Origin: Longimicrobiales bacterium
GTDB lineage: Bacteria; Gemmatimonadota; Gemmatimonadetes; Longimicrobiales; Gaopeijiaceae
DNA length: 64,000 nt
Reading direction: 5' to 3'
Assembly: GCA_965204735.1 (NCBI GenBank)
Contig: OZ242008.1
Coordinates: 1,824,001-1,888,000 of the forward strand
Shown one piece after another: positions 1 to 64,000 of the stretch (its first letter is position 1; each line of letters starts with the position of its first letter). A program made the position numbers and the translations under genes. The notes beneath the pieces were generated by a model. It was not told the DNA's origin. It saw only the letters and a program-made list of their open reading frames with translations, and did no database searches.

Positions 1-399
1 ATCTTTGCCGCGGCGGTCTCCGACTACCGCCCCGCGTCGCCGTCCGAAGAGAAGATCAAGCGCGGCATGGCGGGGCCCAAGATCGCGATCGACCTCTTGG
101 AGAACCCGGACGTCGCGGCGGAGGCGGTTCGCGTCCTCAAGCCCGGGTGCGTGTCGGTGGGCTTCGCGCTCGAGACGTCGCGCGTCGTGGAGAGAGCCCG
201 GGAGAAGATGGTCGCCAAGGGGTTCGACATGGTGGTCGCGAACCGGGCCGACGAAGACGGCGCCGGCTTCGAGTCCCTTACCAACCGGGTCGTCGTCGTG
301 AACGGCGGCGAGATCCCCGAAGAGCTGCCCCGGGACCACAAGGGCGTGGTCGCCGGTGCGATCCTGGACTTGGTTCAGGAGAAGATCGAGGGCTGTTGA
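1..399 (+). CDS. coaBC: Phosphopantothenate--cysteine ligase/decarboxylase, C-terminal part (5' truncated by window)
   Basis: Frame +1 is open from base 1: IFAAAVSDYRP...VGFALET...FDMVVAN...GFES, the CoaB-domain motifs. Confidence 0.92.
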   Translation: MFAAAVSDYRPASPSEEKIKRGMAGPKIAIDLLENPDVAAEAVRVLKPGCVSVGFALETSRVVERAREKMVAKGFDMVVANRADEDGAGFESLTNRVVVVNGGEIPEELPRDHKGVVAGAILDLVQEKIEGC

Positions 400-1220
400 G
401 CGTCGGCGCGAGCCTGCTGGCGACCTATCTGGACCAGCGTCGGCGGATGGGCGAACCGGGGCTCGTGCCGGGAGGAACCACGCCTGCCGAGCTGACGAAG
501 CTGGCCGGGGCGGCCAAGGGCTCGCCCGCGCGCGAGGTCCTGGAACCCGGGGCGGGCCGCATCTCTCCTTCGGTCTCCCGTCGTTCCCCGGCGCGTCCCC
601 GTCGCCCGGCGGCTCGGGCGTCCGCCGCCGGCCCCGCGACGGCGCCTGCCGAAGCCGCGGGCGTCGAGAACGCCGACTACGACGAGCTCCGTCGAGTCGC
701 CTTGGCGTGCACTCGGTGCGGACTCGCCGAGGGACGCAAGCAGGTCGTCTTTGCCGACGGCAACCCCGCGGGGCGGCTGATGGTGGTCGGCGAAGCCCCC
801 GGCGCCCAGGAGGACGCGACCGGGCTGCCCTTCGTGGGACAGGCCGGCAAGCTGCTCGACCTGATGCTGGCGTCGGTGGGCCTCTCGCGGCAGGACTCGG
901 TGTACATCTGCAACGTCCTCAAGTGCCGTCCCCCCGGGAACCGGAACCCGGCGCCGCCCGAGATCGAAGCCTGCACGCCCTTCCTGAAGAGGCAGATCGA
1001 GCTGGTGGCGCCCGAGGTCGTCCTGGCGACGGGCACCTTCGCGGCCAAGTGGCTCACCTCCTCCAGGGAGACCCTGGGCAAGCTCCGCGGCAAGGTTCAC
1101 AGCTGGCACGGCGTGCCCCTCGTGGTCACCTACCACCCGGCGGCGCTCTTGAGGAACCCCGGATGGAGCCGGCCCGCCTGGGACGACCTGCAGCTCCTTC
1201 GCCAGGTGATGGACGGGTGA
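396..1220 (+). CDS. udg: Uracil-DNA glycosylase, family 4 (Fe-S)
   Basis: CTRC, VGEAPG, PFVG, NVLKCRPPGNR, TYHPAALLR motifs; TTG start overlaps coaBC stop. Confidence 0.92.
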   Translation: MSVGASLLATYLDQRRRMGEPGLVPGGTTPAELTKLAGAAKGSPAREVLEPGAGRISPSVSRRSPARPRRPAARASAAGPATAPAEAAGVENADYDELRRVALACTRCGLAEGRKQVVFADGNPAGRLMVVGEAPGAQEDATGLPFVGQAGKLLDLMLASVGLSRQDSVYICNVLKCRPPGNRNPAPPEIEACTPFLKRQIELVAPEVVLATGTFAAKWLTSSRETLGKLRGKVHSWHGVPLVVTYHPAALLRNPGWSRPAWDDLQLLRQVMDG

Positions 1221-2647
1221 ACGGGGGTTCCGCAGCGCCGGCTCCCGGCGAGTTCCAGGCCCTTGGGAGCGCCGACGGCGGTGTCGCGGCCCACGACCGC
1301 CAGCCTCCGTTCTCGCCCGAGGCCGAGGCGTCGGTGCTGGGCGGCATGCTGATCGACCGCGACGCCGTGAACAAGGCCGTCGAGGTCATGGACGACTCGA
1401 TGTTCTACCGGGAGGCTCACCGGCGGCTCTTTCGGGCCATGACGCGCCTCTTCGAGCGGGACGACGTCGTGGACGTGATCACCGTGGCCGAGGAGCTGAA
1501 GAACACCCACGACCTGGAGGGGGCCGGGGGATACGAGTACCTGTCCTCGCTCCTGGACGCAGTTCCCACGGCCGCCAATCTGGAGTACCACGCCCGCATC
1601 GTCCGGGAGAAGGCGCTGCTCCGGCGCTTGGTCGAGGCGTCCCACGCGATCGTGAGGGACGTGCACGAGCCGGGCGAGCGCACCGTGGAGGAGGTCCTGG
1701 ACCAGGCCGAGCAGCGCGTCTTCCGCGTCTCCGAGTCCCGGGACAGGGAAGGCTTCGTCTGGATCAAGGAGATCCTCTACCCGGTCTTCGAGAAGATCGA
1801 GCAGCGCCACGAGTCGGGCGTGGACATACCCGGACTGCCGACGGGCTTCAGGGACTTGGACATCGTGACGACGGGGCTGCAGCCGGGCGACTTGGCGATC
1901 GTGGCGGCCCGCCCGGCGATGGGAAAGACGTCGTGGGTGCTGAACGTGGCCCAGTCGGTGGCGATCGAGCACGAGGTGCCGGTGGGGATCTTCAGCTTGG
2001 AGATGTCGAAGGAGCAGCTGATTCAGCGCTTCCTCTGCGCCGAGGGCAGGGTGGACGCCCAGCGGCTGCGCCGAGGCAAGCTGCTTCACGACGAGTACCA
2101 GCGCTTGGCGCGGGCGGCCGGGCTGCTGAACACGGCGCCGATCTGGATCGACGACTCGGCCACGGCCAACGTGCTGGAGACGAAGGCCAAGGCCCGTCGC
2201 CTTAAGACGGAGGCGGACGTGGGGCTCTTCGTGGTGGACTACATCCAGCTGATGGCGGGCTCCAAGCGGACCGACAGCCGGGTGCAGGAGGTGAGCGAGA
2301 TCTCGCGGGGCCTCAAGGCGATGGCCCGGGAGCTGGACGTGCCGGTGATCGCGCTGAGCCAGCTGAGCCGGGCGCCGGAGCAGCGTCCCGACCGCCGTCC
2401 GCAACTCTCCGACCTGCGCGAGAGCGGTTCCATCGAGCAGGACGCGGACCTGGTCATGTTCCTCTACCGCCCGGAGTACTACCACGGCGCCACCGACAAG
2501 GACGGCAACTCCATCGAGGGAAAGGCCGAGCTGATGGTGGCCAAGCAGCGCAACGGCCCCACGGGAAAGATCGATCTCTTCTTTCACAAGGCCTACACCC
2601 GGTTCGATTCGGTGGCCCGGGGTCCGGAGCCGCCCGAGGCCGCATGA
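1217..2647 (+). CDS. dnaB: Replicative DNA helicase
   Basis: PPFSPEAEASVLG N-domain, AARPAMGKT Walker A, FSLEMS, SQLSR, LRESGSIEQDAD, KQRNGPTG; no intein seen. Confidence 0.97.
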   Translation: MNGGSAAPAPGEFQALGSADGGVAAHDRQPPFSPEAEASVLGGMLIDRDAVNKAVEVMDDSMFYREAHRRLFRAMTRLFERDDVVDVITVAEELKNTHDLEGAGGYEYLSSLLDAVPTAANLEYHARIVREKALLRRLVEASHAIVRDVHEPGERTVEEVLDQAEQRVFRVSESRDREGFVWIKEILYPVFEKIEQRHESGVDIPGLPTGFRDLDIVTTGLQPGDLAIVAARPAMGKTSWVLNVAQSVAIEHEVPVGIFSLEMSKEQLIQRFLCAEGRVDAQRLRRGKLLHDEYQRLARAAGLLNTAPIWIDDSATANVLETKAKARRLKTEADVGLFVVDYIQLMAGSKRTDSRVQEVSEISRGLKAMARELDVPVIALSQLSRAPEQRPDRRPQLSDLRESGSIEQDADLVMFLYRPEYYHGATDKDGNSIEGKAELMVAKQRNGPTGKIDLFFHKAYTRFDSVARGPEPPEAA

Positions 2648-3327
2648 CCCGCCCCAGCGTGCTGCTCCTCGTTCCGGCGGCGGGGTCCGGCGAGCGGATG
2701 GGGGGTGTCCGAAAGCCCTGGATCGAGTTGGCGGGCCGGCCGCTCCTGGAGTGGGCGCTGGCGCCCTTCCTGGCCCGCGACGACGTGGTGGAAGTGGTGG
2801 TGGCGACGGCGGACGGAGCCTTGCCGGAAGGGGCGTCCGGCGGGGACCGGCGGGTGCGCGGCGTGCGCGGGGGGGCGAGCCGGTTCGAGTCGGTGGCTCG
2901 GGCCTTCGAGGCCGCGCGCCGGGAGGCGGACGTCGTGGCGGTCCACGACGGGGCCCGGCCCTTCCCGTCGTGCGGGGCGGTGGACGCGTGCATCGACGCG
3001 GCGGCGGCGGGGGCCGTGGCGGTGGCGGGGATTCCGGCAGTGGACACGATCAAGCGCACCGACGACCAGGGCCGGGTCGTGGAGACGCCTCCCCGGGAGA
3101 GGCTTTGGCACGCCCAGACGCCGCAGGTCTTCCCTCGAGAGGTCTTTGCGCACGCCTTGGCCCGGCGCCGCGCCCAGGCCGGCGCGCCCACCGACGACGC
3201 GGCGATGGTCGAAGCCCTGGGCGACGTGGAAGTGCGGATGGTGCGAGCTTCCCCCTGCAATCTGAAGGTGACGTCGCCCAACGACGTTATGGTGGCCAAT
3301 CTCTATATTGAGAAGGGGTTTGTATGA
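2644..3327 (+). CDS. ispD: 2-C-methyl-D-erythritol 4-phosphate cytidylyltransferase
   Basis: PAAGSGERMG, VHDGARP, DTIK, AQTPQVF, TDDA, NLKVT. Confidence 0.93.
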   Translation: MTRPSVLLLVPAAGSGERMGGVRKPWIELAGRPLLEWALAPFLARDDVVEVVVATADGALPEGASGGDRRVRGVRGGASRFESVARAFEAARREADVVAVHDGARPFPSCGAVDACIDAAAAGAVAVAGIPAVDTIKRTDDQGRVVETPPRERLWHAQTPQVFPREVFAHALARRRAQAGAPTDDAAMVEALGDVEVRMVRASPCNLKVTSPNDVMVANLYIEKGFV

Positions 3328-3989
3328 CTTCATCTCACGCAAAACTTGAGGACTGCTGCGAGCGACGCGCGGGCGTGGACTCCCACGCCGGGGTGGACGA
3401 GGCCGCCGACCGGCTGGAGGCGGGCGAGCTGGTGGTGCACCCCACCGAGGCGGTCTATGGAATCGGCGGGCTGCTGGAGGATCGGCCCTTGGCGGCGCTT
3501 CGTCGGATGAAGGACCGGCCGCGCGACGGCTTCGTCGTGCTCGCGCCTTCGGACGAGAGCGTGCGGGACGCCCTGACCAAGGCGGGTCGGACCCTCGCTC
3601 GGGCTTTCTGGCCGGGACCCCTCACGCTGGTGGTGGACGACCCCCAGGACCGCTTCCACCCCGCCGCGAAGGCCCCCGACGGCTCGGTGGCGCTTCGGGT
3701 GCCAGGCCACCCGGTCGCCCGGGCCCTCCTGGCCCGAGCGGGCCGCCCGGTCACTTCCACCTCGGCCAACCGACCCGGCGAGCCGCCCGCCGCCACTGCC
3801 GACGCCGCCCGGCGGGCCGCCCTGGCCATGGGCGGAGAGGCATTCGTCCTGGACGCCGGCCCCCTGCCCGGCGGCGCACCCTCCACGCTGGTGCGCTTGC
3901 CGCCCGGCGACGGCGCGCCAGTCGTCCTGCGCGAGGGTCCCGTTCGCGCCGAGGCCGTCCGCGCGGCGCTCCGAGAAGGCGCGCCATGA
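3324..3989 (+). CDS. tsaC: L-threonylcarbamoyladenylate synthase (YrdC/Sua5 family)
   Basis: PTEAVYG, FWPGPLTLV, ALRVP, STSAN, PSTLV. Confidence 0.9.
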   Translation: MTSSHAKLEDCCERRAGVDSHAGVDEAADRLEAGELVVHPTEAVYGIGGLLEDRPLAALRRMKDRPRDGFVVLAPSDESVRDALTKAGRTLARAFWPGPLTLVVDDPQDRFHPAAKAPDGSVALRVPGHPVARALLARAGRPVTSTSANRPGEPPAATADAARRAALAMGGEAFVLDAGPLPGGAPSTLVRLPPGDGAPVVLREGPVRAEAVRAALREGAP

Positions 3990-5332
3990 CGATCACCTTC
4001 GTCTGCACGGGGAACACCTGCAGATCGCCCATGGCCGAGGCCGTGGCCCGCCGGCTGGTCGAGACCCATGGCCCAGCGGGCTCCGAGAACCCGGTCGTCG
4101 TGCGCTCGGCGGGAACCGCCGCTTGGCAGGGGGCGCCGGCGAGCGAGGGGGCGCGCCGCGCTGCGGCGGCGGCGAAGCTGGACCTGGAGTCGCACCGGAG
4201 CGCTTGGCTCACTCCCGAGCTGGTGGCCGAATCGGACGTGATCGCCTGCATGGGACGGGGACACGTTGCCTGGGCCCTGGGAATGGGCGGAGGCGAGCGG
4301 GTCCGTCTCTTCCGCGACGAGAAGGGGAGCGAGGTCGAGGTCGCCGACCCCTTCGGAGGAGGCTCGGACGAGTACGTCCGCGTGCTCCGGCAGCTGGAGG
4401 CGCTGGTCGGCGGCTTGCTGGCAGGGCTCTTCACCGAAGGCTTCACCAAGCCCGGCAGGGGCGCCTCCTACGTGCTGCTGGGGGACCCGGTGGCCCACAG
4501 CCTCTCGCCCGCGATTCACAACGCCGCCTTCCGCGCCGCTGGTCGGCGGGCCGTCTACTGGGCGCGTCCCACCAGCGCCGGCGAATGCGGGGACGTTCTG
4601 CGGGCGGTCGCTCTGGCGGGAGGAGGGGGCAACGTCACCGCGCCCCTGAAGGAAGCGGCGGCGCGTTCCCTGGACGAGGCCACGGGCGCCGTGGCTGCAA
4701 CGGGCGCCTGCAACGCCTTCTGGGCCCGCGACGGCGTGGTTCACGGCGACAACACCGACGTGGAGGGGTTCGTGGGCACGTGGAAGCGGACCCTTGGGGC
4801 GGGCGGGCCGCGCACTCGCCGCGACGGCGCGTCGCAAGAGGCGCCCGAGGGGCCGGAGGTGCTGGTCCTGGGGGCCGGCGGGGCGGCTCTCGGGGTCGTG
4901 CACGCGCTGCTGGAGTTCGGGCTCGCGGGCCGGATCGACCTTTGGAACCGGACCGCTCGCCGGGCGGAGCGATTGGCCGAGCGGTTCGCCGGCGCAGGAC
5001 TCCCGGGCGACCCGTCCAACCGCTTGCGCGTCGTCGCCGCTTGGCAGGGCCGCGCGCCGGACGTGGTCGTCAACGCCACCGCCGCGGGCATGGACGGACG
5101 GAGCGCGCCGATCGACCTGCGGAAGTTGGCGGCGCTTCCCAGCTGCTTGATCGACTTGGTGTACGGGGAAGGGCTCACGCCGCTCGTCCGGCAGGCCCGC
5201 GCCATGGGGGCGGCCGCGACGGACGGACGCGACATGCTCGCCAGGCAGGCGGAGGCGTCGTACCGCCGTTGGTTCGGCGAGGACCCGCCGGCGGGCGTCA
5301 TGGCCGGCGCCGTGCGTCGGAAGAGTACGTGA
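3986..5332 (+). CDS. aroE: Fusion of low-molecular-weight protein (Arg/Tyr) phosphatase and shikimate dehydrogenase
   Basis: N-terminal FVCTGNTCRSPMAE and DPFGG; C-terminal LLGDPVAHSLSP, NVTAPLK, DNTD, LGAGGAA, DLVY; one continuous ORF. Confidence 0.88.
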   Translation: MTITFVCTGNTCRSPMAEAVARRLVETHGPAGSENPVVVRSAGTAAWQGAPASEGARRAAAAAKLDLESHRSAWLTPELVAESDVIACMGRGHVAWALGMGGGERVRLFRDEKGSEVEVADPFGGGSDEYVRVLRQLEALVGGLLAGLFTEGFTKPGRGASYVLLGDPVAHSLSPAIHNAAFRAAGRRAVYWARPTSAGECGDVLRAVALAGGGGNVTAPLKEAAARSLDEATGAVAATGACNAFWARDGVVHGDNTDVEGFVGTWKRTLGAGGPRTRRDGASQEAPEGPEVLVLGAGGAALGVVHALLEFGLAGRIDLWNRTARRAERLAERFAGAGLPGDPSNRLRVVAAWQGRAPDVVVNATAAGMDGRSAPIDLRKLAALPSCLIDLVYGEGLTPLVRQARAMGAAATDGRDMLARQAEASYRRWFGEDPPAGVMAGAVRRKST

Positions 5333-6162
5333 CGACGGGCCTAGGGGCAGGGCTGCGACCGGCCGGCCTGCGCCGGCCGGCGGCAGAGCGCTTTCGCCGA
5401 GCGCTGGCCGGCGCCATGGACTTCCTCCTTCCTCCGGCCTGCGCCGGCTGCGGGGGCGACGCGGGCGATCAAGCGGCGTCGGTGCCGGTGTGCCTGAGCT
5501 GCCGTCTGCGCCTGGCGCCGGTGCCCCTTCCGGTGTGCGCCCGGTGCGGCGCGCCGCTGGGGACGGGGCGCGCGCCTTCGTGCCTGGAGTGCGCCGAGTG
5601 GCCCGACCTCCTTGCCGGGGCGCGCTCCGCGTCCTTGCTGGAGACGCCGGCCAGGGAGCTGGTCCACGCCCTCAAGTACCAGGGCTGGCAGGGCGTCGGC
5701 CGGTTCATGGGCAAGGAGATGGCCGGACGAGCCGACCGCGCCGTCCGCGAGGCCGAGTTCGTCGTGCCGGTGCCCACCTCCGCCCGCAACCTCCGGCGTC
5801 GCGGCTACAACCAGGCGCAGGTGATCGCCGCGGCGCTCTCCGACGAGCTGAGGATTCCTCTGCTGCCGTGCCTGGAGCGGCGCCGCCAAGCCGGCACCCA
5901 GACGACCTTGAACCCGGCCCAGCGTCGCGCTAACGTCAGTGGCGCCTTCGTTCTCTCCGAGTCGTGCCGGCAGATGGTGGAGGGCCGACGCTTGGCGCTG
6001 GTCGACGACGTGCTCACCACGGGCGCGACCGTCCTGGCGGCAGTGCAGGCCCTGACGCCGGGCAACCCGGCTTCCGTGTTCGCCTACGCCTTCGCGCGAA
6101 CGGTCCCGATCTCCATGGATCGGACGCTGGACGGCGACCTCGACGACATTCCCATCCGCTGA
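5329..6162 (+). CDS. comF: ComF family protein (double zinc ribbon + PRTase); alternative ATG start at 5417
   Basis: CAGC, CLSC, CARC, CLEC; LKY; RGYNQA; LVDDVLTTGAT. Confidence 0.9.
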   Translation: MTTGLGAGLRPAGLRRPAAERFRRALAGAMDFLLPPACAGCGGDAGDQAASVPVCLSCRLRLAPVPLPVCARCGAPLGTGRAPSCLECAEWPDLLAGARSASLLETPARELVHALKYQGWQGVGRFMGKEMAGRADRAVREAEFVVPVPTSARNLRRRGYNQAQVIAAALSDELRIPLLPCLERRRQAGTQTTLNPAQRRANVSGAFVLSESCRQMVEGRRLALVDDVLTTGATVLAAVQALTPGNPASVFAYAFARTVPISMDRTLDGDLDDIPIR

Positions 6163-6177
6163 AGACGGACATCCGAA

Positions 6178-7182
6178 ATGGCCACTCGCGTAGCCGTCAA
6201 CGGCTTCGGTCGCATCGGCCGCAACGTCCTCAGGGCCGCCAAGCGCTCCGGAGCGGAGCTGACCTTCGTTGCGGTCAACGACCTGGCGGACGCGCCGACC
6301 TTGGCCCACCTCCTCAAGCACGACTCGGTGCACGGCGCCTACCCCGGTCGAGTCGAGGTGGACGAGGACGCCGTGGTGGTGGACGGCGAGCCCGTTCGCG
6401 TCTTCTCCGAGCGCGACCCGGCCCGCCTGCCCTGGGGCGAGCTGGGCGTGGACGTGGTGGTGGAGTCCACGGGCGTCTTCCGGACCCGGGAGCTCGCGTC
6501 CCGGCACCTGGAGGCGGGCGCGCGGAAGGTGGTCGTGTCGGCGCCGGCGATCGACGAGGACGCGACGATCGTAATGGGGGTCAACCACGACCGCTACGAC
6601 CCGGAGCGCCACCACTTGCTCTCCAACGCCAGCTGCACCACCAACTGCTTGGCGCCCGTGGCCAAGGTCCTCTTGGAGCGCTTCGGCTTTGCCCGAGGGC
6701 TCATGACGACGATCCACGCCTACACGGCGGGCCAGTCGGTGCTGGACGGCCCCCACAAGGACCTGCGACGGGCTCGTGCCGCGGCCATGAGCATGATTCC
6801 GACCACGACGGGTGCCGCGCGGGCGATCTCCCTTGTCCTTCCCGAGCTGGACGGGAAGCTGGACGGGATGGCGATCCGCGTGCCGACTCCCAACGTGTCG
6901 CTGGTCGACCTGGTGGCCGAGGTCGAGGAGGACGCGACCCCGGAAGAGGTGAACGACGCCTTTCGGGCCGCGGCGCAAGACGGGCTGGCGGGCATCCTGC
7001 GGGTAGAGGACGAGCCGCTGGTTTCGGTAGACTATACGGGCGAGTCCGCCAGCTCCGTGGTGGACGCGCCGAGCACGTCGGTCATGGGCGGGCGCCTGGT
7101 GAAGGTGCTCGCTTGGTACGACAACGAGTGGGGATACGCCAGCCGGGTCGTGGACCTGGTCGGGCACGTAGGCGCGGCGTAG
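6178..7182 (+). CDS. gap: Type I glyceraldehyde-3-phosphate dehydrogenase
   Basis: NGFGRIGR, SNASCTTNCLAP, WYDNEWGY. Confidence 0.98.
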   Translation: MATRVAVNGFGRIGRNVLRAAKRSGAELTFVAVNDLADAPTLAHLLKHDSVHGAYPGRVEVDEDAVVVDGEPVRVFSERDPARLPWGELGVDVVVESTGVFRTRELASRHLEAGARKVVVSAPAIDEDATIVMGVNHDRYDPERHHLLSNASCTTNCLAPVAKVLLERFGFARGLMTTIHAYTAGQSVLDGPHKDLRRARAAAMSMIPTTTGAARAISLVLPELDGKLDGMAIRVPTPNVSLVDLVAEVEEDATPEEVNDAFRAAAQDGLAGILRVEDEPLVSVDYTGESASSVVDAPSTSVMGGRLVKVLAWYDNEWGYASRVVDLVGHVGAA

Positions 7183-7205
7183 GCCGCACGCGAAGGAAAC
7201 GAAGG

Positions 7206-7946
7206 ATGGGCAAGACGACTGTCGCCACGCCGGAAGCCGCCGCCACGCCGGAGACTGCTGCCACGCCCGACGACGCCGTCGCGCTGGAAGCTGCCGTCGC
7301 GCTGGAAGCTGCCGCCACGCTGGAAGCCGCCGCCGCGCCGGAAGCCGAAGCGCGCTCGCTGGAGAGCATGGCCGCTGCCGCGCCGGAGGAATGCGCGACG
7401 GCGCAGCCGGTCGAGAGCGACGCGGACGAGGGCCTGCCGGCCGACTTCGACGACTGGTTCCGCAAGCACAGGGAGCCCGTCTACCGCTACGTGCGCTTCC
7501 GGGTCGCCACCCGGGAAGTGGCGGAGGACTTGACGTCGGAAGTCTTCGTGAAGGCGCTCCGCGCCCTGGATCGCTACGATCCGAAGCGCTCCTCGCCCCG
7601 CACATGGCTCCTGCGCATCGCCCGCAACTCGGTCACGGACCACCTCCGCGTCCTCCAGCGACAGGGGTCCCTCCACGTGTCCCTGGACCGGGCGCCCGAC
7701 TTGGCTTCCCACTGCCCGTCCCAGGAGGAGCGCATCATCCACGAGGAGCAGGTCCAGGGCCTCCTCAACGCCGTGGCGACCTTGCGCAAGAAGGACCGGG
7801 AGATCATATCCCTCCGCTACGGATCGGGCCTGGGCAACCGGGAGATCGCCGAGTCCCTGAAGATCAGCCCCAACGCGGTGGCGGTGCGCGTCCACCGGGC
7901 GCTGGGCCGGCTCAAGGAAGCCATGGCAAAGCCGGAAGACGAGTAG
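7206..7946 (+). CDS. ECF-type sigma-70 factor; alternative start at 7368
   Basis: Region 2 AEDLTSEVFVKA...WLLRIARN..DHLR; region 4 REIISLRY..EIAESL..AVAVRVHRA. Confidence 0.9.
   Translation: MGKTTVATPEAAATPETAATPDDAVALEAAVALEAAATLEAAAAPEAEARSLESMAAAAPEECATAQPVESDADEGLPADFDDWFRKHREPVYRYVRFRVATREVAEDLTSEVFVKALRALDRYDPKRSSPRTWLLRIARNSVTDHLRVLQRQGSLHVSLDRAPDLASHCPSQEERIIHEEQVQGLLNAVATLRKKDREIISLRYGSGLGNREIAESLKISPNAVAVRVHRALGRLKEAMAKPEDE
7224..7349 (+). repeat. 7 x 18-nt in-frame tandem repeat (ATPEAA/VALEAA-like) upstream of the sigma core
   Basis: Units gccacgccggaagccgcc, gccacgccggagactgct, gccacgcccgacgacgcc, gtcgcgctggaagctgcc x2, gccacgctggaagccgcc, gccgcgccggaagccgaa. Confidence 0.88.
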
Positions 7947-8750
7947 ATGCTCCTCGACCGCGGCGGAAGGAAGACCTCCGAGCTGCCCCCGGAGCTGGCT
8001 CGCCTGGACGGGGAGCTTCGGGGCATCGCCATAGAGGAGCGGTCTTCCTTCGCCGCGGAGCTGAGGGCGACGCTTGAAGAGGAACATCGTCGGGCGGCGT
8101 GTCGAATGGGACCGAGCGCAACTCGACTTCGCTGGTCGGGCCCCCGCTTGACGGTCGCCGCCGTCGCGGGGGTCCTTTTCTTGATCGCTGCTTCCGTGGC
8201 CGCGCCGTCGGCCCGCGCTTCCCTGGCAGAGCTGCTGGGACGTCCCCGGACTTCCGACTCGGGCGCCGGTCGGGTCGAGTCCCAGCTCCGGCCGCCCGCT
8301 GCGCCGACCGAGCCGGGCGAGGCGGAGGGGGGCGGGGAAGCGCCGGAGTTCCCGCCCAGACCTGTCCACGCCGACCCCCCGGACGTCCCGGTCCGCCCGC
8401 CCGCGACCCTCCCCGGGCTCCTGGACCCCAACAGCGCCCGCAGGGCCGTGGCGGCCCGGTACCCCGACTTCCTGCAGGAGGCCGGCATCGGCGGGACGGT
8501 GCGCGTGCTGGCGTGGGTCGACGCCGACGGCACGGCGGAGCACCTCCAGGTCGGCGAGTCCTCGGGCGTCGCGGCCCTGGACAGGGCGGCCCTCGACGCC
8601 GCGGGCACTTTCCGCTTCCGTCCGGCAATGCGCGGCCCCCGGGCCGTGGGCACCTGGATGGAGTTCTCGATCCGATTCCGTCCCTCCGCCCATGCGGAGG
8701 ACCAGCCGGACCCCGAGTACCAAGCGCCGCGAATTCCCCTCGGCTACTGA
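7947..8750 (+). CDS. Membrane protein with TonB C-terminal domain, possible anti-sigma factor
   Basis: One hydrophobic segment, Pro-rich linker, YP..LQEAGIGGTVRV..VDADG..ESSG..LDRAAL...FRPA TonB_C pattern; starts directly after sigma stop (TAGATG). Confidence 0.8.
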   Translation: MLLDRGGRKTSELPPELARLDGELRGIAIEERSSFAAELRATLEEEHRRAACRMGPSATRLRWSGPRLTVAAVAGVLFLIAASVAAPSARASLAELLGRPRTSDSGAGRVESQLRPPAAPTEPGEAEGGGEAPEFPPRPVHADPPDVPVRPPATLPGLLDPNSARRAVAARYPDFLQEAGIGGTVRVLAWVDADGTAEHLQVGESSGVAALDRAALDAAGTFRFRPAMRGPRAVGTWMEFSIRFRPSAHAEDQPDPEYQAPRIPLGY

Positions 8751-8786
8751 CTCCCGGCTCCCTGGCCGGCGCTTCTCCATCGACCC

Positions 8787-10019
8787 TTGAAGAAGACCCT
8801 CGACGACTTCGCCCCGAGCGAACTGAGTGGTGCGACCGTCGCCTTGCGAGCCGACTTCAACGTGCCGCTGGCCGGCGGGCGCGTCGCCGACCCCGCCCGC
8901 ATCGAGCGCACGGTTCCCACCATCGCGCGGCTCGCGGCGACGGGGGCGCGCGTAGTCGTCCTCTCGCACCTGGGACGCCCTGGAGGCCGGCCCGACGACC
9001 GCTTCTCGCTGAGGCCTGCCGCCGAGTATCTGGCAGGGCGGCTCGCCGTGCCGGTGCGCTTCCTCGACAAAGCCGGCGGGCCGGGAGTTGCCGATGCCGT
9101 GGCGGCACAGCGCCCGGGCACCGTCGTGGTCCTGGAGAACACTCGCTTCCTGCCTGGCGAGACCACGAACGATCCGGCAACGGCTGCGGATTGGGCGGCG
9201 TGGACGGACCACTTCGTCACCGACGCCTTCGGCGCGCTCCACCGGGCCCATGCTTCCACCGCCGGCCTTCCTCGGGCCGTCGAGGCGAAGGGCGGCGTCG
9301 CCGCCGCAGGGCTGCTCGTGGAGGACGAGCTGTCCGTGCTGGGCGGCCTGCTTCACGAGCCCCGGCGCCCCTTCGTCGCTGTCCTCGGGGGCGCGAAGGT
9401 GTCGGACAAGATCGGCGTTCTGGATGCGCTCTTGGCCCGGGCGGACGCGGTTCTGGTGGGGGGCGCCATGGCCAACACGTTCTTCCTGGCCATGGGACTC
9501 GAGACGGGAACCTCCCTGACCGAGCCGGGCGAAGCCGAGACGGCGAGAGCGCTCATGGAGACGGCCGGCGCCCGGCTGGCGCTCCCGGTGGACTGCGTGG
9601 CCGCCCGCGACCTGGAGGCGGGAGCGGTCGCAAGGACGGCGGACCGGAGCGAGATCGAGCCGGGGGAGGTGATCGGCGACGTGGGTCCCGCCACCGTCGC
9701 CCTCTTCGGCGGCTTCCTGGAGGAGGCGGCCACGGTGGCGTGGAACGGTCCCATGGGCGCCTTCGAGAAGGCGGGCTTCGAGGAAGGGACGTTCGGCGTG
9801 GCCCGTGCGGCGGCGACGGCCGCGGACCGGGGCGCCGACGTCGTGGTGGGGGGAGGCGACTCGACGGCGGCGGCCGCGGCAGCAGGCGTCGCGTCGCGCT
9901 TGACCCACGTCTCGACAGGAGGCGGGGCCTCGCTGGACTTCCTGGCGGGCAGGGAGTTGCCGGGACTCGAATCGCTGTCGGACCGTCCCGCCGTCGGTTC
10001 CACGGGAGCGCGCTCATGA
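8787..10019 (+). CDS. pgk: Phosphoglycerate kinase
   Basis: RADFNVP, SHLGRP, LENTRF, GGAKVSDKI, WNGPMG, HVSTGGGASL. Confidence 0.97.
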   Translation: MKKTLDDFAPSELSGATVALRADFNVPLAGGRVADPARIERTVPTIARLAATGARVVVLSHLGRPGGRPDDRFSLRPAAEYLAGRLAVPVRFLDKAGGPGVADAVAAQRPGTVVVLENTRFLPGETTNDPATAADWAAWTDHFVTDAFGALHRAHASTAGLPRAVEAKGGVAAAGLLVEDELSVLGGLLHEPRRPFVAVLGGAKVSDKIGVLDALLARADAVLVGGAMANTFFLAMGLETGTSLTEPGEAETARALMETAGARLALPVDCVAARDLEAGAVARTADRSEIEPGEVIGDVGPATVALFGGFLEEAATVAWNGPMGAFEKAGFEEGTFGVARAAATAADRGADVVVGGGDSTAAAAAAGVASRLTHVSTGGGASLDFLAGRELPGLESLSDRPAVGSTGARS

Positions 10020-10885
10020 CCAAGGTCGTTGCGGCCAACTGGAAGATGCACCATGGCCCGCAGGCGGCCGCCCGCTTCTTCCAAGGCTTCCGTCCCGCCG
10101 CCTCCGGAGCCGTCCGGATCGTCTTCTTTCCGCCCTGCGTTTCCCTGTCGGCCGCGGTCGACGCGGCCCGAGGGTCGGCGGGGTCTGGGTGCCCCGTCGA
10201 GTTCGGCGTCCAGAACGTCCACTGGGAGGCTGGCGGGGCGCTCACCGGCGAGACCTCGGCCGAGATGGCCCGGGCCGCGGGAGCGACTCTGGTCCTTGTC
10301 GGGCACTCGGAGCGTCGACACGTCTTCGGCGAGACCGACGAGGAGACGTGCCGCAAGGCGGCCGCCGCCGTCCGGGCCGGGCTGACTCCCGTCGTGTGCG
10401 TGGGCGAGCGGCTCGAGGAACGGCGGGCGGGTCGGCTCCGGGAGGTGCTGGCTCGCCAGCTCGGGGCAGTGGCGGACGCGCTGCCGGCGCCGAGTCCTGG
10501 CGTCGCTGCCGCGAGCAACCACGTGGAGAGCGGCATCCAGTCTCGGGCCGCGCTGCCGGCTGCGAGTCCTGGCGACGCTGCCGCCCCTGTCGCCCCCGCG
10601 CCCGGCTTCATGGTGGCGTACGAGCCCGTGTGGGCGATCGGCACCGGCGAGACGGCGACCCCCGACGACGCTGCCCGCGCCCACGCGATTGTCCGCGACG
10701 TTCTTGGAGGCGCGACGCCCGAGGGCGCCGAGAGGGTCCCGGTCCTGTACGGCGGGAGCGTCGGACCGGGCAACGCAGCCGCGCTGGTCGCCGCGGCCGG
10801 AGTGGACGGCGTGCTCGTCGGCGGAGCCAGCTTGGACCCGAAGTCCTTTGCGGAGATCGTCGAGGCGGCCGCAGGCGCGAGCTGA
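10016..10885 (+). CDS. tpiA: Triosephosphate isomerase (with internal insertion)
   Basis: ANWKM, GHSERR, AYEPVWAIGTG, LYGGSV, LVGGASL. Confidence 0.96.
   Translation: MTKVVAANWKMHHGPQAAARFFQGFRPAASGAVRIVFFPPCVSLSAAVDAARGSAGSGCPVEFGVQNVHWEAGGALTGETSAEMARAAGATLVLVGHSERRHVFGETDEETCRKAAAAVRAGLTPVVCVGERLEERRAGRLREVLARQLGAVADALPAPSPGVAAASNHVESGIQSRAALPAASPGDAAAPVAPAPGFMVAYEPVWAIGTGETATPDDAARAHAIVRDVLGGATPEGAERVPVLYGGSVGPGNAAALVAAAGVDGVLVGGASLDPKSFAEIVEAAAGAS
10477..10584 (+). repeat. 36-nt direct repeat (72-nt period) inside tpiA
   Basis: cgcgctgccggcgccgagtcctggcgtcgctgccgc at 10477 vs cgcgctgccggctgcgagtcctggcgacgctgccgc at 10549. Confidence 0.85.
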
Positions 10886-10926
10886 CGGGCTGGGGCCCCC
10901 TCTGGCTTCGGCCGCCCTTCCGGCTC

Positions 10927-11101
10927 GATGGCGACGCCCCGCAACTTGACGGCAACGCCCCGCCACGGCAGCGCCCCGCCACGGCAGCGCCCCGCCACGG
11001 CAACGCCCCGCCACGGCAACGCCCCGCCACGGCGGCGCCCCGAAACTCGACGGCAGTGCCCGCCAAGGCTGCGCCCGCAACTTGACAGCAGCGCCCCGCA
11101 C
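10927..11101 (+). repeat. Intergenic minisatellite, about 10 degenerate copies of a 16-21 nt unit (core acggcaRcgccccgcc)
   Basis: Five near-perfect adjacent 16-mers at about 10949-11028, flanked by variants carrying an extra aactt/aactc. Confidence 0.88.
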
Positions 11102-11192
11102 TGGGAGCTTTGGCGGTTCCCGCAAACCGCACCGGCGGCCGGGAAGGTGACGACGACGCCACCCCCCGTCCGCGCATCGGACGCGAGCCGCA

Positions 11193-11621
11193 ATGTATGA
11201 AGTGCTGTTGGGCCTTCTGGTCCTGGACGGACTTTTTCTGGGCGTGGTCATCCTTCTGCAGTCGGGCAAGGGCGGAGGACTGGCGGCGATGGGCGGCGGC
11301 GCAGCGGCCACCGACGTGCTCGGAGGCCGCCAGGCGACCACCTTGCTGACCCGCGCGACGTGGACCGCGGGAAGCGCCTTCATGGCGCTGTCGCTGGTGC
11401 TCGCCATCATGTCCTCTCGAACCGCTGCCCCGAGCTCGGTGCTGGAGGGGCTCGGCCAGCCGGCCACCACGGTTCCAGAACCCGTGCTGAACGAAGTCGC
11501 CGCGCCCGAGGAAGCCGCACTGCCCACGGACGAAGCGGCGCCGCCCGACGGCGCTTTCGAGCCGTTGCCGGACGCGCCTCCCCCCGACGGAAACGAGCCG
11601 CCGGAAGGCCCGGGTCGGTAG
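11193..11621 (+). CDS. secG: Preprotein translocase subunit SecG
   Basis: VILLQSGKGGGLAAMGGG..TLLTRAT, two TM helices; canonical position after tpiA. Confidence 0.93.
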   Translation: MYEVLLGLLVLDGLFLGVVILLQSGKGGGLAAMGGGAAATDVLGGRQATTLLTRATWTAGSAFMALSLVLAIMSSRTAAPSSVLEGLGQPATTVPEPVLNEVAAPEEAALPTDEAAPPDGAFEPLPDAPPPDGNEPPEGPGR

Positions 11622-11638
11622 GAGCCCGTCCGCCGCCC

Positions 11639-12715
11639 GTGACCCTCGACGCCGAGAGGGCCGAGGACCTCCTTTACCACGGCTTCCAGGCCCGCTTCCT
11701 GGAACGTCGCGTGCGGGAGCTCGCCGGCGCCGGCGAGCTGTCGCGGGAGTACGCCGCCTTTCGGATCGACTGCCGCGCCGTCGTCATGGCAAGAGCGATG
11801 CGCAGTCGCGCCGATGGTCGGGGCGACGCCTGCGCGCCCGGTCCCGTGTCCCCCGGTCCGGCCTTGGCGTTCGGCGCCACGCCGCTGGAGTTCCTCCGGT
11901 GCGCCGGGCGAAAGGGGACCAGCCCAGCCGCGGCCCGAGGCGGCGGGCGCAGCTGGACCGACCTGCGACGGGGCCTCTTCGGGTGGAGCGGCGCCAGGGG
12001 AACGACGACGCAGGTGACGGCCGGCGCGGCCCTGGCCTTCCGGAAGCGCGACGAGGACCGGGCGGCCCTGGTCTTCGAGGACTTCGCCGCCGTGGAGACG
12101 GGGGCGTGGCACGAAGGCATGAGTCTGGCGGCGGCCTCGGGCGTGCCGTTGATCGCGGCGCTGGTGACCGGTCCCGGCGCCGACGCCGATCGCGCGCCGG
12201 GCGTCGCGGAAGTCGCGGCCAACTACGGCGCGCCCACGGAGCGGATCGGCTCCGAGCCGCTCGAGGAAGTGCTGCGGACGCTCTCCGGCGCCAGGCGCCG
12301 GGTGACCGCCGAAGGCGGGCCGCTGGTGGTGGAGGTCGCGCCTCAGGTCGGCGCCCGGTGGGCCGGCCACGACGCGCTGATCGACTGGGCCGCGGCGGGC
12401 GGAGTGTCGGCGCAGCGGCTGGACGCGGTCCGGAAGGCGGCCCGGGCGGGCGTGGATCATGCGGCCTCGCGACTGCGAAAGGAGCCTGAGCCGCACCCTC
12501 GCGACGCCCTCTGTCCCGTGACCGCCGACGCGGCGCCCGCGCCCCCGTGGACTCGCCTGCAACCACCGCGCCCCGACGTCGCGGCGCGTGCCTCCGGCGA
12601 CGGCGCCGAAGCCGTGCTCTGGGGCGCGGCCGGCGGATCCGCCGAACGAAGGCCGTGGCCTCGACGCGGCGCCCACGCCCAAGCCGCGCTCTGGGACGCA
12701 GCCCCCGCTCGCTAG
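11639..12715 (+). CDS. Divergent 2-oxoacid dehydrogenase E1 alpha-like protein lacking the ThDP-binding motif
   Basis: ARFLERRV..L..AGEL, AGAALAFRKR...ALV, GAWHEGMSLAA..VPLI, GGPLVVE, WAGH align with E1 alpha; lies directly upstream of E1 beta. Confidence 0.72.
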   Translation: MTLDAERAEDLLYHGFQARFLERRVRELAGAGELSREYAAFRIDCRAVVMARAMRSRADGRGDACAPGPVSPGPALAFGATPLEFLRCAGRKGTSPAAARGGGRSWTDLRRGLFGWSGARGTTTQVTAGAALAFRKRDEDRAALVFEDFAAVETGAWHEGMSLAAASGVPLIAALVTGPGADADRAPGVAEVAANYGAPTERIGSEPLEEVLRTLSGARRRVTAEGGPLVVEVAPQVGARWAGHDALIDWAAAGGVSAQRLDAVRKAARAGVDHAASRLRKEPEPHPRDALCPVTADAAPAPPWTRLQPPRPDVAARASGDGAEAVLWGAAGGSAERRPWPRRGAHAQAALWDAAPAR

Positions 12716-12716
12716 G

Positions 12717-13793
12717 ATGCCCGATCGCCCTGGGTCCGCGCCGTCGCGGCCGTCGATCCCGTCCACCTCCCGGTCTCCGGCCCGGCCCGCCCAAGTCTCC
12801 CGAACCGGCGCAGGAGAGCCCGCGACCGTCCTGGAAGCTGTCGCCGAGGCCCTCTGGGAGGAGATGGAGCGGGACGAGCGCGTCTTCCTCATGGGCGAGG
12901 ACATCGGCGCGTACGGCGGCGCCTTCAAGGTCACGAAGGGCTTTCTCGATCGCTTCGGCCCCTTGCGGGTAGTGGACACGCCGATCTCGGAGGGCGGCTT
13001 CACGGGCGCCGCCGCCGGCGCCGCTCACATGGGCCTGCGGCCCGTCGTCGAGATGCAGTTCATGGACTTCGTCTCTCCCGCCTACGACGTGCTCACCAAC
13101 TACGTGGCCACCTCCAGGTACCGAGGCGCCGGACCGCTGCCGATGGTGGTGCGGGGGCCAGTGGGCGGAGGCGCCCGGGGCGGGCCCTTCCACTCCCAGA
13201 ACGTGGAGATGGCGTTCTTCCACACGCCGGGCCTGAAGATCGTGTACCCGTCGAACCCCCGGGACGCCAAGGGGCTTCTGAAGAGCGCCATACGGGACGA
13301 CGACCCGGTGATCTTCGAGGAGCACAAGGTCCTCTACCGAGCACCGCACTGCCGGGAGACTCTGCCCCGGGAGGACTATGCGATTCCCCTAGGAAAGGCC
13401 CGCACCGCCCTCGAGGGAGAGGACCTGACGATCGTCTCCTACGGCATGGCGGTGCACCACTGCCTGGCGGCCGCGAGGGAGCTGGCCAAGGAAGGAGTTC
13501 GCCCGGAGGTCGTGGATCTGCGCACGCTCCTGCCGCTCGACGACGAAGCGGTGGCCGAGTCGGTCAGGAAGACGGGCAAGTTGCTGATCGTGCACGAGGA
13601 CACCCGCACGGGCGGGATCGCCGGCGAGATCGCGATGCGCGTCAACGAGCGGGCGTTCGAATGGCTGGACGGGCCGATCCTCCGGGTCACCGCCATAGAC
13701 TCGCCGGTGCCCTACAGCGGTCGCCTGGAAGACTACTTCCTGCCCTCGCCGGACGATGTGGTGGCCGCGAGCCGTTACCTTGTAGAGTACTGA
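12717..13793 (+). CDS. 2-oxoacid dehydrogenase E1 beta subunit
   Basis: MGEDIG..GGAFKVT, DTPISEGG, EMQFMDF, GPFHSQ, EHKVLY, VDLRTLLPLD. Confidence 0.94.
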   Translation: MPDRPGSAPSRPSIPSTSRSPARPAQVSRTGAGEPATVLEAVAEALWEEMERDERVFLMGEDIGAYGGAFKVTKGFLDRFGPLRVVDTPISEGGFTGAAAGAAHMGLRPVVEMQFMDFVSPAYDVLTNYVATSRYRGAGPLPMVVRGPVGGGARGGPFHSQNVEMAFFHTPGLKIVYPSNPRDAKGLLKSAIRDDDPVIFEEHKVLYRAPHCRETLPREDYAIPLGKARTALEGEDLTIVSYGMAVHHCLAAARELAKEGVRPEVVDLRTLLPLDDEAVAESVRKTGKLLIVHEDTRTGGIAGEIAMRVNERAFEWLDGPILRVTAIDSPVPYSGRLEDYFLPSPDDVVAASRYLVEY

Positions 13794-13838
13794 CGTCTCG
13801 TGCGAGAGCCGGAGCAAACACCGACGGGAGCAGGGTTC

Positions 13839-15470
13839 GTGTCGCGCATCGAAGTCCCAATGCCCCAGATGGGCGAGTCCATAGCGGAAGGGACCGTCTC
13901 CAAGTGGCTGAAGCGTCCCGGCGACCCGGTGGAGCGGGACGAGCCGATCCTGGAGATCTCCACCGACAAGGTCGACGCCGAGATACCGTCGCCCGCCGGG
14001 GGCGTCCTCGCCGAGGTTCGCGTCGCCGAGGGCGAGACGGTGGAAGTGGGGACCGTCGTCGCCTTCATCGACCCCGAGGGCGTGGCGCCGGTCGGCAACG
14101 GCTCGCCGGTTCCGGTCGCCGGCCAGGCCGGCACCGCGGATCGAGTCTCCACGGCCGGGTCCGGCGCCGTCGCTGCTCCCCCTCCGGCCGTTGAGTCTCC
14201 GGCGGACGCCGCCGCCCTTGAGCCCGCGGCGGATGCGGCCGCCCCCGAGTCCGAGTGCACGACGACCAGCGAGGAACGGCTGCGCACCCGCTCCACGCCG
14301 GTGGTCCGTCGGATCGCCGCAGAGGCGGGGGTCGAAATCTCGCAGGTTCCGGGGACCGGGCACCTGGGACGGGTCACCAAGCAGGACATCCTGTCCTTCA
14401 TCGAGGCCGGAGCCGGCGCGACGGTGGACGAGCCTTCGGCGTCCGGGCCGCACGCGGCGGAGGCCTCGGAGACCGAGCGCCGGCCCGTCGCCCCTTCGGC
14501 GTCCGAACAACGGCCCGTCGCCCCTTCGGCGCCCGACTCCGTCGCGGTGCCGCCCTCGGCGCCCGCGCCCGACGCGCCGCCGACCGAGCCGTCGCCCGCG
14601 CGTCCGTCCGCGCCTTCGTCCCCACATCCGACCCAGCCTCCGTCCCAGCCACCGACCCAGCCTTCCGCCCCGCGTCCGTCTGCGCCTCCGGTCCGGTCCC
14701 CGGCCGGCGACGACCTTTGGGACCGCTTCCTCGGAGAGGTCCGCCACCCGGTCTTCCCGGTTCGGGAGGGAGACCAGGTCGAGCCGATGACCAAGGTTCG
14801 CCGCCTCACCGCCGAGCACATGGTGCTGGCCAAGCGGATCGCCCCCCACGTCCACTCCGTCATCGAGATCGACTTCACTGCGGTGGACAAGATCCGCCGG
14901 GAGAAGAAGGCGGCCTGGGCGGAGAGGGGCGCTCGCGTCTCCTACACGGCGTTCGTGGCGTGGGCCTGCTCCCGCATCCTGCGCGACTTCCCCATGGTCA
15001 ACGGCGCCTTGTCCGGGAACAACGTGGTCCACCGGGGTTCGGTCTCCATCGGAGTGGCAGTGGACCTGGACCCGGGCCTCATCGTTCCCGTGGTGCACGA
15101 CGCCGACCACCTGAGCTTGGTCGGAATTGCCCGCAAGATCGTCGACTTGGCCGGCCGGGCCCGGTCGCGGCAACTCTCCCTCGGCGAGATACAGGGTGCC
15201 ACGTTCACCATCACCAACCCCGGCGTGCTGGGCACCGTCGTGGGGATGCCGGTGATCCCGAAGGGAACCTCGGCGATCCTCGGGACCGGCTCGATCGACA
15301 AGCGGGTGGTGGCCTTGACCGACCCCGGCACGGGCGAGGACTTGGTCGCGGTTCGCAAGCGGTCCTACTTCTCCCTGGGCTACGACCACCGCATCGTGGA
15401 CGGCGCCGACTCGGCTCGCTTCCTCTCGCGACTGAAGGCGACGCTGGAGGAGTTCCCGGAAGACGCCTGA
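13839..15470 (+). CDS. Dihydrolipoamide acyltransferase E2
   Basis: Lipoyl domain STDKVDAE, E3-binding TPVVRRIA...GTG..GRVTK, catalytic YDHRIVDG; Pro/Ser-rich linker with 30-nt and 12-nt duplications. Confidence 0.95.
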   Translation: MSRIEVPMPQMGESIAEGTVSKWLKRPGDPVERDEPILEISTDKVDAEIPSPAGGVLAEVRVAEGETVEVGTVVAFIDPEGVAPVGNGSPVPVAGQAGTADRVSTAGSGAVAAPPPAVESPADAAALEPAADAAAPESECTTTSEERLRTRSTPVVRRIAAEAGVEISQVPGTGHLGRVTKQDILSFIEAGAGATVDEPSASGPHAAEASETERRPVAPSASEQRPVAPSAPDSVAVPPSAPAPDAPPTEPSPARPSAPSSPHPTQPPSQPPTQPSAPRPSAPPVRSPAGDDLWDRFLGEVRHPVFPVREGDQVEPMTKVRRLTAEHMVLAKRIAPHVHSVIEIDFTAVDKIRREKKAAWAERGARVSYTAFVAWACSRILRDFPMVNGALSGNNVVHRGSVSIGVAVDLDPGLIVPVVHDADHLSLVGIARKIVDLAGRARSRQLSLGEIQGATFTITNPGVLGTVVGMPVIPKGTSAILGTGSIDKRVVALTDPGTGEDLVAVRKRSYFSLGYDHRIVDGADSARFLSRLKATLEEFPEDA

Positions 15471-15495
15471 GCCGTCGGCCGGCCGGGTTGTCCCC

Positions 15496-16266
15496 GTGGC
15501 CCGCGAAGCAGCGACTGCCGCCGAGCCCACGCCGAGGAAGCCGTCGTGGGCGGACCGCACCTTGGTGGTTCGGCGCCTGGGACGGGTCGGCTACGAGGAC
15601 GGGCTTGCCCTTCAGTCCCGGCTGGTGGACCAGCGCCGTCGGCACGAAGCGCCCGACACGCTTCTGCTCCTCGAGCACCCCCATGTGGTCACTCTGGGCT
15701 CTTCGGGCCGCGAGGACCACGTGCTGCTCTCGCAGGAAGAGCTGGCGGCCCGCCGGATCGGCCTCCACCGGACGGGGCGGGGAGGAGACGCGACCTATCA
15801 CGGCCCCGGCCAGCTGGTGGGCTACCCCGTCCTGGACCTGAAGCCGGACCGCAAGGACCTGCATCGCTACCTGCGAAGCCTGGAGCAGGTGGTGATCGAC
15901 GCCCTGGCCGCGATGGGAGTGGAGGGCGAGCGGGACTCGGCCGGAACCGGCGTGTGGGTGGCCCGCGCCAAGGTGGCCGCCATCGGCATCCGCGTCTCCT
16001 CGGGCTGGATCACGTCCCACGGCTTCGCTCTCAACGCCAACCCCGACCTCGCGTACTTCGGCGCCGTCGTTCCGTGCGGCATCGCGAACCGTCCCGTGAC
16101 CAGCCTCTCCCGGCTGCTGGGCCGCGACGTCTCCCCCGAAGAGGCGCGCCCGCCGGTCGTCGCGGCGATGCGGCAGGTGTTCGGCTACGGCCGGGTGCGC
16201 GACCCGGGTCCAGGGCTCGCCGCGCCGGACCCGCCCACCGCCTTCGGCGGCGCGAACTCGAAGTAG
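15496..16266 (+). CDS. lipB: Lipoyl(octanoyl) transferase
   Basis: LEHPHVVTLG, RGGDATYHGPGQLVGYP, KVAAIG, HGFALN, PCGI. Confidence 0.96.
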   Translation: MAREAATAAEPTPRKPSWADRTLVVRRLGRVGYEDGLALQSRLVDQRRRHEAPDTLLLLEHPHVVTLGSSGREDHVLLSQEELAARRIGLHRTGRGGDATYHGPGQLVGYPVLDLKPDRKDLHRYLRSLEQVVIDALAAMGVEGERDSAGTGVWVARAKVAAIGIRVSSGWITSHGFALNANPDLAYFGAVVPCGIANRPVTSLSRLLGRDVSPEEARPPVVAAMRQVFGYGRVRDPGPGLAAPDPPTAFGGANSK

Positions 16267-16811
16267 TCCCAGAAGCGGTCCCGCTCTTCGCGTTGCCGGT
16301 TCAGCCACTCGTCGAACCCCGAGGGAATCGGCTCCGGAGAGGCGGACTGCTCCTTCGCCGCTCGCGAGGCCAAGTGGTCCACGTACTCGTTCTTGGGGTC
16401 GCCGGCGTGGCCCCGGACCCACTGCCAAGTCATCTGGTGGCGGCCTGCCGAGCGGTCTAGGACCTTCCACATCGCCAAGTTCTCGATCGGTCCGGCCTTG
16501 CGCTTCCAGTTGCGTCGCTTCCAGCCGGGCATCCACTCCGACGCGCCCTTCACCAAGTACTGGGAGTCGGACACGAACCGGACCCGACAGCGCACCTTGA
16601 GGACGTCCAGAGCCATGACGGCGCTGGCCAGGGCCATCCGGTTGTTCGTGGTCGCCGGGCTCGAAGTCCACACGTCTCGCCGCACCCACGCCACGTCCTT
16701 CCAGGCTTCGATCAGGGCGGCGGCTCCGCCGGGGCGGTCCGTGTCCCGAAACTGGTTCCCCAGGCAGGACTCGTCGGCGTGAATGACGACGCGAGGCGGG
16801 TTGCGAGGCAT
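16185..16811 (-). CDS. rnhA: Ribonuclease HI
   Basis: HADESCLGN, TTNNRMAL, SDSQY, WKRRNWK, WVRGHAGDPKNEYVD. Confidence 0.9.
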   Translation of the reverse strand: MPRNPPRVVIHADESCLGNQFRDTDRPGGAAALIEAWKDVAWVRRDVWTSSPATTNNRMALASAVMALDVLKVRCRVRFVSDSQYLVKGASEWMPGWKRRNWKRKAGPIENLAMWKVLDRSAGRHQMTWQWVRGHAGDPKNEYVDHLASRAAKEQSASPEPIPSGFDEWLNRQREERDRFWDYFEFAPPKAVGGSGAASPGPGSRTRP

Positions 16812-16890
16812 TTCCGGAGCTTCGGCTGCAGGCGGGTCGCCGGCCCGAGCCGTGGGGCCCGGGCGGTCCGCCGGAAGATAGGCCGGTGCT

Positions 16891-16918
16891 TTGACGCCGG
16901 AAGGGGGGCGGCTACAAT
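16891..16918 (+). promoter_or_regulatory. Putative sigma-70 promoter of carA
   Basis: TTGACG-N16-TACAAT, 54 nt upstream of the carA ATG. Confidence 0.6.
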
Positions 16919-16972
16919 TCCCCGTGCGCGCCCCGCCGACGCGCGCCCCTGCCGCCGACCAGACGCCGCCGA

Positions 16973-18136
16973 ATGACTCGTTCCAGAACCACCGCCTACG
17001 TCATGCTGGAAGACGGGCGCCGCTTCGACGGCCTGCAGCTTGGCGCGAAGGACGAGACCGTGGGCGAAGTCGTCTTCAACACCGCCATGACCGGCTATCA
17101 GGAGGTTCTGACGGATCCGTCGTACGCCGGCCAGCTCGTCGTCATGACCTGCCCGCTGATCGGCAACTACGGGCTCAACGACGAGGACCAGGAGTCGGCC
17201 CGGCCTCAGGTGTCGGGCTTCGTCGTCAGGGAGGCGGCGCGGGCGCCCAGCTCCTGGAGGAGTCGATGCACGCTGGAGGAGTACTTGGCGGAGCACGGCG
17301 TCGTCGGGGTTCGCGAAGTGGACACGCGGGCGCTGACCCGCCACCTCCGCAGCGCCGGCGCCATGCGGGGCGGCATCGCCCCCGGCCACGTTTCCCCCGA
17401 CGCGTTCCTGGAGCGGATACGGGCCCACCCGGCGATGGAGGGCATGGAGTTGGCGAGAGGCGTCTCCACGGCCGAGCCCTACGTGGTTCCCGCCGCCGGA
17501 GACGAGAAGTACCACGTGGCGGCGTTCGACTTCGGGGTGAAGGCGAGTTCGCCCCGGTCGCTGTCGGAGCGGGGATGCCGCGTCACCGTGCTTCCCGCCG
17601 GCGCCGACACCGCCGACGTGCTGGCCCTGGAGCCGGACGGCCTCTTCGTTTCCAACGGACCTGGAGACCCGGCGGCGGTGGAGCGCGCCGCCGAGACGAT
17701 CCGAGAGGTTGCCGGCCGGGGCGTGCCGGTCTTCGGCATATGCCTGGGCCACCAGCTGATCGCGCGGGCCTGGGGCGGCGAGACGTACAAGCTGCCCTTC
17801 GGCCACCACGGCGGGAACCATCCGGTCGTGAACCCCGCCCGAGGCGCCGTCGAGATCACCTCCCAGAACCATGGCTTCGCCGTGCAGGGCGGCGAGGGCG
17901 ACCAAGTGCCCGGCGCGCCCGACCTTCGAGTCACCCACCGCAACCTCTACGACGGGACCGTGGCGGGCGTCGCCCACCGGAGCCTTCCGGTGATGGCGGT
18001 GCAGTACCATCCGGAGGCCGCGCCGGGGCCCCACGACAGCCGCTACCTCTTCGACGACTTCGTGTCCCTCATGGCCGGGCGCCGGCAGCGGAAGCCGCGG
18101 CCCCCGACACCGACGACCGCCACGTGCGACGTTTGA
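16973..18136 (+). CDS. carA: Carbamoyl-phosphate synthase small subunit
   Basis: GEVVFNTAMTGYQE..TDPSY, SNGPGDP, FGICLGHQ, QYHPEAAPGPHD. Confidence 0.97.
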   Translation: MTRSRTTAYVMLEDGRRFDGLQLGAKDETVGEVVFNTAMTGYQEVLTDPSYAGQLVVMTCPLIGNYGLNDEDQESARPQVSGFVVREAARAPSSWRSRCTLEEYLAEHGVVGVREVDTRALTRHLRSAGAMRGGIAPGHVSPDAFLERIRAHPAMEGMELARGVSTAEPYVVPAAGDEKYHVAAFDFGVKASSPRSLSERGCRVTVLPAGADTADVLALEPDGLFVSNGPGDPAAVERAAETIREVAGRGVPVFGICLGHQLIARAWGGETYKLPFGHHGGNHPVVNPARGAVEITSQNHGFAVQGGEGDQVPGAPDLRVTHRNLYDGTVAGVAHRSLPVMAVQYHPEAAPGPHDSRYLFDDFVSLMAGRRQRKPRPPTPTTATCDV

Positions 18137-18224
18137 CGCCGCCGGGGGCGCCGGCTTACTTCTCCGTTGGCATCGGGTCCCTCGCGAGGCACCCCGGAGG
18201 CGCGAAACACCCCGGAGGAAGGGA

Positions 18225-18662
18225 ATGACGAAAGCCGACCTCGTGGAACAAGTTGCGGACGCGATCGGACCTGGCGTCACCAAGCGGGACTGCGCTCTGG
18301 TCGTGGACGGGTTCCTCAACGCCGTGAAGCACGCCCTCGTTCAAGGCGACAGCATCGAGATACGGGGCTTCGGCACGTTCAGCATCCGGCAGCACAAGGC
18401 CCGGACGGCCCGCAACCCCAAGACCGGCGAGCCGGTGCAGGTTCCCGCGCGCTCCGTGCCCGGCTTCAAGCCCTCGAAGATCCTTCGGGACCGGGTCGCG
18501 AACGGTCCGCTCCCGCCCTCGGCGCCGGCGTTCTCCGATCCGGCGTGGTCGTTTCCGTCGCCCGGTCCGTCGCCGGGAAACCACTCGATCGCCGCCTCCG
18601 ACTCCCGGTCGGACTCGTCCTCCTGGCCGCCCGGCGCCTTCGCCGGCGAGTCCCCCGTCTAG
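18225..18662 (+). CDS. HU/IHF family DNA-binding protein with about 50-aa Pro/Ser tail
   Basis: MTKADLV, IRGFGTF, ARNPKTGE, FKPSK. Confidence 0.93.
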   Translation: MTKADLVEQVADAIGPGVTKRDCALVVDGFLNAVKHALVQGDSIEIRGFGTFSIRQHKARTARNPKTGEPVQVPARSVPGFKPSKILRDRVANGPLPPSAPAFSDPAWSFPSPGPSPGNHSIAASDSRSDSSSWPPGAFAGESPV

Positions 18663-18694
18663 CTCCGCTGGACGACGGCTCGCAGGGGAACGAA

Positions 18695-18940
18695 GTGAAT
18701 GTCACCGTGCTCTTCTTCGCGGCCCACCGGGAGCTGGCGGGGGCGCGGGACGCCGTGGTCTCGTTGCCGGAGCGCTCCACGGTGGATGCGCTGCTGGCCG
18801 CGTTGCGGGAGCGCGGAGGAGGCTTGGCTCGGCTGCCGAGCCAAGTGGCGGTGGCCGTGAACCGGAAGTACGCAGACGGAACGACCGAGTTGGCCGAGGG
18901 CGACGAGGTGGCGTTGATCCCGCCCGTCGCCGGGGGATGA
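18695..18940 (+). CDS. moaD: Molybdopterin synthase sulfur carrier subunit
   Basis: VLFFA..RELAG, VAVN, GDEVALIPPVAGG (C-terminal GG). Confidence 0.93.
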   Translation: MNVTVLFFAAHRELAGARDAVVSLPERSTVDALLAALRERGGGLARLPSQVAVAVNRKYADGTTELAEGDEVALIPPVAGG

Positions 18941-19395
18941 GCCGCACAGCAATGCCTTGGAGCCAGATCACCACGGACCCCATCGACCCGTCGGCGGCGC
19001 TGGCCCAGGTCGGCGGCGCCGAGGACGGCGCGACCGTGCTCTTCCTGGGCGTCGTGCGGAACGCCAACGAGGGGCGTCCGGTCTCGGGAGTGGAGTACGA
19101 GGGGTACGCCGAGATGGCTGGCGAGGAGCTTGCGGCGATCGTGGGAGAGGCGGCCGGGCGGGCGGGAAGCGTTCGCGTCGGGGCGGTGCATCGGCTGGGG
19201 GACCTGAAGGTGGGCGAGGTCAGCGTTGCCGTCGCCGTGTCGACGCCCCACCGCGCCGAGGCGTTCGAAGCCGCGCGCTACGTGATGGAAGAGGTCAAGA
19301 AGCGCCTTCCGGTGTGGAAGCGGGAGCGCTACGTGGACGGGGCGTCCGAATGGCTGGAAGGGCGGGTCCCGGCAGCCGCCGGAGGCGCGGAGTGA
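18937..19395 (+). CDS. moaE: Molybdopterin synthase catalytic subunit
   Basis: FLGVVRN, YEGY, HRLG, HRAEAF, PVWKRE. Confidence 0.94.
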   Translation: MSRTAMPWSQITTDPIDPSAALAQVGGAEDGATVLFLGVVRNANEGRPVSGVEYEGYAEMAGEELAAIVGEAAGRAGSVRVGAVHRLGDLKVGEVSVAVAVSTPHRAEAFEAARYVMEEVKKRLPVWKRERYVDGASEWLEGRVPAAAGGAE

Positions 19396-20468
19396 GTTGG
19401 CGGCCTTCCGGGGCGCCCCGGACCCCGCTCGGCCGCCGCTCCGCCGCGGCCGATCCCTCCGAAGCCGGCGGCCGCTCCGCCCCTGCCATGGTGGACGGCT
19501 TCGGCCGCCGCATCGAGTACCTCCGCATATCCGTCACCGACAAGTGCAACCTGCGGTGCGTGTACTGCATGCCCGAAGAGGGACTGCCGTGGCTGCGCCG
19601 CGACGACATCCTGACCTACGAAGAGATCGCCGAGATCGTGGCCGTCATGGCCGGGATGGGCCTTCGGCGCCTGCGCCTGACCGGCGGCGAGCCCCTGGTG
19701 CGCAAGGACTTGGCTCGCCTCGTGGCCCAGCTCGCGGCGATCCCGGGGATCGAGGACGTCGCCCTCTCGACCAACGCCGTGCTGCTCGCCCAGCAGGCCC
19801 GAGCGCTGCGCGACGCCGGCGTCTCGCGCGTGAACATCTCGCTGGACTCGCTGCGTCCCGAGCGCGCCGACGCGATCGCCCGCCGGCCCGGCGCCCTGGC
19901 CAAGGTCCTGGAGGGCCTGGACGCCGCCTACGCCGTCGGCTTCGACCCGATCAAGATCAACGTCGTCCTGATGCGCGGCCAGAACGACGACGAGGTGCCC
20001 GCCTTCGCCCAGCTCTCCCGCGATCGTCCCCTCCACGTGCGCTTCATCGAAGTGATGCCCACCGAGTCCAACTTGGATCTCAGCGCGTCCAACTTCCTCT
20101 CCTGCGACGAGGCCCTGGCGGCCCTCCGGGCGGTCGACGACCTGGCGCCCGTCGGCGGTCCTCCGGGCAACGGCCCCGCCACGTACTACGCCTACCCCGG
20201 CGCACGCGGCACCATCGGCGTCATCACGCCCATGAGCCACAACTTCTGCAGCCGCTGCAACCGGATGCGCCTCACGGCCGACGGCCAGCTTCGCCCCTGC
20301 CTCTTCGGCGAGATGCAGACGCCCTTGCGCGACGCCCTGCGACGGGGCGAGGATCTGGCGCCGCTCGTCGCCGAGACCCTCCGAATCAAGCCGGAGAAGC
20401 ATCTCCTGGTGCAGGGATCCGCGACGGGGTCCGGGGGCTTGGTGGCGCTCTCCCAGACGGGGGGGTAG
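19392..20468 (+). CDS. moaA: GTP 3',8-cyclase (radical SAM); alternative start at 19488
   Basis: YLRISVTDKCNLRCVYCMP, LTGGEP, FCSRCNRMRLTADG..PCL, C-terminal GG. Confidence 0.95.
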   Translation: MSWRPSGAPRTPLGRRSAAADPSEAGGRSAPAMVDGFGRRIEYLRISVTDKCNLRCVYCMPEEGLPWLRRDDILTYEEIAEIVAVMAGMGLRRLRLTGGEPLVRKDLARLVAQLAAIPGIEDVALSTNAVLLAQQARALRDAGVSRVNISLDSLRPERADAIARRPGALAKVLEGLDAAYAVGFDPIKINVVLMRGQNDDEVPAFAQLSRDRPLHVRFIEVMPTESNLDLSASNFLSCDEALAALRAVDDLAPVGGPPGNGPATYYAYPGARGTIGVITPMSHNFCSRCNRMRLTADGQLRPCLFGEMQTPLRDALRRGEDLAPLVAETLRIKPEKHLLVQGSATGSGGLVALSQTGG

Positions 20469-20588
20469 CTTCCAAGCCCTTGTCCGCGTGCGCGTGCACG
20501 ATGCGGTCCTCCTTCGAGTGAGCGCGGCTGCATCTTGCTTCCGCACGCGTGCGTGCACGCTCCGGTCACCACCAAGCTCGGGGAAGAG

Positions 20589-21527
20589 ATGTCAGCCAGG
20601 AAGATCACCGTCGTCGGCGCAGGTCACGTAGGCGAGGTCTGCGCCCAGCGCGTTGCCGAGAAGGAGCTCTGCCAAGAAGTCGTCCTCGTCGACATCGTGG
20701 ACGGAGTTCCCCAAGGGAAGGGCCTCGACCAGTGGCAGAGCGCCCCGGTGGAGGGGTTCGACACCCGGGTCGTGGGCTGTTGCGACTATGGGCCGGCGGA
20801 AGGCTCGGACCTCGTCGTCGTGACCGCGGGGATCGCGCGCAAGCCGGGGATGAGCCGCGACGACCTGCTGCGCACCAACGCCGGGATCGTGCATTCCGTG
20901 GGACGCGAGATCGCCCGGGTCGCACCCGACGCCGTCGTGATCGTGGTGTCGAACCCCCTGGACGTGATGGCGTACGTCATGAAGGAAGCGACCGGCTTCC
21001 CCCGCCAGCGGGTGGTCGGCATGGCGGGAGTGCTCGACACGGCCCGCTTCCGAGCCTTCATCGCCATGGAGCTGGACGTGAGCGTGCAGGACATCCAGGC
21101 CCTCGTGCTCGGCGGCCACGGCGACACGATGGTGCCGCTGGCCTCCTACGCCTCCGTGAGCGGGATCCCCCTGACCCAGCTCGTGGCGCCGGACAGGCTC
21201 GAGGCGCTGATCGACCGGACGCGGAACGGCGGCGCCGAGATCGTCGGCCACTTGAAGACGGGGAGCGCCTACTACGCCCCGTCGGCCGCCGCGGTCCAGA
21301 TGGCCGAAGCCGTGGTCAAGAACCAGCGCCGCATCCTGCCCGCCGCCGCCTACCTGGACGGCGAGTACGGCGAGCGCGGCATCTACCTGGGCGTGCCCTG
21401 CAAGCTGGGCGAGGGCGGATTGGTGGAGATCGTCGAGGTGGAGCTGACGGGCGCCGAGAAGGCCGCGCTGGCCAAGAGCGCCGCCCACGTGCGCGCCACG
21501 ATGACGGGGTTGGACGGGGGGCGGTGA
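20589..21527 (+). CDS. mdh: Malate dehydrogenase (LDH-like)
   Basis: VGAGHVG, RKPGMSRDDL, VSNPLD, LDTARF, GGHGD, TGSAYYAP. Confidence 0.96.
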   Translation: MSARKITVVGAGHVGEVCAQRVAEKELCQEVVLVDIVDGVPQGKGLDQWQSAPVEGFDTRVVGCCDYGPAEGSDLVVVTAGIARKPGMSRDDLLRTNAGIVHSVGREIARVAPDAVVIVVSNPLDVMAYVMKEATGFPRQRVVGMAGVLDTARFRAFIAMELDVSVQDIQALVLGGHGDTMVPLASYASVSGIPLTQLVAPDRLEALIDRTRNGGAEIVGHLKTGSAYYAPSAAAVQMAEAVVKNQRRILPAAAYLDGEYGERGIYLGVPCKLGEGGLVEIVEVELTGAEKAALAKSAAHVRATMTGLDGGR

Positions 21528-21552
21528 CGAGTTCGCGCGGGATCGTTTAAGG

Positions 21553-22473
21553 TCAGGGCGACCGGAAGCGCTCCGGGTCCACCTCCGGGTTGAGCACGAA
21601 CTCGGTCGTCTCCAGCACCTTCCACACGGCGCCGTCTGCGTTCACGTGCACGCGACGGCCCGCGAAGACGTAGCCGTCCACCTCTCGGACGTCTTCCCAG
21701 TACGTGCGGCTGACGTTGGTGCGGCCCTCTTCTCGGTAGGCGATCGACACGGGCGTCGCGCGCCCCTCCTCGAAGGCGTAGAACCACGTGTCGTCGTGGT
21801 CGCCCACGCCCTCGCCGAAGGTGACCCGCACCTGCTGGCGGCCCTCGTCGTCGGCGCCGTCGTGATGCAGGAAAACGCCCGGGTCCTTGAGCTTGAACGG
21901 CAGGCCGATCCAGTAGAACACGTCGCTGGCCACATACCGGGCCTCGTCCCAGTCCTTGTCCCCGGCCGAGAGGGTCTCGCCGTTCATCGACGCCCACTCG
22001 ACCCGGCCGTCGAAGCCGTGCTGGATGAAGTCGTTCCCTTCCCAGCGCTCGATCCGCGCCGCCTCTCCCGTGTCGAGCCGGGCGATCTCGACGTAGCGCG
22101 GGCGCGCGCGCCGGAGCCGACCGCTCGCCGGGTCGTAGAGCTTGGTGGTCAGCGTGTACGCCGCGCTCTGGAGCTTCCAGTAGGTCTCCATGCCGCCCAG
22201 CGCCTCGATCCAGCCGTCCACCAGAGCGACGGCGGCCGGGTCGGAGCCGCCCTGGCTCGCGGCGGATGCGGCGGCGCCGTCAGGACCGTCCCGGGTCTGC
22301 GATCCGCTTGCGACTGCTCCCACGGCGACCGCCGCCGTCGTCGCGGCCACTGCCGTCGCTGCTGCCGCGGCCGCCAACCGCGCCGCCGCCGCTGTCGTCG
22401 CGGCCACTGCCGTCGCTGTTGCCGCGGCCGCCAACCGCGCCGCCGGCTTCGTCGTCTCCGTCTCGTTGCTCAT
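21553..22473 (-). CDS. Hypothetical exported protein with duplicated Ala/Thr-rich N-terminus
   Basis: Well-formed 306-aa ORF (IEALGG...YWIGLPFKLKDPG..VTFGEGVGD); family not confidently identified. Confidence 0.7.
   Translation of the reverse strand: MSNETETTKPAARLAAAATATAVAATTAAAARLAAAAAATAVAATTAAVAVGAVASGSQTRDGPDGAAASAASQGGSDPAAVALVDGWIEALGGMETYWKLQSAAYTLTTKLYDPASGRLRRARPRYVEIARLDTGEAARIERWEGNDFIQHGFDGRVEWASMNGETLSAGDKDWDEARYVASDVFYWIGLPFKLKDPGVFLHHDGADDEGRQQVRVTFGEGVGDHDDTWFYAFEEGRATPVSIAYREEGRTNVSRTYWEDVREVDGYVFAGRRVHVNADGAVWKVLETTEFVLNPEVDPERFRSP
22331..22444 (-). repeat. 2 x 57-nt in-frame tandem duplication (AARLAAAAxATAVAATTAA)
   Basis: gtcgtcgcggccactgccgtcgctg recurs at 22337 and 22394. 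Confidence 0.88.
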
Positions 22474-22536
22474 CGCACGTCTCCTTGCCGTAGATTGCTA
22501 CCGATTCTCGGCCTTCCGCACACGCCGGACAAGCCC

Positions 22537-23100
22537 ATGGACCGCAACCCCCCGGAAGTGGAGCCCGCCAAGCCGAAGGCAGCCCGGGCGGCCGCCCTGC
22601 TCGCCACGACGTGCTTCGCGCTCTGGGCGTGCGGCGGAGACGGCCCCGCTCGGCCCGAGCCCCCCAAGATTGAGGAGCTTGATTTCGCTCCCGAGCTGGG
22701 CGTCGACATCTCGCAGATGACCCTCCTGCCCTCGGGCCTCTACGTCCGCGACCGGGTGGAGGGCGAAGGCGACCCGGTCCGCTCCCAGACGGGCATTCGG
22801 TTCAGCTACGAAGGCTGGCTCCACGACGGAACTCCGGTGGATCGGGGCATCTACCCGGCGAGCGTCTTCTTGCCCGGCGCCTACGTCAGCCTGGTGGACG
22901 GGCAGCACTACTACCTGCTGGGAAGCGGCCAGACCATAGCCGCCTGGGACTTGGGCCTCGACGGGATGCGCGTCGGCGGCGTTCGGCAGGTGGTGGCGCC
23001 TCCGGTGCTGGGCTACGGAGGCGTGGGCTCTCCCGACGGTCGCGTCCCGCCGAACGCCGTCCTCGTCTACGACTTCGAACTGCTGGCCGTCGAACCGTGA
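22537..23100 (+). CDS. FKBP-type peptidyl-prolyl isomerase, lipoprotein
   Basis: LWAC lipobox; SGLYVRD..GEG, YEGWL.DG, IAAWDLGLDGMRVGG.R..PP.LGYG, PPNAVLVYDFELL. Confidence 0.88.
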   Translation: MDRNPPEVEPAKPKAARAAALLATTCFALWACGGDGPARPEPPKIEELDFAPELGVDISQMTLLPSGLYVRDRVEGEGDPVRSQTGIRFSYEGWLHDGTPVDRGIYPASVFLPGAYVSLVDGQHYYLLGSGQTIAAWDLGLDGMRVGGVRQVVAPPVLGYGGVGSPDGRVPPNAVLVYDFELLAVEP

Positions 23101-23236
23101 CCCGCCGGCGCAGCCGGCCGTCGTCGCCGTGGGCCCCGATCGCCTGCCGCCGCGACCGCACCACCGCGGCGACCCGCGGGCGGAGTCCGCCGTCGTTCGT
23201 GCAACCGTCCGCCCGCAGCCCTCGGCCCGCCGCCGG

Positions 23237-25426
23237 TCACCTGCTCTCTTCGATCGTCCGCTCCACGGCGCGCATCCGGGCCGCCAGCTCGCGCACCGCG
23301 TTCACGTACACCCGCTCCCACCCGGGGAGCGCGGCTCGGTTGTCGGTCTCGATCTCGTAGCGCAGTCCCGGGAGCATCCACGACGCGTAGCCGGAGAACG
23401 GGTCGGGAGACACGTAGAGCGAGCGGCTCCACGGTCGGCCCTGCAGTCCCCGGTCGTTCAGCCAAGCCTTCTCCAGCCCGATCAGCCCCCGGTTGACCCG
23501 CTCGGCCGCCGCGGCGCTCACCTCGTCCGAGGCGGTCCAGCGGTCCCGCGCCGCGGCCAAGTCGCCGGCCGCGTCCTCCAAGTCGTCCACGGCCGCCGCC
23601 AGCCTGGGGAAGGCCACGTCGAGTCCCCGCGCGTCCGCGGCCTCGAGCAGGCCCGCCAAGTGCGTCCGCGCGTCGGCCGCGTAGCGCTCCACGTCGTAGG
23701 GCAGGACGTCGGCGTTGGCGAAGCGCAGGGCCAGCACTCCGTCGGCTCGGGCCACCATCGGCCCGAAGACGAAGTCCACGTCCCCGAAGCGCTCGTACCA
23801 GGCGAAGTTGTCGTAGTTGGAGTGGTAGACGCCCCCCGGACCGCCGCTGGAGAGCGCCCCCGAAGGCACCCCCGCATGGGTGTAGAACGCCACGTGGTCG
23901 CTTCCGCCGCCCAAGTTGCCCAGCGAAGGCTCGTCGGCGTCGCTCCCGGCCCGCTCCATCCACCGCTCGTGCACGCTTCCGCCGCTGCCCGGGTACGCGA
24001 CGGCCTTGGTGGCTTCCACGATCTGGGCCTTCAGCGACGGCGAGGCCGAGGCGCCGAAGTTGCCCCCCGACACCGCGCCGTCGGCGTTGATGTACGCGAT
24101 GGCGTTGGCCTCCAGCTCCTCGCGGAACTCCTCGACCCACTCGGTCGAGCCGATGATCCCCGCCTCTTCGGCGTCCCAGTGCGCGATCATGATCGAGCGC
24201 CGGGGACGGCAACCCGCGTCCGCAAGCTCGCCCAGCGCCTCGGCCAGCGTCAGCAGCATGGCGGTTCCGCCGTTGGGATCGATGGCGCCGAAGCCCCACG
24301 GGTCGTAGTGGGCGCCCAGGACGAACCACTCGTTCGGGAACTCGGCGCCCCGGAGCGTCCCCACGACGTTGACCGCCCGGGTCAGCGCCTTGGGCTGGTC
24401 GACCCGCACCCGCACCGTGAGCCTGCTCCCGCCCTCGATCCGGTAGGTCACGCCTTCGATGCCGCCCTGCCACGCTTCCGGGGCCTCGCGCCCCTCCATG
24501 CGGGTCAGGATCTCCGACGCCGGGCCGTAGCCCAGGGGCAGCACGGGAATGGTGTGGAAGGGGACTTCGGACGGGTCCAGGCGGTCGACTTGCCGCTCGC
24601 CGTCCAGGGGCAGGGCGGGCTCGAAGGGGGTCAGCGGATCGCCGGTCCACGGCAACGTCAGCACCGATCCGCGCTGGATCGTCTGGCTGCTCATCATGGG
24701 GCCTTCGGGGTAGGGCAGCAGCGCGTCGGGGCGTCGAGGCCCGGGGTCGTTGAACATGACGACGCCGGCGGCGCCCCGTTCCTCGGCGAACTTCACCTTG
24801 TAGCCGCGGAAGTTTCCCCCGTAGCGGGCCACGACCACCTTGCCCGCCACGGACACGCCCATCGAGTCCAGCGCCAGGTAGTCCTCTCGCCGCCCGAAGT
24901 TGGCGTACACGACCTCCGCCGTGACGTCGCCGCTTCCCGAGAAGGCGTTCCATCCGTTCAGCAGCTCCGGGTGGCCCGAGAAGCGGTCCTCGTCCAGAGC
25001 GGGCTCGCGGTTGGAGAGCCGCATGGCGACGGGCGTCACGACGTGGACCTCGACGTCGTCGGTGAGCAGCGGCAGGTACACGTCGTAGGCGTGCGAGACC
25101 ACCTCCAGCCCCGCCGCCTCCATGGCCCGGGCCAAGTACTCGCCCACCTGTCGCTGGGCCTCGGAACCTGCCGGGTGCGGGCGTTCGGTGATCGTCCGCA
25201 AGTGCTCCCGGAAGGAGTCGCTGCGGGGCAGGGGAAGGAAGCGCCGCTCGCACGCGGCCTGCTCGGCGGCGCGGGTCCCGGTGAACCCGGTCAGCGCGGC
25301 GGCGGGTTGCCCGACGCTCGTCTCCTGGGACGGGGCCGGGGCGGGCCAGGCCATGGCCAGGGCGGCCAGGGAAGCGGCGGGTGCGGCGCGCTTCAGGGCG
25401 CGGCCGCCGAGGGAGCGCACCGCCAC
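23237..25426 (-). CDS. M28 family peptidase (glutamate carboxypeptidase II-like: PA, M28, TfR-dimerisation domains)
   Basis: YANFGRREDY, RYGGNFRG, GAHYDPW..GAIDPNGG, WDAEE, GGSDH, YHSNYD. Confidence 0.92.
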   Translation of the reverse strand: MAVRSLGGRALKRAAPAASLAALAMAWPAPAPSQETSVGQPAAALTGFTGTRAAEQAACERRFLPLPRSDSFREHLRTITERPHPAGSEAQRQVGEYLARAMEAAGLEVVSHAYDVYLPLLTDDVEVHVVTPVAMRLSNREPALDEDRFSGHPELLNGWNAFSGSGDVTAEVVYANFGRREDYLALDSMGVSVAGKVVVARYGGNFRGYKVKFAEERGAAGVVMFNDPGPRRPDALLPYPEGPMMSSQTIQRGSVLTLPWTGDPLTPFEPALPLDGERQVDRLDPSEVPFHTIPVLPLGYGPASEILTRMEGREAPEAWQGGIEGVTYRIEGGSRLTVRVRVDQPKALTRAVNVVGTLRGAEFPNEWFVLGAHYDPWGFGAIDPNGGTAMLLTLAEALGELADAGCRPRRSIMIAHWDAEEAGIIGSTEWVEEFREELEANAIAYINADGAVSGGNFGASASPSLKAQIVEATKAVAYPGSGGSVHERWMERAGSDADEPSLGNLGGGSDHVAFYTHAGVPSGALSSGGPGGVYHSNYDNFAWYERFGDVDFVFGPMVARADGVLALRFANADVLPYDVERYAADARTHLAGLLEAADARGLDVAFPRLAAAVDDLEDAAGDLAAARDRWTASDEVSAAAAERVNRGLIGLEKAWLNDRGLQGRPWSRSLYVSPDPFSGYASWMLPGLRYEIETDNRAALPGWERVYVNAVRELAARMRAVERTIEESR

Positions 25427-25430
25427 GCCT

Positions 25431-25985
25431 CTACAGCTTCGGCAGGGTGACGCCCGCCTGGCCCTGGTACTTTCCCTTCCGGTCGGCGTAGGCCACCTCG
25501 GGCGCTTCGTCGCCTTGGAGGAAGACCAGCTGGGCGATTCCTTCGCCGCCGTAGATGCGCGCCGGCAGCGGCGTCGTGTTGGATATCTCAAGGGTCAGGT
25601 AGCCTTCCCACGTGGGCTCGAGAGGCGTGACGTTCACGATGATCCCGCACCGGGCGTAGGTGCTCTTGCCCACGCAGAGCACCAGCACGTCCCGGGGGAT
25701 GCGGAAGCGCTCCACGGTCCGGGCGAGCGCGAAGGAGTTGGGCGGGATGATGCACTCCGGCTCCGCCACGTCCACGAACGACCGCTCGTCGAACGACTTG
25801 GGGTCCACGACCAAGTTGTGGACGTTGGTGAAGACCTTGAACTCGGGCGCGACCCGGATGTCGTACCCGAACGACGAGAGTCCGTAGGAGATGCTTCCGT
25901 CCCGGACCTGGCTCGTCGCGAAGGGCTCGATCATCCGGCGTTCCTGGGCCATGCGGCGGATCCAGCGGTCGCTCTTGACGGGCAT
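25431..25985 (-). CDS. dcd: dCTP deaminase
   Basis: [45 protein letters not shown]. Confidence 0.96.
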
Positions 25986-26145
25986 GCGCAGTGCGGGGAG
26001 GGGTTTCGAGGAGCAGGGCGTCGACCAGGCGTGAGCGGACGGCTTCCGAGGGGGAGCGGCACTTCCTTGCGACGCCAAGTTAGCCCGGCGCGCGAGACTC
26101 CGCCAAGCGGGTGCCGGCCGCCGACCAGCCCCTTTGCGCGAGGGC

Positions 26146-26174
26146 TTGAATCGTTCCGCGCTCCTGGGTATCTT
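26146..26174 (+). promoter_or_regulatory. Putative sigma-70 promoter of the nuo operon
   Basis: TTGAAT-N17-TATCTT upstream of nuoA. Confidence 0.55.
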
Positions 26175-26240
26175 GGGCCGTCCGCGTTCGTGAACGCTTC
26201 ACATGCCTCGCAAGTCCTTTGGGAGCCGCCCGGACGGTCG

Positions 26241-26597
26241 ATGACCCGGTCCTACGCCCCCATCCTCGTCATTCTCGGCGTCTCGGTCCTCAACACGATC
26301 GGGATGGTGATCGCCTCCCACGTCCTGAACCCCCGACGCCCGACGCCCCAGAAGTCCATGCCCTACGAGTCGGGCATGATCCCGCTGGGGGACACCCGGG
26401 CGCGGTTCTCGGTCAAGTTCTACATGGTCGCGATCAGCTTCATCGTCTTCGACCTGGAGACGATCTTCCTGGTTCCCTGGGCCGTGCGGATGCGGGAGCT
26501 TGGCTGGGGGCCCTTCGTGGCGGTGGTCGTCTTCGTCTTGGTGCTGGCCGTGGGGCTGGTCTACGAGTGGAAGAAAGGCGGATTGGAATGGGAGTGA
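26241..26597 (+). CDS. nuoA: NADH-quinone oxidoreductase subunit A
   Basis: [29 protein letters not shown]. Confidence 0.96.
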
Positions 26598-27241
26598 AGC
26601 AGCCGGCCCTCTTCGGCTCCGGGTCGCCCACCTTCCTCACCACGAAGCTGGACTTCGTGGTCAACTGGGCGCGACGCCACTCGCTCTGGCCGATGCCCTT
26701 CGGGACCGCCTGCTGCGCCATCGAGATGATGGCCTCGGCGGCGAGCAACTACGACCTGGCCCGCTTCGGCATGGAGCGCATGTCCTTCAGCCCCCGCCAG
26801 GCCGACGTGCTCATCTGCGCGGGCCGCGTGCCCTACAAGCTCGCGCCGGTCCTGCGGCGCATATGGGACCAGATGATGCAGCCCAAGTGGTGCATATCGA
26901 TGGGGGCGTGCGCGTCGTCGGGAGGCGTCTTCGACGTCTACTCGATGGTGCAAGGGATCGACACCATCGTGCCGGTGGACGTGTACATCCCCGGCTGCCC
27001 GCCTCGCCCGGAAGGCCTGATCTACGGCCTGATGATGGTCCAGGAGAAGATTCGGGGCGAGACCCTGGCGCGCCACGCCGAGCTGCGGGCGGAGGACCCC
27101 GAAGCCACGGGCCGCCCCCGGGCCGAAGGGCAGGACGTGGCCGACCTGACGGGGCCGTTCGGCAACTCCACCCACCAGAACCAGGTTGCCGGAGCGGTGG
27201 AGACCAGCGCGGTGGGCCGTGCCGCGGACCGCCTCCCGTAG
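26588..27241 (+). CDS. nuoB: NADH-quinone oxidoreductase subunit B
   Basis: [32 protein letters not shown]. Confidence 0.96.
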
Positions 27242-27245
27242 CGCC

Positions 27246-28046
27246 ATGGGAGAATCGGCGCCCGCGAACGGCCAGCTCCCGCCCGCCGGAGGCGACGTGG
27301 CGCTCGACGCCCGGCCGGCCGACCCCTTCGACGTGGTGGCCGAGGGTCCCGCGCCTGCCGAAGCCGCCGTCGCGAGCGCCGTCGCGACGGAGAGCCTGCG
27401 GCCCCTCAACGACTCGGTGGACGCCTTGCGCGAACGCTTCGCCGACGCGGTGCTCCGGAGCGAGGTGTGCGCCGGCGACCAGGACGTGGTCTACGTGGAC
27501 CCGGGCCGGATCGTCGAGGTCCTGGCGTGGCTCCACGGCGACCCGCAGCAGCGATACGACCACTTGGCCGACGTGACCGCGGTGGACCACGGAGGCGGCC
27601 GTCCGCTGGAAGTCGTCTACCAGCTGTGGTCGATCCCGAACCGGAAAGCGCTCCGCATCAAGTGCGAGCTCCCTCTGGACGCTCTGGAGATCGGCAGCGC
27701 CACCGCCGTCTGGAGCGGAGCCGACTGGCTGGAGCGGGAAGTCTTCGACCTCTTCGGCATCCGCTTCAGCGGCCACCCGGACCTCCGCCGCATCCTCATG
27801 CCCGAGAACTACGCCGAGGGCCATCCGCTCCGAAAGGACTTTCCCCTGCGGGGACGGTTCTCCCGGGCCGAGCAGACTCGCCGGGCCCTGACGCAGGACC
27901 CGGAGGACTACTACGCTCCCGGAGAGATCGCCGAGCGCGTCCCGCAGCTGGCCGCTCCCGGCGTTCCGTCCGACTCTCCCGCCTCGGGCGCCGACGCGTC
28001 GACGCCGAGCGCCCTGCCCGGAACCGACGACCCGGGCGCCCGCTGA
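27246..28046 (+). CDS. nuoC: NADH-quinone oxidoreductase subunit C
   Basis: DVTAVD, EREVFDLFGI.F.GHPDLRRIL, GHPLRKDFPL. Confidence 0.95.
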   Translation: MGESAPANGQLPPAGGDVALDARPADPFDVVAEGPAPAEAAVASAVATESLRPLNDSVDALRERFADAVLRSEVCAGDQDVVYVDPGRIVEVLAWLHGDPQQRYDHLADVTAVDHGGGRPLEVVYQLWSIPNRKALRIKCELPLDALEIGSATAVWSGADWLEREVFDLFGIRFSGHPDLRRILMPENYAEGHPLRKDFPLRGRFSRAEQTRRALTQDPEDYYAPGEIAERVPQLAAPGVPSDSPASGADASTPSALPGTDDPGAR

Positions 28047-29323
28047 TGGCCGCGACCACCGCCGAGTACGCGGTCGCCCGCAACCCCGAGATGGGACCCG
28101 GCGGCGCTCTGGTCGCCAGCCCGATCGAGCCCTTCGACGTGCCGGAGCCCGAGCTGGACTCGGACACGATGCTGGTGAACGTGGGTCCCCAGCACCCGGC
28201 CACCCACGGCGTCCTGCGGCTTGTCGTGGAGCTGGACGGCGAGACGGTGGTCAAGGTGACCCCCCGGCTGGGCTACCTCCACTCGTCCTTCGAGAAGCTC
28301 GGCGAGTACCGCACCTGGAACCAGGTGGTGCCCCTCACCGACCGGATGGACTACTTGGCGCCTCTGATCTACAACTGCGCCTACGTGATGGCGGTCGAGA
28401 AGCTGATGGGCATCGAGGTGACGGAACGCTGCCGGGTCGCCCGCGTGATCTGCATGGAGATGGACCGGATCTTCTCCCACCTCCTCTGGCTGGGCACGTG
28501 GTCGATCGACGTGGGCGCCTTCACCCCCTTCCTGTACGCCTTTCAGCAGCGGGAGAAGGTCTACAAGCTTCACGAGGCGCTCACCGGCGCCCGGATCACC
28601 ACCTCCGCCACGCGCATCGGCGGGATGATGGCCGACCTTCCCGAGGGCTGGACCGAGGGCGTGCGCGAGTTCGCCGACGACCTGCCCGCCACGCTGGACG
28701 AGATCGACGGCCTCCTCACCTGCAACGCCATCCACGTCGGACGCACCCAGGGCGTCGGCGCCGTCTCGGCGGAAGAGGCGGTGAACCACGGCCTCACCGG
28801 CGCCAACCTGCGCGCCAGCGGCGTGGCCTACGACGTGCGCAAGGACCGTCCCTACTACGACTACGAGAACTACGACTTCGAGGTCCCCGTCGGCCGCCAC
28901 GGCGACTGCTACGACCGCTACTTGGTGCGGATGGAGGAGATGCGCCAGAGCATCCGCATCCTGCGCCAAGCGCTCGACAAGCTTCCCGGCGGGCCGATGG
29001 ACGTGGACGACCCGAGGATCAGCCTGCCTTCCAAGACCGACTGCATGTCCGACATGGAGTCGATGATCCATCACTTCAAGCTGATCACCGAGGGCATTCC
29101 GGCGCCTGCCGAGGACTGCTGGTTCTCGGTGGAGGGGTCGAAGGGGGAGCTGGGGATGTACGTGGTGGGCGACGGGGGCCCCAAGCCGGTGCGGTGGCGG
29201 ATCCGTCCCCCGTCCTTCGTCAACCTGTCGGCGATTCCCAAGCTCTCGGAGGGGCACCTGATGGCCGACCTGATCGTGATCAACGCCAGCTTGGACATCG
29301 TGCTCGGCGAGATCGACCGGTGA
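28046..29323 (+). CDS. nuoD: NADH-quinone oxidoreductase subunit D
   Basis: NVGPQHPATHGVLR, DRMDY, GDCYDRY, DIVLGEIDR. Confidence 0.96.
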   Translation: MAATTAEYAVARNPEMGPGGALVASPIEPFDVPEPELDSDTMLVNVGPQHPATHGVLRLVVELDGETVVKVTPRLGYLHSSFEKLGEYRTWNQVVPLTDRMDYLAPLIYNCAYVMAVEKLMGIEVTERCRVARVICMEMDRIFSHLLWLGTWSIDVGAFTPFLYAFQQREKVYKLHEALTGARITTSATRIGGMMADLPEGWTEGVREFADDLPATLDEIDGLLTCNAIHVGRTQGVGAVSAEEAVNHGLTGANLRASGVAYDVRKDRPYYDYENYDFEVPVGRHGDCYDRYLVRMEEMRQSIRILRQALDKLPGGPMDVDDPRISLPSKTDCMSDMESMIHHFKLITEGIPAPAEDCWFSVEGSKGELGMYVVGDGGPKPVRWRIRPPSFVNLSAIPKLSEGHLMADLIVINASLDIVLGEIDR

Positions 29324-30009
29324 GCGACGCCCCCTTCCGCAACCCCGGGTGGGCCGGGAACACGGGCGAGTTCGACCTGACCGAGGCCCAGGTCCGCGGC
29401 GACCCGTACGTGGGAGAGCGGCCCCTCGACGGCGGACACCCGGGCGCCGCCCCGAGCCTGCCCTACATGCTGACGAAGAAGAACCCGTCGGCGCCCCTCT
29501 TCGAGGGTTCCTACAAGGAGCGCCTGAGCAAGATCAAGGAGCGGTACCCGACGAGCCGGGCCGCCCTCCTGCCCGTGCTGAACATGGCGCAGGAGGTGCG
29601 GGGCCACGTCTCTCCGGAAACGATGGACGAGGTGGCCGGGCTGCTGGACCTGGACCGGGCCGGCGTCCGGGGCGTCGCCACCTTCTACACGATGTACAAC
29701 AAGCGTCCCGTGGGCCGGTTCCTCGTCCAGGTGTGCACCAACATCTCGTGCAACCTCTGCGGCGCCGACGAGGTGCTGGCGACCTTTCTGGATCATGTCG
29801 GCGCCGAGCTGGGGGAGACTTCGGCGGACGGGAACTTCACCGTGATCGAGGCCGAGTGCCTGGCGGCGTGCGGCTTCCCGACCTGCGTGCAGATCAACTC
29901 CCGATACTTCGAGGACGTGAGCGCCGCCGACGTGCCCGCCATCTTGGAGCGCCTGAAGGCCGAGGCCGACGACGCGGCGCCGGGCGACGGCCGGTCCGCC
30001 CGTCTCTAG
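29320..30009 (+). CDS. nuoE: NADH-quinone oxidoreductase subunit E (N-terminal extension; start uncertain)
   Basis: VATFYTMY, CTNISC, ECLAAC..P. Confidence 0.92.
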   Translation: MSDAPFRNPGWAGNTGEFDLTEAQVRGDPYVGERPLDGGHPGAAPSLPYMLTKKNPSAPLFEGSYKERLSKIKERYPTSRAALLPVLNMAQEVRGHVSPETMDEVAGLLDLDRAGVRGVATFYTMYNKRPVGRFLVQVCTNISCNLCGADEVLATFLDHVGAELGETSADGNFTVIEAECLAACGFPTCVQINSRYFEDVSAADVPAILERLKAEADDAAPGDGRSARL

Positions 30010-30018
30010 AGGACCGAG

Positions 30019-31311
<1,293 letters not shown>

Positions 31312-31334
31312 CCCACGAGCACGGGAGCCCCCGA

Positions 31335-32966
31335 ATGCCGGACAACGGCCGCAAGCCCGAAACCGTCGCGTTGACGATCGACGGGCGCGAAGTCGTGGCG
31401 CCCAAGGGCGCGTCGCTGCTCCAGGCCGCGGCGGGCGCCGGGATCGAGGTTCCCCACTACTGCTACCACCCGGGACTCTCGGTGCCGGCCCAGTGCCGGG
31501 TCTGCCTGGTGGAGGTCGAGGGCGCGCCCAAGCTCCAGCCGGCCTGCGTGACGCCGGCCCAGGACGGGCAAGTGGTCCGCACCGACGGCGACGCGGCCGT
31601 GAAGATGCGCAAGGGCGTCTTCGAGTTCTACTTGGTCAACCACCCCCTCGACTGTCCGATCTGCGACATGTCCGGCGAGTGCAAGCTCCAGGACTACGTC
31701 TTCGCGGAAGGCCGGGAGCACGGGCGGGCACGAGAGCCCAAGCGGGTCTTCGGGCGGGACGACTTCGGCGGCGACGTTCTCTACTACGGCGACCGGTGCG
31801 TCATGTGCACGCGCTGCGTCCGGTTCATGGAGGAAGTGGCGGGCGACCCTCGGCTCACGGTCGTGGAGCGGGGGAGCCGGGCGGTGATCGACACCTTCTT
31901 CGACGAGGGCCTGGAGGGCGCGGCCTTCGCGGGCAACGTGGTGGACATCTGCCCCGTGGGCGCGCTGGTCTCCAAGGAGTTCCTGCACAAGGCCCGGGCG
32001 TGGGACCTGGACCACACGCCTTCGGTGTGCGCCGGCTGCAGCCAGGGCTGCAACATCGAGCTCCACACCCGAGACAACTTGGTCCAGCGCGTCAAGCCCC
32101 GGGAGAACCAGGAGGTCAACGGCCACTGGATGTGCGACTACGGGCGCGAGAGCTACGAGTGGCTCAACCGCCCGGACCGGCTTGCCGCGCCGCTGGTGGG
32201 CCGGGCGCCCGAACGGGCGCGCGCGGATTGGCGGGACGCCTTGGGCCGCCTTCGCCGACGGATCGAGGAGGTGCGGGGCGCGGAGGTGCTGGCGGTCGCT
32301 TCGCCGCTGTGGCCGAACGAGGGACTTGCCGCGCTGGACGCGGTGGCCCGGGCCGCCGGGACGGTGAAGGGGCGGGTCTTCCGCTCGCCCCGCGCCCAGG
32401 ACGAGGAGCCGCTGCCGGGCTTCCCCCTGCTGATCCGCCGGAGGGACCTGGCGCCCAACGTGGACGGCGCCGGGCTGCTGGGGTTCGAGCGCGCCGGCGA
32501 CGACCAGGGCAAGGGCGGGCTCGAAGGAGCGGCGGACCACGACGGAGTCGTTCTGGTCCTGGGGGACGAGCTGCCGGACCAGCCGGAGCAGTTCGGCGCC
32601 CGCGCCGCCCTCTTCGTCTACCTGGGGACCCACGACTCGCCCGCCGCCGCAAACGCGGACTTCGTGCTGCCGGTCACGACCTGCGCCGAGCAGGAGGGGA
32701 CGTTCGTGAACGCGCAGGGAAGGGTGCAGCGCTTCCAGCAGGCCCTGCGGCCTCCGGCGACGGCCCGGCCGGCTTGGCTCGTGCTGGGGGCTCTCGCAGC
32801 GGCGCTCGGCAGTGGTCGCCCCCACGCCCGCGCGGACGCGGCGTTCGCGTCGCTGGCCGCCGACCACCCGTCGTTCGCCGGACTGGAGTACGACGCCCTG
32901 GGGCTGGCCGGAGCGCCCCTTGCGGCCCCGGCGTCGGCCGAGCCGGCCGGAGCGCGCGCTCCATGA
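31335..32966 (+). CDS. nuoG: NADH-quinone oxidoreductase subunit G (short form)
   Basis: HYCYHP..AQCRVCLVE, NHPLDCPICD..GECKLQ, RCVMCTRC, CPVGAL, CAGCSQGC...C. Confidence 0.94.
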   Translation: MPDNGRKPETVALTIDGREVVAPKGASLLQAAAGAGIEVPHYCYHPGLSVPAQCRVCLVEVEGAPKLQPACVTPAQDGQVVRTDGDAAVKMRKGVFEFYLVNHPLDCPICDMSGECKLQDYVFAEGREHGRAREPKRVFGRDDFGGDVLYYGDRCVMCTRCVRFMEEVAGDPRLTVVERGSRAVIDTFFDEGLEGAAFAGNVVDICPVGALVSKEFLHKARAWDLDHTPSVCAGCSQGCNIELHTRDNLVQRVKPRENQEVNGHWMCDYGRESYEWLNRPDRLAAPLVGRAPERARADWRDALGRLRRRIEEVRGAEVLAVASPLWPNEGLAALDAVARAAGTVKGRVFRSPRAQDEEPLPGFPLLIRRRDLAPNVDGAGLLGFERAGDDQGKGGLEGAADHDGVVLVLGDELPDQPEQFGARAALFVYLGTHDSPAAANADFVLPVTTCAEQEGTFVNAQGRVQRFQQALRPPATARPAWLVLGALAAALGSGRPHARADAAFASLAADHPSFAGLEYDALGLAGAPLAAPASAEPAGARAP

Positions 32967-34291
32967 ACGAGATGCACCACTTCTCGCCGATGGCCTTCCT
33001 GGCGATCGGCACGGTCAAGGTCTTGCTGGTCTTCACGGTGGTGATGGTGGTGGTGGCCTACATGACCTTTGCGGAACGGCGGGTCTCCGCCTTCATCCAG
33101 GACCGCCTGGGCCCCAACCGGGTGGGTCCCCAAGGTCTCCTGCAGCCCATCGCCGACGGGATCAAGAACATCCTGAAGGAAGAGACGATGCCCGGGACGG
33201 CGTCCAAGTTCTACTTCGTTCTGGGGCCCGCGCTGGCGATCACGCCCGCGCTGGCGACGATTGCCGTCGTGCCCTTCGCCGCTCCCCTGCCCACGCCGTG
33301 GGGGACGGTGGACATGATCGTGGCCGACGTGCCGATAGGCGTCCTGTACGTCCTGGCCCTCTCTTCGCTGGCGGTGTACGGCTTGGTCCTGGGCGGGTGG
33401 GCGTCGAACAACAAGTACGCGTTCCTGGGAGGGCTGCGGGCGTCGGCCCAGATGGTGTCCTACGAAGTGGCCTTGGGACTGAGCCTGGTCGCCGTGCTCC
33501 TCCTTGCCGGCAACGTGACCCTGACCGAGGTGGTGGCGAGGCAGCAGCAGCTGGACTTCTGGTTCGCGTTCCCCCTCTCCCTGGCGTTCGTCTTCTTCGT
33601 CGTGTCGGCGTTCGCCGAGACGAACCGCCTGCCCTTCGACATGCCCGAAGCGGAGTCGGAGCTGATCACCGGATACCACACCGAGTACTCGTCCATGAAG
33701 TTCTCCATGTTCTTCATCGCCGAGTACGCCCACGTGGTGACGGCGTCGGCGCTGATGGCCACCCTCTTCTTCGGCGGCTGGGACGTTCCCTTCTGGACCG
33801 GCGACGACATGTTCCACCACCAGGGCGCGCTGATTCGAGGCTTCGACGACGCCGGGGCGCCGATCCCCGCCACGCCCAGCGTCCTGGTGACCCTTCTGAC
33901 GCTGGCGTCGTTCTGCGCCAAGACGGCGTTCTTCCTCCTTCTCTTCATATGGGTGCGGTGGACGTTGCCCCGCTTCCGCTACGACCAGGTGATGCACCTG
34001 GGGTGGAAGGTCCTGCTTCCGGCAGCCCTGGGCTACGTGGTGCTCGTCGCGGGGACCATGCTGGTGCTCGACCAGCTGGGCGTGCCCTTCGGGTTCGCCT
34101 ACGGGCTGGCCCTTACCGGCGTGAGCGGGCTGGCCACCTTCGCGTTCCTCTTCGTCGTGGACCGGGACCGGATCATCGGCGGCGCCCATCGGCGGCGCCC
34201 GGGGCGGCCTGCCGCCTCTCCCGCGCCCGAACGAACCCCGACGGCGCCCGCTGCTCCCGACGGCGCCCCTGCAAGCTGGAAAGGCGGCTGA
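32963..34291 (+). CDS. nuoH: NADH-quinone oxidoreductase subunit H
   Basis: ERRV..IQDRLGPNRVG, SYEV, AETNRLPFD.PEAESEL, PRFRYDQ. Confidence 0.96.
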   Translation: MNEMHHFSPMAFLAIGTVKVLLVFTVVMVVVAYMTFAERRVSAFIQDRLGPNRVGPQGLLQPIADGIKNILKEETMPGTASKFYFVLGPALAITPALATIAVVPFAAPLPTPWGTVDMIVADVPIGVLYVLALSSLAVYGLVLGGWASNNKYAFLGGLRASAQMVSYEVALGLSLVAVLLLAGNVTLTEVVARQQQLDFWFAFPLSLAFVFFVVSAFAETNRLPFDMPEAESELITGYHTEYSSMKFSMFFIAEYAHVVTASALMATLFFGGWDVPFWTGDDMFHHQGALIRGFDDAGAPIPATPSVLVTLLTLASFCAKTAFFLLLFIWVRWTLPRFRYDQVMHLGWKVLLPAALGYVVLVAGTMLVLDQLGVPFGFAYGLALTGVSGLATFAFLFVVDRDRIIGGAHRRRPGRPAASPAPERTPTAPAAPDGAPASWKGG

Positions 34292-34298
34292 CGGCAAG

Positions 34299-34799
34299 AT
34301 GGCGATCTCGGTCAAGGTCATGGAGCGCCCCGAGGCGGGCCGCACGTCGTACATGCGAGCCACCCTCAAGGGAATGAGCCTCACCTTCAAGCACATGGTG
34401 CGTCCCAAGTCGGTGACGCTCGAGTACCCGGAGGAGCAGCCCTCGCTCCATCCGCGCTGGCGGGGCACCCACCGCATGGAGGTCCACGCCGACGGACGGC
34501 CCAAGTGCGTGGCGTGCGGCCTCTGTCCCACCGTGTGCCCGGCCAACTGCATCCGGCTGGTGGGCGGCGAGGACGACCAGGGCAACCGCTACCCCGTCGT
34601 CTACGAGATCGACGAGTTCCGCTGCATCTTCTGCGGCATGTGCCAGGAGGTGTGCCCGGTGGAGGCGATCCACGTGGGTCGGCACTTCGAGAACGCCGAG
34701 TACACGCGGGACCGCTTCGTGTACGACCTGGACCGGCTCATGGAGCAGGACCACCCCACGACCCTTCTCTGGGACCCTTCGGACCCCCGCTCCGAATGA
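34299..34799 (+). CDS. nuoI: NADH-quinone oxidoreductase subunit I
   Basis: CVACGLCPTVCP and CIFCGMCQEVCP. Confidence 0.96.
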   Translation: MAISVKVMERPEAGRTSYMRATLKGMSLTFKHMVRPKSVTLEYPEEQPSLHPRWRGTHRMEVHADGRPKCVACGLCPTVCPANCIRLVGGEDDQGNRYPVVYEIDEFRCIFCGMCQEVCPVEAIHVGRHFENAEYTRDRFVYDLDRLMEQDHPTTLLWDPSDPRSE

Positions 34800-35317
34800 C
34801 CTGGACCCTCTTCGGCCTCTTCGCGGTGACGGCGACGTGCAGCGCCGTCGGCGTCGTGATCGGGCGCAACCCGGTGGCGAGCCTCCTCTTCATGATCGCC
34901 ACCCTGGCCTCGGTGGCGGGCATCTACGTGCTCCTCGAGGCCCACTTCCTGGCCGCCGTGCAGGTGATCGTCTACGCCGGGGCGATCATGGTCCTCTTCC
35001 TCTTCGTGATCATGCTCCTGAACCTGGGCCACGACTACCAGGCCGACGTGAAGTTCGGGCTCTGGTTCCTTCTGGCCTTCGTGGTCGCGGGCCTCACCGC
35101 CGGCGCCCTGGCCACCCGCTTCGCCGATGCCGCCGATGCCGGCTTCGGGGACGGCGCCGCGGGCGAGGCGATCGACGCGGCCGTCCGGGAGAAGGGGGCG
35201 GTCGGCGCCATCGCCGATCCCCTCTTCACCGACTACGTGATCGCCTTCGAGCTCACCGGACTGCTCCTGCTGGTGGCCGTCGTGGCCGCCGTCGCCCTCG
35301 CCAAGCCCCGCAACTGA
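34796..35317 (+). CDS. nuoJ: NADH-quinone oxidoreductase subunit J
   Basis: [26 protein letters not shown]. Confidence 0.94.
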
Positions 35318-35327
35318 CGTGGGAACG

Positions 35328-35624
35328 ATGCTGGTCGAACCTGCCCTGATCCTGAGCGCAGTGCTCTTCGTGATCGGTTCGTTGGGCGTCGTCGTGCGCC
35401 GCAACGCCATCATCGTCTTTCTGTGCATCGAGCTTCAGCTGAACGCCGTCAACCTGGCCTTCGTGGCGCTCTCCCGTCACGTCGGGATCGAAGGACAGGT
35501 CTTCGTGTTCTTCGTCATGACCGTGGCCGCCGCCGAGGCCGCCGTCGGGCTGGCGATCATCATCTCCATCTTCCGCCACTACCAGACGGTGGGCGTGGAG
35601 AAGTTCAGCCTGCTGAGATGGTAG
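35328..35624 (+). CDS. nuoK: NADH-quinone oxidoreductase subunit K
   Basis: [26 protein letters not shown]. Confidence 0.95.
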
Positions 35625-35637
35625 CTCGACGCCCTCC

Positions 35638-37887
35638 GTGGAAGCCGTGCTGACCTCCGTTCTCCCGCCCCTGGGAGCGGCGGCCGCGGGCGAATTGGCC
35701 GTGGGAGCGGCGGCCGAGGTCGAGTCGGCCGTGCGGGCCATGGCGGCCGTTGCGCCCCAGGGGGCCGCCCACTGGGAGCCCTTCCTGCCCGGACTGGTGG
35801 TCCTCCTGCCCCTCCTGGGGTTCGTCGCCAACGCGCTCCTGGCTCTCTCGGCGTCCCGCCGCTCCTCCGCCGCGGTGCGAGCGGGGAAGGAGTGGGACCC
35901 CTTCGCCGGCGCGGTTCGGCCCCGAACCCACACGCTGCCCACCTGGATCGGCCCCGGCGTGATGGCGGGGGCCTTCGTCCTGGCGGCGGTGAACTTCGCG
36001 ACGGCCCTGGGGGCGCACCTGGAGGAGCCGGTGATCGCCGGTCCCTACTGGACCTGGATCGCCACCGAGACGCTGCGCGTCGACGCCGCCCTCCACTTGG
36101 ACCCCCTCTCGCTGGCGATGATGCTCGTGGTGACGGGGGTCGGCTTCCTCATCCACGTCTTCAGCGTGGGCTACATGAGGGACGACCCGGGCTACCCCCG
36201 CTACTTCGCCTACCTCAACCTCTTCGTCTTCTTCATGCTGGTCCTGGTCCTGGGGTCCGGCTACGCCACGATGTTCGTGGGATGGGAGGGCGTCGGGCTG
36301 TGCAGCTACCTGTTGATCGGCTACTGGTTCAGCGACCGGGAGAAGTCCGACGCGGGCAAGAAGGCGTTCATCGTCAACCGAATCGGCGACTTCGGCTTCC
36401 TGCTGGCGGTCTTCCTGATCTTCCAGGCGTTCGGGACGCTGGACTTCGTGTCGGTGGCGGCCGGGGCGGAAGGAGAGTTCGCCTACGGCGGCGCGACCGT
36501 CACGGCGATCACCCTCCTGCTCATGCTGGGCGCGGCGGGGAAGAGCGCACAGGTGCCGCTCCACGTGTGGCTGCCCGACGCCATGGCGGGACCGACGCCC
36601 GTGTCGGCGCTGATCCACGCGGCCACCATGGTCACCGCCGGGGTGTACATGGTCGTGCGCTCGTCGGCCCTCTACGCGCTGGCTCCCGCGAGCCAGGCGG
36701 TGGTGGCGGGGGTCGGCGTGCTCACGGCGTTCGTGGCGGCGACGATCGCCCTCAAGCAGCACGACATCAAGAAGGTGCTGGCCTACTCCACGGTCTCCCA
36801 GCTGGGCTTCATGTTCCTGGCCGCGGGAGTGGGAGCGTACGCGGCCGCGGTCTTCCACTTGGTGACCCATGCCTTCTTCAAGGCGCTTCTCTTCCTGGGC
36901 GCCGGGGCGGTGATCCACGCCATGCACCATGCGACGGCCCACGGAGAAGAAGGCCACGGCGCGCCGGACCCCCAGGACATGCGGAACATGGGAGGACTGC
37001 GGAAGCGCATGCCCGTCACCTGGGCCGTCATGGGGGTTGCCACGCTGGCCATTGCCGGGATATGGCCCTTCGCCGGCTTCTTCTCGAAGGACGAGATCAT
37101 CTGGTACGCGGGCGCGTGGGCCGGCGCGGAGTCGAACGCCTTCGGAGGACTCTACCAGGCGTACTGGGCGCTGGCCCTGGTCACGGCCCTCCTCACCGCC
37201 TTCTACATGGCCCGCCTGATGGTCATGACCTTCCACGGGGCCAGCCGCGCGGGACCGGGCGCGTCGCGCCTCCACGAGGCTCCCCGCGTCATGACCGTGC
37301 CGCTGGTGGTCCTGGCCGCGCTCTCGGTGGTGGGCGGCTTCCTCAACGTGCCCGAGGCGCTGCACGGGACCGTCCTGGGCCTCTTCGGGGCCGTCCCCGT
37401 CGAGTGGCTGCACCACTGGCTGGGACCTGTGATCCACGCCGCCGAGGAGATTCAGGTCGGCGCCGTTGGGGCGGCCTCCAAGTCGGCGCCCGTCGGCGGC
37501 GGCGAGTTCGCCTGGGCCCTCGCGTCCACCGCCGCGGCTGCGCTCGTGGTGGTCGCCACCTTCCGGGTCTTGGGGCGCCGCGCCTACGCGACGGCCGCCG
37601 ACGATCCGGCGCCCGCCGGCCCGGTCGTCCGATTCCTGCACCGCAAGTGGTACTTCGACGAAGCCTACGACCGAATCGTGGTTCGCCCCGTTCTGGCCGC
37701 CTCCCGCTGGTGCTGGAAGGTCGTGGACGAGCGCGTGATCGACGGCTCGGTCAACTTCACGGCGCAGTTCACCCGAGTCGTCGGCTGGATCGCAAGCATC
37801 TTCCAGACCGGTCAGGTGAACATGTACGCATTCGTGCTGGCCCTGGGCGTCCTCCTCGTCCTCGGGGCGGCGGTCCTCCTGCCTTGA
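35638..37887 (+). CDS. nuoL: NADH-quinone oxidoreductase subunit L (start may be 35740)
   Basis: GWEGVGLCSYLLIG, GKSAQ.PLHVWLPDAMAGPTPVSALIHAATMV, HAFFKALLFL. Confidence 0.95.
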   Translation: MEAVLTSVLPPLGAAAAGELAVGAAAEVESAVRAMAAVAPQGAAHWEPFLPGLVVLLPLLGFVANALLALSASRRSSAAVRAGKEWDPFAGAVRPRTHTLPTWIGPGVMAGAFVLAAVNFATALGAHLEEPVIAGPYWTWIATETLRVDAALHLDPLSLAMMLVVTGVGFLIHVFSVGYMRDDPGYPRYFAYLNLFVFFMLVLVLGSGYATMFVGWEGVGLCSYLLIGYWFSDREKSDAGKKAFIVNRIGDFGFLLAVFLIFQAFGTLDFVSVAAGAEGEFAYGGATVTAITLLLMLGAAGKSAQVPLHVWLPDAMAGPTPVSALIHAATMVTAGVYMVVRSSALYALAPASQAVVAGVGVLTAFVAATIALKQHDIKKVLAYSTVSQLGFMFLAAGVGAYAAAVFHLVTHAFFKALLFLGAGAVIHAMHHATAHGEEGHGAPDPQDMRNMGGLRKRMPVTWAVMGVATLAIAGIWPFAGFFSKDEIIWYAGAWAGAESNAFGGLYQAYWALALVTALLTAFYMARLMVMTFHGASRAGPGASRLHEAPRVMTVPLVVLAALSVVGGFLNVPEALHGTVLGLFGAVPVEWLHHWLGPVIHAAEEIQVGAVGAASKSAPVGGGEFAWALASTAAAALVVVATFRVLGRRAYATAADDPAPAGPVVRFLHRKWYFDEAYDRIVVRPVLAASRWCWKVVDERVIDGSVNFTAQFTRVVGWIASIFQTGQVNMYAFVLALGVLLVLGAAVLLP

Positions 37888-37891
37888 CGCC

Positions 37892-39691
37892 ATGACCGAC
37901 TTCCTCGCGTCGTTCGGGTACGAAAGCTGGATCCTCCACGCGCTGGTGTGGGGACCCCTCGCCGGAGCGGTTCACGTCCTGGCGGCGCCCAAGGAGCGGG
38001 CCAAGCGCCTGGCGTTTCGGTGGTCGGCCGTTCTCTTCGTGCTCAGCTCGGGTCTCTGGTGGGCTTACGACCCGACCGGGGGCGGGTTCGCCTTCGCGTC
38101 CTCGGCGCCCTGGATACCGGCCTGGGGCGTGGAGTACGCGCTTGGGCTGGACGGGATCTCCCTGTTCATGGTGATCCTGACCACGTTCACGACCCCCATC
38201 GCGATCCTGGGCTCCTTCAATTACGTGACCAAGCGGCGGAAGCCCTTCTACGCCTTGATGCTGCTGCTGGAGACCGGCGTCGTCGGCGTCTTTCTGGCCA
38301 CCGACCTGGTGCTCTTCTACGTCTTCTTCGAGCTCACCCTGGTTCCCATGTACTTCATCGTGGGGATATGGGGCGGCGAGAGGCGGATCTACGCCGCGGT
38401 GAAGTTCTTCCTGTACACGGCGGTGGGGTCGTTGCTGATGCTGGTGGCGATCCTCTACATGTACTTCGCCGGGGGCTCGGGCTCGTTCTCCTACGACGCC
38501 TTCCTGGGAACCGGCCTGGACCTGCGGGAGCAGCTCTGGCTCTTCGCCGCCTTCGCTCTGGCGTTCGGGATCAAGGTCCCCGTCTTCCCGCTCCACACTT
38601 GGCTCCCCGACGCCCACGTGGAGGCGCCCACCCCCGGCTCGGTGATCCTGGCGGCGGTGCTGCTGAAGATGGGCGCCTACGGCTTCCTTCGCTTTCTGCT
38701 CCCGTTCTTCCCCGAGGCCGCCCAGCACCCGGTGGTGGTCGCGGTCATGCTGACACTGGGCGTCGTGGGGATCGTCTACGCGGCGTGGGTCGCCGCCGTC
38801 CAGCCCGACGCCAAGAAGCTGGTCGCGTACACCTCCGTGGCCCACATGGGGTTCGTGGTGATCGGCGTCTTCGCCCTCACCGTCAACGGCCTCCAGGGCG
38901 GGCTCGTGGTGATGATCAGCCACGGCGTCTCCACCGGCGCCCTCTTCCTTCTGCTGGGCATGATGTACGAGCGGCGCCGAACCCGGCTGATCGAGGAGTT
39001 CGGCGGCATCGGACGGACCGCGCCGTTCTTCGCCACCGCCTTCGTGATCACGGCGCTGGCGTCGATCGGGTTGCCCGGCACCAGCGGCTTCGTGGGCGAG
39101 TTCCTGGCGCTGCTGGGCGCCTTCGAGACCCGGCCGGCGGCGGCCGTCGCGGCGACGACGGGGGTCGTCTTCGCAGCCTACTACATGCTTCCGATGGTCC
39201 AGCGGCTCCTCTTCAACCCGCCCGCCGATCCTGCGAACCGAAGCTTCCCCGACCTCTCCCGGCGCGAGACGGCGATCATGGCGCCGTTGCTGGCCCTGAT
39301 GATATGGATCGGCGTCCATCCGACGCCCTTCCTGGACCGGATGGGTCCCAGCGTGGACCGGGTCCTGGAGCGGGTGGAGGCTGCCCGCACCGGCGCGGCC
39401 GCGCCGGCCATGCCGTCGGTCGGCCAGCTGGCGCGGGTCCAGGCGGTCGAGCCCGCGGAGCCGCCCGCCGAGGCGCCGATGCAGTCCGTGCATCCGCCCG
39501 AGGCCGCCGGTCCCCTTGCCCTCGCCGAGTCGCCGGCGCTGGTCGATCCGCTGACGCTGGCGGCTCCGCTGGTGCTGGCCGCTCCGCCGGAGCTGATCGA
39601 TCCGCCAGCGCTGGCCGCTCCGTCCACGCTGGCCGCTCCGTTCGCGAGGAACGATCCGCCCGCGTTCCTCCGCGACGCGAACGACGAGTGA
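37892..39691 (+). CDS. nuoM: NADH-quinone oxidoreductase subunit M with long low-complexity tail
   Basis: FFELTLVPMY, KVPVFPLHTWLPDAHVEAP, LLKMG, GLPGTSGFVGEF. Confidence 0.95.
   Translation: MTDFLASFGYESWILHALVWGPLAGAVHVLAAPKERAKRLAFRWSAVLFVLSSGLWWAYDPTGGGFAFASSAPWIPAWGVEYALGLDGISLFMVILTTFTTPIAILGSFNYVTKRRKPFYALMLLLETGVVGVFLATDLVLFYVFFELTLVPMYFIVGIWGGERRIYAAVKFFLYTAVGSLLMLVAILYMYFAGGSGSFSYDAFLGTGLDLREQLWLFAAFALAFGIKVPVFPLHTWLPDAHVEAPTPGSVILAAVLLKMGAYGFLRFLLPFFPEAAQHPVVVAVMLTLGVVGIVYAAWVAAVQPDAKKLVAYTSVAHMGFVVIGVFALTVNGLQGGLVVMISHGVSTGALFLLLGMMYERRRTRLIEEFGGIGRTAPFFATAFVITALASIGLPGTSGFVGEFLALLGAFETRPAAAVAATTGVVFAAYYMLPMVQRLLFNPPADPANRSFPDLSRRETAIMAPLLALMIWIGVHPTPFLDRMGPSVDRVLERVEAARTGAAAPAMPSVGQLARVQAVEPAEPPAEAPMQSVHPPEAAGPLALAESPALVDPLTLAAPLVLAAPPELIDPPALAAPSTLAAPFARNDPPAFLRDANDE
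39512..39655 (+). repeat. About 8 degenerate 18-nt in-frame repeats (PxxLAA/PxxLxD) in the nuoM tail
   Basis: ccgctgacgctggcggct, ccgctggtgctggccgct, ccgccggagctgatcgat, ccgccagcgctggccgct, ccgtccacgctggccgct. Confidence 0.78.
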
Positions 39692-39696
39692 CCCCG

Positions 39697-41193
39697 ATGC
39701 TTATCGACTACTCCTCGGGCTTCCACTACTTGCTGGCGATGGCACCGGAGGCTGTGCTCGCGACCACGGGCATGGCGGTGCTCCTGGCGGGCGTCTCCGG
39801 GAAGCGGCAGAACGGGCCGGGCCAGGAGCTGGGCTGGATTGCGCTGGCCGGCTTGGCGGCGGCTGCCGTCGCCAACGGCTGGCTGTACTCGGGAGCGACG
39901 GAAGACGGGACCGACGCGATGATCGCCGTGGACCGGCTCCGCCTTTTCGCCAACTGGGTCTTCCTCCTGGGCGCCGCCTTCGCCGTGGTGGTCTCCCTGG
40001 ACTACGTGGCTCGGCGCCGGCTCCAGGCCGGCGAGTACTACTCGCTGATCCTCTTCGCCGTGGTCGGGATGATGTTCATGGCGTCGGCCCGGGACCTGAT
40101 GATCGTCTTCCTGGGCCTGGAGCTGATGTCCATGGCCGTGTACGCCCTGGCGGCGTTCAACCGTCGCGACCTGCGCTCGGCGGAAGCGGGTCTGAAGTAC
40201 TTCCTCCTGGGCGCCTTCGCCAGCGGCTTCCTCCTCTTCGGGATCGCGCTGGTCTACGGAGCGGCGGGGAGCGCCAACATCCAGGAGATCGCGATCGCGG
40301 TGCGCGAGGGCACGGCTTCTCGGGGCCTGCTGCTGCCGGGCGTGGCGCTGCTGGCGGCCGGCTTCGCCTTCAAGGTGTCGGCGGTGCCGTTCCACATGTG
40401 GACCCCGGACGTCTACCAAGGGGCGCCCACGCCGGTCACTGCCTTCATGGCCGCTTCGGTGAAGTCCGCAGCCTTCGTCGCGTTCCTGCGGATATTCATC
40501 GCAGGGCTGGGCGGCGCGTCGGCGGAGTGGGCGCCGATCCTCTGGTGGCTGTCGGCGGCGACGATGGTGGTCGGCAACCTGATCGCCGTCGTCCAGTCGG
40601 ACGTCAAGCGAATGCTGGCCTACTCCTCCATCGCCCACGGCGGCTACCTCCTCGTGGCATTGGTGGCCGGCAACGACGCGGCGACAGGGGGGCTCCTCTT
40701 CTACCTCCTCGTCTACACGGTGATGAACGTGGGCGCCTTCGCCGTCCTGATCGCGGCGGGCCGCCGCTCCGATCGCGGCTCGAAGATCGAGGAGTTCGCC
40801 GGCTTCGGCTGGCGCAACCCGCTCCTGGGCGTCCTCATGACCCTCTTCCTGCTCTCCCTTGCCGGCTTCCCGGGGACGGGCGGCTTCATGGCCAAGCTCT
40901 TCCTCCTCCAGGGCGCGGCGGAAGCGCAGCTGTGGGTTCTCTCGGTGATCCTCGTCCTCACGACGGTGGTGTCCTACTGGTACTACCTGCGGGTGGCTTG
41001 GTACATGTGGATGAAGGACGCCCCGGAGGCGACGGGGACGGTTCCCGAGCGCCTCGCCGTGCCCATGGCCGCCCATGTGGTCCTGCTGGTGGGCGCCGGA
41101 GTGGTGCTGTTGACGGGCGTCTTCCCCGGCGCCCCCCTGGAGCTGGCGATGGAGGCGGTGCACGGCTTGGCAGAGAGCGTTGCCGGGCACTGA
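39697..41193 (+). CDS. nuoN: NADH-quinone oxidoreductase subunit N
   Basis: GLELMS, EAGLKYFLLG, FKVSAVPFHMWTPDVYQGAP, KRMLAYSSIAH. Confidence 0.95.
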   Translation: MLIDYSSGFHYLLAMAPEAVLATTGMAVLLAGVSGKRQNGPGQELGWIALAGLAAAAVANGWLYSGATEDGTDAMIAVDRLRLFANWVFLLGAAFAVVVSLDYVARRRLQAGEYYSLILFAVVGMMFMASARDLMIVFLGLELMSMAVYALAAFNRRDLRSAEAGLKYFLLGAFASGFLLFGIALVYGAAGSANIQEIAIAVREGTASRGLLLPGVALLAAGFAFKVSAVPFHMWTPDVYQGAPTPVTAFMAASVKSAAFVAFLRIFIAGLGGASAEWAPILWWLSAATMVVGNLIAVVQSDVKRMLAYSSIAHGGYLLVALVAGNDAATGGLLFYLLVYTVMNVGAFAVLIAAGRRSDRGSKIEEFAGFGWRNPLLGVLMTLFLLSLAGFPGTGGFMAKLFLLQGAAEAQLWVLSVILVLTTVVSYWYYLRVAWYMWMKDAPEATGTVPERLAVPMAAHVVLLVGAGVVLLTGVFPGAPLELAMEAVHGLAESVAGH

Positions 41194-42655
41194 GCCGAGC
41201 CGGATCGACCCAGCCGCAGTCCCCGGCGGAATCTTTCGCCAGTACGACATTCGCGGGATCGTGGGCGAGAGCTTGGACCCGGCGATCGCAGAGGCGGTGG
41301 GCGCGGCCTACGGCGCCGAGCTCCGGGACCGCTTGGGAGGCGCCGTCCCCAAGGTGGTGGCGGGTCAGGACAACCGACCTTCGTCGCCCTCCCTGGCGGA
41401 CGGGCTGACGCGGGGCGTCCACGCCGCCGGCTGCGACGTGGTGCGGCTGGGAACGGTGCCCACCCCGGTCGCCTACTTCGCCGAGCACGAACTGGCGGCC
41501 CACGGGTCGCTGCAGGTCACCGGGTCCCACAACCCGTCCGAGTACAACGGCGTCAAGATGACGGTGGCGAAGGCGTCGCTTCACGGCGACGCGATCCAGG
41601 CGCTCTTGGCGCGGATCCGCTCGGGACGCATGAGGCCGGCGCAGGGACCGGCGGCGGACGTGGCCGGCCCGACCTCGCCCGGCGAGTCGGCGGCGGCGGA
41701 CGGGCGCTCGGCCTCCGGCGCCGTGGAAGAGGTGGACGTGCTGCCCGCCTATGTCGCCGCGGTCGCGGGACGCTTCCGTCCCGCCAGGCCGGTCAAGGTC
41801 GTGGTGGATTGCGGGAACGGGACCGGCGCGGTGGTGGCTGTCGAGCTCCTGGAGGCGGCGGGCGCCCAGGTGGTTCCCCTCTACTGCGACTCCGACGGCA
41901 CGTTCCCGAACCACCACCCGGACCCCACGGTGGACGACAACGTCCGCGAGCTGGCGGCCCAGGTTCGCCGCCACGGCGCCGAGGCGGGGATCGGCTTCGA
42001 CGGAGACGCGGACCGGATCGGCGTGGTGGACGGAGAGGGCCGGATCGTCCGGGCCGACGTCCTGCTGCTGCTCTTCGGCCTGGACATGCTCCGCCGGGTC
42101 GGCCCCGGCGTCCAGCTGGTGTTCGACGTGAAGTGCTCCCAGGCGCTGCCGGAGGTGTTCGAGCGGGCGGGCGGCGTGCCCGTGATGTGGAAGACGGGCC
42201 ACTCGCTCGTCAAGGAGAAGATGAGGGAGACCGGGGCTCCGATCGCCGGCGAGCTCTCGGGCCACATCTGCTTCGCCGACGACTACTACGGCTTCGACGA
42301 CGCGCTCTACGCCGCCTGCCGCTTGGTGGAGATGATCGCCGGGTCCGAGCGTTCGTTGGCCGAGATGGTGCGGGAGCTGCCGTCGTACGCCTCCACTCCC
42401 GAGATGCGGATCGACGTGCCGGAGTCCGAGAAGTTCGGCTTGGTGGCCGACGCCAGGGAGTACTTCGCCCGCGACCACGAGGTGATCGCGCTGGACGGCG
42501 CCCGGGTGCTGTTCGGGGACGGCTGGGGGCTGATCCGGGCCTCCAACACCCAACCGGCGATCACGGTGCGCTGCGAAGCCGCCACCGAGGCGCGCCTGGG
42601 GGAGATCCGCGAGACGCTGGAACGCTGGCTTCGGGCCCGAGGCGTCCGCCTGTGA
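41180..42655 (+). CDS. Phosphomannomutase/phosphoglucomutase (AlgC-like)
   Basis: IFRQYDIRG, TGSHNP, FPNHHPDP, FDGDADR, GELSGH, RASNT. Confidence 0.95.
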   Translation: MPGTEPSRIDPAAVPGGIFRQYDIRGIVGESLDPAIAEAVGAAYGAELRDRLGGAVPKVVAGQDNRPSSPSLADGLTRGVHAAGCDVVRLGTVPTPVAYFAEHELAAHGSLQVTGSHNPSEYNGVKMTVAKASLHGDAIQALLARIRSGRMRPAQGPAADVAGPTSPGESAAADGRSASGAVEEVDVLPAYVAAVAGRFRPARPVKVVVDCGNGTGAVVAVELLEAAGAQVVPLYCDSDGTFPNHHPDPTVDDNVRELAAQVRRHGAEAGIGFDGDADRIGVVDGEGRIVRADVLLLLFGLDMLRRVGPGVQLVFDVKCSQALPEVFERAGGVPVMWKTGHSLVKEKMRETGAPIAGELSGHICFADDYYGFDDALYAACRLVEMIAGSERSLAEMVRELPSYASTPEMRIDVPESEKFGLVADAREYFARDHEVIALDGARVLFGDGWGLIRASNTQPAITVRCEAATEARLGEIRETLERWLRARGVRL

Positions 42656-43908
42656 GGCGCCCGGACTCCAAGCGTGGAGCCGGGGACCGCCTCGGCACGA
42701 CCGTAACCTTGGCCATACTGGTAAGTACTGTCGGCGCTGCTGTCGGGCCTCCTGGCGAGGAGCCGCCAAGTCACGCGATCCTCCACTTCGATCACGGACG
42801 ACACGCCGATCAAGCAGCTGGGTGAAGTGTTGTTTCACTCGGACAGCGTCGATTCATCGACATCGACGAAACTCGGCAAGTTGGGAGGAGGCTTGTTTCT
42901 CAACTCGAATCTGTTCGTATACGCCGACGCCCTTGCGAGGACGCTCAACTTTGTACACGTGGATCGGCGAGAGATCGTCACGGTCGGCGGCCATGGCCAG
43001 GGGCCCGGAGAGTTTCAGGTGGTTGGTGGGGTTTTTCGAGACGGCCGGGGCAATGTGATAGTTGACGACTGGGCAGCACTGCGTGCAACAGTACTTGATC
43101 CGGACGGAAATGCGATCCGAACCATAGCTTACGACGTGTCGCCGCTCACCGGCGGTCCGGGCGTGCCCAGGGTCGTCGGGCTGACGACGACCGGCACACT
43201 GATTGTACGCGATTCCGATCCATGGGTCGTTCCGCGGCCAGATGGCTTGTATCGACCGAATGTTTGGCTCGTCACTCTCGACGTCGCCTCCCGGTCATCC
43301 CTAACAATTGCGCACGGCCAGGGTCGAGAGAGCGTGCGAATGAACCACAGTGCAGATGACGCGCACAGCTTTTCCTTCAGTACCGTGGACGTCCCGTTTG
43401 CTCATGATCTGTTCAGCGTTTTCATGACGATAAGCTGTACGTAGCCGATACGAGCAAAGACAGTGCAGTCGTCGTGAATACGGCGGGAACCGTAGTTCGA
43501 CGAATTCCCCTTCCTCCCGCAAGAATCGCATCTGAAGAGGACCTTGCATCTTGGAAAGAACAGCAGACCACAAGACTGCGGGAGCGCAACAGATCTCCGA
43601 GTTCTTTTGATGCCAGCGACCACATCAGATGGACGAGGGAAGCCACTGGCAACACCGTTGCCCCGCGAATCAGCGGCATGTTCGTGGACGTCGCAGGACG
43701 GCTGTGGATGCAGCGATACGCGATGCCAACCGATACGGCGGCTTACTGGGAGCTGTGGGACCTGAATGATCAAGTTCTATCCGCTGTGGTGAGCGTGTCC
43801 CCAGGAGACCAGCTGTTGGATGCGGCGGGCGACGTTGTCTTGACCAGCAGCACGACCGAGTTGGGGTTGACCAGCATCACAGTATGGCGGCTTGCTGGCG
43901 AGTCGTGA
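42652..43908 (+). pseudogene. 6-bladed beta-propeller-type exported protein interrupted by two frameshifts (pseudogene or assembly error)
   Basis: GTG 42652 gives a signal-like MRRPDSK..TVTLAILVSTVGAAVG; a shift near 42745 leads into the frame with GGHGQGPGEF; a shift back near 43420 gives FHDDKLYVADT...FVDVAGRLW, homologous to the next gene. Confidence 0.7.
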
Positions 43909-45167
43909 ACCACCACCGGCTCGTTCGCGTACTTGCTCTGGTCGGCGCCGTAGTCGGAGTGTCGGGGCGGGCAGGGGACCAGAGGATTGTTGAACGGCGC
44001 CTGTCCTCGCCGCCGCTCTTTGACTCGCACCTCGTCACGGATCCTGGAATGTCGGCGATTGATGCGACATCTGCGCTCTTTACAGGGAAGAATCGATTTG
44101 CAGCAGCCGGTCCGGAGCATGCGGACGCCACGCTTGTCTTTGTCGACGTGGTCGATGGATCAGTGGCGACGGTTACTGCAGAGGCGCTGGGACTTTCGGG
44201 GATCGGGGGCATGACGCTGGTGCGGGCAGGCGCCGATGGCCGAGTGGTCGCTTGGCACGGCGAGTCCTCTCAGGTCGTCACCATCTCGACAACGGGGACG
44301 GCAGTTGAGCGCATACCCCTTGGGTTGCCCGCCGGCTTTATGACGGCGCCGTGGGAACTTGCTGCACTTGGCGTCGAAGATGGGGTGGCCGTGTTGAGGC
44401 AACGGGCCATTGGGGCCGGCTTCGGCAACGTGGGCGGCATGTCGTATCGTCAACGGCTAGAGTTTTCGCTGATTCGGCCCGGTGGAGACCCGGAACCCGT
44501 CGTGCAGGTTGGGGGAGCAGAACGTGTCTATCTTGCTGTTCGCGAGGACTCCGCTCGGGGCAATGTCGAGACGGATGTGATTTTCGGTGAAACGGTTTTC
44601 AGCGCTCCACTCGGCGCCGACAAGGTGATTGTTGCGGAAACCGACGCAGATTCGATCTGGGTGCTGGACACGCAGGGCAACTACAGGCCGCTGTTGCCGA
44701 CGCCACTGCGATCGGTTGTCGTGACTGAGGATGACGTTCGAATTGAGCGGAGTCGGCTGAGGCGGCGCAATCTGATGGACCAGGAGATGGACGGTTTGAT
44801 GGACATGGTATCCGGTCGGCATCGAGAGCAACTCATGGCTCTTGATCGTGCCAGTCGCATGGCGATCGACTTGGCGCCGGTGAGTTGGACGCCGCCGGCG
44901 ATCGCAGATCTGGTGGTGGACGGGCAGTCGAGAGTGTGGCTGAAGCGGTTCGTGCCGCCGACGGATTCGGTTGCCACTTGGGAAGTATGGAACACGGAGA
45001 GACGGGTTGTTGAGTTTCGCCTGGACGCACCGCAAGAGTGGGACGTCTTGGATGCTCGCGGTGACCAGGTGCTGCTTCGCGCGGAGGGGAGTTGGGAGGC
45101 CGGGGCAGATCGTCTTGGCCGGCTGCTGGTTATGGAAATGCAGCCGGCGTCGCGGCACGACGACTGA
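43905..45167 (+). CDS. Exported beta-propeller-type protein, paralog of the upstream gene
   Basis: Hydrophobic N-terminus; C-terminal PAIADLVVDGQSRVWLKR..PTD..TWEVWN..VLDARGDQVL matches PRISGMFVDVAGRLWMQR..PTD..YWELWD..LLDAAGDVVL. Confidence 0.72.
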   Translation: MNHHRLVRVLALVGAVVGVSGRAGDQRIVERRLSSPPLFDSHLVTDPGMSAIDATSALFTGKNRFAAAGPEHADATLVFVDVVDGSVATVTAEALGLSGIGGMTLVRAGADGRVVAWHGESSQVVTISTTGTAVERIPLGLPAGFMTAPWELAALGVEDGVAVLRQRAIGAGFGNVGGMSYRQRLEFSLIRPGGDPEPVVQVGGAERVYLAVREDSARGNVETDVIFGETVFSAPLGADKVIVAETDADSIWVLDTQGNYRPLLPTPLRSVVVTEDDVRIERSRLRRRNLMDQEMDGLMDMVSGRHREQLMALDRASRMAIDLAPVSWTPPAIADLVVDGQSRVWLKRFVPPTDSVATWEVWNTERRVVEFRLDAPQEWDVLDARGDQVLLRAEGSWEAGADRLGRLLVMEMQPASRHDD

Positions 45168-45357
45168 CGCACTTGTCCGGGAGCGCCTTGGATTGGTGGG
45201 CTGCCCGACGGTGCACGATGGCGGACGCCCGGGCTGCGAGGTGGACGCTCGCTGGCCGGGTCGACGCCGACCGGTACGGTGATACCGTGGTACCACGACG
45301 CGGGAGGCGCGGCGGCGAGCCGCCGGACCGACGGCCAACCTTCGGCAAGCGTCGGGC

Positions 45358-45414
45358 CGAAAAAAAAAATAGTCCCATCCAGCTATCCAAACGCCCATTT
45401 CCGGTCGCCATCAT
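45358..45414 (+). promoter_or_regulatory. Conserved non-coding motif, copy 1 (A-tract + ATCCA direct repeat + -10-like hexamer)
   Basis: cgA10tagtcccATCCAgctATCCAaacg-N15-catcat; near-identical copy at 62750-62802. Confidence 0.55.
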
Positions 45415-45507
45415 TAAGCCGTCGGTGGAAAGAACCGCCGTGATCGGGGGTTCCGCCAGCCCGCAGGGCGGGCAGCACGGCTGTCTCCCGACACCCGGAC
45501 CCAAGCG

Positions 45508-46227
45508 ATGGAGGCGAAGATGGCGAAGACGCGAACCGAACGGAGCCGTTGGCGCGCCCGCGTGGCGCGCGGTTCGACGGCAACTGGTTCCTCACACGGA
45601 GATTCGTCGCCGGCCGAAGCGCTGCGCGGTCGCTCGCCGGGGACGTTGGCGGCGATCGGCGGCCAGGGGACGGTTGCGGTTCTGGCGGGCGTGGCCTTTG
45701 CCGCCTGTGCCGGAGGCGGGCCGAACAGATCGGCGCCCCTGGACGTGGGCGACCCGGCGCCGCCGTCGCTGCAGCTGTCCGGGAGCGGACCGGCTCTGGT
45801 CTGGGCGTTCAACTCGGTGGATTGCCTGACCTGCAAGCTGGCGGAGTCGTCGTGGGTTGTCCGGCGGCTTCAACGCCGCTTCCGCGGCCTGAAGACGGTG
45901 GTGGCGGCGGTCGGACCGGGCAGTGCGTCCGATCGGGAGATGGTCGCAGGGTTCCTCGCCTCGGAGCGAATCCAAGCCACGATCCTGATGCAGACGCGGA
46001 AGGCGCACGCCGGGGAGTTCGGCGGAGGCGCGCCGCTTCCTGCGCTGTACCTGGTGGGGCGGTCGGGAACCACCGTGACGGCTGCCGTGCCCGACCCCGC
46101 TGCCCCCGGCGTTCCCGATTGGGACCGCTTCGACCTGGACGCAGTCCTGCACCGCCTCGCCCAGTCGGTCGACGCGGACGAAGAGCCGAACAGCACACAC
46201 ACAACTCGCAAGGAGAACAACCAATGA
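45508..46227 (+). CDS. Thioredoxin-fold (CxxC) putative lipoprotein; start uncertain
   Basis: AFAAC lipobox-like site, LVWAFNSVDCLTC, downstream PLPALYLVGRSG (cis-Pro-loop-like); stop overlaps peptide 1 ATG. Confidence 0.68.
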   Translation: MEAKMAKTRTERSRWRARVARGSTATGSSHGDSSPAEALRGRSPGTLAAIGGQGTVAVLAGVAFAACAGGGPNRSAPLDVGDPAPPSLQLSGSGPALVWAFNSVDCLTCKLAESSWVVRRLQRRFRGLKTVVAAVGPGSASDREMVAGFLASERIQATILMQTRKAHAGEFGGGAPLPALYLVGRSGTTVTAAVPDPAAPGVPDWDRFDLDAVLHRLAQSVDADEEPNSTHTTRKENNQ

Positions 46228-46499
46228 CGAACCGAACGGAGAAGCGTGCAAAGAGAAGCCGGGCGAAGACCCTGGTGGCCGCGACGGGCTTGGCCCTGGC
46301 CGTGATTTCCGCAAGCCCGGCCGCCGGGTTCGGACCCGCGCTCGACGGGCGGGCGGAGGCTCAGTACCACGTCAAGATGAAGCTGGTGTACGGACCCTTC
46401 CAGCTCTGCGTGTGGTCGTGCTACCTGGGCCGCTGCTGCGCCTACGACAAGCCCACCTTCCCATACTGGGAGTCGGAGTTCGACGCCATGACTCGTTAG
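46224..46499 (+). CDS. Small secreted Cys-rich peptide precursor 1 (91 aa)
   Basis: AAGGAG RBS; MTNRTEKRAKRSRAKTLVAATGLALAVISASPAAGFGPALDGRAEA|QYHVKMKLVYGPFQLCVWSCYLGRCC... Confidence 0.85.
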   Translation: MTNRTEKRAKRSRAKTLVAATGLALAVISASPAAGFGPALDGRAEAQYHVKMKLVYGPFQLCVWSCYLGRCCAYDKPTFPYWESEFDAMTR

Positions 46500-46605
46500 G
46501 CTGGAGTCCCTCGCCCCATCCCTCGGGCCGGAGCCGCCGGACGCATATAGATAGGCGCCGGCGGTCTGTTGCCCGTCCCCGACAGAAGCGAAGAAGGAGT
46601 CGCCG

Positions 46606-47766
46606 GTGAAGACCAACGCACCCGCAGGAAGCCGCCAGAAGACGAACGCAACCGACGTTGCCCCTCGGGCGCGTCAGCCATCAATTCCGTCTGGTCGGGT
46701 CTTCCCAGTCCTGGTCGTCGCGCTGACGCTGTCGGCCTGCGACCGGGCCGATCCTCCGTCCCCTCCGGCGACGCCCTCCGCTTCGACCTCCGAGACGCCG
46801 TCGCTCGCCGCGCTGGAGGGGGTCTTCGAGGTCGTCGGCTCTATCGAGCTGGAAGAGACCGACGAAGTGCTGACGGTCCAGCCCATGGTGACCGTCGGCG
46901 GTCCCGGCGAGCTGCTGGTCGCGGAGCCCATGGAGGGACAGGTCCGCGTGTACGGCGTGGACGGGGCGCTCCGGGCGAACCTGGGACGCAGAGGAGCAGG
47001 TCCAGGCGAGTTCGAGTTCCCGATGACGGCGCATCGGACGCTCGACGGCGGGCTGGTGGTCGCCGACGTGGGCATGTCGCGCCTGACCTTCTTGGCATCG
47101 GGCAACCCTGATTCGGTCCAGGTTGCCGATCTGCCCGACGTCGGGCTGCTCGCTGCCCAGGACATGGGCGACGGGCGCTACTTGATCGCCGGTCTCAACC
47201 GCCCGGACGGCCCGGAGGGAAGCTTCCTCCACTTCTGGAACCGAGGAACCCAGGAGTTCGAGCGGAGCTTCCTGCGCATGAGAGTTCCGGAGGAGCTCGA
47301 GGCGCTGGCCATGACGATGTCCGGCGTGGTGGCGGTAACGGAGGCCGATACCATATGGGCGGCCTGGGCCCTTTCGGACACGCTCTACAAGTACGACCTC
47401 GAGGGCAATCGCCTTGCCGCCTACCCGCTTGTCCTGCCCCGTCCGGGAAGCGGACCGCAAGGCGGCGAAGTCATCCGCGATCCCGTGTCCATGCGGGAAG
47501 AGTTCGACGCCACTACGCAGATCATGAACGTGTTCCCGCTGCGCAGCGGGAGGATCGCGGTCCAGGCCATGCAGACCCGTGGCAACGATGCGGTCTTCGA
47601 TCTCTTGATCGTCGACCGGGAAGGGAACGACCTGTGGAAGCAGGCGGGCACTCCCAGGTTGTACGTCGTCGCCGACGACGTGTTCTACTTCCAGGATCCG
47701 TCCTCGGTGCACCCCAACAAGTGGGTCGTGGCCACATTGGCCGAGCTGCCCACCAACGAGGGATAG
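46606..47766 (+). CDS. 6-bladed beta-propeller (NHL-like) lipoprotein
   Basis: AAGGAG RBS, LSAC lipobox, LGRRGAGPGEFEFP motif, repeated beta-strand blades (LLVAE, LVVAD, YLIAG). Confidence 0.82.
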   Translation: MKTNAPAGSRQKTNATDVAPRARQPSIPSGRVFPVLVVALTLSACDRADPPSPPATPSASTSETPSLAALEGVFEVVGSIELEETDEVLTVQPMVTVGGPGELLVAEPMEGQVRVYGVDGALRANLGRRGAGPGEFEFPMTAHRTLDGGLVVADVGMSRLTFLASGNPDSVQVADLPDVGLLAAQDMGDGRYLIAGLNRPDGPEGSFLHFWNRGTQEFERSFLRMRVPEELEALAMTMSGVVAVTEADTIWAAWALSDTLYKYDLEGNRLAAYPLVLPRPGSGPQGGEVIRDPVSMREEFDATTQIMNVFPLRSGRIAVQAMQTRGNDAVFDLLIVDREGNDLWKQAGTPRLYVVADDVFYFQDPSSVHPNKWVVATLAELPTNEG

Positions 47767-47848
47767 CCGTCGAGGGCGTGACGGCGCGGCCGTCCACTTC
47801 GGGGCGGCCGCGCCCGAACGCAGTCAACACACCCCAAGGAGCAAGACC

Positions 47849-48094
47849 ATGAGAGCACCCAAGAGAGAAACCAACAAGAGGAGCCGCGCGAGGACGGCCG
47901 TCAAGGCAGCGGGCTTCGCACTCTTCGCGCTGGCCGGAGCGCCGGCTGCCGGCGACTTTCCGCAGGCGACGCCTGCGGTCGAAGCCGCTGCCCAGCACCG
48001 GGCTGCCAAGAAAGTCGAAGGGTGGTGGATATTCGAGAGGTGCACGGGTGACTGTCCGGGTCACGGCCGGTGCTGCGGCACCTCCGTCGTGTAG
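47849..48094 (+). CDS. Small secreted Cys-rich peptide precursor 2 (81 aa)
   Basis: AAGGAG RBS; MRAPKRETNKRSRARTAVKAAGFALFALAGAPAAGDFPQATPAVEAAA|QHRAAKKVEGWWIFERCTGDCPGHGRCCGTSVV. Confidence 0.87.
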   Translation: MRAPKRETNKRSRARTAVKAAGFALFALAGAPAAGDFPQATPAVEAAAQHRAAKKVEGWWIFERCTGDCPGHGRCCGTSVV

Positions 48095-48149
48095 CCGGGC
48101 GGCCCAAGGCGCAGACCCCAATCAATCAAGACAAGGAGAAGAGAAAGTC

Positions 48150-48395
48150 ATGAAGACAAGACAGAAGACCACTGGCCGGCGTGCTTCGATCGCAAGACTG
48201 GCAAAGGGAGGCGCGTTGGCGGCGGGGCTGCTCGCCGTCGGCCCCTTCACGGCCGAGTTCGCTGACGCTCCGAGCGTCGAGGCAACGGCCCAGCGCGTGT
48301 ACGGCGACAAAGCGGTCCTGGCGTTGTGGTCCATCGAGTGGTGCATGTTCGACTGCCCGGGAGTCGGCGCCTACTGCTGCGGCCCGGTCGCGTAG
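48150..48395 (+). CDS. Small secreted Cys-rich peptide precursor 3 (81 aa)
   Basis: AAGGAG RBS; MKTRQKTTGRRASIARLAKGGALAAGLLAVGPFTAEFADAPSVEATA|QRVYGDKAVLALWSIEWCMFDCPGVGAYCCGPVA. Confidence 0.87.
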   Translation: MKTRQKTTGRRASIARLAKGGALAAGLLAVGPFTAEFADAPSVEATAQRVYGDKAVLALWSIEWCMFDCPGVGAYCCGPVA

Positions 48396-48429
48396 CTCCG
48401 TCCCTAGCATAGCAGGAATCCCGAAGGAA

Positions 48430-48522
48430 GCCGGCGAGTTGGCGAGGCGGCTCGCCGGCCCCTAGGGGCACCACGCGGACGCACCGGCGGATCCCCCCGC
48501 ATCGACAGTAGGGGGATCCGCC
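48430..48522. terminator. Two GC-rich hairpins between convergent peptide 3 and bshB1
   Basis: gccggcgag...ctcgccggc (48430-48459) and ggcggatccccc-N13-gggggatccgcc (48486-48522); no U-tract. Confidence 0.5.
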
Positions 48523-48541
48523 ACCGCTGCTTGCCGGTTCC

Positions 48542-49267
48542 TCAGAAGGTTGCCGTGGCGAGCCGGCCCAAGGTCGAAGCCTCGGTGGTTTCCTCGGTCC
48601 AGTAGGGCTCGCCGTATTCGCAGCGGATGAGGGAGCCGTACCAGGCGTGCGCGCTTCGCACTTGGTCGAAGAACGGCCTGCGCCCGCCCGGAAACACCTC
48701 GCCGGCGCCCTTCGCGCGCCTGAACTGCGTGCCATATGCCGCGAGAACCGCGAGCTTTCGCTCCATCTGGCGGCCGATGTCGATCACGAAGGTGGGCTTC
48801 ACCGCATCCTCTCGGAACGCCAGGGCGTGCACCACCTTCTCGGGACGGTGGGCGGATCCGCCGCCGGGGAAGTTGCGCAGGCCCGCCAGGAAGGAGGCGT
48901 CTCGGGCCAAGCGCGCCGCCGCCTCGTGATCGGGATGGCGCCCCTTCGGCCAGTGGGTGACGACGACCCTGGGTCGAAGAGCACGGATTGCCCGGGCCAC
49001 GACGACGCGGGATTCCCGGTCGTCGACCAGCCCCGCGTCCGGCAGTCCGGCGCAGCGACGGTCCGCCAGTCCCAGGAGTTCGGCCGCCGCTGCCGCCTCC
49101 TGCGCCCGGGACTCCCGGCTTCCGCGACTCCCGGCCTCGCCGGCCGTCAGGTCGAGCACGCCCGTGCGCTCCCCGGCGTCCGCCGACTTCAGGAGAGCGC
49201 CGCCGCACAAGAGCTCGGCATCGTCCGGATGGGCCGTCACGGCCAGGACGTCGAGCGGCTCGATCAC
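48542..49267 (-). CDS. bshB1: Bacillithiol biosynthesis deacetylase (PIG-L family)
   Basis: LDVLAVTAHPDDAELLCGG, DLTAGEAGSRG, HPDH, PTFVIDI. Confidence 0.85.
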   Translation of the reverse strand: MIEPLDVLAVTAHPDDAELLCGGALLKSADAGERTGVLDLTAGEAGSRGSRESRAQEAAAAAELLGLADRRCAGLPDAGLVDDRESRVVVARAIRALRPRVVVTHWPKGRHPDHEAAARLARDASFLAGLRNFPGGGSAHRPEKVVHALAFREDAVKPTFVIDIGRQMERKLAVLAAYGTQFRRAKGAGEVFPGGRRPFFDQVRSAHAWYGSLIRCEYGEPYWTEETTEASTLGRLATATF

Positions 49268-49283
49268 GGCGGGACGCTCCGGG

Positions 49284-50567
49284 TCACTCGTAGCGCAGCG
49301 CGTCCACGGGGTCGAGCTTGGAGGCGCGCAGCGCCGGAAGGAGACCGAAGACGATCCCCGTGGCAGCGGCGAGGCCGATTGCGGCCCCGACGGACCAAAG
49401 GGGAATGCGCGCGGGAAGGGGGGTGAGGGCGGCGGCGGCGGACGACGCGCCCCATCCAACGAGCAGCCCGGCAGCGCCGCCCAGTGCGGTGAGGAACGAC
49501 GCTTCCAGGAGAAACTGCCACATGATCTCCCGGCGGGTCGCTCCCAACGCCTTTCGAACGCCGATCTCGCGAGTCCGCTCCGTGACGGAGATGAGCATGA
49601 TGCCGATCACCCCTATCCCGCCCACCAGCATCCCGATCGACGAAAGCCCGAGCATGACCGCGAAGAACATCGTCGTGAGCTGGTTGAAGAGATCCACCAT
49701 CTGCTCGGCCTTGACTGTCGCGAAGTTGTTTTCCTCGCCCGGTCCGAGGCCGCGCATCGAGCGCAGCGTGGAGACGATCTGGTGCTCGGCCTCGATCGCC
49801 GCGCCTTCCCGCGGCACCACCTGCACGCTCATGAACGTCCACCGGTCGCGTGCCTTCAGCCGCTTGTCGGCGGCGGTGTAGGGCACCACCGCGAAGTTCT
49901 CCTGAATCTCGCCGAAGTAGTTGTCGGCCAGGGAGTACACGCCGACCACCGTGAAGAGTTCGTTCGCCGCTCGCCGGCCGGCGTTCACTCGCACCCGCTT
50001 GCCGATCGGGTCGAGGTGTCCGAAGAGCACTTCCGCCAACTTCTCGGAGAGGACGACCACGGCTCGGGCCTGATTGATCTCGGCGACCGTGAAGTCCCGC
50101 CCGCTCACGAAGCCGCCCGGGGTGTACGAGGGCCATCCCGGCGACGCGCCGCGCCAGCTGACGTCGTACAGCCAATCCGACTCGAAGCGGACCGAGGCTC
50201 GGAACTCGTAGCCGGCGATTGCTTCTTCCACCGCAGGAAGGCTCTGAATGCGCCGCACCTCGCGGTTGCTGATGTCGGGCTTGTCGAACCAAGGGGGACG
50301 CCCGGATCCGTCGAAGGCCGCCCGCACGTCCGACATGTCGAAGGGCATCACCATGAAGTTGTCCGGTCCCGCGGAGTCGAACGCCGACATGACCTGGGTG
50401 CGGATCCCCGTCACGACCGCGGCGATCGTCACCACGACCCCCGTGCCGACCCCTACGCCCAGCACCGCCAAGGCGGCCCGCAGCCAGTTGGCCCGCAAGG
50501 CTTCGACCGCCACCCGCGCACCCTCCAGAAAGACCTTCCCCTTGGAACTCACCCTCTGTTCGGTCAC
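49284..50567 (-). CDS. ABC transporter permease (MacB/FtsX family)
   Basis: [38 protein letters not shown]. Confidence 0.93.
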
Positions 50568-50589
50568 GATCGGCTCCTCTTTTCGCTCG

Positions 50590-51831
50590 CTACTCGTACC
50601 GAAGCGCATCGACGGGATCCAGCCTCGCCGCGCGCGCCGCCGGATAGACCCCGGACACCACGCCCACCACCAGCCCCAAGACCACTCCGAGGGCGGCCCA
50701 CTTGGGAGCCACGACGGCGGGAAGCGGCGACACCGCCCCCACCAGCACCGTGGCCGCGGACCCCGTCGCCACGCCGAAGACCGCCCCGATGCCCGACAGC
50801 GTCGCCGTCTCGATCAGCACCTGGACCAAGATGTCGCGGCGCTTGGCGCCGATCGCTTTTCGGATGCCGATCTCCCGAGTCCGCTCCATGACCGTCACCA
50901 GCATGATGTTCATGATCACGATCCCGCCCACCACCAACGAAGTGCCCACTAGGCCGGGCAGGGCGGTGAAGAGGACCGTGCTGATCCGGTTCCAGAACCC
51001 CAGGGTCCCTTCAGTCGTCTCCGCGGCGAAGTCGTTCAGGTCGCCCGGGCGGAGCCGTCGCCGGATCCGCATGATCTCCTCCGCCTCCTGCTGCAGGGGC
51101 AAGACAAGCTCCGGAGTGTTGGCCTTGATCACGATCTGGTCGACGATTCCCCGGGGGTTGGTGAAGCTCTGGACCGGCGACCGAGCGGGCGCCACGGCGA
51201 TGTTGTCGAGGGACTGTCCCAGAAACGAGCCCTGCTCTTCGAGGACGCCGACGACGCGAAAGGGGAACCCGCGAATGCGGACTTCCTTGCCCACCGGGTC
51301 CACTGCTCCGAAGAGGACGTCGGCCGTGGAGCGGCCGAGCACGACGACTGGCCTGCCTTGTTCGTCCTCGGCCTGGCTGAACACCCGTCCCTCCTCGGCG
51401 ACCCAGTTGCGGATGTTGAACATCTCGGCCGTGGCGCCCACGATCCTCACGTTCTCCACCTTGAGGCCGCTCGCCGACTCGAGCTGGCCCCCGCTGGCGG
51501 ACTGGGCGCCGACCACGGCCGGCAGCGCGACCCGCTCCCGGAGATGATCCAGATCGTCGTAGGTCAGCCTGGGCGCCCGAGCCCACGCCCGGCGCTGCTC
51601 GTCCGAGGTGTTCAGGTCGTTTCGCGGCCACCGGAGGACCGTCACCGTGTTGACGCCGATGAAGCTCTCGACGAGAGTCGTCCGCATGTAGCGGTCCACG
51701 CCCTCCACGATGCTCACGACGAGGACGAGGAACATCACGCCCACGATCACGCCCAGCAGGCTGAAGAAGCTCTTGAGCTTCTGGGTGCGGATCTGCTCCG
51801 TGGCCAGCCGGACTCCTTCGAGCGTCTTCAT
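50590..51831 (-). CDS. ABC transporter permease (MacB/FtsX family)
   Basis: [38 protein letters not shown]. Confidence 0.93.
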
Positions 51832-51839
51832 GGCCCGGG

Positions 51840-53150
51840 TCAGTTGCCGCCGTCGGCGCCGTCGCCCTCGTCCTCGTCCGGGTCGGAGGCCCGGATTCGG
51901 TCGCCGTCCTCGAGCGTCCGCACGATCTGATAGGGGCCGCTCACCACCGTGTCTCCCTCGGCCAAGCCGGACAGCACCTCGAAGTACTCCTGACCCGCGA
52001 TGCCGATCTCCACGGCCATGAACGTCGCGCTGCCGTCGCGCACGACGTACGCTCCCTCGACTTCCACGGGCGCGTCCGCCGCCTTGTCGTCGCCGGTCGG
52101 GAAGGCGGCGCCGGAGGTTCCGGACGCGCCCGCGGTCGCCGCCGAGTCCGGGGACAGCTCCCTGACCGTCAGAGCGATGATGGGGATGCTCAGCGCGTCG
52201 TCGCGAGTGGCCGTCACCAAGTCCGCGGTCGCCGACAGGTCGGGGCGAAGCTCGACCCCCGGGTTCCGGAGCGTGACCACCACCTCGAAGTCGATCGTCG
52301 GCGTCTGCCCAGTGCCGGCCGACGCGGAGGGCGACCTGATGGCGCTGTTGCCGATCTCGGTGACCACGCCGGCAAAGTCGCGGTCGGGGAAGGCGTCCAG
52401 CTCCACCGTGGCGCTGTCCCCGAGCTGAATGCCGGGCACGTCGGTCTCGTCGACCTCCAGCACCACCTCCATCACGGACAGGTCCGAGACGGTGAGCACC
52501 AAGCTGCCCGGGTTGTTCATCGTTCCCACGATGACCGTCTCGCCTTCCTCCACGTTCAGGCGCGTGACCCGGCCGGCCATCGGCGCCCGGATGATCGTCT
52601 TGGAGACGTTGTCGCGGGATTCCTCCACCGCCGCCTGGGACTGGCTCACCCCGTACTCGGCCGACTCCAGAAGCGACCGCTGAACTTCTTCCTGGGTCTG
52701 GGCGTTCTCCACGTCCTGCAAGCTGACGAGCAGCGAGTCCCGCGCCCGAAGGTCTGCCAGCCGCTGCGCGTCCCGCTGCGCCTGAAGGTAGTTGGCCCGA
52801 GCCTGCGCCACTTGGGCCTGGGCCTGAAGCAGCGCGGCTTGGCTTCGGCTCAGGCTCGCCTGGAAGCGCGTGGGGTCGAGGCGGAGAAGCACCTGCCCTT
52901 CGGTCACCTCCTCGCCTTCCTCCACCAGCATCTCCGTGACCCGCGCCGAAATGTCGGAGCTGATGTCCACCTTGCGCCGCGCCCGCACGTTGCCGCTGGC
53001 CGTCACCGTCTCGACCAGGTTTCTCCTCTCGATTCCTTCGATCCGGGCGCTGGTCCCCGTCGCTCGGGAGCCGTTGGAGCCGAGGACCGCCGCAGTTGCA
53101 AAGAGGGCGACGACGCCGGTTCCGACGATGACCTTGGTTCTGGTTCGCAT
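51840..53150 (-). CDS. Efflux periplasmic adaptor (HlyD/MacA family)
   Basis: TASGNV, VEEGEEV..GQVLLRLD, coiled coil, IRAPMAG, VDETD, LRPDLSA. Confidence 0.93.
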   Translation of the reverse strand: MRTRTKVIVGTGVVALFATAAVLGSNGSRATGTSARIEGIERRNLVETVTASGNVRARRKVDISSDISARVTEMLVEEGEEVTEGQVLLRLDPTRFQASLSRSQAALLQAQAQVAQARANYLQAQRDAQRLADLRARDSLLVSLQDVENAQTQEEVQRSLLESAEYGVSQSQAAVEESRDNVSKTIIRAPMAGRVTRLNVEEGETVIVGTMNNPGSLVLTVSDLSVMEVVLEVDETDVPGIQLGDSATVELDAFPDRDFAGVVTEIGNSAIRSPSASAGTGQTPTIDFEVVVTLRNPGVELRPDLSATADLVTATRDDALSIPIIALTVRELSPDSAATAGASGTSGAAFPTGDDKAADAPVEVEGAYVVRDGSATFMAVEIGIAGQEYFEVLSGLAEGDTVVSGPYQIVRTLEDGDRIRASDPDEDEGDGADGGN

Positions 53151-53157
53151 GGTGTCC

Positions 53158-54729
53158 TCAGGGGTTCCTTATAGGGGCGCCGACCACGGCCTCCAAGTCG
53201 GCGACTGCGTCGTGATAGGTGAAGACGGCGAGAACCCGGGCCCGGTCGGCTCTGGCCTTGACCGTTTCCGCCTCCGCCAACTCGATGAAGCTGGAGATCC
53301 CCAGCCGGTACCGCTCCCTGGCCAAGCGAAGCTGTTCGTCCGCGAGCGCTTGGTTCCGTTCCTCGATCACGGCCGTCTCGTAGGCCGTCCGCACGATCGC
53401 CAGGCGCGACTCCACGTCGGCCCGCAGGGCGAGCTCCTGCTCGCGCAGCTGATGGCGGCTGTCCGAGAGCCGGGCCTTCGCCGCCTCCACGTTCTGCTGC
53501 CGGGAGAGGCCCTGGAAGACAGGCACCGACACCGTAAGCCCCGCCGACGGGGGCGAGTTCGTGAAGCTGAAGGGAAAGGCGTTGTTCTGGTCCCGGATCG
53601 CCTGGATCGCCGCGTCCGGGGTGGCAAGCCGGGAGCAGTTCTGGGGAGGCAGAGGGTCGGCCAGCCGGGCCGTCAGGTCGTTCAGCGTCTGGCACTGGCG
53701 GATCGCCGCCTGCCCCTGGGCGATCGCCTGGGCCTCCTGGCTGGCGGTGTTGCTCGCTTGGCGGGTGAAGCCGCTGAACCCGGTCGTGAGGGAGATCGAC
53801 GGGTAGTAGGAAGACCTGGCCATGCGCACGCCGTATCGGGCCGATTCCTCCGTCGCCCGCAGGGACCGCAGCCCGGGGTTGTCGCCGAGGGCGGACTCGT
53901 AGAGGTCGCGCGCGCTCCAGCTCGGCTCGGCAACCACGAAGGTCGTCGCCAACGACGGCTCCGCCGCCAACTCCACGCCCATCTGCTGAAGGAGCCTGAT
54001 CCGGGCGGTCCGAACCCCGGTCCGGGACTGGAGCACCGAGACCTGGGCCCTTCCCACGGCGACTTCGGCCTGCTGCACGTCGATGGCGTTGCCCGACCCC
54101 ACTTCCAGTCTTCCCTGGGCCAGCCGCAGGTCGATCTGCGCCCTCTCCATCTCCCGCTCGGAGAGGTTGAGCTCCTCGATCTGCCGCAGCACCTCCAGAT
54201 ACGCCTTGGTCACCCCCAGGCGAAGGCTCGCCTCCGCGACGCTCACCTGGGCGCGGGTGGCGTCTCGGTCGCGCTTGGCCTGTCCCGGGGCCAGGAGGGT
54301 TCGCCCGTCCATGGAGTAGCTGAAGCCCACGTTGTACGAGCTGAAGTAGAAGGAGGGCTGGTCCTGGAACCCCAGCTGCTCGGCGGTGATGCTGCCGAAG
54401 CGCTGCTCTCCCGCGCCCTGCCAGGAGAGGCTGGAGCTCGCCGACGCCGACGGCAGCCAGGAGGCGTAGGCGGATCGGACGTTCCAGTCGGCGACGGGCA
54501 CGTCGTTGCGGGCGACCTGCACCGCAGGGTTGTTGCGAAGGGCGACCTGCAGGGCGTCTTCAAGGGTCAGCGACGCGGGGACCTGCTCGCGGCCCGGGAC
54601 GGGCTGGCCTGCCGCGGGACGGAGAAGTCCGGCCGACAGCCCGGCGAGCACGAAGGCCGTCGCGAGCAAGGCGCCCGCCCCTCCACTTCGGATTGCGTTT
54701 CGGCTGTATGCCGCAGGACGGTATGACAT
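53158..54729 (-). CDS. TolC family outer-membrane efflux protein
   Basis: LTLEDALQVALRNNP, two OEP repeats, ARERYRLG. Confidence 0.92.
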   Translation of the reverse strand: MSYRPAAYSRNAIRSGGAGALLATAFVLAGLSAGLLRPAAGQPVPGREQVPASLTLEDALQVALRNNPAVQVARNDVPVADWNVRSAYASWLPSASASSSLSWQGAGEQRFGSITAEQLGFQDQPSFYFSSYNVGFSYSMDGRTLLAPGQAKRDRDATRAQVSVAEASLRLGVTKAYLEVLRQIEELNLSEREMERAQIDLRLAQGRLEVGSGNAIDVQQAEVAVGRAQVSVLQSRTGVRTARIRLLQQMGVELAAEPSLATTFVVAEPSWSARDLYESALGDNPGLRSLRATEESARYGVRMARSSYYPSISLTTGFSGFTRQASNTASQEAQAIAQGQAAIRQCQTLNDLTARLADPLPPQNCSRLATPDAAIQAIRDQNNAFPFSFTNSPPSAGLTVSVPVFQGLSRQQNVEAAKARLSDSRHQLREQELALRADVESRLAIVRTAYETAVIEERNQALADEQLRLARERYRLGISSFIELAEAETVKARADRARVLAVFTYHDAVADLEAVVGAPIRNP

Positions 54730-54890
54730 TGCCAGGACCAGCTCCTTGGGGTTCTCGCGTAAGGACGGCACGGGGTTCCCGCCCACAGACGGCGTGCCCG
54801 GCCGGCGCCGTGAAGTCGAGCGCAGGCGCCGGGCCACTGTACGAAGGCGTCCGCAGCCCGGTTTCGGTACGAACGGGGCCGCCGGGACGC

Positions 54891-55661
54891 TCATTCCCTG
54901 GAAACGTCGCCGCTTCGCCACGGCGTCGCCGCTTCGCCGATGCCCAGGACGCGCTCCGCCGCGAAGCCCCCCGCCGGGGCCTCCACCCGCACCAGCCGAC
55001 CGCTGCCGTCGAACCACGCCAGCCGCTCCTCGTCTCCGAAGCTGAGGCGAACCCGGGTGGTCGCGATCGGGCCGCCGTCCACCTGGATCGTCTCGGGCGT
55101 CGCGTCCGCCTCCGCCGAGGCTTCCTTCTGCGAGACGGGCGACAGCACGTGAAGGGAGGAAAGCCGGCCCTGGAGAAGTGCCCCCAGCACGAAGTAGTGG
55201 TGGGCGACCCCCTCGTCCAGAATCACCGTGGAGAGCGGGGCGCGGTACTCCCGGACCTCCTCGCCCCACGGCCCCTGGGTCAGGGCGTCGAGACGGCTTC
55301 CCGCTCGCTCCAGCGTGACGGCCAGCGTGTCGGGACCCTCGAAGCGGAGCGCCCGGTAGCTGCGGACGACGAGCGTCCGACCCTGCGCCACCAGAGTCGT
55401 GACCAGCGTGGGGCCGTCGCGCATCGCCACGGCGCCCGTGGCCGTTGCGCGCTGGTCGTCGCCCTCTCCCCGCCACTGGATCTCGAACTCCTCCGTGCCC
55501 GCCTCCCGGCCGTTCAGGTACAGCTGAAAGGCGCCCCTGTCCACGCGCTGCCCCGAGGCTTCCTCGGCAGGGAGGAAGGCGGGCGCGATCGCCGCGACGA
55601 CGCACGCCGCCCGCACTGCGGCGGCGCGGCCAAGGCGGGATGGGCGGAGTGACCGGTACAT
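54891..55661 (-). CDS. Hypothetical exported protein
   Basis: Signal-like N-terminus, beta-rich body (FQLYLNGREAGTEEFEI...AWFDGSGRLVRVE). Confidence 0.68.
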   Translation of the reverse strand: MYRSLRPSRLGRAAAVRAACVVAAIAPAFLPAEEASGQRVDRGAFQLYLNGREAGTEEFEIQWRGEGDDQRATATGAVAMRDGPTLVTTLVAQGRTLVVRSYRALRFEGPDTLAVTLERAGSRLDALTQGPWGEEVREYRAPLSTVILDEGVAHHYFVLGALLQGRLSSLHVLSPVSQKEASAEADATPETIQVDGGPIATTRVRLSFGDEERLAWFDGSGRLVRVEAPAGGFAAERVLGIGEAATPWRSGDVSRE

Positions 55662-55669
55662 TACGTTGA

Positions 55670-58600
55670 ATGATAATGGGTAAGCGCCGAGACCACGCCG
55701 CGCCGGCCGGAAGCGGCCCCGCTCGCTCGACGGCGTCGGAACTCCTTCTGGCCGCGGGCTGGGTGTGCGTCCTTCTGTGGATGCGGGCGGCCTCGCCGTG
55801 GGCGCTGGCCGGGGCCGCGGCCTGCGTCTTGGGGGCCGCCGCTTCGGGCGTGGAGCTGCGCCGGCTGGCGTCCTGCGTCGTGCTGGCCGGCGCCGCGACC
55901 GCCGGGTTCGTCTCGATCGCGGGGGAGCGCCGCTTCTCCACCGACTGGTCCGCCTACCAACTCCATCGGCAGGCGCAGGTGGACGAGACCGTGCGAACCG
56001 AGCTGGACTCGCTGGCGGCAAGAGGCGACGCGGCGGCGAAGCGGGCCGCGCGGGCGGCTGCCGCGGCGTCTTCCCGGGATGCGCTGCACGACTCCCTCCG
56101 CGCCTTGCTGCCGCCCTCCGGCGCGACGGCCGTCGCGGTCTTCGGCAGCGACAGGCGCCTCGAGACCTGGGCGGGAAGCCACCACGGCAGGCTTCCCGAC
56201 CAAGTCCTCGACGGCCGGGCCCGGCACTTCAGCGGAAGCACCCTCTTCTCCTACCTGTACTTCGCCGCGCCGGTCGCGGACGGGGGCGTCGCGGTCGTCG
56301 CCGCGCTGATGCGCTCGGACCTGCCCGAGCCGTTCTCGGGGCTGGGCGACTTCGCGTCCCGGATGCGGGAGCGAACCGGGGAACGGATCGAGGTCGCTTC
56401 GGCGGCGGGCGGGGGAGCGGACGACGTGGCGGCGTGGAGCGTCTCTCTCCGGGACCAAACCGACCGGCGGACGGCCCACGAGCGCTTCTGGAAGCGAATC
56501 GCCGCCGCGCTCGTCGCGCTTGCCTTGATCGTGAAGTTCGTCGTCGCTCCTCCCCGCCGCACCCGGTACGCGCTCTTCCTGCTCCTGGCCGCGGCGGCTC
56601 TCCTGCCCTTGGACGACGCCTTTCTGCCGGCGTACCTGGCCGACTCGGCGGCGTTCCGCCTGCCAGGTCCGGTGCCGCTTACGATGGGGCGAGTGCTGGC
56701 GCTGTCCTGCGCCCTCGTCCTCGTGTCGGCGCGGGCTGCCCATCTGTGGAAAGGGCGAGTGGGCGGCCCGTGGCTTGCGCCGCTGGTCGCGGCCGCCGCC
56801 TTTCCCCTGACCTTGACGTGGTTCGAGGCCGGGGCGTCGATCGACCTTCTGGGCATGTCGGAAACGTCGTGGGTGGTCTTTCAAGCCGTCGCGACGACGT
56901 TGTCCGGCGCAGCAGTCGCGGCAGCGCTGGTCCTGTCCGGGAGTCGAGGGCGCAACGGCGGCGGCTCCACCGGACGGCCTCTTCTTTCCGTCTTGGGAAT
57001 CGGGGTCTCGGTCGCCCTCTCCCTGGCCGTTGCCGCCGGCGTGCGCACGGGCTTCGCCCCCCCGGCGGCTCTGGCGGCGGCGTGGGCGCTGCCCGCGTTT
57101 CTGATCGCCGTCGGCCTCGCCGGCTTCCGCCCCGGCTCGTACGCCCGGTGGGCCTGCGCCTTGGCCCTGGCGGGGACGGCGGTCCTTCCCTTCGCCTGGT
57201 CGATGCGCACGGAGGCGAGGAAGTCGGTTGCGGAGCGCCGCCTGGGCTTCTTGGGCGTGGTGGCCGACCCGGGGATCGACCGGGCGCTGAACCGGGTCGC
57301 CGAACACGCCGACTCCCTCGACCGGCTGGGCGTCGACGACCTCGAGGTCCTCTACGGGGCCTGGACGTCCAGCGGCTTGGCGGCACAGAGCATTCCCGTC
57401 CTCCTCACTCTCTGGTCCGCCGAGGGCGTTCCGGTGCACGAACTCAAGCTGGGAACCACCCAGGAACGTCCCGCTTGGGTCGACCAGGTCGTCCTGACGC
57501 TTCCGGATGCCGCCCTCCGACGCTACCACGCGCCTCACGGCTTCCACGGCAGCCACTTGGTGTCGCTTCGCCTCGCCGGCGGTCGTCTCTTCACCGGCAC
57601 CGTCCCTCCCCGCCGGACGATCCCCGTGCCTTCCGCCTTGGGGCCCCTCTTCGCCTCCATGGAGAGCGGGACCGACCCCGAGTTCTTGAGCCTGGTCCGG
57701 CTCGACCGGCAACCGCCGCCGGGTCCGCCGACCGTCGAGTGGCGCCGCAACGACGAAGGATGGCGCGCCGCGAGCGTGGTTTCCTACCCCGACGGGGCGT
57801 ACTCCGTCTTCCACGTGATCAGCATCTCCAACTGGTGGGTCATGTTGGCCCGCGCGGTCTTGGCGCTGGCCCCCGCGTTCGCGGCGGTCTCGGCGCTCTG
57901 GCTTCTTGGGACGAGAACGCCTGGGGCCCGCCTGGCCGCCAAGCCTCGCTGGCACGGCTTCGCCACCTCGTTCCGCTCCCGGGTCACGGTGACGCTCTTC
58001 GGCTTCTTTCTTCTCTCCAGCGTGCTCTTCTGGGTGCTGGCCAACACCAGCCTTACCGGGGCTTCGGAGCGGACGGCGACGACCCTGGCGCAGAGGGTCG
58101 TGAACCAGATCGCGGCCGCCTACTCGGAAGAGGGCGGCTCGCTGGAGTCCCTTGCCCGACGAGTCGGCGCGGACCTGCTGGACTATCGGGACGGCGAGCT
58201 GGTGGGCGGCTCGGTGGACGAGCTGGTCGAACTGGGGCTCTACGAGACGTGGGTGGACCCGGAGATCCACGACGCGCTGCGGCGGGGCCAGCGGTTGGGC
58301 GCCGAGAAGGTCGCGAGCCTGGGGGAGTGGCGATACGTGGTGGCGTACCGCCGCCTTCCCGACGGCGACGTCGTGGCCGCCCCGATTCCCCTGCGGGCCG
58401 GCGCGGCGGCCCTTCGGCGACGGGACGTGGCCGACCTGCTGCTGGCCGCGCTCGTGCTCACTCCCGTTCTGTCCCTGGTGCTGGCGTTCTTCGTGGGCAG
58501 GGCCCTGGCTCGGCCCCTGAAGGAGCTGCGCGTCGCTTCGGACCGGGTCGGCGAAGGCAACTTGGCCGTGGGCTTGCCGGAGGATCGGGTCGACGAGTTC

Positions 58601-59761
58601 GGCGCCGTCTTCGCGGCCTTCAACCGAATGGTGCTTCGGCTGGACGAGACCCGCCAGGAACTGGTCCGGTCGACCCGGCGCACCCGGGCGATCGTCGAGG
58701 AAGTGGCCACGGGGGTGGTGGCCGTGAACTCCGCCGGGCAGGTCACGGTCGTCAACCCCCAGGCCCAGGCGCTGCTCGAGACGCGGCTGGAAGTTGGCGA
58801 CGCGCTTCCGCGGGGCGGTCGAGCCGGGGAGGTCGCCGGGTGGCTGGACGACCTGCGGCGGGACTCGACGGGCGAGAATGCGGGAAGCGCCGGCGGCGGC
58901 GATGCGCCGGGCGCCGACAGTCCAAGCGAGAGCGGACCAACGGGCCCGAGCGTCGCCCGAGTCTTCGATTGGGAGGGACGGAGGGTTCGGGGCCGGGCAA
59001 AGCGGATCACCCACGAAGGACATCCCGGCGGGGTGGTGGTGAACCTGGAGGACGTGACCGACGAGCTTCGAAGCGAACGGATCCTGGCGTGGGGCGAGAT
59101 GGCGAAGCAGGCGGCCCACGAAATGCGGAACCCCCTGACTCCGATCTCCCTCTCGGTGGACCACCTGCGCCGGGCGTGGAACGACCGAAGGCCAGACTTC
59201 GGCCGGATTCTGGAGACCAACGTCCAGGTCGTCCTGAAGGAAATCGACCGCCTCGCGGCGATCGCCCGGAGCTTTCTGCGGATGGCGTCGCCGGGCGCCG
59301 GAAGCGAAGGACCGGTCGCCTCCGTGGACGCCCGGTCCGTGGCGAGCGAGGTCCTGGACCTGTATCGGGGCGGCGGGGAGACGCGCATCCTCCTCGACGG
59401 CGAGCTGCCCCGGGTCATGTGCCGGCCCGACGAGCTGAAGGAAGTGCTCCTGAACCTGATCGAGAACTCCCGCGCGGCGATGCCGGAGGGGGGTTCGATC
59501 CGGATCTCGGCGGAGCACGGAGACGATCCGCGCGCCCGAGCGACGATCCTGGTCGAGGACGAGGGGTCGGGAATCCCGCCGGCGCTCCTGCCCCGCGTCT
59601 TCGAGCCCAAGTTCTCGACGCGCTCGTCGGGCACCGGGCTGGGCTTGGCGATCGTTCGACGCCTGGTGGAGTCGTGGGGAGGCTCCGTCGAAGCCGAGAG
59701 CGAGGTGGGGAAGGGGACGCGGATTCGCCTCCGGCTGCGCAGGCCCGACGGCGAGCGCTGA
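55670..59761 (+). CDS. Large multi-TM sensor histidine kinase (HAMP-PAS-HisKA-HATPase, NtrY-like core)
   Basis: DEFG..AFNRM HAMP, AWGEMAKQAAHEMRNPLTPI H-box, NLIENS, DEGSGI, FEPKFST, GTGLGL. Confidence 0.93.
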   Translation: MIMGKRRDHAAPAGSGPARSTASELLLAAGWVCVLLWMRAASPWALAGAAACVLGAAASGVELRRLASCVVLAGAATAGFVSIAGERRFSTDWSAYQLHRQAQVDETVRTELDSLAARGDAAAKRAARAAAAASSRDALHDSLRALLPPSGATAVAVFGSDRRLETWAGSHHGRLPDQVLDGRARHFSGSTLFSYLYFAAPVADGGVAVVAALMRSDLPEPFSGLGDFASRMRERTGERIEVASAAGGGADDVAAWSVSLRDQTDRRTAHERFWKRIAAALVALALIVKFVVAPPRRTRYALFLLLAAAALLPLDDAFLPAYLADSAAFRLPGPVPLTMGRVLALSCALVLVSARAAHLWKGRVGGPWLAPLVAAAAFPLTLTWFEAGASIDLLGMSETSWVVFQAVATTLSGAAVAAALVLSGSRGRNGGGSTGRPLLSVLGIGVSVALSLAVAAGVRTGFAPPAALAAAWALPAFLIAVGLAGFRPGSYARWACALALAGTAVLPFAWSMRTEARKSVAERRLGFLGVVADPGIDRALNRVAEHADSLDRLGVDDLEVLYGAWTSSGLAAQSIPVLLTLWSAEGVPVHELKLGTTQERPAWVDQVVLTLPDAALRRYHAPHGFHGSHLVSLRLAGGRLFTGTVPPRRTIPVPSALGPLFASMESGTDPEFLSLVRLDRQPPPGPPTVEWRRNDEGWRAASVVSYPDGAYSVFHVISISNWWVMLARAVLALAPAFAAVSALWLLGTRTPGARLAAKPRWHGFATSFRSRVTVTLFGFFLLSSVLFWVLANTSLTGASERTATTLAQRVVNQIAAAYSEEGGSLESLARRVGADLLDYRDGELVGGSVDELVELGLYETWVDPEIHDALRRGQRLGAEKVASLGEWRYVVAYRRLPDGDVVAAPIPLRAGAAALRRRDVADLLLAALVLTPVLSLVLAFFVGRALARPLKELRVASDRVGEGNLAVGLPEDRVDEFGAVFAAFNRMVLRLDETRQELVRSTRRTRAIVEEVATGVVAVNSAGQVTVVNPQAQALLETRLEVGDALPRGGRAGEVAGWLDDLRRDSTGENAGSAGGGDAPGADSPSESGPTGPSVARVFDWEGRRVRGRAKRITHEGHPGGVVVNLEDVTDELRSERILAWGEMAKQAAHEMRNPLTPISLSVDHLRRAWNDRRPDFGRILETNVQVVLKEIDRLAAIARSFLRMASPGAGSEGPVASVDARSVASEVLDLYRGGGETRILLDGELPRVMCRPDELKEVLLNLIENSRAAMPEGGSIRISAEHGDDPRARATILVEDEGSGIPPALLPRVFEPKFSTRSSGTGLGLAIVRRLVESWGGSVEAESEVGKGTRIRLRLRRPDGER

Positions 59762-59789
59762 AGACGCGACCGGCTGGTCGGCTCTCGGC

Positions 59790-61175
59790 TCAGGCCTCCC
59801 GCACCTCCCGCACCAAGTCCGACATGGCCTGCTTGGCGTCCCCGAAGAACATCGAGGTGTTGTCCAAGTAGAAGAGGTCGTTGTCGATCCCCGCGAACCC
59901 GGCGCTGAGCGAGCGCTTCATCACGATCACGGCGCGCGCCCGGTCCACGTCGAGGATCGGCATTCCGGCGATCACCGAGTCCGGGTCGCGGGCTGCCGGG
60001 TTCACCACGTCGTTGGCGCCCACCACGAGCACCACGTCGGTCGAGTCGAACTCGGGGTTGATCTCGTCCAGGTCCAGCAGCTGGTCGTAGGACACGTCGG
60101 CTTCGGCCAGGAGGACGTTCATGTGGCCCGGCATCCGCCCCGCCACCGGATGGATGCCGAAGCGCACGGTCGCGCCCCGTTCCTGCAGCAGGTCGCACAC
60201 CTTCTTGAGCTCGTGCTGGGCCTGGGCCACCGCCAGCCCGTAGCCCGGCACCACCACCACCGACCCGGCGTAGGCCAGCATCATCGCCGCCTGCTCCGCG
60301 TCCACGTCCCGAACGGGGCGTTCGCCGGTCTTGAGCTGCGCCTTGGGTCCTTCGGCCCCGAACGCGCCGAAGGCCACGTTGCCCAGGGAGCGGTTCATCG
60401 CCTTGCACATGATCCGAGTGAGGATCAGCCCCGACGCGCCCACCAGGGCGCCGGCGATGATGAGGATCATGTTGCCCAGGACGAAGCCCGTGGCCGCCGC
60501 CGCCAGTCCCGAGTAGGAGTTGAGGAGCGACACCACGACCGGCATGTCGGCGCCCCCGATGGGGATCACCAGCAAGACCCCGAGCGCCAACGCGGCCACC
60601 GCCAGGGCGACGTACGTCTCGGGGCTGGGGTCGCCCACGGTGAACGCGACGCCCGCAGTCAGGATCCCCAGGAAGAGGACCGCGTTGGCGGTCTTCTGAA
60701 GAGGGAAGGTGACCGGGTTGCCGGTGACGACGCCCTGAAGCTTGCCGTAGGCGACGAAGCTGCCGGAGAACGTCACCGCGCCGATGAGGGTGCCCAGGAT
60801 GATCGTGGCTCCCGAGGCGGCCGTCATCTCGCCCCCGGCGCCGGCCACCCGGAGGAACTCGGCCCCGGCCACCGCCGCCGACGCGCCTCCCCCGAAGCCG
60901 TTGAAGACGGCCACCAGCTGGGGCATCGCGGTCATCTTGATCGTCCGGGCCAGCAGCGCGCCGGCCAGCGTTCCCAGCAACACGGACGCCGCGACGGTGG
61001 GCCAGCTGAGGATCTGGTTCTGGAGGACCGTGACCACCACGGCCACGAGCATGGCCAGGGCGGCTCGGGCGTTGCCGGAGCGGGCAGTGGCCGGCGACGA
61101 GAGCTGCTTGATCCCCGAGACGAAGAGGAACGCCGACGCCAGAAGGGCGAGGTGGGCGATCATTGCGGCGTCCAC
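59790..61175 (-). CDS. pntB: NAD(P) transhydrogenase subunit beta
   Basis: MTAMPQLVA, PIGGADMPVVVSLLNSYSG, HPVAGRMPGHMNVLLAEA. Confidence 0.97.
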   Translation of the reverse strand: MDAAMIAHLALLASAFLFVSGIKQLSSPATARSGNARAALAMLVAVVVTVLQNQILSWPTVAASVLLGTLAGALLARTIKMTAMPQLVAVFNGFGGGASAAVAGAEFLRVAGAGGEMTAASGATIILGTLIGAVTFSGSFVAYGKLQGVVTGNPVTFPLQKTANAVLFLGILTAGVAFTVGDPSPETYVALAVAALALGVLLVIPIGGADMPVVVSLLNSYSGLAAAATGFVLGNMILIIAGALVGASGLILTRIMCKAMNRSLGNVAFGAFGAEGPKAQLKTGERPVRDVDAEQAAMMLAYAGSVVVVPGYGLAVAQAQHELKKVCDLLQERGATVRFGIHPVAGRMPGHMNVLLAEADVSYDQLLDLDEINPEFDSTDVVLVVGANDVVNPAARDPDSVIAGMPILDVDRARAVIVMKRSLSAGFAGIDNDLFYLDNTSMFFGDAKQAMSDLVREVREA

Positions 61176-61178
61176 GGC

Positions 61179-61457
61179 TCAGCCTTTCCTGAACATGCGG
61201 AGCATGCGGTCGGTGACCATGAAGCCGCCGACCACGTTGACCGTGGCCATGACGATCCCGGCCACGCCCAGCCAGCGCACCACCGGCGTCTCCGCCGCGC
61301 CCGTCACGACCAGGGCTCCAATGAGGGCGATCCCCGAGATCGCGTTTGCGCCCGACATGAGGGGCGTGTGAAGGGTGGGGGGGACCTTGGAGATCACCTC
61401 CTTGCCGGCCAGCGTGGCCAGCACGAACACGTACAGGCCGATCAGCATCTCGCTCAT
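61179..61457 (-). CDS. pntA: NAD(P) transhydrogenase subunit alpha, part 2
   Basis: [31 protein letters not shown]. Confidence 0.95.
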
Positions 61458-62599
61458 CGCTGCTGCTCCGTTGCGCCGGCCAGGTTGGTCCTGACCCGCT
61501 CGTTCACGACTTCCCCGCCTCGCGTCACGCACGCGGCGGCGGTGATCTCGTCGTCGGGGTTGGTTGCGCCCTCGTCGTCGAAGAGGTGGCAGACGAAGGC
61601 GGCCAAGTTCCGGGCGTACATCTCGCTGGCGTGGTACGGCAGCTCCGCCGGCAGGTTCGCTGGACCCATGACCGCCACGCCGTCGTGGTGGACCGTCTTC
61701 CCGGCCGAGGTCAGCTCGCAGTTCCCGCCGGACTCGGAGGCAAGGTCCACGACGGCGCTTCCCGCCCGCATCGAGGCCACCATCTCGCGGGTGACGAGCA
61801 CCGGCGCCGGCTTGCCCGGGATCTGGGCGGTCGTCACCACCAGATCCATCTCGGGGACGTGGGCCGCGATCAGCTCGAGCTCCCGCCGGTGCTGTTCTTC
61901 GGAGAGGGCCTTGGCGTAGCCGCCCTCGTCCTCGACGCCCTCGTCCAGATCGGCTTCCAGGAACCGGGCGCCGAGACTCTGGACCTGCTCCTTCACCGCG
62001 GGCCGGACGTCGAACGCCGACACGACCGCGCCGAGCCGCCGGGCCGTGGCGATGGCCTGAAGACCCGCCACTCCCGCGCCCAGGATCATTGCCTTGGCGG
62101 GGCGGATCGTTCCGGCGGCGGTCGTGAGCATGGGCAGGAAGCGGGTCACGGCGCCCGCCCCCCGGAGCACGGCCATGTAGCCGGCCACCGTCGCCTGGGA
62201 CGAGAGGACGTCCATCTTCTGGGCTCTGGTGATCCGAGGGACCAGCTCCACGGCGAACGAGGAGACTTCGCGTTCCGCCAGCGCCTCGATCGCGTCGGTG
62301 GGGCCAAGGGGGTTCAGGTGGCAGGCCAGTGCGCACGCGCGGGGCAGGGCCGCCACCTCGTCCAGCGACGGCGGCTGGACCTTCAGGACCAAGTCGGCAG
62401 CCTCCAGCGCGGCCCTTCTGCCGGCGACCACCTCCACGCCGGCTTCCCGGAAGTCGTCGTCGGCGAAGGACGCCGCCGTGCCGGCCCCTGCTTCGATCCG
62501 AAGCGTCCACCCGCGCTTCTGGTACTCCCGCACCGCGCTGGGGGCGAGGGCCACCCGCCGTTCGCCGGGGCGGCTCTCCGTCATGACAGCGATTCTCAT
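61454..62599 (-). CDS. pntA: NAD(P) transhydrogenase subunit alpha, part 1
   Basis: [40 protein letters not shown]. Confidence 0.96.
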
Positions 62600-62749
62600 G
62601 GATGTCGTTCCTCGTCGGTGGGCGCCGTCGGGCCGAGCGCCAGTCGGGGGCGCGGCCGATTCGCTTCGACGGCTGCGACAACTTGCCGCGCGCTTTCCCG
62701 TTCCGCCAGCGGGAGAACTTCCGCGGCTCGCGGGCGCCCCGACGGCGGT

Positions 62750-62802
62750 CGAAAAAATTGGCCGATCCAGCCATCCAAACGTCCCGCTCAAGTTGGTATG
62801 CT
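62750..62802 (+). promoter_or_regulatory. Conserved non-coding motif, copy 2, with extended -10 upstream of comM
   Basis: cgA6ttggccgATCCAgccATCCAaacg-N15-tatgct (TGgTATGCT). Confidence 0.55.
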
Positions 62803-62833
62803 GTGGTTCCACCCCTGCCGGAGGTCCGCAGCC

Positions 62834-64000
62834 ATGCTCGCCGTCGTTCATTCCTACTGGGTTCACGGGGTCGAAGGCCAGCCCGTGAGAGTCGAGGTCA
62901 AGGTCCAGTCGGGCCTTCCGGTATTCACGGTCGTGGGTCTCCCGGCGGGAGCTGTGCGGGAGGGGAAGGAGCGGGTCTTCGCCGCGCTTGCTCAAGCGGG
63001 GATGCCCCTGCCGCCCCGCAGGGTCACCGTCAACTTGGCTCCCGCCGACCTGCCCAAGTCCGGTTCCGGCTTCGACCTGCCCATCGCCGTCGGACTTCTG
63101 GCGGCCTGCGGGCAGGTCCCGCCCGAATCGCTGCAAGGGAGCGGCTTCGTCGGCGAACTGGGACTGGACGGATCGGTGCGCCCGATTCGCGGTGCCATCG
63201 CCCTGGCCATGAGCTGCCTCGCGGAGAAGCGGAGACGGCTCTTCGTGCCCCTCGGGAACGTCCGCGAGGCGTCGGCAGCACCCGGGTTGGAGACCCTGGG
63301 AGTCGCCGACCTGGGCGAACTCGTTGCGCACCTCAGGCAAGGAAACGTGCTCCGCCCCAGGAGCGCCCCGCCTCCCGTCGCCTCCCCTGCGAGCGGCCCG
63401 GACCTGCTGGAGGTGCGGGGACAGGAGATGGCGAAGCGGGCGCTCGTGATCGCCGCGGCGGGGGGCCACAGCCTTCTCATGTCGGGTCCGCCGGGCGCCG
63501 GGAAGACGATGCTCGCCCGCCGGCTGGCAGGGCTCCTGCCGCCGCTCTCGGAGCGCGAGTCCCTGGAGGTGACCCGCGTCCACTCGGTCGCCGGGCTTCT
63601 CGACGCAGAGGCGCCCGTCAAGACGACCCGTCCCTTTCGGTCGCCCCACCACACGATCTCGGCCGGCGGCCTCATCGGAGGCGGGAACCCTCCCCGCCCG
63701 GGAGAGATCAGCTTGGCGCACCTGGGCGTGCTCTTCCTCGACGAGCTTCCCGAGTTCGGCCGCCGCGTCCTGGAAACCCTCCGGCAGCCCATCGAGTCCG
63801 GACGAGTCAGGATCGCCAGAGTCCGGCACTCGGTAACCTTTCCGGCGCGCTTCCAAGTCGTCGCCGCCATGAATCCCTGCCCCTGCGGCATGGGAGGCGA
63901 CGACTGCATCTGCCACGACCGGGACGTGGCGCGCTACCGCGGCCGCGTGTCGGGTCCCCTGCTGGACCGCATCGACGTGCACGTGCCCATGGGTCCCGTG
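62834..64000 (+). CDS. comM: YifB/ComM Mg-chelatase-like AAA+ ATPase (3' truncated by window; absent from ORF track)
   Basis: MLAVVHS...[67 protein letters not shown]. Confidence 0.94.

Follow-up and report, generated by a model that had tools for sequence, protein, structure and literature searches.

Exported four-cysteine peptides encoded with a redoxin lipoprotein and a six-bladed propeller lipoprotein in Gemmatimonadota: a conserved gene set with a putative link to competence

Gene organization and limits of the conserved unit

Within the window, the 64,000-nucleotide stretch of Longimicrobiales DNA analyzed here, a cluster of co-oriented genes lies between pgm (PF02878/79/80/00408) and bshB1 (TIGR04001, 208 bits against a cut-off of 182.5); all features below are on the forward (+) strand. 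A preliminary description had assigned the whole cluster, including three propellers, to one system. The proposed gene order and shared strand were borne out for all genes, as were the junction overlaps, GTGA at 42652 and 43905 and ATGA at 46224. The genes are real, but the extent of the system was overstated. The core unit spans 45372-48395 and encodes three exported C-x3-C-xn-CC peptides together with two lipoproteins, one of the TlpA/ResA fold with a CLTC motif and the other a six-bladed propeller. As claimed, export signals are present, with hydrophobic N-terminal stretches, called by a heuristic, in the six intact products and lipoboxes in the redoxin (FAAC) and propeller 3 (LSAC). The reported absence of RiPP enzymes also holds, as none of the seven cluster proteins (eight ORF pieces) reaches the cut-off of any RiPP-enzyme family. 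The locus contains no C39 peptidase, though elsewhere in the genome an exported, stand-alone C39 is encoded behind the module's upstream motif. Scans for repeats and a sigma-70 consensus gave no signal above chance.

The two upstream propellers do not belong to this unit, contrary to the claim that all three are part of the system. Propeller 1 (42652..43908) is a generic six-bladed member of the genome's expanded family. Its frame is broken, as had been described, yet by two genuine frameshifts (~42723 and ~43418, on a three-frame reading) rather than one, with open frames flanking each break and summing to 418 codons. The letters at the breaks are identical in contigs from two other studies, and a fourth run lacks both breaks. 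An assembly error was rejected, since the two confirming runs agree (their depth is 2-5, and X1 could be the source sample). Propeller 2 (43905..45167), which is intact and generic, begins with a signal-like N-terminus, and its GC3 is 0.67 compared to 0.77-0.87 for the core genes. Both propellers are placed outside the conserved unit because of a GC dip (0.59-0.64 versus 0.67-0.73), their absence from this site in three congeners, their low scores against the propeller-3 profile (below 44 bits and outside the best 14 matches, versus 431 for propeller 3) and their position, which precedes the conserved motif of the module itself. Congener G003 has its best counterpart of propeller 2 (66%) at C1:1.635 Mb, well away from its module at C1:3.467 Mb. 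Propellers 1 and 2 are a low-GC insertion from another propeller subfamily, carried as passengers.

The remaining trio recurs across the phylum. At 20 redoxin-anchored loci that had not been used for the profile, propeller and peptide are both present in 18; the two exceptions are the weakest matches, generic TlpA proteins with neither partner. Among 48 propeller-anchored loci, 41 have both partners, and the CLxC TlpA-fold lipoprotein is likewise found at 41. The linkage of the peptides to propeller and redoxin genes elsewhere, which the preliminary description had made a test of its reading, therefore holds. A close propeller pattern search returned 48 loci, all titled Gemmatimonadota. The module locus is stable in two genera, unlike many toxin-immunity islands. 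At one locus (L156) the module has decayed, while a convergent MacAB-type operon is still there.

The peptides and their predicted docking to propeller 3

Peptide 1 (46224..46499) is encoded as a 91-residue precursor whose core includes GPFQLCVWSCYLGRCC, with orthologues in three congeners. Peptide 2 (47849..48094), of 81 residues, has a predicted cleavage site AAA/Q and, on co-fold and alignment, a hairpin VEGWWIF ahead of C-x3-C-x5-CC. Peptide 3 (48150..48395), also of 81 residues, reads C-x3-C-x6-CC from sequence and alignment. The claimed cysteine pattern is thus present in all three precursors, and the four cysteines are invariant across the aligned peptides. The leaders are ~30-50 residues long with an H-region, and a cleavage-like site [AVSL]x[AG]Q occurs in 50 of 98 precursors; GG is found inside some leaders, where it is not conserved. 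Prepilin-type cleavage was dropped, given the lack of Glu+5 and the ordinary signal peptides of distant members. With a median net charge of 0 (range -8 to +4), the peptides are neutral rather than cationic, and their positions -8, -6, -3 and -1 are hydrophobic in 80-87% of 97 peptides.

Selection on these small ORFs is purifying, another test set beforehand, with a dN/dS of 0.37 (0.30-0.46; 21 pairs) that falls to 0.26 in the hairpin, and of 0.44 (0.37-0.53) compared to 0.245 for the propellers in 26 syntenic pairs; positive selection was detected in neither set. Peptides are replaced between close genomes, where peptide identity is 27% at 91% propeller identity. Searches of Pfam and NCBIfam brought nothing to cut-off for 52 peptide members and a single chance match (E 0.0077) for 68, while the PDB gave only signal-peptide-level matches (E ≥ 0.28) and the ESM Atlas no usable match for peptide 2. 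Nor did the literature searched, largely outside subscription journals, contain the module or its motif. On the third test set beforehand, the peptides therefore match no described family in Pfam, NCBIfam or that literature, and the trio is a conserved gene set undescribed in these sources. A MauB/MauD/MauA-like cofactor system was dropped as a candidate comparison since the conserved Trp pair is missing and the gene maps show no peroxidase.

Propeller 3 (46606..47766) is a six-bladed NHL/DUF5128-like lipoprotein that is predicted, by structure model and co-fold, to hold the peptides. Its model (pLDDT 88.9) most closely resembles BVU_1028 among solved folds (Z 21.8, rmsd 3.3, 294 aligned residues), and NHL domains also match. 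Against PF17170 (DUF5128), the window propeller scores 17.1 bits, below the gathering cut-off of 22.9 and over the N-terminal blades only, whereas 11 of 19 propeller members match at E ≤ 0.01 (best E 4.3e-7). In Bacteroidota, NVEALA peptides (PF14055) neighbor DUF5128/DUF4221 six-bladed propellers in a system that is itself uncharacterized, and the combination of small secreted cysteine peptides with six-bladed propeller lipoproteins recalls the present module. However, none of 52 module peptides matches PF14055 at E up to 10, and the term NVEALA was not found in the literature searched.

Co-folding of peptide and propeller 3 gave a score of 0.83, compared to 0.01 for the best control, against a mark reached by 116 of 157 solved pairs and 2 of 215 mismatched pairs. 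The runs share at least 66% of contacts with a partner pLDDT of at least 50, though the pLDDT of the peptide within the complex is just 51-56. The contacts involve peptide residues 56-62 and 64, which coincide exactly with the hydrophobic positions conserved among the peptides, and the cysteines are absent from the confident contacts. The models thus support a predicted docking of the conserved hydrophobic hairpin into the propeller.

It had been proposed that the propellers bind or process the peptides; binding is favored by the co-fold, whereas processing is not, as the pocket has no conserved polar residue (none at 85% among 19 predicted interface positions). The relevant comparison is peptidyl-alpha-hydroxyglycine amidating lyase (PAL), a six-bladed NHL propeller acting on secreted peptides, which propeller 3 matches by profile (E 1.7e-4) and fold (Z 19.0). 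PAL conserves metal-binding and catalytic residues in its central cavity and acts on Gly-extended substrates. By contrast, propeller 3 has a single conserved His, lying outside the predicted pocket, and only 5 of 98 peptides end in Gly. An enzymatic role of the PAL or Ca-lactonase type was rejected on this pocket conservation. The suggested toxin-immunity pairs also fail in their strict form, with one propeller per one to three divergent peptides across loci; here one module propeller accompanies three peptides, and therefore no 1:1 pairs exist. The genome as a whole carries 71 six-frame segments of propeller lipoproteins in 41 clusters.

The redoxin lipoprotein and related systems

The CLTC lipoprotein (45508..46227; start possibly 45520 or later) is of the TlpA/ResA/DsbE type. 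Foldseek matched its model (pLDDT 85) to ResA, DsbE and SdbA, and a profile search found ResA at E 0.0024; the ESM Atlas returned generic redoxin clusters only. The cysteine pair is kept in all 19 close members, and the first cysteine is gone in 1 of 30 wider members, whose aligned motif reads xCL[GTS]C. The usual WCxPC is absent, and the cis-Pro is not fully conserved in the wider alignment. Redoxin and propeller are separate genes in every mapped locus; a search for longer chains, a weak test, found no fused forms. In this 98%-complete genome, DsbB was not found, whereas VKOR and two DsbD-type domains are present, and dsbA-VKOR is preceded by a weaker copy of the module motif (17.0 bits).

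TlpA/ResA-type proteins are usually reductants. Together with the Foldseek-derived fold and the invariant cysteines, this is consistent with metal-binding (Cu/Zn) chaperone peptides, whose CxxxC and CC thiols would hold the metal while the TlpA-like reductase keeps them reduced. We consider this very improbable, as the gene maps show no recurring metalloenzyme or metal transporter beside the module, and a DNA-uptake regulon does not suggest metal handling.

Thioredoxin-like domains beside a six-bladed NHL propeller are also found in NHLRC2 and SOQ1 (PMC6107167; 10.1101/2024.11.01.621559). In SOQ1, electrons pass from the Trx-like domain to a C-terminal cysteine pair (10.1101/2024.11.01.621559), an acceptor comparable with the module peptide. 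The trio might accordingly be read as a resident redox mini-complex, a split SOQ1/NHLRC2 analogue in which the permanently propeller-bound peptide serves as small redox subunit and the redoxin relays electrons by way of the peptide's cysteines to envelope targets, for example pilus or DNA-uptake proteins. The propeller model aligns with the NHL domains of SOQ1 (Z 19.0, rmsd 4.3, 251 aligned) and NHLRC2 (Z 18.7, rmsd 3.4, 246 aligned), scores tied with many other six-bladed propellers, and this reading suits the cysteines lying outside the confident interface, the purifying selection and the motif before dsbA-VKOR. However, NHLRC2 and SOQ1 are not among the 25 sequence-profile matches. They are single fused chains with a CC(I/V)NC motif and bacterial homologues without conserved neighbors (PMC6107167), whereas the module has separate lipoproteins, CL[GTS]C in place of CC(I/V)NC in the 30 aligned members, and conserved peptide genes. 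Several divergent, replaceable peptides per locus are also unexpected for a fixed subunit. We therefore regard this reading as rather unlikely.

Bacteroidetocins and class IIa-like unmodified disulfide bacteriocins are likewise small exported four-cysteine peptides with a dedicated thiol oxidoreductase gene, a precedent for the role of the CLxC protein (PMC6671954); a comparable oxidoreductase accompanies 41 of the 48 module loci. They differ in their double-glycine leaders of 15-16 residues and in having an ABC transporter that includes a peptidase domain, and PMC6671954 nowhere mentions a propeller. By contrast, the module peptides have long Sec-type leaders that do not conform to the double-glycine type (15-24 residues ending in GG), no C39-ABC exporter occurs at the window locus or in the gene maps of other loci, and the propeller lipoprotein is the constant partner.

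The upstream motif and a proposed mechanism

The module is preceded by a conserved motif, GTCCCATCCAGCYAT...AAYGCCC (45372..45398), a putative activator site common to competence genes. A putative -10 hexamer CATCAT (45409..45414) begins 37 nt past the motif start; within it, offset 38 is A and offset 42 is T, each in 16 of 19 distinct top-scoring sites. The window contains three matches to GTCCCATCCAGCYAT against 0.06 expected; a second copy (62760..62774), outside the module and apparently of the same regulon, lies 74 nt upstream of comM (PF01078/PF13541/PF13335). All 27 pgm-linked loci have the motif upstream of the module, and four related genomes have 19-24 exact copies each and none of the reversed pattern. 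With a matrix trained on 26 non-module sites from other genomes, the redoxin gene ranks first of 2781 called genes in its own genome; next come pilB, the pilin operon, recA, comM and 18 Rpn-like genes. The signal is strong for the pilin operon, pilB, comM and recA, and weak (top 1.7-2.2%) for comEA, ssb and comEC (8.1 bits for the last); dprA, yraN and recN have no motif directly upstream in this genome. Exact copies in related genomes precede ssb (three times), comM and yraN (twice each), pilB and comEA. ComM and YraN are transformation proteins (PMC13663708). In all 11 loci scored, the motif also precedes a C39/double-glycine bacteriocin-like cluster.

A general DNA-damage or SOS regulon would account for motif copies at recA, ssb, recN and a RecQ-like helicase in some genomes. 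This alternative, which concerns regulation only, seems quite unlikely, since lexA (-7.4 bits) and uvrA (-1.6 bits) lack the motif in the module's own genome, while the pilin-pilMNOPQ operon, pilB, comEA, comM and yraN bear it in one or more genomes. Sequence comparison instead points to a competence regulon in two Longimicrobiales genera. In distant genomes the motif was not found upstream of 12 modules (best 7.2 bits), nor did these modules share one with comM, ssb or comEA of the same genomes (p ~0.03 in 1 of 31 comparisons). Missing from distant families, the motif may therefore mark a secondary link to competence. As the module lies behind the same motif as DNA-uptake genes, its peptides may have a role in gene exchange.

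In pneumococci, bacteriocins and fratricins belong to the competence regulons, and there too secreted peptide genes (CibABC, CbpD) share a motif with pilin, ssb and recA genes (PMC6560143). The resemblance ends there, as sequence, fold, export route and regulator all differ, and neither a propeller nor a redoxin is part of that system.

We propose, at only slightly less than even confidence, a three-part competence-coupled station for extracytoplasmic peptide folding and holding. The precursors would be exported by Sec and cleaved by signal peptidase I, in many cases so that Gln becomes the first residue, to give a mature peptide of 25-45 residues with a hydrophobic β-hairpin followed by a two-disulfide core. 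The models make it highly probable that the lipid-anchored propeller receives the hairpin in a pocket on its top face, with the cysteines outside the confident interface. From its fold, linkage and precedent, the adjoining CLxC TlpA-like lipoprotein is likely to form or shuffle the peptide disulfides, with VKOR or DsbD recharging it in trans. The shared motif suggests that, in two Longimicrobiales genera, the operon is probably switched on with the natural-competence regulon. More tentatively, the likeliest role of the released peptides would be as competence-coupled antagonists of neighboring cells, while the propeller would serve as a platform for folding and as a sink that protects the producer. 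Against this proposal stand the non-cationic peptides, the absence of positive selection, the single propeller for up to three divergent peptides and the stability of the locus in two genera.

The peptides might alternatively be competence or density pheromones captured by the propeller as surface receptor, with lone propellers eavesdropping. They are neutral, small and lineage-variable, lone propeller-3-type genes occur six times among the 48 loci and once more in the own genome, and a rank atop a competence-like regulon permits positive feedback. We judge this unlikely, for the gene maps show, by inspection, no recurring kinase, response regulator or transporter beside the module, and a propeller anchored as a lipoprotein cannot by itself signal into the cytoplasm.

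Beyond the folding and holding station, a broader and still more speculative reading takes these Sec-exported disulfide-hairpin peptides, clamped by the propeller during folding, as competence-stage effectors of neighbor killing or signalling in host-associated Gemmatimonadota, under a competence motif so far undescribed for the phylum that would also drive the second bacteriocin-like cluster and ~20 Rpn nucleases. The module offers a first candidate ligand class and binding model for the large set of functionally blank six-bladed propeller lipoproteins of Gemmatimonadota, and provides ~100 natural versions of a very small hairpin scaffold with two disulfides, which needs no cytoplasmic RiPP enzyme and has therefore likely been missed in enzyme-centered mining. 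In a phylum with very few cultured members, the motif would outline a competence regulon, and its sharing leads to the testable prediction that the module is induced together with pilA, comM and ssb.

Gene content of the module

The cluster is flanked by pgm on one side and by the convergent bshB1 (TIGR04001 match over cut-off) on the other, and a re-reading of the window bore out the ORF positions given in the preliminary description. These comprise propeller 1 (42652-43908), propeller 2 (43905-45167), the CLTC redoxin (45508-46227), peptide 1 (46224-46499), propeller 3 (46606-47766), peptide 2 (47849-48094) and peptide 3 (48150-48395), with start-stop overlaps at 42652, 43905 and 46224. Propeller 1 carries two frameshifts, either side of which the reading frames are open (418 codons in total); the frameshifts are real, because contigs of two other studies are letter-for-letter identical to the window across both (depth 2-5). 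A run labelled sponge metagenome contains the whole stretch with 117 differences and without either break.

The preliminary description treated all three propellers as one system, which does not hold: propellers 1 and 2 sit within a GC dip and are missing from the site in three congeners, which retain pgm, redoxin, peptide(s), propeller 3 (broken in one of the three) and bshB1. Related propellers are abundant in the same genome (71 six-frame segments in 41 clusters). A propeller-3 profile scored 431 bits for propeller 3, 274 for a lone copy and at most 66 for all others, and neither the redoxin family nor any of the three strong peptide matches occurs outside the propeller-3 cluster. The unit therefore consists of the redoxin, propeller 3 and the peptides. 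On the minus strand, bshB1 and a MacAB-type efflux operon (48542-53150 and beyond) converge with the module but are outside it, and are kept even at L156, a pgm-linked site where the entire module has decayed together.

The lone propeller-3-type gene (contig positions 3352062-3353114, 35% identity) has no redoxin, peptide or motif nearby. Two further Cys-rich small ORFs (3669686-3669934 and 3777697-3778215) adjoin generic propellers, with Cys patterns different from those of the module peptides and no motif. Together with comparable pairs at L050:11370-11573, L099:2335-2571 and L101:9365-9568, three fetched loci, they suggest a wider peptide-propeller pairing.

Linkage across Gemmatimonadota

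A three-sequence peptide profile gave strong matches in all three congeners among 61 genomes searched, and a nine-sequence profile matched 18 of 401 genomes of the phylum. From the peptide-profile matches 16 loci were fetched. Each possesses a propeller-3 homologue, and in at least 15 a redoxin lies inside the retrieved stretch; that of the sixteenth, L057, was revealed by a later profile. The redoxin-anchored search found 32 of the 401 genomes; a wider profile found 34, spread over 6 of 12 families. Among 23 matches of the narrower search left out of profile building, 20 loci were fetched, and in 18 of these a propeller and a C-x3/4-C-xn-CC peptide are both present; the two weakest are generic TlpA with neither. 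A propeller-anchored search of a named genome collection yielded 48 loci, every one of them from a record titled Gemmatimonadota (Longimicrobiales and Ca. Palauibacter among them), which are not independent because many overlap training loci and are kin: 42 have a peptide, 41 both partners, and six are lone propellers resembling the one in the window's genome. The link of the peptides to propeller and thioredoxin genes thus recurs elsewhere, with variable gene order and one to three peptides per propeller.

Peptide constraint and predicted binding

Of 98 distinct precursors, 97 contain C-x3/4-C-x4-9-CC and 87 have exactly four Cys beyond residue 15. Hydrophobic residues occupy positions -8, -6, -3 and -1 ahead of the first Cys in 80-87% and flank a G/W-P turn, a β-hairpin signature. 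The dN/dS is 0.37 for the peptides and 0.26 for the hairpin in 21 pairs picked at ≥70% identity, a selection that biases the value down; with 26 pairs chosen on propeller synteny, it is 0.44 (0.37-0.53) for the peptides and 0.245 for the propellers. Hence the small ORFs are under purifying selection: they are real, constrained, faster-evolving genes, which fit no family in Pfam or NCBIfam. The suggested toxin-immunity pairing is disfavoured in its classical form by neutral charge (median net charge 0), no positive selection and one propeller per several peptides.

The model of propeller 3 shows the six blades of a complete propeller (pLDDT 88.9). Its nearest structural matches are Bacteroides BVU_1028 (Z 21.8) and NHL domains; SOQ1, NHLRC2 and PAL reach Z 18.7-19.0. 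The CLTC protein adopts a TlpA/ResA/DsbE fold in its model; both cysteines are present in 19/19 close members, and the first is missing in 1 of 30 wider members. The module resembles NHLRC2/SOQ1 in domain content (PMC6107167; SOQ1 preprint), but it lacks defining features of these proteins. That it is instead a resident SOQ1-like redox complex we regard as rather unlikely. It likewise resembles unmodified disulfide-bacteriocin clusters in pairing a peptide with its own oxidoreductase (PMC6671954), but lacks defining features of those clusters, of NVEALA and of PAL. In the mostly open-access literature searched, PMC11651109 included, neither module nor motif is described.

The co-fold of mature peptide 2 and propeller 3 scored 0.83, versus 0.01 for the best control; the mark for such scores, which 116 of 157 solved pairs and 2 of 215 mismatched ones reach, is only roughly applicable with the custom alignments used here. 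Runs agreed in at least 66% of contacts, with partner pLDDT of at least 50. Confident contacts on peptide 2 map to the conserved hairpin (residues 56-62 and 64), with no Cys among them, the unnamed residues being uncertain rather than excluded. The 19 contact positions of propeller 3 are mostly hydrophobic and variable with no polar residue conserved, a make-up that suits a binding pocket and not an active site. Binding of peptide 2 by propeller 3 is supported by the model, with the hairpin predicted to sit in the pocket. Of the other readings, pheromone-receptor signalling is one that we consider unlikely; metal chaperoning by the Cys-bearing peptides appears very improbable.

A shared upstream motif and a putative competence regulon

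Alignment of the DNA upstream of 11 loci uncovered GTCCCATCCAGCYAT...AAYGCCC, located at 45372 between propeller 2 and the redoxin, with a -10-like hexamer 37 nt after the motif start. It shifts along with whichever module gene comes first and precedes 27/27 pgm-downstream modules with a peptide (18.6-37.3 bits); the module-site matrix has 37 matches in the window's genome versus 1 in a local shuffle. The motif is not present at modules of distant genomes or at second module copies, which counts against the generality of the link, and in distant genomes no substitute common to the module and comM, ssb or comEA was found (1/31 comparisons at p ~0.03). Four related genomes have 24, 20, 19 and 22 copies of the exact pattern (reversed pattern 0), and a genome from a genus in which no module was found has one.

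Under a second matrix, trained on 26 non-module sites of the four genomes, the redoxin came first among the 2781 called genes, at 37.5 bits. Above 25 bits lie 26 genes: the redoxin, pilB, a pilin gene heading a minor-pilin/pilMNOPQ operon, recA, comM, an ECF sigma factor, two unknowns and 18 Rpn-like genes, of which 3 are confirmed as PF04754 and the others assigned by likeness. Lower scores precede dsbA-VKOR (17.0), the C39 peptidase (16.9), comEA (13.0), ssb (11.8) and comEC (8.1), and none precedes lexA, uvrA, recN, yraN or dprA. At the 70 of 86 exact sites examined in other genomes, the genes include ssb (3 genomes), comM (2), yraN (2), pilB, comEA, recN, a RecQ-like helicase, C39 peptidase, integrases and many Rpn and DUF222-HNH genes; about 10 sites have no clear gene downstream. 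ComM and YraN function in transformation (PMC13663708), and in pneumococci the competence regulons take in ssbB, recA, bacteriocins and fratricins (PMC6560143). We propose GTCCCATCCAGCYAT as a putative competence-regulon motif of two Longimicrobiales genera.

The motif also lies at 62760-62774 of the window and about 25 other places in the genome, heading at least 18 Rpn/YhgA-like nuclease genes, and DUF222-HNH genes in relatives. Upstream of an ECF sigma/anti-sigma/YbjQ-like operon (contig positions 3651833-3653220) the exact motif occurs without a clear -10 element, and at L147 an operon resembling this one lies ahead of a lone propeller-3 gene.

In addition, the motif heads a cluster (contig positions 907780-912570; L237:3781-8570) of an exported stand-alone C39 peptidase and four secreted precursors of double-glycine type, whose cores are hydrophobic and contain Cys. 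The copy in the window's genome also includes an AhpC/TSA redoxin, a membrane protein and an ABC transporter. In a sister genus, 11 genomes have related clusters. All 11 scored C39 loci bear the motif (2 partial matches of 13 dropped), each with hydrophobic, Cys-containing secreted double-glycine-type precursors downstream. The cluster looks like an undescribed Sec-exported bacteriocin-like system.

For the module itself, we propose that the peptides would be exported by Sec and cut by signal peptidase I, and that the redoxin, recycled by VKOR or DsbD, may form or isomerise disulfides on the propeller-held peptide. The module would be co-induced with competence, and its peptides may act on neighbours, a full chain that we place just short of an even chance.

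Follow-up and report, generated by a model that had tools for sequence, protein, structure and literature searches.

What do three short reading frames with cysteine-containing cores encode, and which genes belong with them? The window considered here is a stretch of 64,000 nucleotides from a sponge-associated Gemmatimonadota bacterium whose named relatives are Longimicrobiales and Gemmatimonadota. A preliminary description singled out three paralogous precursors with a fixed cysteine frame and hypervariable cores at 46224..48395, and read them mainly as diversifying toxins. That span does contain the three precursors, but it also holds the gene for a 386-aa propeller lipoprotein that went unmentioned, and the description omits the two conserved partner genes, for a redoxin and for this propeller, that define the system. 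We find that the peptides are part of a three-component module consisting of a CxxC redoxin lipoprotein, a propeller lipoprotein and exported C-x3/4-C-x4-6-CC precursors (Table 1). The module is real and conserved, and it is apparently undescribed: the literature searched, in which most subscription papers fell outside coverage, contains neither a description of it nor a mention of "NVEALA" or "DUF5128", and the accessible part of the main text of PMC10581226 mentions no propeller, NHL, RiPP or bacteriocin.

Table 1. The module and its flanks, with positions counted from the first letter of the window.
Feature	Position	Strand	Details
Lower-GC insert between phosphomannomutase gene and module	42700..45200	+	GC 0.59-0.65 vs about 0.69
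Frameshifted propeller gene within insert	about 42827-43908	+	
Second exported protein within insert	43884-45167	+	
Thioredoxin-fold (TlpA/DsbE/ResA-like) lipoprotein (redoxin)	45520..46227	+	lipobox Cys 45706-45708; CLTC motif 45823-45834
Precursor P1, 91 aa	46224..46499	+	Gln47 at 46362; C-x3-C-x4-CC at 46407-46439
Six-bladed NHL/DUF5128-like beta-propeller lipoprotein, 386 aa	46606..47766	+	lipobox Cys 46738-46740
Precursor P2, 81 aa	47849..48094	+	Gln49 at 47993; C-x3-C-x5-CC at 48041-48076
Precursor P3, 81 aa	48150..48395	+	Gln48 at 48291; C-x3-C-x6-CC at 48342-48380
bshB1 (bacillithiol deacetylase)	48542..49270	-	TIGR04001 above cut-off; convergent right boundary

Three exported precursors share a cysteine frame

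The three reading frames exist with the cores quoted for them, and the details given in the preliminary description check out: the Gln falls at residues 47, 49 and 48 of P1, P2 and P3, is followed by Lys at +6 and is separated from the first Cys by 14, 15 and 16 residues, and predicted mature lengths of 45, 33 and 34 aa follow from the frames. Each frame is preceded by a ribosome-binding site containing AGGAG, opens with a leader in which 7-8 Lys/Arg residues precede a hydrophobic stretch, has a GC3 of 0.77-0.87 and scores best of the six frames under a codon model trained on neighbouring genes. The full-length pairwise scores were equalled in 0 (P1-P2), 1 (P1-P3) and 0 (P2-P3) of 2000 shuffles, and the P1-P3 pair is not significant for the leader alone (386/2000) or the core alone (581/2000). 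Across its six frames, the 4.14-Mb genome has 17 instances of the bare Cys pattern close to a stop, and P1-P3 are the only occurrences that pass a filter for start site, ribosome-binding site and hydrophobic stretch. Repeats shared at the DNA level by the three genes do not go beyond short chance matches, and scans for promoters and terminators gave no signal above chance level.

The same sequences are found elsewhere. Contigs from two other studies (X12 and X14) match parts of the region without any difference, two more (X3 and X7) are strain variants of it, and the runs containing the region include sponge and marine metagenomes; the 21 runs listed include no RNA run and have no bearing on expression. 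P1 has orthologues at the same place in the congeners G001 and G003. A relative of P2 (P0111) is 75% identical to it, and the P2 core class is also present in another genus (L077). For P3, we found an allele (P0003) with 3 residue differences that leave the Cys untouched, and the closest core found is in G002 (L023).

An alignment of 78 precursors bears out the view that these are exported paralogues built on a fixed Cys frame: no column other than the four Cys is invariant, and the Cys spacing, whose loss in homologs had been named as grounds for rejecting the claim, is kept. The frame is C-x3/4-C-x4-6-CC in 71 members and C-x2-CC-x4-CC in 7, the number of core Cys is even in 75/78, and the ten residues upstream of the first Cys contain 2.3 aromatics on average. 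Core net charge is centred on zero (29 negative, 16 neutral and 33 positive). The Gln follows an AxA-like [AVSG]x[AGS] motif in 43 of the 78, and only 10 of these 43 carry Lys at +6, a feature that is thus local. Some 16-18 residues lie between the end of the hydrophobic stretch and the Gln, which implies either a long last signal region or two cuts. No precursor (0/78) has the Tat motif [ST]RRx[FL].

Pfam and NCBIfam hold no fitting family for P1-P3 or for the 78 members, among which the Pfam scan gave 10 scattered single-member matches and no toxin family. A profile search of the PDB with the peptides returned one unrelated match (E 0.6), and a search of the ESM Atlas with P2 gave no usable match, a result that shows neither absence nor novelty. 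A library of 1.84 billion proteins yielded 33 peptide representatives, all of 60-94 aa.

A redoxin and a propeller lipoprotein accompany the peptides

The redoxin gene lies directly upstream of P1, its stop codon overlapping the P1 ATG (ATGA) and its start being placed at 45508, 45520 or later; the propeller gene sits between P1 and P2. In G001 and G003, the order redoxin-peptide-propeller-peptide recurs between the phosphomannomutase gene and bshB1. At that site G002 carries a split propeller, a redoxin and a peptide, and elsewhere a second propeller-peptide pair, and the bshB1 boundary is common to all three. The lower-GC insert of the window is outside the conserved module; G001 and G003 lack it and have the mutase gene directly beside the redoxin gene. 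MacAB-type genes lie on the opposite strand, beyond bshB1. Genes that might relay a signal, such as one for a sensor kinase or a transporter, are absent from the flanks of the module in this window, and loci outside the window were mapped by three profiles only.

Comparison across Gemmatimonadota, to which the genome searches were confined, supports this association from two independent directions. A filter blind to Cys spacing picked out sixteen peptides next to related propellers, and the spacing is present in all of these peptides (16/16); a profile built from them matches 63/301 genomes of the order (E<=0.01). Among 32 new loci picked by the peptide (E<=1.3e-4), 31 contain a redoxin and, in the same orientation, a same-subfamily propeller (>=203 bits), the genes running propeller-redoxin-peptide(s), with the exception being a lone peptide (L091); these loci are not independent, with 23 from one genus, 7 from a second and 2 from others. 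Eight weaker peptide matches (E>1.3e-4) were fetched and comprise a module without redoxin (L104), a locus with a different Cys pattern (L105) and six non-modules. The redoxin profile, in turn, matches 43/401 genomes of the phylum. Of 38 new redoxin-picked loci fetched, the 23 strong ones (E<=5e-9) have a propeller in every case and a small exported Cys-rich ORF in 22, and the 15 weaker ones include one module (L166).

We saw the module in six families of Gemmatimonadota, with its genes arranged in six different orders; this breadth speaks for coupling more strongly than the counts do. In most loci the three parts lie next to one another, with the redoxin and propeller genes directly adjacent, and the distribution is patchy, with no match in most genera sampled. 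Some loci, L023 and L104, lack the redoxin but have a propeller and a peptide, and the subfamily also includes partnerless propellers (L024, L026, L028, L032, L034, L035 and L036, plus one in this genome at G000:C1 about 3352086-3353105). A single-protein query returned 11 loci, ten titled Longimicrobiales, Gemmatimonadetes or Gemmatimonadota and one "uncultured bacterium"; one protein match, on a 3.6-kb contig, bears the tentative label Thioalkalivibrio. Longimicrobium terrae, a named and free-living species, has the module too, so that the module is not a sponge-specific adaptation.

The redoxin has a TlpA-like fold

The redoxin, a single-copy gene in this genome, has a thioredoxin fold with TlpA-type additions and a CxxC, as in TlpA/DsbE/ResA proteins. 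Its AlphaFold model (pLDDT 85) has DsbE, Sco, SdbA and ResA as top Foldseek matches, a PDB sequence search ranks the reductase ResA first (E 9e-4), and a search of the ESM Atlas led to unnamed clusters and Redoxin/AhpC-TSA families. Across 37 redoxins the motif is C-L-[GTS]-C in most, the second Cys is present in 37/37 and the first, and with it the complete CxxC, in 32/37; the lipobox Cys is present in 33/37, and the likely cis-Pro position has no Pro in 13/37. The fold matches include both oxidases and reductases. The redoxin is predicted to carry out thiol-disulfide exchange, the direction of which could be oxidising or reducing. It need not be a classical oxidase, because only the second Cys of the CxxC is invariant, the first being missing in 5/37 and the Pro in 13/37.

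The ResA and Sco matches, together with a C-x3-C plus CC pattern that could supply four thiolates, raise the prospect of periplasmic Cu or Zn peptides, whose thiols a ResA/Sco-like reductant would keep reduced and which the propeller would dock once loaded. We regard this as quite unlikely. His is present in 36/78 cores and forms no conserved column, Cys numbers are even, the six-Cys class adds its extra Cys in pairs, the spacing varies, and no metal transporter or DUF692-type gene is found among the window genes scanned.

The propeller resembles NHL and DUF5128 proteins

The propeller belongs to a peptide-linked subfamily with a six-bladed fold and a lipoprotein signal, the two features of DUF5128 proteins: its model (pLDDT 91.9) has six four-stranded blades, and the lipobox Cys is present in at least 90% of the rows covering the site. 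Its own match to DUF5128 (PF17170) is weak (17.1 bits, E 0.0034; cut-off 22.9 bits), and 21/52 subfamily members match at E<=0.01 (best 1.7e-9), over the N-terminal blades only. The best folds are NHL domains and two uncharacterised Bacteroides proteins, BVU_1028 and BF0058, with best TM-scores of 0.71 and 0.68. The genome has 64 propeller profile matches, and 8/26 small Cys-rich ORFs with the look of exported products have one within 2 kb (1.5 expected), three of these eight being P1-P3 and some of the others doubtful ORFs.

Propeller enzymes hold metal ligands at the start of the inner strands. The starts of the six inner strands in this subfamily have no conserved acidic or His residue, and we read the propeller as a probable binding protein because the channel mouth lacks such residues. 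Loops of the top face are no more variable than those of the bottom (entropy 2.21 vs 2.18).

TlpA-like and six-bladed NHL folds also stand side by side in NHLRC2 of animals and SOQ1 of plants, where they are fused. Membership in that group was rejected: in the loci mapped, the module consists of two separate frames, each with its own lipobox, and the CC(I/V)NC motif described in the accessible part of PMC6107167 is absent, C-L-[GTS]-C taking its place, with no sequence-level match. The seven bacterial NHLRC2 homologues discussed in the same accessible part have no conserved neighbours, unlike the redoxin-propeller pair, which is tied to peptides.

A looser kinship would make the redoxin and propeller a split NHLRC2/SOQ1-like redox unit that folds several substrate peptides, with the propeller as folding scaffold and the peptides released to act on competitors or on the sponge host. 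We consider such a maturation machine unlikely, yet worth serious attention. A single redoxin and a single propeller serve up to three peptide classes, their genes are directly adjacent in most loci, and the NHLRC2 and SOQ1 propellers align with that of the window at Z 19.4; in NHLRC2, the interdomain cleft is lined with conserved residues (PMC6107167, accessible part), and PedC, a dedicated partner of another disulfide peptide, raises pediocin potency (PMC4919988, accessible part). Against it, NHLRC2 and SOQ1 rank 10-14 in the fold search, below other NHL and the Bacteroides propellers, and are absent from profile searches of PDB sequences; the redoxin motif differs, and propeller-peptide loci without a redoxin exist, as do partnerless propellers.

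Selection on the peptide cores

Across seven pairs of close loci, dN/dS comes to 0.24 in the propeller, 0.32 in the redoxin, 0.42 in the leader and 0.47 in the core (bootstrap 0.34-0.65); the value for the inter-Cys loop, 0.61 (0.29-1.28), is alone not separable from 1. All 11 pairs show the same picture. The cores fall into conserved classes, with positional classes kept within the large genus, and the best match of P2 is a peptide of that other genus and not its own paralogue. The comparison of leader and core that had been proposed as a check thus lends no support to the hypervariable, diversifying label, because core dN/dS is 0.47 and core classes are conserved. These ratios indicate that the peptides are under purifying selection, with variation that is real but bounded, and judged by sequence the family does not look like one of arms-race toxins.

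This bears on the main reading of the preliminary description, that of bacteriocin- or conotoxin-like toxins diversifying in an arms race, to which the propeller could be added as immunity protein. The fixed Cys frame with variable loops and the tandem paralogues are what such toxins would show, core dN is about three times propeller dN (0.096 vs 0.031), the loop interval includes 1, and partnerless propellers resemble orphan immunity genes. We nevertheless find it quite unlikely: core and leader evolve alike, the classes persist across genera, the neutral-centred cores differ from cationic membrane-active peptides, the module is present in a free-living species, and none of the 78 peptides falls in a toxin or bacteriocin family of Pfam or NCBIfam. 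The noted likeness to conotoxin framework XVI is, as the preliminary description itself put it, formal only; the C-C-CC order is there, but the peptides are bacterial, resemble no toxin family or solved structure and bear no sign of positive selection.

Comparison with peptide systems of other bacteria

Bacteroidota cassettes presumably pair an NVEALA small protein (PF14055) with DUF5128-type six-bladed propellers. The module resembles these cassettes in placing an exported Cys-containing precursor next to a DUF5128-like propeller lipoprotein and in having an E-A-x-A-Q-like motif some 15 residues past the hydrophobic stretch; it differs in its C-C-CC frame and in a fixed three-gene set with a redoxin. 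The PF14055 profile matches none of the 78 peptides (E<=0.1) and nothing in the genome (E<=1). Variable peptides are reportedly paired with six-bladed propellers in Bacteroidota, which, if real, would make the concept less novel.

Another parallel is provided by disulfide bacteriocins. The sublancin cluster encodes its own thiol-disulfide oxidoreductase, BdbB. In pediocin PA-1 clusters, a Cys-containing exported peptide is likewise encoded with a dedicated thioredoxin-fold protein, PedC, which has been proposed to serve dedicated disulfide handling of pediocin (PMC4919988, accessible part). The module departs from these clusters in its signal-peptide-type leader (basic-hydrophobic-AxA, not double-glycine), its neutral cores, its Gram-negative host and a third gene that encodes a propeller lipoprotein, and no peptidase-containing ABC exporter, a mark of class II bacteriocins, is found among the window genes scanned. 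An enzyme-modified RiPP was also considered and rejected, as no recognised modifying enzyme (radical SAM, DUF692, LanM, YcaO) left a trace among the 12 window proteins scanned.

A model of disulfide peptides with a cognate propeller

Taken from sequence, the block probably makes disulfide-bonded peptides together with a protein that binds them. Our tentative model, to which we give close to an even chance, is a cell-envelope peptide system in which the propeller is the cognate receptor or trap of a redoxin-folded peptide. The precursors would leave by the Sec route and be cut at an A-x-A|Q-type site in one or two steps. A glutaminyl cyclase encoded in the genome may cyclise the Gln thus exposed at the N-terminus; the genome also encodes VKOR. 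Since a Cys-paired exported peptide is encoded with an envelope thioredoxin-fold protein, dedicated disulfide handling is the likely arrangement, and the fold, CxxC and linkage of the redoxin suggest that, anchored in the membrane, it would form or reshuffle two disulfides among the four Cys. These would staple an aromatic beta-hairpin to a short loop. The lipid-anchored propeller would then bind the folded peptide as a non-catalytic receptor or trap, and so might allow a cell to recognise peptides belonging to its own class, whether for signalling or for immunity.

The predicted complex of the propeller with the P1 core has an ipSAE of 0.56, compared with 0.02 for the best of three controls; at least 58% of contacts recur between runs, with a partner pLDDT of 45-56. 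The ipSAE mark that we used is reached by 116/157 solved complexes and 2/215 mismatches. Because the band at 0.60 or under holds few solved complexes (18/157) and both mismatches, the model weakly suggests that the propeller binds the P1 core, and it fits the maturation machine equally.

The cognate-binder model is favoured by the redoxin-less pairs, the partnerless propellers and a six-Cys propeller clade, as well as by linkage from both the peptide-picked and the redoxin-picked loci. In a quick tree, the seven propellers labelled as lying beside six-Cys (C-x2-CC-x4-CC) peptides form one clade with 99% support across two families, a clade that also takes in two partnerless rows. This match of propeller clade to peptide class may be plain shared descent. 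The absence of a relay gene near the module in this window and a top face without excess variability count against the binder model, and a one-to-one receptor or immunity pair is further counted against by most loci, where one propeller accompanies two or three peptide classes.

A broader version of the model would have stapled hairpin peptides act across the phylum as identity signals or weapons between Gemmatimonadota, which the propellers read or neutralise. We think this improbable, though not far-fetched; were it true, the dozens of other propeller genes would be a receptor repertoire for further Cys-rich families.

Implications

The module defines an unannotated family of predicted bacterial disulfide mini-proteins with a natural loop library. 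It also offers a testable role for one subfamily of the expanded and unexplained DUF5128-like propeller lipoproteins in these genomes. Longimicrobium terrae is a cultured species (PMC10581226, accessible part), and its member of the family makes expression, processing and binding testable. Should the propeller prove to be a receptor, the module would amount to a system for peptide recognition, and the literature searched describes none for this phylum.

Cys-rich peptides and propeller genes beyond the conserved module

Two compared loci (L027 and L144) carry a second peptide family with the eight-Cys pattern CC...CC-x2-CC...C...C, at most about 2.5 kb from genes of the redoxin-propeller-peptide module. 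At L104, a 57-aa ORF downstream of the peptide-propeller array shows its cysteines in the knottin-like order C-C-CC-C-C. Within the window's own genome (G000), an exported protein is encoded immediately upstream of a different propeller gene (L179); a resembling layout occurs at L040, where the protein has 148 aa and 10 Cys. Three small exported ORFs in G000 that adjoin propeller genes, two of them tandem paralogues, have Cys patterns that differ from those of the module peptides.

G000 also encodes a second propeller of the module subfamily, in whose neighbourhood neither a redoxin nor a peptide was found. Two ORFs about 3 kb upstream were assigned as ECF-sigma-like by reading only. At the syntenic site of the congener G002, the propeller is split beside an intact redoxin and peptide, and intact propellers of the subfamily are present elsewhere in that genome. 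The low-GC insert of the window holds a frameshifted propeller gene, whose break is strain-variable, since the window's form recurs in contigs of two further studies (X12 and X14) while small indels within the gene set the strain variants X3 and X7 apart.

Features identified in and around the module and at compared loci
Feature	Position	Strand
Exported protein, Cys-rich C-terminal domain (8 Cys)	L179 7698-8597 (G000:C1 about 3777700-3778600)	-
Small exported Cys-containing ORF	G000:C1:3669686-3669934	-
Small exported Cys-containing ORF (tandem)	G000:C1:1970000-1970212	-
Small exported Cys-containing ORF (tandem)	G000:C1:1970862-1971062	-
Eight-Cys peptide	L027 4509-4850	+
Eight-Cys peptide	L144 7429-7689	+
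57-aa ORF	L104, about 9545-9720	+
Second same-subfamily propeller (362 bits)	G000:C1:3352086-3353105 (L024 9087-10106)	+
Split propeller, G002	L031 6741-7457	-
Frameshifted propeller (strain contig comparison)	window 42827-43908	+
10-A run	window 45361-45370	
Imperfect hairpin (27-nt arms, 74%)	window 47769-47828	
MacAB-type exporter genes and probable channel gene	window 49284-54560	-

DNA elements and flanking exporter genes

The hairpin falls between the propeller gene and the exported precursor P2. Upstream of the redoxin gene, the A run stands in a genome of 69% GC and is a candidate variable promoter element; X3 and X7 carry a version of it that is shorter by two bases. Beyond bshB1 lie MacAB-type exporter genes together with a gene for a probable outer-membrane channel, and the permease genes adjoin the module region in this genus.
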